From Bigelowiella natans CCMP2755 (lineage: Eukaryota; Protista; Cercozoa), in NCBI GenBank assembly GCA_000320545.1, contig ADNK01000501.1, positions 1 to 64,000 on the forward strand: a stretch of 64,000 nucleotides of DNA, written 5' to 3'. The position numbers were made by a program, and so were the translations under genes. The stretch's first letter is position 1; each line of letters begins with the position of its first letter. This document shows positions 1 to 64,000 of the stretch, in pieces. The notes under the pieces are model-generated. The model saw only the letters and a program-made list of their open reading frames with translations, did not search any database and was not told the DNA's origin.

Positions 1-558
1 ATAAGATGTAAGATGCAAGAGCGTAATCTACGACGAGAGACCTGAGAATGTTCAAGTAGTGAGTCAATGAGTTTACGACGACGATTAATTATCTCCTTTC
101 TCTTCTTCGCTATATATGTTGTACTACTACTACTACTGCTGCTGCTGCCGCTATATTATCTTATACTACTACTACTACTACGTGTGTCGTCGTCGTCGTC
201 GTTCGTCAGGTGACCACAAAGAATCTAACTGTCTTGAAGGAGCTGACTGAAGTTGGTGCTGGTGTGGCATCAAAAGATTCAGAGGGGGAGACCGCTTTGC
301 ATATGGCGCTCAAGCAGGAGAAACCAAGCATAAAAATGATCCGCGTTCTGCTCGATAACGGCGCGAAGATTGACAAGGAAGCCCTCGCCATTCGAGGGCT
401 TGATTAGTTTGGTAGTTCCTTTTGGTATAAGTAGTAATCATGTAAGCGCAGTTGTTCACAAATAACACTCATTTAGCGTATGGTAGTACGTATATGCTGC
501 AGGTGTTCCTTCGTAAGGGTTTAAGTACTGCGAAGCACCATTCCTATATATTCACTAT

Positions 559-618
<60 letters not shown>

Positions 619-721
619 CAATAGCATCATCATCATTATGTGTATTCGATATGTGATATTCATCGTACGTTAATTGCTCGATTAGCGTTTGGAAATCATG
701 TTGATGTAGGCGTTATTAATT
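1..721 (+). repeat. Left arm of an inverted duplication; reverse complement of 4991-5690, probably continuing beyond the window start
   Basis: Position 1 (ataagatgtaagatgcaagagc) pairs with 5690. Identity ends at ...gcgttattaatt (721/4991). Differences seen: one substitution near 420/5271 and a roughly 21-nt length difference in the (TA)n tract. Confidence 0.95.
210..407 (+). CDS. Duplicated terminal exon of the ankyrin-repeat gene (inverted copy)
   Basis: Acceptor cag before 210. Peptide GETALHMALKQEKPSIKMIRVLLDNGAKID is an ankyrin repeat, identical to 5284-5481(-). Confidence 0.8.
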   Translation: MTTKNLTVLKELTEVGAGVASKDSEGETALHMALKQEKPSIKMIRVLLDNGAKIDKEALAIRGLD

Positions 722-1119
722 GTAAGTTTGAAAAAATAAAATTGTCATGAATGCGGTCTAGTGAAATAGCGCAATTGCCGCAGCATCCGCTGTGTATGTG
801 CCGCTGTACGCGCTAGATATATAATTGTCGGCTGGTATCGCTAGAGCTAAGTCAGCTACAGATTTACGTGCGCACCCTGCGACATGGCGTGTCGATCTGT
901 CTAGATGTATGTTGCGGTGCATACCTATCCTATGAATTACCGTCGTCCGGGTGACTATAAGCACATTAAGCTCATTGTACTTCGCATTACAGTAAACATC
1001 CTCGCAGTAGCACGCATCAAAAGAGCAGACTAGAGTTGAATCGCTTTTTCGCATGTCAATTATAATCATCTGGACATTCTTAGCGTGACGAATACGCATG
1101 TATGGTATGGTATTCGAAG

Positions 1120-1762
1120 CTAGTTCTCTGCTTGTTGGGATTTGACAAGAGGAGTCGCAGGTAAAATTGCTTCAGCAGTGTCGTTTCGATCTCTCTTTCT
1201 GACGACATTGTCCCCAATGGTTTTCGTCCCATTGAGTTGAGTTGTAGCTAAGTTACTTATCGTTCCGTTGGTGACTCTTTTTATGACCTGCTCTTCTTCC
1301 GTAAGAGACTTGGAGGAATTCGATGCAGTTTTCATTTTACTACCTTGAGCCACAGCTAAGGCATCTTTTATTTCATGACGAGCTGGTCCTGCGACACTCT
1401 CCTCCTTAAGGGACTGTGGGAAACTTGATCCCGTTTTCGTCCCTTTGCTTTGAGCAGCAGCCAAGCCTGCTTCTGTTTCGTTGGAAACGGGCTTGGGCAT
1501 TGGTGGGACTGCTTCTTGTTGTTCGGTTTCCGTTCCATTCTCTTGCGTCAAATCAATTATTGTCTCGTCGATTGAGGAAGAACTCGATCTGGTGCCTTTT
1601 TGAGCTGTTGCTGCTATATTATCTTTCGTTTTGCTCTGAACTCTCTCGCTGATCTTCTCCTTTTCCCCTTGAGGGGACTTAGGTAGGGAACTTGGTAATC
1701 CGGATTTTGTTTCATTGACTTCCACTCCGAGTGCGAAGGCGGGCTTCAATGCTGCTGCTGCA

Positions 1763-1800
<38 letters not shown>

Positions 1801-3505
1801 CCTCGCATTGTTGTCACCATCAGCCCCAATTCCAGATGTTTTTTTGCTACCATCAAGAAGGCCATTGGTGCCACTCACCCCGCCATCGAAAACCGAGGAG
1901 GAAGACGGGGAAGAATTAGAAGAGGGCAGGGATCCAGGTTTGGGATTGAGGGTTTGATCTAATGTCTCCCTGATACTCATTGGAAAATTGGAGCTTTTCT
2001 TAGGAACCTACAACGAACAATTGCAGCAAGCTCAAATAATGCTGCAAGTGTGAAGTATTTCGGGAGACAACCACGACACTTGTCTCTCTAACGATTGAAG
2101 CTTTCTTTTTCTGAAAGGACATGAAGAGGGAAGGAGTCTAGCACCGAAGCACGCAATGCTTGCTTGGATAACATGTTCAGAACAATGACCTGACTAGCGT
2201 CGCTGCGACCGTCACATGAGCCTTTCGATAGTCCTCCTCCAAATCCTTGTGGGATCCTGATAGGATGTCAACATAAACAAGAAGGAATAACGATTGGCAG
2301 TACAGAGAAGGTTTCAAAATGATAATAGCACATCGCTATATTTAGACGTTATTTTTGCTGTATAGAGTGTCCAACGTTCTTATTATACCTGTCGTCTGAG
2401 CCGTCATAACACTCAAGTTTTGTGGCGGGTTGCTCCTAGAGTTATCATGGGTCACGGACCGTGTCATATCGGACCATCAATCGTAAAGTCGGACAGAAAA
2501 GAACTAAACTATAGGTTTGCTTGTATAAATACCTCCACTTTTCCAAACTCAGGATCATTCAGTATCATTCGTTTAAGGCGTTGCTCCCTCTCGTACTGGT
2601 TAAAATGGAGATTTTACGTCAAATTAAGCCTGATCGAAGGTTTAGAAAACGGAAGCAACAATCTTTATGAATACAAATCTAACCGCAGTCATACTGAGAG
2701 CCTTCATCGCAACTCTATACTTTCGAGGATGTAATGGGTGCCTGCAAAGGGGAGGGCCTGTGCCTGAAACACAATTTGGAATTATCGCATAATTTTGGTG
2801 ACATTTTGTTAAGGCTACTTTTCCCATTAATTTGGATTGATTTATGCGCATGCTCTCCCTTTACTGCAGGGAATGAAGTCCTGTTACCTCCAGAGCTCAT
2901 ACATTCAGTGCCAGGACAGCAATGGTAGTGCTGGCTTGCGAGAAAAGCACTTTCCAATTCACAGCAAACCTACATCGTCATATATAAAAAAGGCCTTTAC
3001 TCATAATTGACTTCTTTCTGCGCAGAGTGGATAGAAGTTTGACCAACCCCCTTCGGATGCTTGCAAACAACGGGTTGTCCGAGCGATTGGCAGAGAACTG
3101 TGCCTGAAACGAAATCGGGATGAGAGGAAGGAAGACAGGAAGAAAAGAAAGAAGAGGGAATGGGATTCAAAGGAATGAGTCCTTAATCTTAAAGTATTCC
3201 ATCTTTCTCCAATATTCGTAAATAGCTACCTGGTGGTGCCTTGACACAGGCGAATGGATTATCGCACGAAGAATTGACAGAGGCCTGAAAATGTAGTTTT
3301 CTTCCTTATTATCTTCCGATAACTAACCACTTGTCTCGTATCGTGACATGCATGCACACAGTGCTTGCCATACCTTGGATATATTAACCATTGCTTCCGT
3401 CTTATCCTGCCCTGTGTATTTCGAGATACCATTGCAAGTTTGCAGCGAGGAAGCCAACAGGAGAATTGCCACAACAGTGGGCTCTCTTTGCAATAGTTTT
3501 AACAT
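1120..3505 (-). CDS. Hypothetical multi-exon protein with a possible N-terminal signal peptide and a long low-complexity terminal exon (1120-1980)
   Basis: 286-aa ORF at 1120-1980 with poly-Ala. Upstream GT-AG-bounded, coding-like exons include MLKLLQREPTVVAILLLASS...NISK, LSEDNKEENYIFRPLSILRAIIHSP and YEREQRLKRMILNDPEFGKVE. Exon joining is not fully resolved. Confidence 0.45.
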
Positions 3506-3780
3506 TCGAAACAGGCGTTTGGTCGAGGTACAATCGGGGAGCTCTCCTCTACTCTAGCATCAGGTTCAACAGCCAGCAAGGGGGAGGAGCCTGATTGTTC
3601 AAAATTTCAAACTTAAAGACCCCCCGTCAGTGCCGATTTAGCACCGGGGACAACTGAGGAAAACCCAATAAATAATCATTAGATCTAGCAGAATTTAGTG
3701 GGAGTCCTTCAGACGGATTGGCAAAAAGACCTGTGTTTGAGTTGAACACGAAATGGAGCCAAATTTGGATATGAGTCAAG

Positions 3781-3827
3781 GGAATTCTCGGGAATTTGAG
3801 GAATCTCGGGAATCTCACCAGTCGAAT
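3781..3827. promoter_or_regulatory. Tandem GGAAT(T)CTCG-type motifs upstream of the spacer gene; candidate promoter element
   Basis: ggaattctcgggaatttgaggaatctcgggaatctcacc; similar GAGA/TCTC clusters lie 5' of other genes. Confidence 0.3.
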
Positions 3828-4099
3828 GCGACTCAGTTCTTTGTCATTGTTCATTGTTCATTGTTCAGTTGTGGGACCTGATCGAGTTGATTGGGGAGGA
3901 CACGGATGAATCAGCGTGTCCTCCATGATCCTTTTGACCGCTCCATTGGAATCACTTCATTCATTCATTCGATTGCATGACCTCTCTTTTTCCTCGGTGA
4001 TTCTTGTTGATTGAGAAGGAGGTGGAACCTGGCACTTCTAACGATCCTCCAGCTCAACAATTGCAGCTCAATGGCACCACTGAACCACCTTGTTTTGTG

Positions 4100-4960
4100 A
4101 TTCACTCATTCATTCACGCTAGCACGAGACCGTTGTGCAAGTCTAGACGTGTGCTTGCTCCAGAACACAAATTTCTCCGTCACACATCATGTCACATGCC
4201 ACATGCGAAATGCACACACGTGCGCACGCACACACGTACCTGGCTAGCTGGCTAGCTAGCTAGCTAGCTGGACCACACAACCCAGCAACTGCATGACTCC
4301 AAGCAGCAGGCTAGCTAGCTAGCAGGTTTGGTGCAAACACCAGCACACACGCGCAAACCTGCGTGTGCAACACACTTCTAGACTTGGAAAGTGCATCACA
4401 TCATCCACTGGACTGATTGGCATGCCTAGATGCATGCGATCATTTCTGCAGTTCCACTGGGTTGCACCGCCCACTAGCCTAGCCGCGCGCTCATGTCTAG
4501 CTAGCTAGCTAGCCACACACTTTGAGCACACGCGCACACGCTGGCACACTTGCTAGCTTGACACACCTCTATGCATCTAGCTAGCTAGAGCTAGATCGAC
4601 ACAGCTAGACAGCTAGACAGATGCGATTGCGTGACATCAAAAAAGATCAACTGGTGAATGTTGCCACATGGGGCTTCACGAACGTCCACAAAAAGAGCAG
4701 ACAATCCATCCTAGCATCATGACGCATCTCACCCGTGTCATTTTTAGGTATCACACATTAACACAACCACACTAGCATGTGACAAGTCATGATGTAGCTA
4801 GCACACGCGCTGCTAGCACACTAGCTGCTAGGCTGAAACTGCTAGACCATTCATTCTAGACCAAGCTTTTGCATGCACGCAATGATGCTGTAGAGACAGG
4901 CATCTCGTGCATCGCTATCTGTTTTTTTTATCATCGCATCATTGCGACACATCCAGACTC
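4100..4960. repeat. CTAG/CATG/TGCA-rich palindromic intergenic tract
   Basis: Runs of (GCTA)n, gcatgc, cacacgtg and tgca; no convincing ORF. Confidence 0.7.
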
Positions 4961-4990
4961 ATTAAAATGATTTTGTTCAAAGAATCTTAG

Positions 4991-5089
4991 AATTAATAAC
5001 GCCTACATCAACATGATTTCCAAACGCTAATCGAGCAATTAACGTACGATGAATATCACATATCGAATACACATAATGATGATGATGCT

Positions 5090-5127
<38 letters not shown>

Positions 5128-5690
5128 TATTTTTAGTGAATATATAGGAATGGTGCTTCGCAGTACTTAAACCCTTACGAAGGAACACCTGCAGCATATA
5201 CGTACTACCATACGCTAAATGAGTGTTATTTGTGAACAACTGCGCTTACATGATTACTACTTATACCAAACGGAACTACCAAACTAATCAAGCCCTCGAA
5301 TGGCGAGGGCTTCCTTGTCAATCTTCGCGCCGTTATCGAGCAGAACGCGGATCATTTTTATGCTTGGTTTCTCCTGCTTGAGCGCCATATGCAAAGCGGT
5401 CTCCCCCTCTGAATCTTTTGATGCCACACCAGCACCAACTTCAGTCAGCTCCTTCAAGACAGTTAGATTCTTTGTGGTCACCTGACGAACGACGACGACG
5501 ACGACACACGTAGTAGTAGTAGTAGTATAAGATAATATAGCGGCAGCAGCAGCAGTAGTAGTAGTAGTACAACATATATAGCGAAGAAGAGAAAGGAGAT
5601 AATTAATCGTCGTCGTAAACTCATTGACTCACTACTTGAACATTCTCAGGTCTCTCGTCGTAGATTACGCTCTTGCATCTTACATCTTAT
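4991..5690 (-). repeat. Right arm of the inverted duplication (pairs with 1-721)
   Basis: Direct reverse-complement match, covering the ankyrin last exon, its 3' flank and part of the last intron. Confidence 0.95.
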
Positions 5691-6036
5691 TACATCTTAC
5701 GACACGATGGCAAGCTATGCCATCATGCAGTCTATTTATAACAACTCTCCCCCCCCCAACCCCAACAACAACCAATCTCTTCTCCCCCCCCCCCCTCTCT
5801 CTCTCTCTTTCTCTCTCACAAATATTCACAACTCGTTCCCTCCCTCACCGCTAAGGCCACAAGAGGAGCAGCATCGAGGATCTCTCCGCTTATGTCCAAC
5901 GCCTCAAGGAATGAGTCAGATAGCAAAACCAGGGCGGCTGCTGTCTGTTGCTGAGCAATCGATGCTCCCAGGGCCTTCAGGTACTTTTCTACTACCTAGT
6001 AGGAGAATAACTCATCAATTGGCCGATGATTAAGAC

Positions 6037-6069
<33 letters not shown>

Positions 6070-6194
6070 AATGTTGATAATGCGCTATACCGATATCTGC
6101 ATCTACAGAAGAATAAGCACCTTTCTCTTGTATCATTCTCTCTATCTCTATGTCTTTCGCTGCATTCACTCCCATGGCAGTTGCAAGTAGCGCA

Positions 6195-6228
<34 letters not shown>

Positions 6229-6460
6229 TTATGAGTAACATTTAATAGTAATAGTTATAATAATACTAAATAAACCTTTTGCCTTGATAGCTGTTTCTGT
6301 ATTTGGCGATCATTTCTCGCCCACGCCTCGCAGATGACCATTAGTGCAGAGGCCCTTCCACTATTAGCCGCCGCTAACATCGGGTCCCATCTAGCAGCAA
6401 CAGAGCAGCATTTAAAAAATAATAATAGGTTATTGTTAGTTCAGACATCAGAGTTGTCCC

Positions 6461-6501
<41 letters not shown>

Positions 6502-6738
6502 AATAAAATAAAAAAACTTACCCTCTTTCATCTTCGTCAAGCAAGCTCTTCAGATGTGCCTTATTTTTGAAATATTTTAATGTTCCAATGGTCAGTTGTT
6601 CAATAAAGAAAGAGGGGCGGTAAGGAAGAAGGAAAGAAGGTTGGAAGATTGCTTGAGTAGTAACACCTTGAGGATTGCTGTGAGGACTCTGACATTACCT
6701 CTTTCAGCTGCCCATACAGCTGGTGGTGCCTGAGAGAA

Positions 6739-6794
<56 letters not shown>

Positions 6795-7036
6795 GGGAGA
6801 AAGAGAGGGTATAACTATACAAATATCTGGAGAAAGTAAGGAAGGGAAGGCCTACTTATATAAATACAAACATACATACAAACATTCACGCATACATTAT
6901 TTGGTCCGCTGCGTGGATTGGAGATCGAAGATGCTGACAACGTGGCGAGGAATGCATCCTCGGTATCATCCTTAAAAAGAGGTAGCTTACGCTCCTCTAG
7001 TGCCTTTTCCACGATGGTCTTCATCTCCTGCACAAA

Positions 7037-7067
<31 letters not shown>

Positions 7068-7314
7068 GTAGTAGTATGCAGATGATGTTAACAGTTACCA
7101 CACATATAACAACTAGAACAACTATGCTTCTGCTACTGCAACTACATACTACTGCTACTACTATTACTACTACTACTACTACTACTACTCGTACTAATCA
7201 TTCACTGCTTGCTGCTATGTTCACATACAGGATTCGCGTATGACTGATGAAGCTCTGTATCAGTGACTTCTGCTTTCATATCTAGCAACAACCGCACCTG
7301 ATCAACGACACAGT

Positions 7315-7349
<35 letters not shown>

Positions 7350-7373
7350 CAACGATAATAACGGTCATGATAC

Positions 7374-7407
<34 letters not shown>

Positions 7408-8118
7408 AATGATGGTGAGAGGATGATGGATAAAATGACTGCCACTACTATTACTACCACTACATCTACTACTACTACTACTGCTACTACTAATACTACT
7501 ACCATGTTGATCTTTTTGGAGCTTATGGCACAGGAGAGCGGGCTGATGTCCTTCTTGTTACGCACATCCACCATTCTCTGCAGCTGTGCAATGTAGATAT
7601 GGGAACATCATTTGATTCAGTATATCGGGTAGCAGCACCATTCTAACGATATGATGATGCTACAACGACGGCTCACCGTTTCAGGTCCGCCCTTCACCTC
7701 TTTTGTTTTATTTTCCTGATGCTCCTAATAATAATCAAATTATCAGTGTAATACTGCAACAACCCGCAACGATGATTTACTACTACCGTCTTCTTTTCCG
7801 ACGAATCTTTGCATGAAGGCTCGAAGTTAGGGTCTTTCAGGCAGTCCTGCACCTCGAGCATTACGCGGATGTTATCATTGCGGGAGAGGTCGTGCAGAAC
7901 CTGAGAGAGAGAGAGAAAGGAAGGGAGGGAGGGGGGATGAACCATTACGGATGATGAATCTCATTCGTCAACATTATCAGTAAAGCATCATGTTGTCATT
8001 CATTAACAAATAACCGAATCTCCATAGCTGTCGACGTTGGTCGGATCTGCCTTCGCATCAAGTAGCACAATCGCAGTCTCGGAATGGTTCTTCCAAATCT
8101 AAATCGTGGCAAATGGCA

Positions 8119-8153
<35 letters not shown>

Positions 8154-10512
8154 CACTGATGATGCTATTCTCGGAAACATGACCTCTGTTAATCTAGTTA
8201 CCGCCAGAGATAATGCCGTGTCGCCCTTCTTTGTGGTGACATTCACTGCGGCCTTTGCCTCCAACAAACACACTACGATATCCGTATGCCCCCTACATTG
8301 ATGATGATGATGATGATGAATGATTGGTGGGGGTATTAAACAACAGCCATACACTCAGAATGAAAACGTCCCAACACACATCCACACTACAATGTAAATT
8401 ATATGATACCGCATAGCTGCTGCGATAAGAGCTGTGGAGTTTTTGCCGTTTCTCTGGTTGATCTCCTCCGGATAGTGCGCAACGATATCTTTGACCATGT
8501 CCATGCGACCTGAACGTGCTGCCAACATCAAGCACCTGTCCTTTGTCTCATTGAACACCTATGATCAAAGGAGAGATGGATGGATGGATGGATGGAAGAA
8601 GATCAACGTCATCATCCTGGTCAAACAAAGCAACAATACCGATATGTGTGTGTGTGTGTGTGTGTGAGCAGTTTCTCCCTCCCCTCCCCCCTCCCCCCCC
8701 CCCATCCTATGATCGATCTCTTTTATTGTCCGTACCAAGTCTGATATTGGCTTCTTGTTCCGAATATGGTCAAGGAAGACATCGTCCTTCATGCTTGGAA
8801 TCACTCCTCCTTTGAATTCTTCGCACAGCTTTATCAACGCCTCCGACCCACTGGATTTGGCAATCTTAGAGACTGCTGCGGTCACAATTGCGCGTGATTC
8901 TAGTAGTAGTTTAGTTCCCTGAGATATCAACAACAACAACAACAACAACAACGATGATAATGATCATAATACGGAAATGCCTCAAGATATCAATTAGCAC
9001 AATTCTTGTAATATGACTCTGGTATGCACCCACCTCGAAATGCTTTGCATTCATACAATTGACCAAAGCAGTGCGGCCCGCGGTATTCTTCTTGTCAACC
9101 ACAGCTCCCATTTCTATGAGTTTCTTCATCAGAACAGGATCTCCATGTTTTGCCGCATCATGTAGCACCGTGTCACCATAACGATCTGTTTTCTGCACAT
9201 CGGCACCTGAGTAGTAGTAGTAGTAGTAGTAGTTGTAATAGTAATAGTAAAAGACACATCAGAACACGTGCTTCTTCCTATTCTTGTCTCCTCGTGTATG
9301 ACGACATGTGCATTTGAATAATATACATAAGAAGGATTAAATCGTCGGCAAACAACCAGCTTCGAGTAGCACCAGTGCTGTCTTAGTTTGGTTCTTCCAA
9401 GTTGCTGAGAAAGTAGAAGCAGTATAATACACCACCAATACGTATTACGCAATTTTACGAACAAGAATCGTATTCATTATTGTATTTAGTTGGTCAACCC
9501 AATGAGAGTGCACTGTCTCCATTCTTCGTTGTATGATTTACATCAGCTTTGTTCTCTACGAGCGTCTTCACTATGTCCGTATGGCCTCGAATGGATGAAG
9601 CGATGAGAGGCGTGGCTCCCTAATATTCACCGACAATCTTAAACACGGTAGATCTAAGAAACCGCATGATTCTGATCGCACTACCTGATCATTTTGGAAA
9701 TTGACCTGAGCCTTAGACTCGACAAGATTCTTAACGAGGCCCGCGTGGCCATACCTCGCAGCCGCCATGAGCGCCTATCAACCGAGATATTAGATTCAGA
9801 ACTGAGAGAAAGGAGGAGGAGAAGGAGGAGGTGGTGGAGGAGGAGGACGACGAGGACGAGGAGGAAAAGGTTGGACTTACTGCATCTCCATCCTGTCCTA
9901 TAGGTGATTGTATCAAAGCACGAAGGAGGGCATGAGGATCGCTTGCCGCAGAGATGTCCACCTACGCATATTTTGTCGTCTTATTAGTATCAACAGAATA
10001 CATAGGCTTGGTGACTGGAGGAAGATGCTTACCTGTGGTTCGTCGTTCGAGCTCATTCGTCGACCACAAATTCTCTATAACATAAATATTCACACTCAGA
10101 GTCTGCTTCCAACAATCTAGGGAAGTTCTTACATTTCTCACGCACTTGAAAACTTTTCTGAAAAGATAGCGAACTATTCCAGCCATCTGCAGTGCAATGT
10201 TCAATATACGTAGAAAGTTGTAAAACTAAGTCAAGACTGGTTTTTGAAGTTCAAGGCTCTGGCTACCGCCACAATCGCGGTCGTACTCACCCGTGTCGCG
10301 CAGGATGTGGGTAGATCTCCTTTAACCGAGTGACTTCGTATTTGATGTCGCAAAAGAGAATTCAAGGCTAAATCGCAAATTTTTAGTGACTTAATATCCA
10401 TATCCAGCATTTTTTTGAAAGCGGTGGACGAATGACGGATACGACATGGAGAAAATTTACCTTTTTCTGACGCGCAATTTAGAGAAATGAATATGCGTGG
10501 AAATTGCTGCAC
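5284..10512 (-). CDS. Multi-exon ankyrin-repeat protein (5' boundary approximate)
   Basis: Exons encode many ankyrin repeats: ALMAAARYGHAGLVKNLVESKA, GDTVLHDAAKHGDPVLMKKLIEMGA, CLMLAARSGRMDMVK, GHTDIVVCLLEAKAAVN, GDTALSLA, AVWAAERGNVRVL, GETALHMAL. Introns are filled with microsatellites. Confidence 0.85.
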
Positions 10513-10823
10513 ATTGGTACTGCGACATGGTCCATATGGTGATATGCAAATAAACCCCGCAATATATCTACCTTTCTCGGCCTGTCTATTTCGCTTTGAT
10601 TGTCAAGAAATAACTCAGTGAAGAGGATGCAAAATGCCTATCTCCTATTATCTACGACATCACATTGTAGAAGTCGTCACAACAAATGACATCAGCTCCG
10701 GGCAGTTTGGTTCACTAATTAAGACTGAATTTGATATGAGCGCCGAGCCATAACTCTGTCCACGTCGATTATTCTCTTAAGCACACGAGACAGCCAAAGG
10801 CCAAAGGCAGAGGACACATCACT

Positions 10824-11937
10824 ATGAGATATAATAATAACCATAGGACCCCACTCTTCATTCTCGTGGCTACAGCAGCCCTCCTTGTTGTGGCTGCGGC
10901 ATTCAGCATGGGAAGGGCTACGCAACCAGCATACCTCTCCGCGCCGATCTCTACAAGGACAAGATCCACAGGGTTGTAATGATGATTAGAGAAAATGGGA
11001 AGGGAGCGAAGAAAATCTTTTGTAAATATAACTATATATATTACTCGAGAGGGATATAGATAGAACTTAAGGCGATTTTGACGTAATTTCAGCTTGGCCT
11101 TCCGTCCAATCAAACCACTCTGCCTCCAATCGCAGCGAAGGAACGTTCAATCGAGGTAATTGCTCGTATACGTACCATATGAAAACTGTCGACATAAAAT
11201 TTAAAGTCATCTTTGAATTATGCAAAAGGGTCGGAGTAGAAATGCCAAAGGTGGGTGACCAATATGAGGTTAACCTCGATAAGCCAATTGGAATCAGCTT
11301 TGCTCGTGGAAACGATGGCCGTGCATACATTATCAAACTGGATCCCCGAAAGGGAAACCTTGATGAAAGAATGGAGGTAAAGCAATTGCTTTTGATGTTT
11401 TCGACGGAGTACCGACGTGACTTCCTTTCTCCACAAAAAAACTTACAAAATTACATTTATCAGGTTGGAGACGTTATGACTGAGATTAGTGCATCCTTCG
11501 GGGACGATGTAATATTGGCTTTCCAGGATGAGAAACCGCAGCAACTTATTGTTGATATCCTAAAAATATAGGTCTGGAAAGCTCAGAACTTCGGGCAAAT
11601 CATGTATGCCATCCGAACACGTGTTGGAGGGTGCTATTTTAAATTCGAGAAACGAGATGGTCAGTGAATGTCTAATTCGTATCGTACGTACGTGTGTGTG
11701 TGTGTGTGTGCGTGTGTGTGTGCTACCAATGTATGGTGTACTTGACTGCGTATGCATGCTGATGGATAATTATAACAAATGATTTTGCTAGCTATTGTAA
11801 CTTTGTACTTCGGTTACTCAGGGGACATGGGCTTCCTGGAGATGGACAATAGTGATCTAGATTTTAAGAAAGAAGTAAAATGTCAATCTAACCTCTATTT
11901 TTCCACCATGTCCTTCAATATTTTCATCCCATACACT

Positions 11938-11968
<31 letters not shown>

Positions 11969-13162
11969 TGTTTACAGAGGAGAGGAGGTAACTATGGAGC
12001 AGGAACTCGGGAGGTACAAATGAGAAACTACATTACTTCGAAGGAAAACGAAAGAAAGTAAGACACCAAAAAGAAACTATGATCTGAACTGACGAGGTAT
12101 CATCCTATATTGCTACAGGAGAAACGAAGTCTTCAACACTGGACTCGACGATTACAAATCGGGCAACTATGAGGTAGGTTCTTCACTCATGTCTTAATCT
12201 TCGCATAAAACCTCAGAAATGAGAACTATTCTCGCGTTTCTCAAAGGGAATGCTATGATACAAACACAATCACCGATGATGCTATTGTATCTTCCTTCTG
12301 AACCAATAAGACAACGTAGCGTGTTATTCTTGCTCCCCCTATCTCTCACTTGGATTGTTATCGATGCCATTAATTTTGCTTCGACATTATTTTATCATTG
12401 CTGCTGCAAAGGACGCGATTTACAAATTCGAGGATGTGCTTGGAATGGAGCCTCCAAACTACGTTGGAGATAACTTCGCCAGGATTACGCCTATGTACGA
12501 AGTAGCTTCCTACAACATCGCTTGCTGCTACTCAAAGGTTCCCCATCTTTCCTTTCATATAATTAAAAGTGATCCTTCAACGAGTATGAGATGAGGAATT
12601 ACGTCGTATATACTTTGTGAATACATTAGATGAAGAACTTCGATGCTGGACTTGAGGCTCTCAATGACGCTTTGAACTGTGGCTTTGAAGACTATGAAAA
12701 GGTGTGTAGGTGTGCGTAGTTCATAACATGTAACGTTTTGATGGAAAACCTAAGTTACATCGGGTTAAATAAAAATCTTCTGATGTTTTCGGTGCTTTTC
12801 GAATATTAAAATATAAACTGAATACGTATTCAGAGCTTGCACAGCACTTCAATGCACTTTTTTGTAGGGAACTGAGTTGCTCTGGACATGCATTCCCTTA
12901 TGACAACATTTGCTTAGGTTCGTACTGCAGATGGCCTCAAGGAGCTCCGCGAATCAGAGCCTGAAAAATTCAACAAAGTTCTTAATCGATACGATGAACC
13001 CGTCTTTGACCCAAAACTCGTTGAGGTAGCACCAAATAACCATCTCTCTTTACACAACCTTTGCATTTCTTGCCTCCTTTGGTTTCATGCATATGTTAAA
13101 AGAGGTTTCACATTTCTCCTCTTCAGGGTTTCAAGAACTTCTTTGGTATGGGCAAAAACTAA
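10824..13162 (+). CDS. ZKT: Plastid-targeted PDZ + TPR thylakoid protein (ZKT/MET1 family; not the DNA methyltransferase MET1)
   Basis: Leader [41 protein letters not shown] (signal plus transit). PDZ part [19 protein letters not shown]...[14 protein letters not shown], then [18 protein letters not shown] part [36 protein letters not shown]. Ends FFGMGKN*. Confidence 0.88.
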
Positions 13163-13599
13163 CTCCAAAATTGGCAGTGGATGATAGCTGAAGCTAGTAA
13201 AGCTCTGCTACGTGAAATATATGAGATTCACTACCGAATATGAGAACATAATTTTGTAGTATCTAAGATTATAACACGAAATATTGCGCAAGCACAATGG
13301 GAATTGTCGAATTGGCTATGCATGTCGTGGAAATACATGGTTCTCTGCGCTCTGCGATGACGCTACGACTGAACATCTAAACATCTAGCGTGAAACGCAA
13401 CTAGCGTAACGGAAAGTATGCGTGCATGCCCTTGCGACACGTGCACGACATGCGGCACCTACGCATGCATCTGCAGCTGCTGCAAAAAGTGTTCGTAATA
13501 GATCGTGCGAAAGACAACATGGTACGGTAGCACCCATGGCGGGGCATCATCGTGGAGTCTACTCACCGTTGCTAGCTAGCGAGTCTTGTATGAGAGAAA

Positions 13600-14008
13600 C
13601 AAAATTAGACGAAGTAATTACCGAATGTAGTAATGCAGCAGCATGATGAGCCTTTGCGCCTGCAAGTAAAGCTTGCTTGCTTTCTGTGCCTTAATTGACA
13701 CTGACACAACAATCGTTGACACTTATGTTCGCTAATAGTAATGAGGGCACTGCAACAATGTCTAGATGTACACGAAGAACCTCTCCGTTTCTCCTTTCGC
13801 ATACTATATTGTTGTACAAACTGTCCATTGAGCTGAAGATGTTGATGATGGTAATGAAGAGGATGAGGAGGAAGTGGAACTAGAAGTGTTTCCCGTTGAC
13901 GTAGACGAGGATAATAAGGAGATGGAGGAGGAGGAGGGTTGTTCTGCAGTTGACGTTGCTAGGTGGGCGGTTGCTGCTGGAAAACACATATGTTGTAAGA
14001 GAAACACA

Positions 14009-14062
<54 letters not shown>

Positions 14063-17000
14063 GAGAAACAAAATAGAAAGAAAATCATCAACAAGATGAA
14101 ATCAATAAAATTAGTTCCCATCCATGTTGTTTGTTAGAGCGTATCGTAGAACTACTTGTATTGCATTGCTTCTCAAATACGTTACTTCCAGTGTCGTGCT
14201 CCATAGCCCTCGTGGTCCTCTTAACCGGTAGATTTTCTCGCATAGTCTTTCGTACCACACGTTTTAAAACGCTTCACATTGAATAACACATTGATGGCAT
14301 CTTATATGTTATCTACATCGTACATCCTTCTCATCATATTTCCTCGCAACCTCAAGAGATTACTCATGGCATTGGGGGGTCAGAGAGAATACATAACGAA
14401 GATGTATATCGTCGATAGCTCGGAACATATTTGCAAATAATGATTACTTTATAAAAGCACACGCCACACACACGCACTTACATAATAATCCTCTTGCAGA
14501 TTATATAGCGCACGTGCGGATTTGGGATAGTAGGGGACCACGAAGATATAAATATGTGTCTGAAGGGAGAAGTAAGGGTAGCAAGCACACACTTAACTTA
14601 TTCCAATCAGTGTATTTGCATGCAGCATCTACGACACATATTCAAATGAAATATAATTGATTGTGACTTTGCCAATACTACTAAGCGCATCTGCCAAATA
14701 TAGGCATGCAGACAACGAAATGCTGAAAAACTATCTGTCAAGAAATGGGGAAATTATTCTAAAAAATCAAAACAAAAGATGCAGATGATGACCGTATCCA
14801 CCCTATTCAATAGAGCATCAGTATTAAGAACAATATGCTAGGATGATAGCGACATAGAAAGAACCTACCTGCGGCCTTATTGGACGCTGTAGGTACCATT
14901 CCATCACTCTGAATTCGAAAGCTTTCATCTTCTCCTCTTTTTCCTCCACCTTCTCCACAAGTGCTCTGAAATAGCCGTGGATGCCGTCCTCGTCGTTGCC
15001 GTTTCTGTCATCCTATGGAGAAGACAAGTTGCACGACAAACGCGAGCATTCTATATGAAATGATACGCATAAAAGTACAATATTTATAATAAATATATAC
15101 TTATATTTATGTTCATATGTCACCTCAATCTGCTTGATCTTTTTCGCATTATTAACATCATCGTCGTTACCTGCTTCTGCCTCACGAAGAAGATCTGCGT
15201 AGGAATGCTATGATTGTCATGCTGTGCAGCATCTATGACTCCCACTTCGACTCTGCACTGAAGAGATGATGATGAGGAGTAGGAAAAAGAGGAGGAGGAT
15301 GCTGCATCGGAGGAGGAAGCGAATGACGTCGACGAATTGCAGGTTAAGAGCGATCCAGTATTCTGAATCTAAAGCAACAAGTAGGATGACACGAATAACT
15401 CACATTTTACACACACGTTGAACAGTGCATGCCTCGGTGCACGTGTAATGAGCTATTGTAATGTTGTTGTTGTTGTTGTTGTTGCTTTCCAGTTATAGCA
15501 AGTCATGTTCATCACACCTCTACAACGAGAAGAGATGTGGCTGATGGGTTTATTGCGTAGCGAATCATGGAATTCTCCAGAAGAGGCCAATGTGAAGTGC
15601 CAAGGCTCAAGTTCTTGAAGACAAGCTGTGGAGATAAAGACATACAAATGGTGTTTGTGCTATCAAATTATGGTGCTCAGCAGTTTCCTTCGTCTCGTTT
15701 ATTAGCAGCAGCAAAACACTATTTTTCATCAACACTTTCTCACGGTTAGGTAGAATTATTCCAAAAAGTATGTATGTATGTATGATTGATTGACACAACA
15801 CACCTTGGAGGGAAGTAGCTCCAGAAGAGCCTTCGAGTTGCTTCCGGTAAGAACATTTCCACGATGACGACGACCCTCGTAGTTCTGGAGTCCAGGTAAG
15901 GAAATACTTAGCTCAATAGCCAGATCGGGAGTATTGATATCGTCACTCCTTGCGTCGTAGCCGCCGTCATCGTCGCCTTCTTGTTGTTGATTTTCTTGTT
16001 TTTCTTCCTCAGAATGAACGAAAGAAGGGTTGAAGGGATTGCCCGTTGGGGGCTTCCTGCCATCCCCACTATCATCGACATCATCGTCGGTATTGTCATT
16101 ATTAGTTATAGTAATGTCTTCATGGCTGCTCTTCCGTTGTCCCTTCTGGTGTGATGATGGTACCCTCCTCACTGCGCTTTCCTCCTCCTCACGACGGAAG
16201 GACTCACTCACCGTCCTCTTAAACTGCTTTTCTAACATGTTCTTTTCCTTGTACTTTTCATCGACATCTTTCCGTCGCCTCCGCTCCGTCTCGATGACCT
16301 CAACAGTTTCCTGGTTGATGTTGTCGTTCTTGTTGTTGTTGACGATGATCACGTTGTCTTCTGAGCATACTGGAGTATTATAATCCACAGAGGTAGATTG
16401 GGAGGAAGGAGGATGAGGAATGTAGAAGTTGGTTGTATCATCAATGCCCTCCTCCTCTTTCTTCTCTTCCTCTTCCAAGGTCAATTGGAATCCGTCATTG
16501 ATACCCTCCTCTTCCAAGGTCTTTTCCTCTCTGAATGATGAAGCAGCGCACAGTAAAAGAAGAAGCAGAAGAAGTATATGATGTAACGAGGAGTACTATT
16601 ATGCACAAAATCTCCGTTCTACTTCTCCAAATATTGACGTCTACTTTCTACTGTTCCATGCTAGGATTTGTTGCTGCTGCTGTGGCAAAATTACTTCAGG
16701 CGTCTTCCATTCTCCATCAGTCGTATGTGAGCATTGCTCGTCGGAATCGGAAGCAGCATTTTCCTGCTCTTATTCTTGAATTTCTCAAGGATCTCTCCCA
16801 CCTTTTGGAATCTAAGCATATACCAACAACACGTTATGAGGAAGAAGAAGCATTATCAGAGTTGAGTCATGTGAAGTTTTGAAATCGACGAATTTGGAAG
16901 GTATAGCGGTAGACATCGACGTTCATTATCCTGGAAACGGCGGCACAACGGTAGTAGTAATAGCACACTCGGTTTGATTCACAATTTGGTCATCCAAAGA

Positions 17001-18089
17001 AATACTAATATTCATTAAACAAATGCCTCTGTTTTCAATGTTAAGGATCAATGGTGATACCTTCGAAGGCACACCTTTTTACTGATTGGTTTTATGTGCC
17101 CCTTGATGACCGTGTCCTGGGCCAACTGAAGCTGGACTCCATCGACAACACCTTCCTCTGCGAAGGTCTTCCCATTACTTTAGAAGACGACAGAACCGAC
17201 GAAGAGGAGAGAGGTGCAAGAAAATGCGAAAATGCAAGGTTTAACAGGAATAGTCCAAACAGAAGAACATCTGATTTCGGCTTCGTTTCGGATTTTCGCA
17301 TGAAGAAAGTCGCAATACCTGAGGAGTTTTCCATTCTGATACTGCAGCCGCAAAGGGGCGCTTGTCGTCCCTGGATGTGTCCTGTTCTGTTCTTCAAGAA
17401 ATTTCCCCACAACTTGGAACCTGAAGCAAGCGGAATATCATCTCATCATCACATTGTCTCCTCAGTCGAAGCTTTTGATTCGTTATTCCTTGTAGACGAT
17501 CTGCTAAAAAAGGAGAAAAACTGCGAGAAAAGGCTTTGTCTCAACCCTAGATGGTTCAGCATAATAATGCCTTTACGCAAAGAATACAGATGATGGCTGG
17601 GATTGTAGCTAAATCTATTACTTCTGATAATGATAATGATGATGATGATAATAATAACAACAATAATAATCCTAGTAAAGATAATCATAAGTACCTGCGC
17701 ACGGTAGTTCTCCTTGTTCCGATGTAAACATTAATTTTGTCTTCATCGTCTATTATCATTCTGTATCCTCCTCGTCCGTTCCTTCTTCCGCGCCTTTGTG
17801 TCCTTCCCCTTCCCGTCCTCCTCTGTCTGATGGAAACACCTCGCTGCACGTGTGCTGTCGAAGATCGCTGATATATGGCGGGGAGTTTCATCATAAGACT
17901 AAAAAATAATAGAAATCTTGGTGGGAGAGGGGGAAGGGGTGTAAGTAGCAGAGTGCCTCGGCATCTTATTGCACATTTTTTATATGGACTCCCATCCAGC
18001 GTTATTGACTGTGGTCATGTATACATTCTTGATCTTAACAACCATTTGTGATACATATCCTTCTTAGACTGAAAATTATACTCGGCCAT
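13600..18089 (-). CDS. Hypothetical multi-exon protein with a large acidic low-complexity exon (15756-16530); both boundaries uncertain
   Basis: 253-aa acidic ORF. Coding-like exons include SYADLLREAEAGNDDDVNNAKKIKQIE, GYFRALVEKVEEKEEKMKAFEFRVMEWYLQRP and VWYERLCEKIYRLRGPRGLW. Candidate start MAEYNFQSKKD at 18089. No family recognised. Confidence 0.4.
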
Positions 18090-18940
18090 GGGAGTGGGGT
18101 GAGTACGATATTTTACCACGAAGGGATGTCTTTCTCTTTCGCTCACTTCCCTCTTTAGAGAGTTTCATTTGTTTGTTCTCTTATGTATTTACGTTTTAAC
18201 TGTTCGCTATACTTGCAGCTAATTTATAATGATGAGAGAGCATTTCTTTCCCAGACAACTAGTCGTGTGAGGAATTGACAATGAAAATGTTTTGTAGTCG
18301 TATCGAACGAAAGGAGATGATTACTATTTATCTCTCTATACCTCCGTTCTGAGGATTCTCTCGGATACCTTATTGGTTCTTTTAAGGATCCTTGGTCTCT
18401 TTGGTGGCAATAATCGCCTGCCTCTCCCCCCCCGACCTCGTTTGCGCTTCGACGTCATCACCACTCGTTCTTTCCGCAAAGAGTACCTGTCGGCTACCTT
18501 TTCAGCTACCTTTTCAGGCCGGAACGGGTAGTATCTAGATAAAAATATAAACCGAAGATTACCTAATTAATTTTAGAGCACCTTCATTGCAATTCCAAAA
18601 CCAACTTTCGGATTAAAAGGAAGTGAGGACTCACTGCTGATGTCCAGAGGGTAATTCCATGCCCAGAACGCTGGCGTGTTTCGAGAGCTCTCTGAGATTC
18701 TCGGAGATCTGTCGAGATAAACGTCGACGTGACACTAAAGGTTCAATTTCAGTTCTTTTAGGCCTATTTTGGAGTCCGTATCACCTCAATTTGTAACAGC
18801 GTCAGCTAAAATTGAATAAAACAGAAATAAAACCACTACATTCATGGTTTTAAGATTTCAGTCTTATGAACCAGGAGATCTAAGTATAAAATTACTAAAG
18901 CTGCCTACGCCACGAACCACAAATCGCACGACCCCCCATC

Positions 18941-19702
18941 ATGCTTGGTAATTCATCGACGATGTCGACAGCAGTAATCTGCTTCGTAGCTGGGGCAATG
19001 TTTCTCTTTGTTTCATTCTCCTCTTCCAACAATTTGGCTCTCTCGAGCGTGGTGCGCAGCTCCAGAGTGCAGCAGCCGCATTTTGTGGCCTGCAATGGCC
19101 GCGGCCGTGCTGCAAGACACCTCGACTTCAGGGTCAGGGCGAGCCAAGAAGAATTTTCGCAAATGAACCGACGTAATATGATGATTGGTGTTGCATCTTC
19201 CGCCATTGGCACTGCTGTTGCTCCTGCATCGATGGCGAAGGGTGTCAAGGGATTCCAGCAGCACAAGGATACTGGAGATCGCTACGAATTCTTATATCCA
19301 TTCGGTTGGGAGGAAATTTATGTCAAGGGTACCGACATCCTCTACAAAGACATCATTGAGCCACTCGAAACGGCGAGTGTAACTGTCATTGAGACGGAAA
19401 AGAAATCTATCACAGAGTATGGGGATATTCAGGACGTCACAGGCTCTTTGGCCGAGAAGGTGCTGACCCCCCCTGGACAAGCTGTAAAGATGCTTAGCGC
19501 AAAGGAGAGGCAAGATGGAGGCAAGACTTACTATCAGTTTGAATTCACCGCCAAAAATAATCGCTACACACGCCACAGTCTGGTCTCTGCCGCTATCAAC
19601 AACGGCAAGTATTACATTTTCGTGACGAGCGCTAACGAAAGGAGGTGGAACATCATGGGAGATCGTCTTAAAAAGGTGGCGGATAGCTTCAAGCTGGTCT
19701 AA
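18941..19702 (+). CDS. PPL1: PsbP-like protein 1, thylakoid lumen; intronless
   Basis: PsbP domain motifs YEFLYPFGWEE, YKDIIEPLE, GKTYYQFEF, YTRHSL and ANERRW. The leader has a hydrophobic signal segment, an S/R-rich transit peptide, and twin-Arg NRR followed by a hydrophobic A-x-A-like region. Confidence 0.93.
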   Translation: MLGNSSTMSTAVICFVAGAMFLFVSFSSSNNLALSSVVRSSRVQQPHFVACNGRGRAARHLDFRVRASQEEFSQMNRRNMMIGVASSAIGTAVAPASMAKGVKGFQQHKDTGDRYEFLYPFGWEEIYVKGTDILYKDIIEPLETASVTVIETEKKSITEYGDIQDVTGSLAEKVLTPPGQAVKMLSAKERQDGGKTYYQFEFTAKNNRYTRHSLVSAAINNGKYYIFVTSANERRWNIMGDRLKKVADSFKLV

Positions 19703-20730
19703 GTCTTTCAGTTCTTCTCCTCGACATTCATTCTTCACGCCAAAATGCGCCTGTCTACTACAGTCTAATTGAATCGCCCCATCAGTACGCTCTCCTCTTC
19801 TTCTTCTTCTACAAAATAACGTTAGCATAATACTGCAATGCAGAGCTGCATTATTTCATGCTCGAAGAAACAAGAAACGGTGAGCTGCAAGCCTGGTGGA
19901 GAAACTAATGAAGTTTTAATCACCGCCATTAATATGTTGCGGAGCATAGGTAAAAAGAGGCTACTCAAGTGTAAGGTTAGATTGGGATAGCTACTACACC
20001 TTGCAAATTCGCCTCGACTTCGTTCAATACTCATAATAATGGCATCACATATAAACATACGAGATGCAGGGATTGCGCCAAGCAAGTCATTGCGCATGTA
20101 GTTGTTCGTTCATCGAGCATGACGGAGGACTGATAACCATTACTTTCATGTCTAGCTGGTCAAAATGTGCACTGCACCATGCAACATCTACACATAGCTG
20201 CAGTTGCACACTTGCACTGTGTGATGTTGTGTGCTACATGCATGTGTCTGTGCAACACATGCTCCTCTCGCATGCGATAGACATCAAAATGTTCACACAC
20301 ACACACACACATGTGTGTGTGTGTGTGTCTAGGTGTGTGTTGTGCACACATGTGTGCCACATCATGGATGCGCGCCATTTGTGGTGTTGGCAATCTCATT
20401 GGGACATTCATGATGTCCCGAGGACAATGCACACAAGCAGATGCCACATGCGACACGTGCTAGCGTGTGACACGCTGCAGGACATGCCAGCATGGATCAT
20501 CTCTTGCAATGATGCAGGAATGAGCACGAACCTCATCCAAGACTCAAACTGAACAAACAACTGACGGCCATCATGGACCGCATCAACGACGAAACAAAAC
20601 GCCTCACAAATGCAGAACAAAGAGCTCGCACTGCTGCGCGCAAAGCACGACATGTAGGCCGACCAAATTGCATTGCTTTCATGCACGCATGCAACACATG
20701 ACACTGGAATGAACAAACATGTGCAACTTG

Positions 20731-21217
20731 GATGAGCGCTGTGACCGCTGTTTTGCACAGCTCTAGCTAGCTAGAGCTACATTGGGATGACTATTGAAAA
20801 AATTTGAACATTTCATTGCATCCGTCTCATGTGTACGGATGCAATGACAACACGCACCAAAACAGTGTGGCCGCCACTCTGCACACATGCTAGCATGCAA
20901 ACATCCACATCAGGATGACAATTGAAAACATGTAGCCATTTCATCACATCTGACTCATTGTGTACATCTGCAGCGTAGCATGAAACACGTGAACAAGCAC
21001 ATGATGTGAGCTCTGTAGCCGCGGGCTTGCTAGATTGCATTCTGCAATTGACGAAAGATTTAATCACATCCTCATTGTTACATCCGCTAGATCCGGCTCA
21101 TCTAGTCAAAGTGCACACATGAACGGATGCATGATGAATGTTCAAATCCTTTCAATTGCCATCCTAATGTAGCTGTCTAGCTAGCTAGCTATGCAAATCT
21201 GCGGCTACAGCGCTCAT
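20731..21217. mobile_element. Fold-back/MITE-like element, copy 1
   Basis: Left arm gatgagcgctgtgaccgc...agctacattgggatgactattgaaaaaatttgaacatttcattgcatccgt is the imperfect inverted repeat of acggatgcatgatgaatgttcaaatcctttcaattgccatcctaatgtagct...gcggctacagcgctcat. There is an internal perfect 13-bp hairpin at 20813-20847. Confidence 0.7.
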
Positions 21218-21390
21218 GTGTTTAGATGTGTTTAGATGTGCATGTATGTTAGCATGTACATGCCTCTCCATTTAATTGTTGACATGTTTGACCAAGCCTA
21301 GCTAGCTAGCCTGATGCATTCAAAGCGCATGAAATACATTAGCGCTGAAAGCACAATCTAGCAATGCTGTCAATGGCTGTTTAAGATGGC

Positions 21391-21458
21391 AGCTACATCG
21401 CTCATCAGATGGATGACCATTGAAAATTTTTAATTTATTCATTACATCCGTCTCATGT

Positions 21459-21502
<44 letters not shown>

Positions 21503-21585
21503 ATGAGACGGATGTAATGAGTTGATTAAATCTTTTTAATGGTCATCCTAATGTAGCTGCGCAATGCAGCGGCTACAGCGCTCAT
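21391..21585. mobile_element. Fold-back/MITE-like element, copy 2
   Basis: ggatgaccattg...cattacatccgtctcat (21411-21456) pairs with atgagacggatgtaatg...aatggtcatcc (21503-21548) around a (TA)n loop. It has the same distal gcggctacagcgctcat as copy 1. Confidence 0.75.
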
Positions 21586-21929
21586 GTTGATACATACGCC
21601 TGTATAGCTCTCATACATGCATGCAATAAATTGCTGAGAACAAAAAATGTAAATGATTGACTACATTAATCTGTCACTAAGGATATAAATAAAGTGATAA
21701 TTGTATTTCCATGTTACTTTCTGATTTAACTGATAATATTTTAGATGAAGCTACATGCTGTGTAGCCCTACATTTCTACTTGATGCAAATTCTTGAACTT
21801 ATACTATTCCATCATCCACAGCTCTATTTCGCTATGGTGAGTTGTCTCAGAGCTAGCCTCTCCCTGTATCTGCATCATAAGAATGAGGGAAAAGAAACAG
21901 AAACGGGTGGGGTAAGTCACATTTCCTAT

Positions 21930-22500
21930 TAGATGTGCGAGCTAGGTTAATATACCTGTTGTTGTTGGAGTAGCTGCTTGAGAGCAGGAGAAGAGGGGGT
22001 GACTCCTGACAGCGGATGTATTCGCAAATATGTTAAGTTGCACCGAGTAGTGGGCCCTTGCTATCAGCACTGCTATAATTCCTTCACATTATCAAAAGAA
22101 AGAACCTCACCCAGTCGCTGATACGCTCTTGCCATTCGAAAAGGCACGCCCACCCCCTCAAGCGCTAGGGCTTGTGCTGCCGCGGCAGAATCCGTATTGC
22201 TGCTTTTGGCTCGGTGAGTCCCCTCTTCTATTTTTCTCGAAATGCAAGTTAGGAACCTACGCGATGGCGGGAATGAGGGGGTGGGAGAGGAGTGTGAAAC
22301 GGTAGGTAGAGATGATCCACCATCACGACTTAAGAGGAAGAACTACTAATACAACTAACAACCCTGAACCATCCCCATACAGATGATACGGATGCATTTC
22401 GTCAAGACTTGTAGTAGCACGCACAACCAACATATTTTTGGAACAGGAGCAAAGTTTTCCCCATTGTTTACTTTATGCAAAAGAGCATGAGGGCTATATG

Positions 22501-22548
<48 letters not shown>

Positions 22549-22756
22549 AGGATTTCTTAACGCAGGTACAAACGATACGACAAGCTACCGTTTCTCCACG
22601 AAACTCCAGAACCCAGCATCTTCAAAGAGCTGATTGAACATCATCCTCTTCTCTTGGCCATCTAGACGCTCTCGCAAGCGCACGCATGCCTCCAGTAATC
22701 GAGTAACTTTCACATTGGGCGGAGCTTGAGTAGAAGCAAGGAGGGTTTGACCTAGA

Positions 22757-22798
<42 letters not shown>

Positions 22799-25739
22799 CA
22801 TCGCGCCAATAAGGAGAACGATGCACCGTAGACGAAACGAATCAATGGCATTATTTGCTACTATTCCTCCTCCTCCCCCTCCTCCTCACCTAGTATCCTC
22901 AGAGTTGCTGTTGCTGGAGGCTGGGGCGTCGGTAACTATAAGAGGGGAAGGCAGATGGTGATAATATTGATTATCGAGAAGATATAGTGACGAAAGGGGA
23001 TGTGATAGTGTGAGTTTCAAATAACAGGATATCAGGAAAGTAAAGAGCCATTATTCCCCTCATCCTCCTCATCCTCCTCCTCTTGTCATCTGCTACCACC
23101 TACCTCTGCACATGCCTGTAACCATGCTGTGACATCATTGGGAGATAAAGTAGACTTGCCCACATTGTTGTTACTGCTACCGCCGACTCCTCGTCTTCTT
23201 CCTGCAAGTTCTTCTCTCCCACCCCCCTCTTCTAAATAAAGGAGCTGAGATTCCATCAAGGGAAGAAGACGGCCAAGGGCTAAGATCATAGTAAATATAG
23301 TAGTAGCGGTGGGAAGGAGGAGGAGAAGGAATAAGGCAAAAGAGACAGAATCGAGAAGAGCTGTGGGAGCCATTAATCACTCCTCGTTTTTGGAATTTGA
23401 AATGAAATCAACAGGAAACAATCATTACTACTACTACTACTACGACTACTACTACTATTACTACTACCTTCAGGATGAAGCACCGTGAAAGAGCGCAATA
23501 GCGATACAATTTCTAGAAAGCGCATAGGTAAATTCGGTTAGCATTGTAATGCCATCATCATCATCGTTATCATTATCATCATCACTATCATTATCATCAT
23601 CAAGCGTCTAGAATTCTTGCCAGTACTACTACCACTACTACTCTACACTACTACTTAAAATAATAATAATAATAATAATAATTATAACAATAATGCTGAG
23701 TAAAACAAACAAAATAAACGTGACACATTCTTCTTTCCTTGCTCCCCCCTCCTCCATATGCCCTTGATGCTGCTCTCTTGCTCGATGATACAACCTTTCA
23801 CTTCAAGCAGGTGTATAACTCGTGCCACCAGCGCCTCAGCAGCCTTTGAATAATAGCAATGATAATAAGAATAAGAATAATATATAATTGTAATAATGAA
23901 AACAATACGCATAAGCTATACCCGCTAAAAATGTCAAACGCGTAGCTGGAGACGCAAAAACAACAAAAAACCGACACGAGGCATAATACCTCCTTGAAGT
24001 CTCGGGACGGCTTTAGCTGCAGCCTGTGGTGGTTGGAGAAGAAGAAGAAGAAGAGGAAAAAGAAAAAGAAAAAGAAAAAGAAAGATGATGAAAAGGATAC
24101 TACTACTCACCCCCCCCCCCCCCCCCCACCGTTCTCTATATATATATCTCTCTCTTTTTTAATTTTTTCTCTTCTATATTCAGCAGCGCCCAAGAAGCTC
24201 AAGGAGTACATACCTTGCGAAAGACCACATCGTATTTATTATTGTAGGGAGTGAGAAAAGGAGGATCTTTTCTCGGTAGTTGTCGGGACTATTAGTAGTG
24301 TCAGAGGGCGAAGAAAAGGAAGAAGAATGCTCTTGCTGCTGCTGCTGCTGCTGCTCTCGCTGTTTGTTGTCACCATCCAGCTGCAGTAGGAGTTGGATGA
24401 GTGTCAGCTGCTCGATGCGGGATTGCAGGCCAAGGTGACGTGATATAATACTGGTGGTAGTTGAAGATCTTGGAGAGAGGATTACGGAAAGGCCATGAAT
24501 CAGCATTGATGTCTCCTTAGGGTTGAGAGACCACGATACAGACGATGATGACGATGATGACGATGATGATGGTGATGATGATAATGATGATGATGCTGTT
24601 GTTGTTGTTGATGATGATGATGATGATGACGGTGGTGATGACGATGATGAAGATGAGGCTAACGGAGAACAGCTGCTATCGTCAGCCGCTAACACACCCA
24701 TCAGACGCTCTGCTAGGCACTCGTAATGGCGGCTGGAAAGCACATCTGAAGCCCGTTGTTTGTTGGTATGATTATGAGGATGATGATGATCGTAGCGATG
24801 TTCATCATTGCTTCTTTTTTCGGAAAGAAGAGGTTGAGGGCGTCGTAGAATAGAGGGAGGCGTGTCGTCATCAGACGGTGACATTGGATGATGAGGATGT
24901 TGTTGCTGTTGTTGGTCTTGTTGTGGGTATGGAGAGGAGGTGTCGGAAGGGGATTTCCGTGATAATGACGAAGAAGACGATGACGTTGAAGGGGAGGAGG
25001 AGGAGGAGGAGGAGGGCAGGAGGGATGAAGAGCTACTATTACTACTGCTATTATGATTGTAGTTGCTGTTGTTATTCGTATCTGAGGGGGGGGGGGAAGA
25101 GGATTCTCCTGCTGCTGCTGCAGCTCTATTAACCACAGCTGCCTGTTGCTTCAGACGTGCCAAAGACGAGATACCGATCATCACCTACGAAGGAGAACAA
25201 ATCGACGGTTGAACATGGGAAGGGCCGAGAGAATTAAAAGGGGGGGGGGGAAGGGTATTTACATATGCATAATGCCTCATCGCTGTACGCAAAAGTGACG
25301 ACAACACATCAACTGCACACATAGGGACAGGAGCCATTCCAGCACAGCCAATCAACCTGTTTTGGTGTAAACTTCGGTGCGAGAGCATACATCCGATTGA
25401 AGACGGCTGCTAGCACCTCGGGGGGAGGGGGGGGATGACTTGCTGAGCGGTGGCTCATACTAGCAAGCCCCCATGATACTGTAGTTACGCCTTTGGTTTC
25501 CAGCTGACAAAAGAGAAGAAGAGGAGGAGGAGGAGGAGGAGGAGGAGGAGGAGGAGAGAGGAAGAAAACGAGATATTACGGGATGATGGTGCGTACACGG
25601 GTCATCATCGTGTCTTCTCAAGCGACATCAGTACTCCAAACACGTAAGATATAGCAGCAGTATATATGAATCTATATTATGACCTCATTGGCCCGTTGAT
25701 GAAGGGTTGAGTAGAGAGCTTGAGCCGCGGATTCTGGAT

Positions 25740-25773
<34 letters not shown>

Positions 25774-26505
25774 GGATGGTAAGTAACAACGATAGCAATA
25801 GACGCATCTGTATGTGTTGCTGGGTATTCATACTTCGTCGCGTCGACCTTGTGATGACCATCATACTCAACGACATCATCAACGTCAACAACAACTGTAA
25901 GCTACTACGATCATTGCCACCACCAGAGAGCGTGTGCTGTCTTCCCCATCTCGATAGGGCCCACACGATATTGCTCATCTCCTGGAAAAAATCAACATCT
26001 TGTCAAGAGAGAATCTACCGAAGGATCTCCCCATATCACATAGATCCCCACCCAGTTTTGAGTCAAGAATTTATAACGTTTAACCTGGGGATTGGACGAT
26101 GAAAGGTGCGATGTTAAGACGCTATCCATTAACATCGGCGAGCTCCCGAAAACGGCCTGCATTTTTGAATTTCTTGTCACGATGTGTGTTATCAGACAGC
26201 TTACTCTGCGCGCGGAGTTACAAAGACAATGCCCAAAATACACAGCAGCAGCAGCACACGCACTGTGATTGTCACCTTCGGAAAATAGGTCATTCTGCCA
26301 TAAGCTAGCATAACATTGGAGATTTCTGTGCAATGAGAACACACAAATGGGGAGGGAGGGAGGGAGGGAGGGAGGGAGGGAGAGAGAAAGAAAGAGAAGG
26401 GGAAGGAGGGAAGTGAGTATGTAGATCATAAATAACAAACAACACGATACAACGTTGTTTCGGTAGTCGTGCTAAGATTAATAGTATCGACGCCTTCAAC
26501 TACTT

Positions 26506-26537
<32 letters not shown>

Positions 26538-26781
26538 TACTTTCATTTCATCCTCTTTACCTTGGGATTTGAATTCGGGTAGCAGCTGTGCCACGCGCCG
26601 ATCCAATGCCTGCAAGTGTTGTTTCCCAAATCATCATTATCATCATCGTCAATATTATTATCAACAATATCATAATCATGGGTGAATGTATGGATGTTGC
26701 TTCTCGGTATTCAATTATGAACAAGCGCGAGAATAGAATTGGCTACTATTTCTCGCTGATGACACCATGTTTTATTTTATA

Positions 26782-26820
<39 letters not shown>

Positions 26821-27995
26821 TTCATTTTCATTCTCATTTCTTCTTCCTCTTCTTCTTCATCATAATTTCTCTCTGTCTCACCTTTAGTAGATTTGGCCCC
26901 GGACTCATCAAGAACGATGTTAATGATGACGACGACGACGAAGTAGGAGCAGTAGATAATATGGATATTCCCCACAGAGAGTTAGAGATCTGCAGATTAT
27001 ATAATATACATTAAGCAACATACCACGCACAGCACATATTATTTTTATACACTATTCGCCGTCTGTCTGTCTGTCTGTCTTAAGCATGGACAAAAAGCAT
27101 TCGTTTAATATTGTTCTTCTCTTGGAGAAGCTACTTCTCTTTCCTGTTGGTCATGATTATTATATTTATGCATCATCTACTACTATTTATTACCATTTGA
27201 GGTCCCATCTGGCTAGCTCCTTGTGCGGTCTATTGAGCAGTAGGTAGTAGCAGCATCACCACCAATCAACACCATTGCCATATCATCATTATCACCACCA
27301 TCATCGGCCATTGGTTATTCAGCACAATATTCTCCCCCCCCCCCTCCTCCCCCCACACAAAGATAAAGAGAGAGAGAGAGAGAAAGAGAGAGATTCTATC
27401 ATTTGCCGTTACCGCATCTAGTACCCATGCAAGCAGGCTGTTCGCTAGCTGGGGGGACGGCTGGACTCTGAGCTTTGCATAGGCCCTAGAAGCATAATCA
27501 TAACAACGACGACGAAGAAGAAGAAGAAGAAGAAGAAGAAGAACATAATGATTATGATTTAATGATGATGGTGATGGTGATAATGATGACAAAAGCTAGT
27601 GAATGCTTTGTCACTCTCTCCTCTTCTTACCAGATTATATTGGAGAGAAACAACGCATCTGGGTTGTTGTTCTTTATCCTCATTTCTCCTTTGCTCTGGA
27701 GCTGGCGCTGATTGTTGTTCTTGTTGTCGGCAGCAGCACGCGAACGAGGAGAAGAAGATGAGAGGACAACATGCTCATTTTCGAACGACATTGAAGATAT
27801 GATGTATCCCTCGATTGCACTAATCGTTGAGGCGCTGAGGAATGATATTCAAATCAGCAAAATGTCGGAGGGAGGAGAGAATGCATACACGTGAGAAGCT
27901 ATGTGTGCTGCCTGCTACTTGTCCTCTCCCCATGTTTCCACAGCATAAAAATGCCCTCTCCAACATAACCATGACCAATAATCATCATCTCGTTG

Positions 27996-28030
<35 letters not shown>

Positions 28031-30544
28031 GGCAGCAGAGGCAGCATCAACACGTACAAGAGACCTTCTTGAATGGGATCAAACTCACTATAAACTCTAT
28101 TATAATCATCACCTAGGCCTCCATCGCAGAGATGCCATACCCCATAGCGTGTTGGATATTTCCTGGGGATGTCGAATCACGGAGGGGGGGATAGAGCCAT
28201 GCTGCTGTCGCCGCCTCTCAGTATGATTGATATCATTCGGACCCGAGTTTCTGTTTCCTCCTACTGCTGCTAGCAACACTAGCTCTCTCACTTTTTCTTC
28301 TATGGCTGCTATTGTTTCTCGCCATTTTGAAGAGGCATTTTGCTGCTCCCCATGAAGTCCAACGTCACTACTGTCGTTATAGTGGCCAACACCATCGTCT
28401 CCCCTTCTTCTTGTCATCGTCGTTATCCTCGCCAAAGCCCATAGGGCGTTTGACAGGGATTGCAGCCGCAAGGGCCTCCTACCCACTTCTGACGGCAAAC
28501 CGCAGCAGCATGAACATGAAGTGGAGGAGTGGGAGAAACGGACAACAAAGAAACGAACGCGATGGATCAAAATGTACACACGAATGGACATGTTAAAAGG
28601 GGACGCGTTAGTAGCGTGTTTACATGTACCGTGGTATATCACGTAACTAGAAGGTAAGAATAGTAATATTAATAATAATAATAATTATAATAATAATAGT
28701 AAGAATATCAACACTGCAACCTGCTTTAGGCTCTTCTTGCATGCTGCTGCTGCCTCCTGGCGCCGTTCTTGTTGCGACTGTCTTCATCATCGTCGTTGTC
28801 GTGGTACTTACGAGCTGCTGTGCAAGATAAAGCAACACGCTTTGGGGCGCCTGACAGTAGTATATGTTTAAAGAAGAAGAAGATGATGAAGAAGAGGGAG
28901 AAGAAGGAAAACCGAGACGTGAGCTTGACGATAAAACAAGGGGAGTCTCATAATTAGAGCATAATTATACACTTAAAAAGGTTAAGATCAAAGTGAGATA
29001 ATGAGTTGTCATTATTTTTTGTCATCATCATGGTAATTATAATAGCCGTCGTCACCCTACCCTAATGTCGAGAGAGGCGAGGGAATGCAAAATGTTGGCG
29101 ACGTGCTGCGGCTCAATATCCTTCAAATCTGCAAGATTTAAGAACAATCACAAATGATGCTTCAGAAAGTCACAAGAAAAAATGATCAGATTGCGAAGAA
29201 AACGCCGTTGATCGCAACAAAGTAAGTTGAAAGCATGGCTGCAGTACTATCATTATAGTCATGATGTTGGTGTTGTCTTGTACATTCATCGATTTCTAGA
29301 TTTGGGAAAGGACAACTACCAAGGATACGCCTGTACGCTGCCTCTAAATAGAGTCGACCCGGTACTCTGTGGAGAGAGGGGCAGGTGAAAGGGAAGAGGG
29401 GGGGGGGGGGGTAGGGAGAAGAATGCAACATTTGCTGAATCTCTCATATAAGACAGACCGGGATATCATCATGCATGTTGATTCATATGCGCAGGTTTGG
29501 TTGACGACATTGCATTGGTTAAAATATTATCAGCTACACACAATATCATCATCACACACAGATCTTCCTCTCCTGCCTCGCTTTACCTTGATAGCTTAGC
29601 AAACGCCCACAGAGAGTTGGAGATACTCTGTGACTCAAACTCACCCATCTGAGAGAATGATGAGAAAGAGAGGATAGATTAGAGGGGGGGGCGGGGGATG
29701 GATGGGGGAGATAACGCAGGTTAGCATGAAGCTGGAACAATCACACGTTGCTTATCTGCTATACTTTTGATGATATAAATTGCAACACTACTACTACGAG
29801 TATTGACCATGTCGGCGGAGAGGGTTTCCAGGTCATCAAGCAAGGACGATGACGACGATGATAAAGAAGAAGGTAAGGATATTCCTCCCCCGTCTTGAGC
29901 TCTCAGCTTAGCCATGGCCCAGAGAATATTGGAAAGATGCTGGGGTTTTATTTGTGGGGTCTTGATCTCACCGTCACAGCCGCTGTCACCATCAGGATTT
30001 ACCTGACTATTGCTCCTATCCGTATTTGACAGTCTGAGCCCTTCCTTTCCCACGACGATTTCTTCACCTTCTCTTCCTTTCCCCCCACCTCCTCCTTCTC
30101 CTCTAATTACACGCGAGATGCGTGCATTTAGCCTGTATAGGAACTCGCTTCGATAAGAGCACCTACGGGTTAGGAGACGACGGTGGTGTCATTGGCCACA
30201 ATATGAAATGGTATGGAGGGGGGCAGGACAAGAAGCACCGATGTATGTATGTGTGTATGTGTGTGTGCGTGTACAATGCCGTAATGTATTTGATTGTCAT
30301 TAGTACATCTACCCGATACGCGCTAGGGAGTAATACGTATTTGCTAGACCCTGCGGAGGGGGACAACGAGAACGTGGTTGGCACAGAAAAGAGAGAAAAA
30401 AAAAATAGATGAGGAGGGCGGGGAGATAATGAAAAGGGGGGAGAAGAAAAGAAGAAATATAACTTAATCTATAACTATAAATGGCTTTGAATCGGTAACA
30501 AATCAGTGCCGCAACGGGCGATAAAGACCAGTTACAAAGACCAG

Positions 30545-30586
<42 letters not shown>

Positions 30587-32330
30587 ATACAAACACACAT
30601 TGCCAAAGTTACAAAGAAAGAGGTGAATTTTCACGACCACCTGTATCTCTATCGAAGGTATATTATCTTCAATATGTTTGCAGATCCACGCTATTGTCTC
30701 CCTCCCATCTCCTCTCCGCCTTACAAGCTGGGGCTGAAAGCAAGGGGGGACAGCATGATCATTCGCTACAGCTCTTGTCATAGATACACCACCGATAATG
30801 ACGATAAAGAAAGAATTTTTTACTAGCTGCTACTCCTACCTCGATCTTGCCTATTCTGTGCAAGACAGTGACCCAGTTTACAGCTAATCAAGTAGGGATG
30901 GAGAGAGGATAATAACAACACCATTTATGTTTAAGACAGCAAAACTCACAAACGCACGAGCACGCATGCATGCAAGCACACAATAAATACTGCAAAGTGC
31001 CTCATCATCATGAATGTAACGTAGGACACTGCTACTGTATCTCACTGTTCATTAACAAACCGGTAAGCTTGTCTTCATTATCTTTGGCGAATGCGAGAAG
31101 ACGTTCCACATCTCTGAATACACGTCGTTATAGACCATGGAAAAAAACCAACGCAACGTTAAGAGAGTTAAAGATGACAGTACGTGATGACTGACTGATG
31201 CATGGTCCCTTTCTCTTCACTCCAAAAAGACATTATTTCCTTTTCACTCAAAAGGTAGCTACTACCATCACCACGGAGTCCTTGCTCGCTAATAATACCT
31301 TGCGTTGGCGATGAACTGGTTGATGCATCTGGGGTTTGGAAAGAATATCTTCCGCCGCCTCCTTTGTCAGTATATTCATCATGTGTGAGTGTGTGCATGC
31401 GTGTATAATGTCTTTGTGATTGAGTTTGTGTGTGTGTGTGTGTATCTCTCGGTTTTTGACAGAATCCAGGAATGGGGGGCAACGCTGTCGACGGCAGCAC
31501 TATCCATGATGGAGCCCCCCTCATAACGTTATTTAAAAGATACTACTTCCGTCTCTCCTCTTTTATTTCACAAATTTGCTAGTCCTCATACAACAACAAA
31601 CAAGCAAACAACTCCTTCAACAACTGGCAATCACTCCTCCCACCTGTACGAGCTCTGGGGGGAGGAAGAGGAGGGCGAAGTTTTCCGTGGTGTGCCACTG
31701 TATTCTACTTCCTCACGTCCTTGTCCCCTTCTCTTTCCTACTGGTGTCGTTTTTTGCTGTGGTGACAACGATCGTTGCTGCATCTGCTGGTCCTGCTGCC
31801 GTGAACTTGTGAGGGAGACTTCAGAAGCAGCAGCAGCAGCATCACCAGGCGGCATCATGGCAGAAGAAGTTTCCTCTACTTGACAACTGACGCGTAATTT
31901 CGCTCGCATATTACCAGTTGGAGAACAAGGATGCTTACTCTAAAATATGACACAGTATAAATGAACGAAGAACACAGCAACTCTTTCCGCCTAACAATCG
32001 GTGATATAACGTGTGTCATACAACACGGCACCTGTTGTTGTTGCCTCCTCGTTAATGCTACGACTTCGTACATAGGAGTTGCTACGGTGGGATGTAAACA
32101 TCCTAATGCAACATCACAGCGCCGCCCCCACCAACGCCGCTGCTGCATAGAGAGGAGTACGTGATGACGAGTGTCGTGCTGATACCGACACCGTTGCTTC
32201 GTAGATGATGCCCGGACGTCTATTTATAATTTTATTTAAACAAATATTATTTGTATGAAAAAGGGAGGATCAACGACGCTATCGTACCTGAAAGAAGCGC
32301 TAGGACTACAGCGGGTAGCATCCTCCTGGA
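21930..32330 (-). CDS. Very long multi-exon helical-repeat protein with OPR/FAST-RAP-like repeats, probably organellar RNA-binding; boundaries approximate
   Basis: Repeated motif in separate exons: KPQHLSNILWAMAKL, EPQHVANILHSLASL, HPQEISNTLWGMASLRWRP, LQSLSNALWALARI, LSNIVWALSRWG, PTIINTMWSFAR. I could not confidently read a C-terminal RAP domain. Confidence 0.62.
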
Positions 32331-32816
32331 CAACAACGAAAAATCACAGCTTGAGTGTGGTGTGTGTGTGTGTGTGTGTGTTTGGGAGAGGGAAGATGGA
32401 TTTGTAATGGCGTGCACGGTGGAATTTTGTTGCGCAAATAATGTGGGTTCTCAAACCAGTGCATGGATTGGCGGGATGATTGCTTATGCATCATTTACGC
32501 CAATTGGAGCGCTTCACGTCCGAACCACCGCTCAAATGTGTGTTTCAAGGCCCATCTTGATCAAAACTGGGAAGAATTTGAGTTTTCTATCCCAACTGAG
32601 ATAATAAATCACAATAGTTGTGACATACTAATTACTGTAACACAGTCGAACGAATAGGAGAAATAAAATTTATTAAATTTCTTGACCGTTCAGCACGCAC
32701 GCAGGCAGGCAGGCAGGCAGGCAGAGTGTTCAAATAACATAATCTAGGGGATGATACTATAAATTCGAATCGAAAACATTCACAATATAACTGCAACAAC
32801 AAATTACACGACAGAA

Positions 32817-33700
32817 ATGACGATGGAGCATGCAAGCGCCTCAACATCACAATTAATCTCTTTTCTGTCGCTTCTATTTCCATCACAGTATCTTCGTTAT
32901 CAACCAAATAGGCTATCCATTGTCAGTAAAACAATTATCTCTTTGCAATGGATTAACATGCAATTCAACTTCGGCCCACCTCAAAAGGATTTAATGTTGT
33001 CGATCTGCCGACGGTGGGGGGTGGGGTCCAAAGATAGGGTAGGCGGTTTTTATAATGAGCGACAACATTCGAAGGATCATGAAAATAGAAAATGGCATGA
33101 ATTGTTGTCCAACACCCATGCTTTTACGGAAGAATTTGCAAAGTAAAAGAGTGTGGTGCAAATCTTCCCAATATTTTTTCGGATTATACAAAATTTTTCA
33201 GCTTTTCACTTGCGACCAACAGTTCCCTTGTCGCAATCGACGATTTCAAATCACCCTTGCAGTTGCAGAGCAAATAGGGATTCATTAATTGTCCTAGATT
33301 TTGTGCCTGCGACATATATTTGCATTGTCGTAGGATTACATTTTGATGGAGATGCTCCTGTGCATACTCCAATCAAAGGTCTGTGATCAACGCACTTTAC
33401 TGGCAGCCCAGGCGCTTAAAAAGGCTACTTAGTACGGCTAAGCTGGGTTTCAGCCAATGGAATATGTTTTCATACATATGATGCCCTAATGGGAAAGAAG
33501 AATTGGATAGACCGAGAAGAACACGGTGGCCGCAACAAATCTAGGCCAAGCTGAAAGAAGCCATGCATCAGGATGGAAAACATTTAGAAAGACTTTATAC
33601 AATAAATTACGATCCATACAGATATAAATGAACTTATAAAGGATTTACTGAATGGCCTGTACATTTAATGACCATTAGGTGTGTGTGGCAAAATGTGAGC
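32817..33700 (+). CDS. Possible small hypothetical spliced gene
   Basis: A 109-aa ORF plus several clean GT...AG segments on the + strand; frame continuity not established. Confidence 0.2.
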
Positions 33701-33949
33701 CATACGTGTGTAAATTACTGAATGCCAAAACTAGACAAAAATAACATGGTAGCGTAGTTCGTGGAACTGTGTGTACAGAAGACACATGCAAGAGTAGCAA
33801 GGCAAATAGGTTCAAAATATGCCTCCTCTTGATATATTCCTCTTTTCTATTACCTCCTCCTCAATAATTGCCTCCTAACGACCTGTCTCAATAAATGTAT
33901 AAGGGTAGAAACATATGCATGAAGAAACGAATGACGATGAACGTTCTGT

Positions 33950-34400
33950 TTTTTATGTCTATTGTCTAGATTGTGCTCTGCCTACATCTATGTAGACCTT
34001 CGCTCCCTTTTACGCAATGTATGGTGCACAAAGTCTGTTGCACAGCATTGCACAGCTACATTGGGATGACCATTGCAAAAATGTAATAATTGTTATTTTA
34101 TCACATCCATCTTATAAATCTGTCTGTGTTTGCAGTGTGCATAAATGCAAGACATCGCAGACATGCCTAGATGCGTGCGTACATCTCTAGATCTAGCTAG
34201 CAAGTTAGCTCAGACATGCGTCATTCAGGCAGGCACAAATGACAATGTTGCAAAATGCATCTCTAGATCTGCGCATTCTAGCAGGGCTAAAAACATCAAT
34301 GCTGGTCGTTGTCTTGCATTGCAATGCCATCCTCAACTTCATTTGCTTTCACATGCTTTCAACGCACTCACCAAAATGCACATGAACATGATCAAGGTCG
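33950..34400. repeat. CTAG/TGCA-rich tract with a solo arm of the fold-back family at 34045-34113
   Basis: gcattgcacagctacattgggatgaccattgcaaaa matches the arm consensus of the elements at 20731-21585. Confidence 0.7.
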
Positions 34401-34488
34401 TTCGAACAGCGAGATGTGCTTTGTTGATTGATCAATTTAGTTGCATTCATCATCATCTTCATCTTCTTGATCATCATCGTCTTCAAAA

Positions 34489-35232
34489 TCATCTTCTAAA
34501 CCCAATCATTTGCATTTCTCCAGACCCACCACGTAGTCGCAGAACGAGATGCAATGTGTTCTCCTTCTCAACTCCGTAGTCACTAAGAGCCCGACCATCT
34601 TGCAGCTCCTTACCAGCAAACACAAGTCGCTGCTGATCAGGAGGTATGCCCTCTTTGTCTTGTATCTTCTGCTTCACCGTGTTGATGGTGTCGCCTGCTT
34701 TCACATCTAGAGTGATGGTCCGTCCAACCAGCGTCTTTACGAATATTTGCATTTCTCCAGACCCACCACGTAGTCGCAGAACGAGATGCAATGTGTTCTC
34801 CTTCTCAACTCCGTAGTCACTAAGAGCCCGACCATCTTGCAGCTCCTTACCAGCAAACACAAGTCGCTGCTGATCAGGAGGTATGCCCTCTTTGTCTTGT
34901 ATCTTCTGCTTCACCGTGTTGATGGTGTCGCCTGCTTTCACATCTAGAGTGATGGTCCGTCCAACCAGCGTCTTTACGAATATTTGCATTTCTCCAGACC
35001 CACCACGTAGTCGCAGAACGAGATGCAATGTGTTCTCCTTCTCAACTCCGTAGTCACTAAGAGCCCGACCATCTTGCAGCTCCTTACCAGCAAACACAAG
35101 TCGCTGCTGATCAGGAGGTATGCCCTCTTTGTCTTGTATCTTCTGCTTCACCGTGTTGATGGTGTCGCCTGCTTTCACATCTAGAGTGATGGTCCGTCCA
35201 ACCAGCGTCTTTACGAAAATCTGCATCGACAT
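34489..35232 (-). CDS. Intronless divergent polyubiquitin: MS + 3 x (76-aa ubiquitin variant + SGE) + MQMIGFRR
   Basis: Three 237-bp units (Met codons at 35226, 34989 and 34752; a partial fourth at 34515), each ending LRLRGG. First ATG at 35232; the ORF-track start at 35367 is TTG. Confidence 0.92.
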
Positions 35233-35768
35233 TGTTTCCAGCTTTCTTTTCCTTCTTTCTTTGTTTTCTTTGTTTCCTTTGTTTGTTCTATTGAGTTGTG
35301 GAGCCTGTTTCCTTTTATTGTCCTGTTTGCTCGCCGCCGCTGTAGTCTTGAGTTCGGCCAAAGCCAATCAGATCTCTCCCTCTCCTGTCGGCTGGCTTTC
35401 CAGATAGAAAGATCCACGATTCTTCGTAACGGGTAAACACAAACGATTTGTCGTTGTGCGACAATGATTATTCCTTGTCGCTAATACGACTATTTTGATC
35501 CCATTTTCCCTTTCATACGTACGACACAGAATCACCTCTGCATCAGAAACGGATTGCCCTTGCCTCCAGCGTCACATTCTCCCTGCCAATCACCATCGCG
35601 CATTTGTCCCAAGGTGAATTGATGTCTGCGACAAGAATTGGAGGAAAACATTGTCGTAGGCTGAAAATTGCACATCGCCGACTACCATTCGAATGGATTA
35701 TTTCAAATCTTCAACTGACAGACGGCACGGGCAGAACTGAGGGGAGCTGCGTCCCATTTCCGATACAA

Positions 35769-36556
35769 TGTCAATGCTCATTTCTGCTCTGTGTGTGATG
35801 CTTCCGCCCCCGCACAGAGCGGCCCCATTCTCTGGTAGCCGAACTTGTGTGCAACAGTAAATTGGGGCGAAGTCTTGCATAATGTTGATCGCTTTCTGTA
35901 GGTAATAGGAGGCCTAGCTACGGCTTTTGCACCAACCTCACGGGAACCGAGTAGAAACAACATTAATAACAAAGTCGTGTGGCCGTTGGAAAAAAACGCA
36001 AGGCTACAATGGTCTAGATGGAATGGTGATCGCGCCTCGGCGATACCGCGGCGCAGCAGGTGCCTGTTTCAGAAAGCATACGGATCATATTACGGAAATA
36101 GATCTTTCACGTCAATTTACCAATCGCAGAGATATATTCACAACCGCACTCGAACACACGCCATGCAATATGTGCCCCACTCCCTAAGCAGGCTCAGCCT
36201 TGTTCGGAGTGCAATTCGGGCAAACCAGCCAGAAGATATGTAAAAATCTTAAAACACCAAAACTAGGAAGAACCAAAATAATGCGCAATTTACATAGTAG
36301 TGAAACGAACCAAGTACAAAACTGAGTCTTTGTACGCGAGGACTGCTACATTAGAATGCCTTTATAATGCGCCGTGCTGCTAAGTGGTTTCGGATATCAC
36401 CTGGATTTTATGGCTCAATAGCTCTACTTGCCTACAGCTTATACACACAGCAGCCAACCACACATACTATTCAATAATCTTCAGATACATACTCATCCGT
36501 GGTCTCGGTAAGAAGGGAAAATAAACGCATATGACGCACACATATATACATATACG

Positions 36557-36613
<57 letters not shown>

Positions 36614-37100
36614 AAGGGAGAGTGAGAGAGAATAACGAAGAGCTACTGTCCCATTAAATAGTTCTGATTTTCTCGTGCTGCCCTATCCATCTTATGAATA
36701 ATATTGGCAAGGAGGACAGCCAGAAGATCTTTCATATCTAAAACAGTGTCTTGAGAAGAGAGATCCTGCCGCGATCGTCCATCTTACACGCTGCAATTCC
36801 GGCTTTCGAGACGTTTGATGGCGTCCAAGAAGGTAAAGGTGGAGGAGCAAGGAAAAGAGGGAAATAGGAAGAAAGAATTTGTGATTGGAGATGGATGTCT
36901 AACCCTTCAAAACGTCTTTGAATGTAGGCTCTTCTTCTTCCCACATGCGCATTTTTAATTCTTTTAACCCTCTTCTGCTCTACTCATATCCACCTTCTAT
37001 TTCTTGATCGATTCATATTCATGCCTCCTCCGATTCGCCTTCTCCATATCTCTCTCTCTTTCTCTTTGTCGGATCCACAATGTAGGAGGTTCGAGATTAG
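35769..37100 (+). CDS. Possible hypothetical spliced gene, perhaps organelle-targeted
   Basis: Hydrophobic MSMLISALCVML start, a long R/S-rich open exon at about 35902-36239 (GLATAFAPTSREPS...) and later GT-AG exons. Phases could not be reconciled. Confidence 0.2.
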
Positions 37101-37229
37101 CCACAGTAGAGATACGACTGATCGTCCAGAGGAACCCTTCTCTATAGCTACTGCGATTTACAACCGCCAGCCATGACAACCACTTTCAATTAATTTAAGG
37201 CGAATGGTTTGAACTCTATAACCCCGGTG

Positions 37230-37760
37230 CTACATCTCCACATAGCGCACTGTAATATGCTGCACTGCTAGACTGTCTTGATCCAGGCTTCTTATTGAAG
37301 CTTCAATCCCAGATAAGATTTGGTATGCGCTATCTAGCTATGCACCTCGCTAGCTCGTGTGTGTTGTCATGGCGACTGATCGATGCTAGCCAAAGCTAAA
37401 AGCTAATATGATGCATTATACATAGCCGCATGCAATGTCCAGCCAGCTAGCCAGCTAACAGCTATACACTAGCTGTATGTGTGCTCTAGTATTACATGCA
37501 GAGCATCACACCATACAACGAGTCTAGGAGCATTCTATATCCCACAACAGCCAGAGACTGTGGCCGAATTTATGCAGGTACTGGGCGATGCCGCGAATTA
37601 GCTAGTGCAACAACAATGCTGCTATCTATGCGATGCTCTAGCTAGCATCTACAATCTAGATATTTTAAGATATTAGCCACTCAGTAGTACAGCCAATTGC
37701 CTTCGATAAAACGACTTACGCTACCACAGTGTTATAATAAAGCATGACTGCGCACGTATA
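37230..37760. repeat. CTAG/CATG-rich tract
   Basis: gctagc, agctagccagcta and gcatgca words, downstream of the UNC119 stop. Confidence 0.65.
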
Positions 37761-37883
37761 TAACAGTAAATGACCGGCGACATTTAATAATGACGATTTT
37801 CATGCTCAATTCTGCTAAATGGCAGTGCATTCAGGGTTATACAAGATATTGGAGTCTCAATGGTGAAGTTTAAATATATGAAT

Positions 37884-38797
37884 CTAATCTTCATAATAGG
37901 TATACTTTGCCTTGTTGTGCATAACAAGTTTACCTTCGACGAAATAGAAGCTATCGGATTCACTTGGGTATTTATTGGATACAATTTCATCAACTGTAAA
38001 AAAATAATAATTAGCATATTGCTCCAACCAATTCTGAAAGCTCTTACTTAAATCCTTCTTCATAGCCGGTAGATCATACATTGCTTCCCAGTTGTTTGTA
38101 CTGTTGGGCATGCAGAAATCTACTTTGAATTCCCAGCTCTTGATAAGCTCGCCCTTAAAGTAATGACGCTCGACCATTACAAAGTTTGGGACGGGTTTTT
38201 CACCAACCTTGAATTTCAATCTAATTAAGATAAAACATATTTAATTAGGATGACCCCAATGATTGGTACAGAATGATTGGGACACTTACGAAGTTGCAAT
38301 TGTTTTGCACTCGACAAACGAGCGAGGGAATTTGTATTCGATCATTCGAAGTTTGTCCATATCAAATCCCTTGGGCAGTTCTGGAGGATTCTCCGGTTTT
38401 TGAACATTGAAAATGACTTTGTCACTTGTATGATCTCGGATTGTAAATGCTTGGAAGTCTATACCGTAGGTATTTGCGCTCATTGGGCACATAAATCCTA
38501 AGAACAAAATGTTCGCACAGAGATGCAAAACAAAAATGTAAATTGATTTTATTCACAGGAAAAATGAGGTTTCGTAATTTAACCCAGAAAACGTTTAATG
38601 GGCAAAATAAGATTACTACGCGTCATTTTCGTAAACAGTTCAAATTATGTGTTGGAAGGTGATATGATCATTGCGACGACTGCGATAGACTAGGAGTAAT
38701 TTTGCATAATTCTCAGACCTTTGGAGGCAGACTTCATCTTCAGGGCTTCATCTATTGAGAACTTTTCCCATTCACCATAGTCCTTGGTTTCCGCCAT
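37884..38797 (-). CDS. UNC119: UNC119 / PDE-delta family lipid-modified cargo carrier (4 exons)
   Basis: MAETKDYGEWEKF...GFMCPMSANTYGIDFQAFTIRD...FKVGEKPVPNFVMVERHYFKGELIKSWEFKVDFCMPNSTNNWEAMYDLP...SDSFYFVEGKLVMHNKAKYTY. Confidence 0.92.
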
Positions 38798-39353
38798 TTT
38801 GACTAGTCAACGAATGATCAACTCTGGGGGTGGTGAGATTTCCTCGCAACTGAACGACGCACAAAAAACGGTAACGAAATTGATCTACGACAACATCTGC
38901 AATATGTCGTTTGTGACAAGTTTTGTGCAATTTCGTACTCCTTTTGGATGGGCGATACACTTTGAGAATTAAGAAATATGTGCATTATGTGGCATGTCGT
39001 AGTCAAATAAAGCCAATGTTAGCTCGGAGAAAAGCCGTTGCTCTAAACAGACGAAATCTCCTTTTACCTCTGTAGGCGACAACATATATTGGGTATCTTA
39101 GGAGTATTCTGCTATCGTCGAGGATGACTCAGAGACTCTCAGAAAATAATCCTGCTGACCTCAGACGACGTGCATTGGGTTCATCTCAAGATTATTGCAT
39201 CACTTTCAAACTATGTACAGAATGTGCTGTAATAATATGTGGCGACAATATATAAATGTAAAGTATCAGTGTAAATGAAAAATACTTTCATCCTCGCCGT
39301 CAATTGCGTCCGCTCACGCTCCTGAAAAGACCCCCACAACATAAACCTCACAA

Positions 39354-40287
39354 ATGCTTCGCGTCTTCCTTGTCCTACTACCTTTACTGACCGCTGGTCG
39401 AGCCCTCCGTGAGGGCGAGTGCGAAGGTATATTTCTCCTATTTAGCTCACTATTTCGGCGGGTTATCCGAAATAAACAGAAGGCAGTAGTAGTTTCCGAT
39501 TGCCTCAAACCTTAAGATTTCGCATGAGTAATCGTTTGTCTTCACGGTAATTTGTATTGAGGAATGTTCACAGTCCTTCAAATACACAAATTTTACTGCA
39601 TAGAAATATTCATATCCCAGTCTGCACAGCATTACTCAATCCATCATTTATGCTCCACAGTATGCCTCAAGGTAATTGATAAGTTCAGTGCGGCAGCAAA
39701 GAAAGCTGGTGCAAAAAAGTCAAATGCAATCGAAAAAGTTATTCAGAAAGAGTGCAAAAAGTTCAAGGACTCTAAAGAGACTCGAATGGTGAGTATGAGT
39801 GTGTCTCATTAGTATTTCCACATTGCTAAGATACCTTGGTACAACTCAGTGTTACTACATTGGCGGTACTGATGATGCTGCTACCCGAATGCTGCAATCT
39901 GTCTCGAAACCCATGTCGCATCATCTACCCTCGTCTAAAATTTGTCAAAAGCTCAAAAAGAAGGATTCAGCTATCTGCGAACTTAGATACGGTATTTCTC
40001 TAGTGATCGAGGGAATTCTGATCAAACCTCATTTTAAATTACCTCCCAGAAAAGCCAATCGATCTCGAGGGTAAGGATATAGGCAAAATGCGTGTGAAAC
40101 AGCTTAAGAAAATCCTCAGCACATGGGTAAGAAACTGCATTGATTGAAGATCGCATATATTTAACGAAGTTTTCCTTCACAGGGTGAGAAGTGCAACGGT
40201 TGCACAGAGAAGAGGGATTTTGTCAAGTTAGTTGAAAAGTTAAAACCGAAATATGCTCCGTCGAAAGAAGATCGGGATGAGCTTTGA
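39354..40287 (+). CDS. MANF: MANF/ARMET-family ER protein (5 exons)
   Basis: Signal peptide MLRVFLVLLPLLTAGRA. Saposin-like ECEVC...CYYIGGTDDAAT...KICQKLKKKDSAICELRY. SAP-like KMRVKQLKKILSTWGEKCNGCTEK with a CxxC. C-terminal RDEL. Confidence 0.93.
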
Positions 40288-40479
40288 ATCCGCCACCGAA
40301 CAAGAGAACATGAAAAATTATCCCACATGATTCTCAATATGGCAACTCATACCGAGCTTTGAGAAAATCATGTTCGCTCTCTATTTCGCTAAGAGGCTGT
40401 CAACAATCATTTGCTTCTGGCATAAGTTTAAAAAATAACAGTACGCTTGGACAAACTATGATCTCTGTACATGTTTAGA

Positions 40480-41160
40480 TATGATACAATGCAAACAAAA
40501 ACTTATATCTGAAGCTGATTAGCTAGGTAGCTAGTTAGCGTCGAACACAGACATATGCTTCTTGCATCAACAGATGTACCGAGAAGTGAAAACACGCGCG
40601 TAAAAAAATCAGCAGAATTCACTCATCATTTGCAATGACAACTGGAACATCTATACAACTAGATCGAGAACCCAGAGTGAGCATTGCATCACAATTTTCC
40701 AAACTGTTGCAGTGTGCGTCACACGTGCCTCGGAATGGATGATCGCATGCGTGCTAGCGTTGTGCAGGCTGCACACAGCTAGACAGCTAAAAAGTGTGGA
40801 AGGTGTGCGTACAATCTAATAGCATCTTCGCAAATCATGCATTACATTCCATGTGCGAACGCACATGTGAAATTGCTCTTCGCATCATCATCATCATCAT
40901 TGCACTTGCATTCATTTCACATTTGCACCCAATGCAATGTACGTGGAGAGACCATTACTTGCTAGCTTGCACCGCATCCACCTCGTGCTTGAAAACAAAC
41001 ATGTGGAAGTAGCAACTAGTCGCCATGTGATTGATCGCATCGTTGCAACATGAATGAAAGAATGAACATGTGAAGAAAGAAAGAAAGTTGAAACAATGAA
41101 ACAATGATGACAAACTACATTTCCAAAATGTTGCAAAACATTTGCAATGTGCAAAACCCA
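40480..41160. repeat. CTAG/CATG/TGCA-rich tract
   Basis: Same compositional signature, downstream of the MANF stop. Confidence 0.65.
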
Positions 41161-41705
41161 GTGCCTCGAACTAACTTTAGTGAGGTCTAACAGTGAAACC
41201 AGAAGAAATCAAGAATGGCATTCTAGCCATCGAGGAGCTTGAAGATCTCATTTTAGGAGTACTCTCGAGTACTCGGCTCGTGAGAAGAACTAGAAGAAAC
41301 ATTGACAGCATGATGGACGCAAAGAACGTCATAATAATCGGGATGTCGCAGTATGACTTTTCCAGACGCTTGAGATAAGTGCTCAGTTTACGTCGCAGGA
41401 AAGAAAACTAAAACCCTGCAACCTGTCGAAATCTCTGTGGCTTTAATAAGATATATCTTCGATATATTTCTTCCTGTTTTTTTGTGCAGCCTACAGATCA
41501 AAATTTCAGATATTATAAGTATCCATAGATCTCCCTAAAATAAAGGCATAACATCTTAAAAAAAGAGACAAGATTTGCCAATACTCGAGAATACTCAAGA
41601 TTCGAGCACGATGTTGACCACCGCTTGCCGAGCTTTCGGTTCCTGAGCTCTTCAGAGAGCATTAGAGGAAAAGCGCACTGGTTGACAAGGGGCAGGGTTC
41701 TTCGA

Positions 41706-43791
41706 ATGCAGAGAGCTTATGCTCTCTTCGCGAAATCGAGCAACCCAGCAAAGAACTTCGTCAAAATCACAAAATGGTATGACACTATCCACTTGCCTGC
41801 CATTCCCTGCCTCCTATTCTCTCAGATCTTTATTTGGCATTTTTCAAAGGTGGTCCAAAAGGTATCATTGGATGCCGATAATGTGGAGGACTGGATCGTC
41901 TTTGCAGAAACAGCAGGGGCAGCAGCAGGAAAGGGTTAGACGGCTTGACTTTTATCCTAGAAGGAGTATCACAGACTTTTCGAACCAAGGAGGAGGAGAG
42001 GTGGCAGCAGAGGAAGGAGATGACTCCCTTTCCGACGAAGAGATGAAAAAGTTCTGGAACTTTGATGATGTTTCCGGTGACGATGAGGAGGGAGAGGAAG
42101 ACTTCGATGTTGTGCTGACTTCGGCGGAAGACTCTGAGCTCCAAATGAAAGCGGAACGACTGGAGAGAGACACGATGCACCACATTCGTAATCTCATTCG
42201 TTCTGAAGAATTTGAAAATTTGGTGAAGTGGCGGATAGGGGAGAGCTGCGAGGGAAATGCGACATATCCCGCCAAATATGCTGCAACTTTTGTCAAAACG
42301 CACGGCAGGGAATTACCATTGGTCGCTCTAAATCATTTGATGAGCTTTGGAAAACCAAGCATGAAGAGAGCAGCTATGGAGCTAATAATAGACGTAGGCT
42401 TTATTTTCTTAGTCGTCTGTAGAAAATTGTCTCTCAATTATAAATAGCCTCCTCCTTATGCCTCATCACACCGTTAATTAAAGCGTTAAGCGCAGTGTAT
42501 ACTATGTAAAGTAGGATTTCGATTAAATCATCACCAACTTTTTTGGTCTTGCGACGGGAGTTTTGGAAGAAAAATCACAGACGAACTTTCATTTCTACTA
42601 ATGTTCTGATAAATTCCTAACAAATTCGTCACATATTTTATAATTTGTAGGATTTTATGAGCTTCTTGTCTAGGAGCCGCTCAGGGGCCAAAAAAGAAGA
42701 AGAAGCAACGTTCTACTCTCTCGACCACTCTACAGAATTGCACCTAGTTATGTTGTAAAAAAAGAGAAACCTCTGATTATCATCTATATCATGACATTAA
42801 CGCATTTTTAGGATGAGAACGTGGCTGAATTGTCTAATTTGACACGCCCACCGGAGTGGTATTCCATGGCGCGCTCGATAGCTCCACGAGAGGTAATACG
42901 GGGCTCTACCTCTTATTCATAGCTACAGCGTAGATGTTGTCACCCTTGAGCTCTGGAGTTTGTGGAAGATCAGCATGTTATCAAGTTACGCTATAAAACA
43001 GGTGGTTCTGCACGTTGGCCCTACGAATTCAGGGAAGACTTACAAGGCAATTCAGGCTCTTGCGACTGCGGAATCAGGGGTAGCAGACATTACATGACGG
43101 TGGACGACAATAGCTGAATGTGAACATCACATTTGTTAATGATCGATCATACGACAATTTTGACGATAACGACGATAATGATAGTTGCGATCTTCCACAA
43201 TTGCTCACGTATTCCTCCTGAAAGTAATCAATATTGGTGTTTAAATCTTCGTTCAGATTTATGCAGGACCGCTGCGCCTTCTGGCATGGGAGGTTATCCA
43301 TCATCATCATGGTATCATCATCACTGCCTCCTGAAAAGATGCTCCTCCGCCCCATTATCTCCTTAAAGGTGTACGAGAAGTTAAATGCGATGGGGGTGCC
43401 TTGTAGCCTCTCGACAGGCCAGGAGGAAATTATTGTTGAAGACGCGGTAAATACACCTTCTATATAAATATCGGTCGCTGGCCTCAGTTTTCATCACTGA
43501 TATATACGAACAGAGACACATTGCTTCAACTACGGAGAGGGCGGAAATCGGCCTAGAGGGCCGCTTTGACGTGGCTGTCATTGACGAGATGCAAATGGTA
43601 ACCGATGAGATGAGGGGGTGGGCCTGGACTCAAGCTCTACTCGGTCTTCCTGCAGATATCATCGTAAGAACAAATGGAGTGAGAGCTGTGCCGTCATCGA
43701 GAGCTTGATATTCAATATTATCTAATGTGTAACTACCCTTTGCTTTCGCCCTTCCTGTGATAGTGCAAACACACAAACGCACACATTTATG

Positions 43792-43837
<46 letters not shown>

Positions 43838-45229
43838 TTACCAAAAACAAGCATCTCTGTGGCGACCCGAGCATAGTGGACATCGTGGAAGACGTACAAA
43901 TTAGTAGTAGTGGTAGTGGTAGTAGTAGTAGTAGTAGAAGTAGTAGTACTATGTTGATAATAATCATCGTGATGACGGCATGATTTATATGCCCTCCTAA
44001 GCTACTGCTGCTTTCGCGCGTGCGCTGACGATAATGATGATGATGAGCGTTTCATATTAATAGTCTCTCTGTCTCCATAGCCTCCTGATCATGCATTTTT
44101 CACTCTTCTTAGTTGTGTGCCTCGACTGGAGATAATGTGACGGTAAATTACTACCATCGTAAGACAGACCTCTCTCTCTCCCCCCCCCTCAAGAATTTCA
44201 CGAAGCTCAGGTTGGTCGCCTGCAATAGCAAAAAATCATCTGTTTCTGCTCTGCTGTCTCCTGCTTATATTCACCAATGAAGAAAAGCAAACTGCACAAC
44301 AGCAGCAGCCATATGACGCTCCGCCTTTTAATATTCGGCTATTGACCTCTCTATTCGCCACAGGCGCGGAGATGCAGTGATTGCATTCTCTAGGAAACGG
44401 ATTATCAAGCTGAAAAGGTGGTTGTGGCGGTGTGAGCATAAAAATGAGTACGGTTTGAAGAAGCAGTGCAGTTCTAGAAGAACAAACGAACACGATTTTA
44501 AAGTGCAGAGTATGTAGCGAAATAGGAGTACTTGACGAGAGCACATTTAAGCTGTCGTCACATTTATTGCAAAAAAAACCCAGACGCTAGCATAGCTGAT
44601 TGCCAGGACAAAAACACACCATGCTATTTCGATTAAATTCAATTTCAGACTCACAGCCTCTTCGTCGTCGTTTAAAATTCGACGCGTTTTGGATGTTACA
44701 TATTCATTATTGCAATACGTCTTTGCTGGGAATAATTATCGGCAGACTCATCGAGGAGAAAACCGATTGGAAGTGCGCGGTAGTGTATGGAGCGTTGCCT
44801 CCCGAAACTCGAAAAAAACAAGCATTGCTCTTCAATGATCCCTCCAGCGGCTATGACATCCTCATTGCCTCTGATGCGGTAGTAGTATTAGTAGTTGTAC
44901 TAGTAGTAATAGTAATAGTAGCACCAAAAATACTCTATCTTTTCGCTCTGGGAAGCATTGCCACGACCGCTACTTCGAGTATACAAGCAGTGCTGATTTA
45001 CGGTTAGAATGTAATTGAAATACATAGTGTCTCAAGATTTCTTTCTTCTTCTTCTTCTTCTTCTTCTTCTTTCAGATTGGGATGGGTCTTAACTTGAACA
45101 TAGGCCGTGTGATTTTTTCGGCCGTCGAGAAGTTTGATGGAGAAGCTGTAAGAAGCCACGCACGACGAGCCCTGCATGCATATTGCACTCTTACATCGGC
45201 CAACCGAACTCACACAACACGCACACAAC

Positions 45230-45262
<33 letters not shown>

Positions 45263-47185
45263 AAGAGAGACACTCACATTTGTCTTTCAGTTTCGTTCCC
45301 TAACCACCTCGGAAGTGAAACAGATTGGAGGTATGTTGATCGCAGTGCTACTGCTACTGCTCCTAGGCTGCTAGTGGTGCTGCTGCTGGTGATATGTATA
45401 TTGATTATAACGATGAAAGATTATGGTGATGATACTCAGGCCGAGCTGGTAGATACGGGACCGAATTTAGTGAGGGATACGTAACAGCAATGGATAAGAA
45501 TGACGTGAAGCATTTGAAGGCACTGTGGAAGAATGATATCACTCCCATCAAGAAGGCATGCGTGCAGCCACCCAACTTCCTCATCACCACTGTCTCTAAC
45601 CTTCGCCCCGACAAATCGTAATGGAGTTCATAGTTTTTTTTTTTCACAAAAGATGCGGTTTCAAGCAAAAAACGACGATTTTGCTGCTCGACAACACACT
45701 TCCTATAAAACGAAATTTCCTGATGTTTTTCCGCCATGCGATGAGTTGAAACTTCGATGGATGATTATACAAATAAATGGGTTGTGGAAGTGCGGAGAGT
45801 GTCTATCTCTGATTAGATGTGAGGCTGTATGTTGCTGAATCCTGCTGATGCTGCTGCTGCACAACAACCGAACTTCCTTATGAATCAGGAGAGGACTGAC
45901 ATTTTAGAAATTTTCCGTCATTATCATTATAGCCTTTACCAAACATTTGCTTCTTCTACCCTTCCCCTCTACCTTGTGTTCTCACAACGACAACAGGCTT
46001 TCGAAAATTCTCCAATTTTTTAAAGACCACGTCGTACTGTCTGAAAGGTTAATAAGACGTCCAAACCACGAAAATGAATGCTACTATCCTTCATCTCTTT
46101 TGGCCTCTTCCTCTCGCTACTATCTACTAATATTGCACGTTTGTGAAGTTCTCCCCCTCACTGATGTTCCTGCTCTCATCACCCACTATAATATAATAAC
46201 TCACCAGCTACTTCCTCACGGAAATGGATTCCAGAATTCATATTGCGGAGTCTTTGGAGGAGGTCAGTGATGATGACTATGCATAATGGGTGGTGAAACA
46301 CATTTCTAAAAAAGCGATGATTTTTCTCTTTCTTCCACTTAGGTACCGGATCTGAGTTGGTCGGATCAGCTGTACTTCCAGGCGGCTCCTATCTTCACGA
46401 GAGATCCCGAGGTGATGGAGGCCGCGCGTCACTTTGCGCGCGGCTGTCCGAAGAACCTCGTGGAACTGCCCAGAGAAATGCTCTCTTGCGCAAAGAAAGG
46501 TTGTTGTCAAAGATGCGGTTGATTAGAAAAGAAGAAGAAGAAGACGACGAAAGAGAAAAACGGAGAATCAGCGCTGTCGAGGGCGTGTTCGAAAGAACTA
46601 AGAATGAAGAGAGGGAGGGAGAGGGAGGGGGAGGGAGAGAGAGGAAGGATGCGAAGACAGTAGCTGTACTGTGCGTACTCACTGACTCTATGCTGTGTTT
46701 TGCGATGTTGGTCAGGACCCCCACGCAACGATGAAGATCTTCTAAAGCTTGAAAGACTGTACAAACTTTTGGAAATCTACGTCTGGTTGTCGCAGAAAAT
46801 CGGAGAGGAGGTTGGACTTTGCATTGTTGATTGGCTTTCCTTCTGCATGTGTTACATGATCATCATCATTAACAACGCACCGATAATGTTCCTGCTACTG
46901 GTTTCTACAGGATAGATTCCAACGCAATGTTGACACTTTGTTCTTTCTCAGGTTTTTGTAGATGTGGAGCTTGCCCGTGACATGATGGAGAACATCTCTG
47001 AGCTTATTTCGCAAGGGCTGGCCTTACTATCGAAGAGTACAAAAGCAAGGATGAAAGCAGGCGAGAAGCGACGGAAGCGGCAACAGCAGAAGCAGCAGCA
47101 GATACACCAAAATGGAGATGGGAAAGCTAAGGGAAATAAGTATACCAATAAACAAAGGGGAAGTAAAAATAGATTTAGAAAATAA
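41706..47185 (+). CDS. SUV3: SUV3-family mitochondrial RNA helicase, multi-exon
   Basis: [11 protein letters not shown] (Walker A), [21 protein letters not shown]...[63 protein letters not shown]. Start codon tentative. Confidence 0.93.
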
Positions 47186-47219
47186 TAGACCATTAGACAT
47201 TAGCGATGATTAATCGATG

Positions 47220-47900
47220 ATCGCCCACATCATCTGTCATCGTACGCGCAAGCTACCATCTAGTCATTATCCGCTATTACTTACATTATTACATTATCGC
47301 ATAGACATGCGCTGTCTGTCTTTATAGCTAGAGGGATATATCTACATTTGTAAAGACATGTCGTTGCACATTTCTAGACTTACCGCATCATCTAGCCAGC
47401 TAGCAGATCACGTGATGCATGCCATGCTAGCATGCTAGCATGTCTAGATGTCTTCAGCTCGTTTTAGAACCACATATTCAAGCCTGCTGCGGTGCTCTGC
47501 ACATGGGTACAAATGCATGTTTGGATGATCGATGGCAATACATAAATTAAGTTGGGACTGTCTGTCAAGCTGTGCTAATCCATAATCTGGTCGTCCAACA
47601 AACAGAACACATCTAACAGCTACACAGCTGCTAGACATCTGTTATGTGAAATTACAAGCATTGGGTGGCTTTTGTAGCAATTTGATGCTCTAGTGCTGCG
47701 CGCAATGCACATGTATATTAATATAGCAGGTACTGCATTGATGCGCACATAACAATGCTACGATACAAGCTGGCAAGGTCGCACGCTATTAAACGTGGCA
47801 TCCACAAAGATTATTCACAACATTACATTGGCAACGTGTTACTCTGGTACGTGTGAGTGCAGCAGATAATCCATCACACCTCATGCGCCACCAGCGCGTG
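47220..47900. repeat. CTAG/CATG/TGCA-rich tract
   Basis: gcatgctagcatgctagcatgtctag and similar words, between the convergent SUV3 and Clu-LRR stops. Confidence 0.7.
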
Positions 47901-47937
47901 TGTATGCACGGACTGAGCTCTGAAGATGACATAATTT

Positions 47938-50900
47938 TTAATACAGTATTTTGACACCTTTCTGCTTCAATTCGAGAAGCGATAACGACTTCGGCTGGTT
48001 GCGCAGGTTCATACCCCCTATGTGAATACTTTTAAGCTTCTTCAAACGCCATAGCGAGGCTGGGAGGGACTTAAACTTGTTAAACGCTGCCCAGAGCTCC
48101 TCTAGATGGCTCATATCCCCAACGTCTTCAGGAAGGCCTGCAATTTTATTGTTCCTGATCGCTAGGACCTTCATCTTCTTCAGTCTCGTGAGCGACTCAG
48201 GGAGACTTGTGATTTGATTGTGCGAGAGATAAAGATTCTCCAGCCCCGTAAGCTTTTCTATTTGCGATGGGACGGATACAAGGTGGTTATTCGATAGGTT
48301 AATATATGAGAGGGGTCTAATGCTAAATATTGGCAGAGGAATCGTCTCAAACATGTTGAACGATAGATCGAGCCGTGTGAGCCACTTTAAATGTGAGAAG
48401 GAGAGTGGTAAGTCCTGCAGCCCAGCATGTAGTAGCGTCATTGAGCGTTGGTGCGCGCCTAGACATCTGACCACATTATTGAGGAAGCTTTGCAGTGATG
48501 GAAGATTTGCTTGGGCACTGTGATAGTGTTGCTGTTTCTCCTGTCGTTGTTGTAGTTGTTGACTCCCCATCCTTTGCATCGTCGTCATCCCCTCTTGTAC
48601 CGTCTCCTTATTCTTCTTATCCCCAGAATGATCGTCCTTAGCGTAGACGTTGTCGTTGCCATCTTCGCGTCCATCATCACCACCACCACTAGTATCATCG
48701 TCAGCAGCAATAGCAGCTTCTTCGCTATTGTTGTTGTGTTTGCCAGCAGCCTCCTCATCAAGCCGCAACAGCGTGTTGGAGGCACGAAGAATGTTAAGGA
48801 GCGCCAGCATAGAGTTGTGACTGTCCGTATATTGCCAAGGGGGATGGGACTTGAGGCCTACAAAGGTGCTGATAACCTGTCTAACAAGCCGCCCAGAATC
48901 ATCATTCGTTGCTCCGGATCTAAGAAGCCGCGTCATCGACAGATGGGCCTCTTGTAGCCATCCTTTTCCATGCAAATCGGTGTACATTGCCTCCCACGTG
49001 CTGCTACTACCGTGGTTCTTCCTCTCACTATCATCGCCATTGCTTTCTTCCTTTCTTGGTCTGATATCGTCGGGGACTACAGTCTCGCCCTTTCCTTCGT
49101 TGGGTTTATTGTTGCCTTGACAACGTTCCTGTGCTGCCTTTCGATTGGATCCATTGACATCCTGATGCTCACAATCACCCCCCTTGCTACTCCTACCAAC
49201 TTCTCCGCCGTCTTGATTTACTTTGTCGAGCAAGTGCGTGGTCTTTTGAAGCGCGTCTTCCACACGCGCCCATTCGACAATGTTCATTTGCTTCAGACGC
49301 ACATGAAGCGAGAGATTCTCCAGATCGGCTGGGACGAGCCTGCAGTCTTTCCTATCGGTCCAGTGCCATCGTAGAGCTTTCTTCCACGCGGAACTGCCAA
49401 GCGACACGCCAAGCGCGGAGAGTGAATTACGAAGGATGAACACCAGGTGCCTCCTTGCAATATATTGCAGCTCACAATTGTTATTCTTGTTGCTATTACT
49501 ACTACTACTACTACTACTATTACCACTATTACTATTACTACTACTACCTCTACTACTACCACCACTACTATATCTACTGCTACTACTACTACTACTACTA
49601 CTAATCGTTCTGCTGCTGCTGTTCCTACTGCTACTACTCACCACCAGTCGCTTGCTGCTGCTGCTGTTTTTGCTATTGCTGCTGCTACTATCGAACCAGG
49701 TGTTCGTTTCTTGCACAAACAAGCGAGGGATAGAGAACTTACATCTGGGAGGAGTGCAGAATCGGGCCAGATATGCCTGCCAACATCTGAGGAACAGATG
49801 GTTGCGAATGTACACCGCGCGCCGAGCCTTCATTCGTTCCTTTCGCATCTTGAATATCTCTCTCCAGTCAGTACCCTTCGCTTTAGCATCACGCTGAGAC
49901 TGAATCATCAGCTGCCGTGTAGCATTACCGAAAGTGTGAGATGCCATGCCCCGATTCTCCGTAAACAAATTTTTGATTTGTGGGAGTTTTCCAGAGGGGT
50001 CGTCGGTGGAGAGCATATCGTATATGCTCTTTTTGATCTTGGTGGGAATGAAGAAGTTCTTGGACTGGAAGAACCGGCCTTTAAATTCTACTCTCATCAA
50101 TTGCTTTTCAAGCTCCTTTCCAAGGTTTCGTTGCACTGCCACTTTCTTTGCCGTTGCAAACCAGCTTTCGAGCAGTCTCCACGACATTTTCTTTGTCAGT
50201 CTACTCAGCCCTCCTTCTGCCTCTCCCCTCCCCTGGTGGATTGTGGCCTCCCACTGGTCACTCAATGTCAAACGCACGAGCTTTTTCATTATGGGTATCG
50301 AGCGCGAGACTTTGGCGCAATGATGATGACGATGATTATAGAGATGATGACGACGATGACCCTCATGGTCAAGGAGTTGCGCTAAGCTGCCGCCGGCTGT
50401 CTCCAGCGCTCCTCTCACTTCCGCCTCCGACTCGAGAAGGACTAGCCACTCCTTCATGGTAAGATGAAATCGATACATTCCAAAGCTTAAGTAGCATTGA
50501 TCTGGGAGAGTTTTCTGCCAGAGGAGTTGAGTTGCCGATGAGGAGGAAGAGGAGCAGGAGGGAGAAGACGACCCCGCATCCTTTCCAACAGAGCCATCAA
50601 CAGCAGGGGTGGCCGCCTCCTCCTCCTCCACCTCCTCCTCCCCCATTATCATGTTAAGCATTGACGTCATTCCTTCTCGGATACCTTTGGTCGTTGCATG
50701 CGCTCTGAGAACGCGTTTTCTAATCACAATCTTTATGGCTCTCTGCAGAGCTTCCGCCCACAACCTGCTTAGCAGCAGCAGCTTATGCATGGGTTTGTTC
50801 CGCTCTTGGCCCTTTCCCTTCTCCTCTCCCTTCTTCCCCCTCCTCCTCAGCCTTGGGCTGCTTATATTCCTTGAGATTTGACCCCTGCCGCCCCCGCTTG

Positions 50901-52284
50901 CCACACCCCCCCCCCCCGTTTCTGGCTTCTTCTCTTCGTATAATTTGGGGTGGTCCCATAGTAGCTTCAGATGACGAATGGGGATTCCATGCTTGTGCAT
51001 AAGGGCTGCGACATCAAGCGTATCAGGCCATTTCAGGGATTTATGATCGAAAACCGATTGGGGTACATTGTAGAGGATTGCATCATCCTCGTCGCCACTA
51101 GCGCTGTCTTTGTTTTTCATCAACGAGGACGATGATGATGATGATGATCTTGAGGATTTTAGCGGCGGAGGGGAACGTGGAGATGATGGCCTAGAGCGAG
51201 AGGATGGGGAGCGGGGGGATGATGGTCCGGAGCGAGAGCAGGAGGGAGACGAAGGGGATGACGACGGGGAAGAGGACTGAGATTCTGTTTCGCTTATGGT
51301 GGCGGTGCTGCCACTCACAGATTTGTTCCGAATCGAGAGGAGGAGGGTATTAGCTGCAGCATCGATGACATTTCCGCATAGAATCCTTGTCGCATCCCGC
51401 AGGTTATCTTGATGTTGACGTTGCTGATGCATTCCCCACCTCGAGAATGTGTCAGAGCTGAGCGCAGGTACTTTAGTCGACTGCTTGCAGTGGCGAGTGA
51501 GGAATTCTGGCCTCAGCATGCGGTAGAACACGGAAGATTCAGAAGGAGGAAGGTGCTGAGTATCAAGTGGCGATTCAGGTGGGGCCCAGCGGCCCAAATC
51601 GAGCAAATCTAAAGGAGGGAGGAGGTGGGGGTGGAGGAGGAAGGGGAGATAACAAATTGTTGGCAGCTGTGTGTATAATGATTTTACGCTAGAAGTGCAA
51701 CATCCAACAAGCAACACTTCGCACACCAACGTGCTTAAATGGCAGAGATTTCTAAAGAGCACAAGGCATAACTTCACTTACAGTAGCTTTTGCAATAGCC
51801 TTTCTTCTCCTCTTGCCTCTCGCCGCCGCTCTCCCTCCCTTTTCCATCTTCTCCTTCTCTATTTTGAGGTCCTTTTCCACAGTGAAGATCAACAGCTACA
51901 GCGCCTCCGCCTCCTCCTGCTTTTTGAACATGGACGACGTGGCCTTCGACATCTCCACCGGTGTTGAGCATCGTTCCCATGACGCTGTGCCTTGCAAGGT
52001 GAAGGTGTTGCCCGGCACGCTGCATGTAGCGATCGAATGCTGGATCTGAGTTGTATACGTGCCTTCCTGCGTCATTAGAGCCGTAGATTAATTGTGACTG
52101 ACTCAGTGGGAGCACCGGCATTGCAACGAGTCGAAACCCTCGATAATCAACGATTGTCTGCAGCGGCACTTGGATAGGAATCCGCTCTGCCAGGAAGAAC
52201 TGATTCGTGGAAAACGAGAGAGTAGTAATGAGGAGAAACAAGGATTTAATGACGACGGATATCCACGCACACACAAACACACAC

Positions 52285-52327
<43 letters not shown>

Positions 52328-53910
52328 AACAGACAGACACATAGAGAGAGAGGGAGAGAGTCCTCTTACAGAGTAGAAGGAGTTCGTTCCCTTGAGCTCT
52401 TGGGCTGCCGCCTTCGCGGAGAAGTCTAAATTAGCAGCTACTCCACCGTAAAGGTAGCGATTACCGATTGTTGGATCGGTTGCCAGCTTGAATAGCATGC
52501 CCTCGGCAACAACTATTTGAATACAATGGGAAAAGAGATCGTAAGCTGACAGTACGTCTCTACTTTATTTGATAACCTTCATGCACACATACACACACAC
52601 TTTACAACTACGATGGATATGTATTTCAGCAATATCGACGACTTACATTTCGTGCCGCCTGCTTTGCCACCGGCGTTTATCGGGGGGAGCTTACGAGGTT
52701 GGGCAGTGGAATCACCACCATCATCCTCAGTCTTTACTCCTACGAGGAACAGGAGACAAAAGGTAAATGTCCAGAAATCAAAACATGATAGTAGAAAGAA
52801 ATTAATCGATACACACGAATATTTAATTTGAACTACAAAGCCACTCTACTTTATCACCCGTCCATTCAGCGAAGGATTCGTCGACAATTAGAGCAGCTAT
52901 CCGTCTCACACTCTCGTCCATCCTATCTTTCATCGCCGCCAGCTGCTGCATTCGATCCCGAACAGATTCCGTCTCAACGATTGCTTGGAACTCTGATGCC
53001 CAAATTGCAGGACCCAAATCGATACTGATCGCAGCACGTGTGCATACTCAAGATATTTATAACGCAAGTGTAAAAGCTTCGATTATCACCGCCCACCACG
53101 AAAACCACGACGATCGTCATAACTATTACCATCATATTATCATAAGTTATAGTGACTGTCGGTATCTGTTGAATGCACTAACCCTTTGGAAGACTCGGTA
53201 GGACGTGTTGCCTTGTCGTTGCTATTGACCGAAGATTGCTGCCGCTGCTGCATAATAGCAAGATACTGTCAGTGTTACACTAAACCAAGTTGATGGAATC
53301 CTTACTTTCTTAGATTCGTCGCCACTAACATGATCTTCGTCGCTGCCATTCGCAACCAGCACCGCTTGTCTGTATCCTGTATCTGAGCAGTGATTGGTTA
53401 CGATCATTTACATACGCAGCAAAAACGTGCTTCTCAACCTTCCTGCTCTTGAGTATCCATGGAAGGAAAATAGGGGTATAGATACGAGGAGTCATTCACT
53501 ACTTCGTCGTATCCCTCTTCTCCCTCTTCCTCCTTCTCCTCCCGCTCCTTCTCCTCCCGCTCCTTCTCTCCATCTAACCCTCGGAAAGCATAGGCGTACA
53601 AAGAAGCCATATATTGTGTGGGGATATTTTGGTTGTCGCAGGGGGGAAATGGCATGTATTCCCTACCACAATAAGTATTTTTATGTGAGCAGCTTCCGAC
53701 CCGAAATGTGTAGCTGACTAACATAAAATAGAAGTAATTTTCGATCTGCGACCAGGTATAAGCGAATGTCGTATCGTTCACTTTCCCAGACTTTAGGTCA
53801 TGTCGTATCGAAAGAACCGCATCTGATTCTTCTACATTCAACAGTTTCGTGTGCGTTTCTGTGTCGGAGCGAAATCGGTCTTCCAGAAGCTGCGTTTCAC
53901 ATCCCCACCC
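47938..53910 (-). CDS. Clu-domain protein with C-terminal leucine-rich repeats; 5' boundary approximate
   Basis: Clu motifs: GGKAGGTK, LFKLATD...AKAAAQELKG, VPLQTIVDYRGFRLVAMP, LIYGSNDAG, GGDVEGH, YLLDLGRWAPPE, LRPE, LSSDTFS, LMHKHGI. C-terminal LRRs: LTRLDLSFN, LSYINLSNN, LENLYLSHN, MKVLAIRNN, LEELWAAFN. Confidence 0.85.
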
Positions 53911-54158
53911 AAATCTCTCTGTCTATGGTTGGCCCTCCTTTTCATTGATTCTCCAGTGCTCGTGGACGATCTCGAAGTTGGGTCCACAAATTCATCGTGA
54001 TGCAGTGGCAGAAGAAGAAACCCTTTGCTTCCGGTATGGGTAGAAATGTTGATCACCTATGTTGTCATCGCCTGCATGAACATCTATCCTTCAAATCCTT
54101 CATACGTCTCAAAATAGATACACTGGACAATTTTCTGAAGAAGAAGCCTAGCTCAAGT

Positions 54159-55086
54159 ATGGTCAATATTAGACGGCACACAGACTACGCAGGTAAACCT
54201 GAAAGGATAATGGAGTTAGAGAACATCGATACAACGTTTGATATACTGACGAAACTACCTGCAGATCTCATCCCTCGAAGAGGCTTTAACACCGTCGCAA
54301 CGAGGCACAACAACCCAAAAATTAACCTCATCCAAAGACCAGAGGATATTATTGCTGCAATGAAGTCTGTGGAACGTTTCAATGCTGCAACAAGTAATGG
54401 GCCCCGCAAAAAATCATCGAAAGTGCAGAACAGGCTTATAAGATCTAGCCCTACACCACCACGACTTCCATCTCCTATCAAACTGAAATGCCCGGCAAGG
54501 AAATCACCAAAATCTGTAAAGGATAGTCGAGCAGCTTCGTCTCAACAGTTTAATCCCAACCTCCGAGAGTTTCAACCAGAAAAAGAACGCAAATCGGTAA
54601 GATACGACAACGGCGCATATGCACATCCCACTCTTTTGGAACTTGCGACCAATTATTTTTTTGGTTATATTACAAAACCTTCAGAAAAAGGGAGCAGAAC
54701 TTTCCCGTGCACGGCAACGAATTCAAGAGCTGGAAGTTGCTCTCTCAGCTGCCAAGCTGGAAAACTTAAGGCTATCCAAAAATGGAGACTCGCAATCGAA
54801 ATTAGAAGAGAAGCGTGCGTATCATTACGTAGGTAATGATTTGCAGGATGCCGCCGAAAGGGGTAGTCCGAGGGTTCCCGAAAGTGTGTGGATAGATGAT
54901 TCCACTCTGGACAGTATTCGCGATGGTACCCAGACTGCTCGCTCCGCTAGAATTTTTACAGTCGAGGACTCGACACGGCAAGTAGAAGAGGTTAAGAACG
55001 AAGCACAAACAAGGAACGTAGGTTTCTCTGGAAAACTTCACAAATGGATGGATAACCTGCGCAAAATCACTGATAAAAGTCAGTAG
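54159..55086 (+). CDS. Hypothetical two-exon protein with a basic region and a coiled coil
   Basis: Long ORF ending near 54598 (gtaaga donor), then an exon with ELSRARQRIQELEVALSAAKLENLRL through stop at 55086. Confidence 0.55.
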
Positions 55087-56900
55087 TTGAGTTTCTCACA
55101 GTTACTAAATTGTTCAGTTCCAATAATTAATCGGCACTGCTTCCCTCCGAATATTTCGCACTTAGACTCTGATACACCGTGGAACAAGGCTTTGGCCGAA
55201 TGTTCAAAGATGATAGGAGCGAAATACGTCATTCTGTACGAATACAACGAGGAGATGAGTAATGAACAATCCCTATTTTCAAAAAAGCATTCATACTTCC
55301 GCACCCATTAATGTCTTCGCCCCCCCCTCCATTCATACGTTTTCACCACCAGACAACTACGAGGCAATTGCCGGGAATGCTCCAATGCGATTAGCGTTGT
55401 CTTACGAGCTGAATGAAGGGCCTGTAGGAGCTTGTGCTAAAACTCAAACGGTCCTTTTGCTGCTTTGGGCTGATTGGAGGGGGGTGGGGATGGTGTTTGT
55501 GTGGGATGAGTATTGATATTCTATTGTTAACATCTCATATTCATACGGTGTTCTATACAGAGTATCAACATTCTGGATATGCGTCGGGATGATCGATTCA
55601 AGAGCCATATGAACTTTTGCGGAAAAATAGTAATATAATGCAGCACCAGCCACAGCAGCTTTGCACTATGTTCGAAATAGGTTAATGTAGAGTTTCCTCG
55701 ATGTTGACGCCGTGAATGGTATTCTTGTGTGTAGGTCCGTGCTATGCTCTGCGTTCCCGTGTCCTCACCAAGGACATCGATGGTCAGGAACGTCCTCCAA
55801 GCAGTAGAAAAGGTGATTCACTTGTCAAGTATGAGGAATAATGATATGGCAATGATGGCTGCAATTGTAACTTTCACGCCTGAATAAGTAAGAAGCCAGA
55901 TATATTCATACATAAACTGCCTGTAGCCAGAATAGACAGCTTCATGGTACTGAAAACTGTTCACTCGATTCAGATTCCAAGTAGCTCCAACTCTCCAAAG
56001 TTTTTCTCGTCAGAAGAGCAGGTGATTGCTTTGCTTGCGAGGAAGAAGAGAAGAGGGTCCGGGAGAAAAGAAAACACATACAAATATCCACTTATTTTAG
56101 AAAGGAAGATGATTCCATTAATTATTATCACTTTATTTACGGTCATGAAGGCGATGTGCGACCTCTTTGCCTGGATAATTGGCGGAGTGAGGGACCGTAT
56201 TAGACTAGAAAATAGTGTGACATCTCTGCAGTCTAAGACCACGGGGTTCTTTGAATCCGTTAAGAATTTACTGGGATCCCAACAGTTACAACAGGCTGCT
56301 CTCAATGTTGTGCGAAAGGTGTGGGAAAAAATATGCGTGTCATAATGCTCCATGGTCCCTCTATTTTTGTGGAGAGTTATCATAAACGCAAATGACGTTT
56401 CCTCGGTTGACTGTTGTTGCTGAGGATTGATTATTTCGATAGCTAGCCGATAAACATTGAATAGTGTGACAAAAATATCATCATTACTAGCCTGATTTAA
56501 GACCTCTTATCTTTCAGACACAAATGCTCTTCGAATCTAGCTACTCACTCTTGTTTCGGGTGGATAAAGAAGCGGTACAATGACTATAGACTATTGATGT
56601 GGTGGCGATGATGATTGCTGTGAAACAACGGATATCAGATGCGGAAAATATGCATCAGTATACGCTACAATGGCTATTCGTTTGATATTGTTATATCTGC
56701 CATCAACTCACAGAAGGAAATTGTGCTCATTGCCCAAAGTTCCGATGAACCGTTATTTATTCCTCAAGGGTTGGTATTTTAGAAGTAGCAATTGAAGAAG
56801 AAGTAGTAGTAGCGGTGGTGGTGATAGAGAAAGTTGCGAGAGGAGTTGCAAATCTCTTCATTTCAGTGACAGCCATCTCTGGAATCCTCAGAAATAACTA
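55083..56900 (-). CDS. Possible hypothetical spliced gene
   Basis: A minus-strand polypyrimidine acceptor near 56030 and several open segments; no family recognised and frames uncertain. Confidence 0.25.
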
Positions 56901-57299
56901 ATATCCTTTTTCTTATCCTTCTCTCGCTACTGCGCTGCTGCTGCCGCTGCTGCTTCTACATCAACTTTGGTACGAAATACAGCTACGCTAAAAGGAAACC
57001 GAGAGACGGGATGAGCCATCAGCGTGTGCCTCTGAGCACGAAATCTCTTGCAACAACTGCTGCTCTTACGGTGATCCTACTAGATAGTCTTGCATAGCAA
57101 GAAGAAGAGGAAGAATAAAATTACGAGACCAACAAACACCTACAAAGTTGGATCGCCTGTGGAAAAAACCTACATGAGGCAGGAGACAGTGGGCTTTGTA
57201 GTTTTTGTGAATAACATCCTTTGCAGTCGGCAGAGCGCAAAACTGGGATACGATATTAGTAATATTTGAAGGCACATCTTCCTCCCTCTCATATGATCC

Positions 57300-58337
57300 C
57301 GATGATCAGGAAACGCAAATCAATATTCGGGACTCAAATCGTGACGCAAGATTCAACGTGCAGGCTGATGAGTAAGAAAGACAATTTTCGCTTCGATGGA
57401 TTTGTTCCTGAGAATACAAAAAGCAATGCTATTTCCTCCCCTCCTTTTCGGAAGGGGAAAGCTTGCTTTGCTCTCTTTTTGGTGGCCCTTTTAGCTACAT
57501 CAGCACTATTTAATCTCCAGCGAAAGGATCCATCGATATTTTTTCTGAAGTTGAATATGCTGTACCGCCTCCTATAGGTATCTTGCTGCCAGCAAATGTC
57601 AACTCGGAGCATGGGGCACGGGGGCGGTAGATATTATTAATGCATTTTTTTAAACGATAATTACCTTAACGGGCAACGAATTTAACGTTGAAATTGCTCT
57701 GCATCAGTGGACAAGTTCATCTGTGAGTGTTTAGGGCGCCAGATGCTACTAAGAATGACCATGTTTGATACTGAATGTGCAATAAAAAGAATAGAGCAGA
57801 AGACTATATTACTTTACCAAAAGCTGATTTTCCTGTTCATCGCAATCGGATCAGGTTCTTATTACACCTGTGATGGATACGACAAACCGAAAGGTGAGTG
57901 TATTTTCATGGAGATTCTTTCTCCTCTCTGCTCACATTCGTCGTTCACTGCTGAAATCGACGATAAATATGTTGTGCAGGAAATACGTGGAGTTCACATC
58001 ATGGGACGAACCACGACGAAACCTTTCTCCAAAAACGACGAGAGTATGTTGGGATCGACTTTCGTTCCTAACCTGCATAAACCCTAGCGAGCGTCTCCTA
58101 TCATTTTCACCTACAGCAAAGAAAATTCTCATAACTGATCGTTCGTGATGCCAATTGACAGAGCAACTGAAGGGGTTTTTAGATCTGATGGCCATCTGCA
58201 TAAATCGCATTAGCCAGACAGAAGAGGAATCAAGCGGTGTTGACCAGGTTGGGAGAAATCTCTATCCGAAATTCTTTTATAAATTTCAACAAACGCTCAC
58301 ATACATATAATTTAAATTATGTGTGTGGGTATGTGTA

Positions 58338-58401
<64 letters not shown>

Positions 58402-58722
58402 TTTGTTTTTGTTGTAATATAGCATAATACATAAATTACATTGATGTCTAATCCTGCTGCCTAATCTAATGAGCTAATTCTTGCTTCCAGAACGTGATGT
58501 CTCTCAAAGATCTCATCAACGAATTCCCGAAAGAGAAGCGACTTCCGGAAATGAAAACGCTCATGGATCAGGTAGATGCCGTATTCCCTTTCAGTGAGCA
58601 TCCGTAATATCTAAACTGATACACCAACATCAGCGCGTGTTAACCTATCGTATTTGGTCTGGTTGCAGGTGATTAAGCTTCAGAAGATCAAGTCGGATTA
58701 CCTCCAGATAATGGATGATTAG
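57300..58722 (+). CDS. Hypothetical spliced protein with an N-terminal transmembrane/signal-anchor segment
   Basis: ACFALFLVALLATSALF hydrophobic stretch. Terminal exons VMSLKDLINEFPKEKRLPEMKTLMDQ and VIKLQKIKSDYLQIMDD*, with GT-AG junctions. Confidence 0.45.
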
Positions 58723-58789
58723 AACTCTCTAAGAATCGAACACCATGGAGCGTTAGAATCTAGATAAACTGGTTGTGGTAGAATACCAC

Positions 58790-59350
58790 TGGATATAATG
58801 CCGCAGCTGAGACGCAACTAGCTTGGTCGCGTGTGTGTGTATATAAGTACATGTACTGCTGCTCACAGGATCAGCCAATACAATTTGTTTGTAGAACGTG
58901 TGTACATGCTAGCATGCACCTGACGTGCCTACACACACGTTGTGGCAACTTTGTTTACTGCACACTCAGCTGGCAGCACGTATGTTCATGCTTTGTTGTG
59001 GCTGTATATGCAATCGTTCCGGCTCGTCATGCTAACATGCACGATGCCACAAGTATTACGTATTGTTGGTATACATAGCTAGATAGCGACTTCAAGTGAT
59101 TCTATTTAAATTACATGTATACCGTATAATCTGATAATAACACACGCTGTTTTCTAGCTTACACCACAGCGAGCTGCTAATAAATAAATATGCATGTACT
59201 CGGCGTGTATATTGCTAATAATGTGACGCACACAACTGCACAGTGTCGGCACTACGCTAATTGACAAAAGTGTATATACACATGATAAAGGGAACATAGC
59301 GACAATGAATGTTTTGCGCGAATTCGTACGTTCACTTTGCATGATCACAC
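58790..59350. repeat. CATG/TGCA/CTAG-rich tract
   Basis: Same signature, downstream of a + strand stop. Confidence 0.6.
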
Positions 59351-59699
59351 TAGTTACTAATAATAATAATAGACCTTAGACACCTATAATGTCCCAGGGC
59401 TGTTGCAATTTAAAGCCATGTAGACTGCAGGAAAAAGAACAATTAACGAAAGGATTTTTAGAAGCGTATCAGAAGAAAACGTCGATTTCTTTGAGATCGA
59501 GAGGGGTTCAAGAGATCCTGCTTTAACCGGCCATGATGCTGTGTAGACTGCCCCTGCGCTCTCTTTTCAAGTGAAAAGATGGTTAAACGGAAACAAGGAG
59601 AAAAATTTTAAAGATTTTTCCTCAGATGGCGCGAGTGATGATGGAGATGACGAAAATAATGATGACTTTATCGAAGAAACCTCTATCGATACTTGCACA

Positions 59700-60128
59700 C
59701 GTTCACACGCATTACTTGATGTTGTTAAAACAGTGAATAAACCTCAAAATCTTCATCGGTACAGAAAAACAGCGATGATGATATGACAGCTTGGCACAAA
59801 ATGGCGCCCATGTGGATAATACACCCAATCTCTCCACCCTGCTGCATTGCGAAGAATTGGCCGACCGACAGGTTATAAGCACAGTACCTTCAGGGATGCA
59901 GGTTTCCATTTTAGAAGAAACTTTGGCCTCGTCATCTGGGGTAGCTTTAGAATTCTTCTTTCCGAACCAGTAGCCATTCTCTGGGTAACACTGCATACAT
60001 GAATATTTGTGAGAGAAAGAAAAGAAGAATTAGAAAAAGAGAACGTCGCAGCGCATTTCTTTTTCATAGTGATTTTGGTGGCTATTTGTTGATGGAAGAG
60101 GGTCTCTCCCCAGATCTCCCCTTGTTAC

Positions 60129-60176
<48 letters not shown>

Positions 60177-62200
60177 GATTTGCGTGCTTACCACGACTTT
60201 TTCTCCTTTCAATTCTGGCTGTTGATGGCCTGTAATTAGAAAAATATAAACACCCGTTAATATAAGCACAGGATGTAGCAGCTAGGAACATAACACCACA
60301 CCATACGCGGCCTTTGGCTGGACTCTTTTGTCTTTGTATTGGACATATTCTTCTCTATACACAGTAGTATTTACTATTGCTACCACTCTACCAAGAGAAG
60401 GCACTTTGTCGATACTGAAAGAATTCTTCTTGACTTTATACTCGGCGATGTAATCATGGCTCTTGCTATTTGCAAACCTCCAATAGGCTAGGCGACATAT
60501 CATTTAGAATAAAATAGAAATCATCATCGTATGACACCCGATTCAGGACGATCTAAGCGAGATGTTCAAGCAGCAACGTCACGCCATCATCATCATCGAT
60601 GGTGAGGAAAACACAGGAATACAGCTTTGCTTTTGAGGGGGAGGGGGAACTATGAACTCGGTTAGCTTTGATCGTTAGTGCTGTGTTATCGTTATTTTTT
60701 GCACGGACTGTCTCTGTCGGATTTATAGTCATAATAGGGCACAGCATAGCCACATGAAAAGCTGACACGATGGATTTCGCCTCGGACCAATCCTGATGTG
60801 TGCGATGAGGAATAACACGTTGATTTGTTGCTCTATGCTGCATGCCCAAACCCAAAATCGTGAAGCTATGGTTGCAGAATATGTATTAGATTTCAGGTTA
60901 TTTTAGAGAAAGCCATTGCTCTTACGCTTATGATGATGTTTGTGCAAAAACTTTAGGTTTGTCAGTCTCATGGAGGGTAGAAGGGGGGGGGGGGGGGGGG
61001 GAAGTATTACCTCGGAATCCGGGACTTTCGACCAAGCTTGGATATTGAGGCAAAGAAACACCGACACCATAGCATTCGCACACGTATCAGCAGCCGTAGG
61101 TGTAAAATTTGAGTTGAAATGTAACAATTTTCATATTCTCTTTCTCAGCAAGCAACGGAACAACACTACATATAGTATGCACTCACTGCTTCGGAAAGTG
61201 CCTCAAGAGCTCCTCAGGCACCTCATCGTGGATGATATATGTTCCCTGATAGCAGCAGACACATCAATTGACTTTTCTTAAAATTGCCATTAAATATGGT
61301 GCTGGAATATAATTTCTCGAAAACAAGAACCTTTGCAAATAGTCTGAGAATGTTCGGAGCACCTAGAGGGAATTGATGGTGATGATGAGAGGGTGGCTTG
61401 TGCTGCAACTGGTTGCTTCCGATATGAGAATTTGAGTGATGACAGCAACAATATAATAAGAACACAGTTAGGGGTGGTGGATACCTTCGCGTAGGAAATG
61501 AACATTATTGTTATTCGACCATTATCCTTCTGCATCAAGTGCGCTGCAGTCTCGCTTCCACTACCTGTCGTATAAGTGAAAATTGCATCGGATGATGACA
61601 TCACGTAATTGTCATCTGGGATTTTTTGCATTTTTCTGACGTGTATCACCAGTTAAGTCAAGGTATACGAAGGTTTTCGGGTCCAGGAGCAAGAAACAAT
61701 CGTAGCCTTTTGGACTGTAGAAACACATATGCAGCGATGATGCTTTTCAGGTCAATTTTTTCTCTAATCACAGTTGCACCGACCTGATATTCACGTGCCC
61801 GTCCTTGTCAAGATTGGCCGTTCCGACGAAAAACATCTAAACTCGAATGAAGTAGAGGGAAATTGCATATTGGAACCAGTCAGGAAGGCCCCATCACCTA
61901 CATGCTAGTCGCAGTTGTTCATCCTTCCATCCGATGCTGCTGTGTGCCTACCACTTACTACCTTCTGGCGCTGTATGAACTTCACTTGAGCTGGGGGAAC
62001 CTGTCGATATGCCTTGCCCATGGTAGCTGAGTTCTGACTATTTTATCCCAAGGCAGGTTTCGTTTGTAGTTGGTGGTTATTAGTTTCTTTCGGGTCCACG
62101 GAGAGGAAATCGGCGCTCAGGAGAGGACGAAGGAGAGCAATTGTGCCACAGTCTCTTTCTATTTCTTCCCTACGACAACGTATTCCGCCCTAAAATGTTG
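59700..62200 (-). CDS. Possible hypothetical multi-exon protein
   Basis: Coding-like minus-strand segments (DDNYVMSSSDAIFTYTTGSG, HDYIAEYKVKKNSFSIDKVP, CYPENGYWFGKK) separated by microsatellite-containing introns. Confidence 0.35.
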
Positions 62201-62344
62201 TAAATGGAATCTGCTTTTGGTTCCTTTCAGTAGCTAAGGAATGTGGCGTTTAGGTGCTGCGACAACAGGAACAAATAGGTCGCAGGTTAAATTCTGCTGG
62301 ACGTTGAAGAAATCCTGAGAAAGCGCATCTCCCGACTACCGTCC

Positions 62345-63080
62345 ATGGTAAGCACATCACATGTTACTAGCTGTTTAGATCATTTCTCGGAGGTGTCCAA
62401 GAATTCGTCACATGGCATATCCAGTGATCCTTTCAGATGCCCCTGTGAAAACACCTCATGCACTCATTCATGCATGAATGCGGTACACAATGGTGGTTGT
62501 GCATTTGAACACGACGTCATTCGATCTAGCTTGCTAGCTAGCAACAGATTGCAACCTGATCGAAGGCTGCCATTCTAGCATGCCGCGCTCTAGCGCTGCA
62601 CGTGTGTGTCGTAAACGCTACGCAAGCAAAGACGGCATCATTGGTGTACGCCGCAAGGATTTCTAGATGTAACGCAAGCCACATGCGCATGTCTAACTAT
62701 TCTGGTAATCTAGTAATGTGCTGCGAGGCAAAAAAAAGGTCAATCGGCACTGGCTAGCTGGGGATGCATGCTAGCATGGCATCGCGGACATTAATTGCTT
62801 CGTGTCAACTGTGAAGCTTGTATGCAATGAATCATCCTCATCACGAGTCAAACTAGCTAAATGTGAGAAGTGTTTCAGATGTGCCGAACGCGCAACATGC
62901 ACATAACCTGCATGTAACACAAACTCCTGAATTAGTAATTACATGTTAATATTGGAAGGTGATTATCAATGAAACGCACAGCAAGTACTACTTTGTTTAG
63001 ATACGTGCAGTTGCAGATGTAGAAGTAGCATGTTGCAGCATGTCCGAGCCCATCTAGCCATCTCTGTAAAATATCGCTGG
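62345..63080. repeat. CTAG/CATG/TGCA-rich tract
   Basis: ctagcttgctagctagc, gcatgcatgctagcatgg and similar words. Confidence 0.65.
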
Positions 63081-64000
63081 CGCCACCCTCAATTATAATT
63101 GAACAATTCCGAGTCGTTCACCTAAGAATGATGGACATCTTAATTAAATATCATTGAAATGCGCCATTTTTTGCCAATTGAACAAGAGCATTTCAACTTT
63201 GCAACGGTGTATAGGAAAGAAAACCGGAAGTAACCATTTCATCACAATGTATCTAGTTGTACATAATGCCGCACATACGCGAATAGTCGATGAGGATCGT
63301 CTTTCCAGCGAACATCTTTATCCTGTTTTAACAGAATTATGCACAATTAGATGCCCCATAGCACATGATATAGACTGATAGCTTCAAGCTAATTACAAAC
63401 TGTATTCTCTCTCCTTCTCGCTGTTCTTTTGTACCCTACGAACCCCACAGCGCCTCTAAAGGTCTGTGGCTGCTGCTGTTGTTGTTGCTGCTGCTGCCTG
63501 CGGTCTTTATCATCGTTCTTTGGTCCCGCCCCAAGTCCAACATAGACAGTTTTCTGTTGAATACAATACCATCTTATTTAAAAAATATATCCGCATAGCT
63601 TCTCGCCGAATCCTTCCGATTATACGATAAGAAGGTCAACGGCAGGAAAGATCAATTATGTAAGGAATCCTAAATCAGTCAATGCAAAGCTCTGGGACTG
63701 CTGCTACTCATTTTCTACTGGTAGTACGAAAGCTCTTTTAAAAAGGCAACTTGCGTTCGGAAAAATCAGTGCCACTACATTTCCAAGGAAGAGAGGTCCG
63801 ATAGAAATATTAGCAGCCTACGAAATAGTATTTAGTATTATGGAACTAGTTACAGAGTTAGTGGGTGGATGAGGAATGCTTTTAGCTACTACCAACGGAA
63901 TAGAAGGACATCGTCCTGCCCCAGAATCGAAGCCAATCCATTTCTGACAACAGCAACGACAACAACGACGACGACGACGATGAAACAACAAGGAGAATAT

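Follow-up and report, generated by a model that had tools for sequence, protein, structure and literature searches.

The window analysed here, a 64,000-nucleotide stretch of the genome of the chlorarachniophyte Bigelowiella natans, contains on its minus strand a complete polyubiquitin-type coding sequence (34489–35232) in which three copies of a divergent ubiquitin unit are joined by Ser-Gly-Glu (SGE) linkers. The explanation towards which we lean, with some reserve, is that this is a stand-alone precursor of a ubiquitin variant that would be processed and conjugated by the ordinary machinery, and that the gene is a young array forming a subfamily with the B. natans gene model JGI 32975. Ubiquitin is among the most conserved of eukaryotic proteins, and natural variants that keep the determinants of activation and cleavage and have changed receptor and chain surfaces are both rare and informative. 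If expressed, the variant would represent a natural experiment in how far a tag can drift on common machinery, and it would extend the rhizarian junction-insertion character, a phylogenetic marker, from one or two residues to three. If silent, it would give an uncluttered view of birth-and-death turnover in a ubiquitin family of unusual size. Either way, polyubiquitin junctions that are scored as phylogenetic characters may derive from paralogues.

Organization and age of the variant gene

The gene is a single intronless open reading frame of 247 amino acids and a stop codon, evident in both the ORF listing and the translation and matched three times by Pfam PF00240, with its ATG at 35232 and its stop codon at 34491–34489 on the minus strand. 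In product order it encodes MS, a unit, SGE, a second unit, SGE, a third unit and an 11-residue C-terminal extension. Tandem Repeats Finder reports 3.0 copies of a 237 bp period with 99% matches (34508–35226). The tandem polyprotein with SGE linkers that was originally proposed from the letters of the sequence is confirmed. The start codon and the Ser codon that follows it (35227–35232) have an A at –3 in the context AACAATGTC, and lead into unit 1 (76 aa; 34999–35226), linker 1 (TCTGGAGAA; 34990–34998), unit 2 (76 aa; 34762–34989), linker 2 (34753–34761), unit 3 (76 aa; 34525–34752) and the extension after the last Gly-Gly (34492–34524), all on the minus strand. Each of the three units is followed by SGE; behind the third, SGE-MQ comes after the final Gly-Gly before the repeat ends, and it is MS rather than SGE that precedes the first unit. 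The MS-MQIF start is also found in the canonical polyubiquitins of B. natans and Amorphochlora.

Two further segments flank the coding region on the same strand. The purine-rich leader immediately upstream (35233–35367) is in frame and stop-free, and a longer 292-codon frame in the ORF listing begins at a TTG within it; however, it contains no ATG and is for that reason read as a 5′ UTR, most likely non-coding to judge from its sequence. At the other end the stop codon is adjoined by a GAT/GAA-rich triplet repeat (34437–34491, in a segment noted at 34437–34515), which is acidic in the +1 frame and in which the gene's own frame is closed by repeated TGA. It is probably a 3′ UTR microsatellite, although it could also be a remnant of an older tail. 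We considered a downstream fusion partner and rejected it, since the ORFs behind the stop codon contain no Pfam domain; B. natans does fuse ubiquitin to actin, membrane proteins and others. An Rfam search of the whole window gave no match. The GC3 of the gene is 0.51, like that of its neighbours, and by this comparison there is none of the codon bias of a highly expressed gene.

The three units are closely similar at the DNA level. Units 2 and 3 are identical over 237 bases, and unit 1 differs from both by just two synonymous bases, in codons 2 and 3 (CAG/CAA and ATT/ATA). By comparison, the six units of the canonical Amorphochlora gene encode identical proteins (dN 0) and differ at 5–31 synonymous positions, with dS of 0.1–1.1, and the variant array must therefore be either very young or very recently homogenised. 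The pattern of an old array, in which identical proteins are accompanied by synonymous divergence between units, is not seen in the variant. Beyond the last linker the repeat match continues for only eight bases (ATGCAAAT), such that the first 17 nucleotides of the C-terminal extension, those for SGE plus ATGCAAAT, belong to the repeat, and it then departs, which fits duplication of a block. The array probably arose very recently through tandem duplication of a 237-nucleotide block consisting of one unit and the nine bases for SGE, with the break at ATGCARAT, a sequence common to the beginnings of a unit and of the C-terminal extension, as would be produced by an exchange between look-alikes. 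Because the units are identical copies, their intact reading frame counts effectively as one observation and not as three.

In its general organization the gene resembles the polyubiquitins of other Rhizaria (Archibald et al. 2003; Bass et al. 2005; PMC3014934, PMC12930898, PMC6133090). These also have head-to-tail units with extra residues between Gly-Gly and Met, the insertion starts with Ser, Ser-Gly is the common cercozoan double insertion, MS precedes the first unit, and a short C-terminal extension (11 residues in the variant) follows the last Gly-Gly. The junctions depart from this pattern, in that the rhizarian insertions comprise one or two residues, as the original prediction stated and the literature agrees (PMC3014934, PMC12930898, PMC6133090), whereas the variant has three. 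The claim that SGE lies beyond the reported range also holds among 230 polyubiquitins that we fetched, in which there is no SGE junction and the junctions are none, S, SG, A, T, N, G, D, V, L, AP, NP, SD and one VDP. This VDP is the only other three-residue junction; it is in a JGI metagenome polyubiquitin of 309 aa, between a degenerate first unit and the canonical units that follow, and the protein has GG-MQM at its end, comparable to the MQM that comes behind the last linker of the variant gene. JGI metagenome contigs scanned with a degenerate DNA pattern for R-G-G-S-G-[D/E]-M-Q-I-F contained no true SG[D/E] junction, all seven matches being non-coding chance matches with a stop within the pattern, and a full-text literature search for the variant motif strings returned no paper.

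Two origins of the linker can be proposed from the sequences, and it could be either of them. First, SGE may be the old cercozoan Ser-Gly insertion with a Glu added. In chlorarachniophytes the canonical genes carry one inserted residue and the cercozoan double insertion is held to have been lost (PMC6133090), so the Ser-Gly of the variant may have been either kept from the old state or regained. Second, SGE may be a copy of the first residues of a monomer tail. The single-unit sister 32975 (see below) runs from Gly-Gly through Ser-Gly-Asp into its tail, and the linker may therefore correspond to the start of the extension of an ancestral monomer.

Unit identity and relationship to other ubiquitins

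A residue alignment from the PDB search places 17 differences between the variant unit and human ubiquitin (T9V, K11R, E16D, E18K, P19A, S20G, E24N, N25T, A28Q, I44V, Q49E, E51Q, T55A, N60G, I61V, Q62E and S65N), which is exactly the list given in the original prediction, and the predicted retention of K6, K27, K29, K33, K48, K63 and LRLRGG can be seen in the same alignment. Also retained are L8, R42, R54, H68, V70 and R72, and the Val at position 44 is a conservative change. The seven acceptor lysines are thus not all there, with K11 replaced by Arg and the other six kept, and position 18 carries an additional Lys. The product matches Pfam PF00240 in three stretches with 279 bits, and phmmer against solved ubiquitin chains gives E values of about 1e-36, with 59/76 identity (78%) to human ubiquitin. 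Modelled with AlphaFold2, a single unit and the linkers around it give a confident structure (pLDDT 88.8) with the ubiquitin beta-grasp, and the top 50 Foldseek matches in the PDB are all ubiquitin (TM 0.85–0.93; rmsd 0.4–3.7, mostly 2 or less). By family profile, predicted beta-grasp fold and C-terminal determinants, the unit is predicted to be ubiquitin proper. NEDD8/Rub1 was considered as a candidate and rejected because of Arg72 and the 78% identity to ubiquitin; NEDD8/Rub1 has Ala72 and about 58% identity to ubiquitin, and it is Arg72 that directs ubiquitin to its own E1.

The extent of the divergence was gauged against a sample of 259 distinct ubiquitin units. The variant unit differs from their consensus at 18 positions, compared with 2–6 for most units, and several of its states are rare in the sample: N65 is in four units, V44 in three, A55 in two, E49 and G60 in one each, and Q51 and E62 in none. 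Asn24 is present in five of the 259 units and in this sample is confined to chlorarachniophytes, the named polyubiquitins with TINTVK being the two chlorarachniophyte ones, and T25 and Q28 are more widespread, cercozoan-type states. We note that a Logan-derived ubiquitin-like protein of 103 aa has A55, G60 and V61 in common with the variant unit; its MQIFVK is immediately preceded by a signal peptide of bacterial type (MTPRRLVLLAALALPLILAAPASAQSE), and it recalls the secreted ubiquitin of Bacteroides fragilis.

The canonical chlorarachniophyte unit, which is identical in B. natans (AAM51224) and Amorphochlora, differs from the variant unit at 14 of 76 positions. The variant is therefore a paralogue and not the standard ubiquitin of the lineage, and its description as a divergent paralogue stands. 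A head-to-tail array that starts with the usual MS-MQIF and has junction insertions of the rhizarian type is what the organism's standard ubiquitin gene would look like, but we regard that identity as highly improbable, given a canonical unit that is the same in two chlorarachniophyte genera and different here at 14 positions, an S27a fusion in B. natans that is identical in sequence to some polyubiquitins of the species (PMC6332867), and repeats that have not diverged synonymously as those of an old array under selection do. Whereas the canonical gene has synonymously diverged repeats, those of the variant are DNA-identical or nearly so and encode units 14 substitutions away. Judged by its sequence, the variant is a divergent, lineage-specific member of the expanded B. 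natans ubiquitin family, in which Sibbald et al. (2019; PMC6332867) counted 33 ubiquitin-encoding genes, seven of them polyubiquitins, evolving by concerted and birth-and-death processes and including many partial or odd genes of 1.5–3 units, some truncated. One of their models, the 220-aa three-unit JGI 46610, could be a candidate for the variant locus.

Similarity searches with the whole product and with the junction-spanning region order their matches by summed bits, by which longer canonical arrays outrank a three-unit protein; the matches listed include canonical polyubiquitins of 4–6 units (at least 120), and the maximum identity to the variant among the matches listed is 79%. A 60-residue junction query gave 21 candidates, none of which is a fragment of the variant, although JGI 32975 was revealed among them, a 100-residue "monomer" in Table 1 of PMC6332867. 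The variant and 32975 have nine derived residues in common (V9, R11, A19, V44, E49, Q51, S57, E62 and N65), as well as the GG-SG[DE] continuation (GG-SGD in 32975, GG-SGE in the variant), and a maximum-likelihood tree built from 54 distinct units groups them as sisters on a long stem (support 95/94). By these sequence characters the two form a small divergent subfamily, within a family that has been counted but is undescribed at that level. Whether the variant is simply an already described paralogue can thus be answered in part: the family including 32975 has been catalogued, but that account is confined to lengths and copy numbers, and says nothing of the variant sequence or of the junction (PMC6332867).

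The two members of this subfamily have fared differently. In 32975 there is a single unit with a four-residue loop insertion and loss of K29 and K63, whereas the variant locus has three intact units and six lysines. From its sequence the sister looks decayed, which indicates that members of the divergent subfamily do drift. Since the split there have been four unique changes in the variant and 12 in 32975 (relative-rate p = 0.046).

Many viral elements are integrated in B. natans, and ubiquitin genes are known from giant viruses. A viral origin was considered on these grounds and rejected, because the variant residues and junction are found in none of 394 viral ubiquitin loci, and capture from or by a virus is accordingly not indicated.

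Selection, predicted processing and possible roles

The 14 changes from the canonical unit were compared with a neutral simulation in which the canonical coding sequence was subjected to point mutation until 14 residues had changed. The observed changes are far more conservative than the simulated ones, with a mean BLOSUM62 score of +1.14 as against –0.59 ± 0.47 (P = 0.0002), and with one negative-scoring change where the simulated mean is 7.2 (P = 0.00045); a stop codon was gained in 48% of the simulated neutral histories. Just one of the changes touches the core (I61V) and just one the functional patch (I44V). This conservatism argues for past purifying selection over most of the history of the lineage. 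As read from the sequence, that selection was long-term, and the statement covers the past of the lineage. A comparison with the canonical Amorphochlora gene gives dN of 0.14 with dS saturated, and hence says little on constraint.

On the main rival explanation, which is a serious one even though we doubt it, the gene is a silent or near-neutral duplicate, recently amplified as a by-product of birth-and-death in a 33-gene family, that has no role and is intact because it is young. Very recent amplification is apparent in the DNA identity of the units, the B. natans family has many partial or odd genes (1.5–3 units, some truncated), and the sister copy 32975 shows signs of decay. The locus also lies in a gene-poor, microsatellite-rich stretch and lacks codon bias, and no product was matched by the junction query or by 15 exact look-ups of plausible products and sub-products, the look-ups being a weak test in which the canonical 76-residue unit was also unmatched. 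However, the 14 changes are far more conservative than a long neutral history would lead one to expect (P = 0.0002), and about half of the neutral simulations gain a stop. In addition, all of the catalytic-pathway determinants are kept, MS-MQIF and the context of the start codon are both intact, and the variant has evolved more slowly than 32975.

In the reading that we prefer, a ubiquitin-variant precursor handled by the ordinary machinery, ordinary ubiquitin C-terminal hydrolases would cut after each Gly-Gly and release one S-extended and two SGE-extended monomers. Such hydrolases cut ubiquitin-X for every X except proline. Since L8, R42, H68, V70, R72 and LRLRGG are all kept, the monomers would be expected to be activated by the normal ubiquitin E1 and conjugated via normal E2 and E3 enzymes, in the manner of N-terminally tagged ubiquitin, which is charged and conjugated normally in the laboratory. 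Both E1 charging and deubiquitinase cleavage are predicted here from the conserved residues only. Within the ubiquitin pool the variant would then be unable to accept K11 chains, and would present a slightly altered I44 patch (Val44) and 49–65 surface.

The original prediction went further, and took the SGE-M N-termini to block M1-linear linkage or to need a second trimming protease, the unit as a lineage-specific modifier with an altered receptor and chain code, and the whole as a candidate undescribed modification system. The analysis does not support this further step. The SGE cap is not exceptional in kind, as every rhizarian polyubiquitin leaves S- or SG-extended monomers unless these are trimmed. 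The arguments from M1-linear chains and S65 phosphorylation rest on LUBAC and PINK1, which are known essentially from animals, and they would carry little weight here. That the gene encodes a distinct ubiquitin-like modifier, with a chain code and readers of its own and perhaps a dedicated processing protease, is in our estimation decidedly unlikely. Substitutions at positions that are almost invariant in the 259 units, the loss of K11 and gain of K18, the same SGE at all internal junctions and a subfamily with at least two members could all be expected of such a modifier. But the changes are conservative ones (I44V, K11R), and the residues that serve ordinary E1 and deubiquitinases (R72, R42, L8, H68, V70 and LRLRGG) are all still those of ubiquitin, so that nothing would bar the ordinary E1. 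Nor was a ubiquitin-pathway enzyme gene found near the variant locus, whether for an E1, an E2 or a dedicated protease, or an SG[DE]-junction orthologue in the JGI metagenome contigs or viral contigs scanned, and the array is too young to serve as evidence for a long-kept polyprotein design.

A further possibility is that the gene provides chlorarachniophytes with an expressed second ubiquitin-type tag, permanently SGE-capped, without K11 chains and with a changed I44 patch and 49–65 surface, that is read differently from ubiquitin itself. We consider this unlikely; were it true, the variant would be the natural equivalent of human UbKEKS in a more extreme form. UbKEKS and the other human UBBP4 variants are products of a divergent polyubiquitin-type paralogue with surface substitutions and an intact C-terminus, as in the variant described here, and they exist alongside canonical ubiquitin. 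They are expressed and conjugated by the normal machinery, and serve as a model of how variants of this type can use that machinery and yet mark different targets (PMC7066184). They have four differences, however, and their expression and conjugation have been demonstrated, whereas the B. natans variant has 14–17 differences plus the junction linkers and is known here from sequence alone. A second parallel is in Plasmodium, where one gene of the family escapes near-invariance (UbL40 of P. vivax and P. ovale has 12–13 differences from human ubiquitin) and a one-codon junction insertion has spread through the polyubiquitin array by concerted evolution (PMC10457151). There the divergent unit is in ribosomal-protein fusion genes, each type single-copy, and the insertion is of one codon, unlike the stand-alone variant gene with its three-residue insertions. 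Taken together, UBBP4 and Plasmodium indicate that escapes from ubiquitin invariance occur and can be functional (PMC7066184, PMC10457151).

Other features of the window

The nearest recognisable gene to the variant is an exon of the UNC119/PDE6-delta family, 2.7 kb upstream of it (37887–38219, minus strand; PF05351, E 3e-31). Downstream of the ubiquitin gene is a gene-poor stretch containing long CA/TG dinucleotide microsatellites (30300–30600 and 32300–32450), which the ORF list reads as CVCVCV or THTHTH. A 1279-codon exon ending in leucine-rich repeats lies further away on the minus strand (47941–51777), and among 1.84 billion representative proteins a single relative was found at E ≤ 0.001, the product of one MMETSP transcript, which begins inside the exon and is 100% identical to it along 170 residues; with this lone product as its relative, the gene seems to be absent from public protein catalogues. 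About 15 kb from the variant gene, on the plus strand, is a PsbP gene in a single ORF (18941–19699; PF01789), whose leader of about 100 residues is as expected for a plastid-targeted protein of a complex-plastid alga.

[quoted passage not shown] Together with the plastid-type PsbP gene, the MMETSP transcript match, and the Asn24 and MS-MQIF start of the variant, this composition points to B. natans or a very close relative. The canonical six-unit gene of A. amoebiformis (GCA_054601695.1; 4001–5398 of the excerpt) has a GC3 of 0.63–0.78 between flanks of 18–24% G+C, and is thus an island of strong codon bias in that 27% G+C genome.
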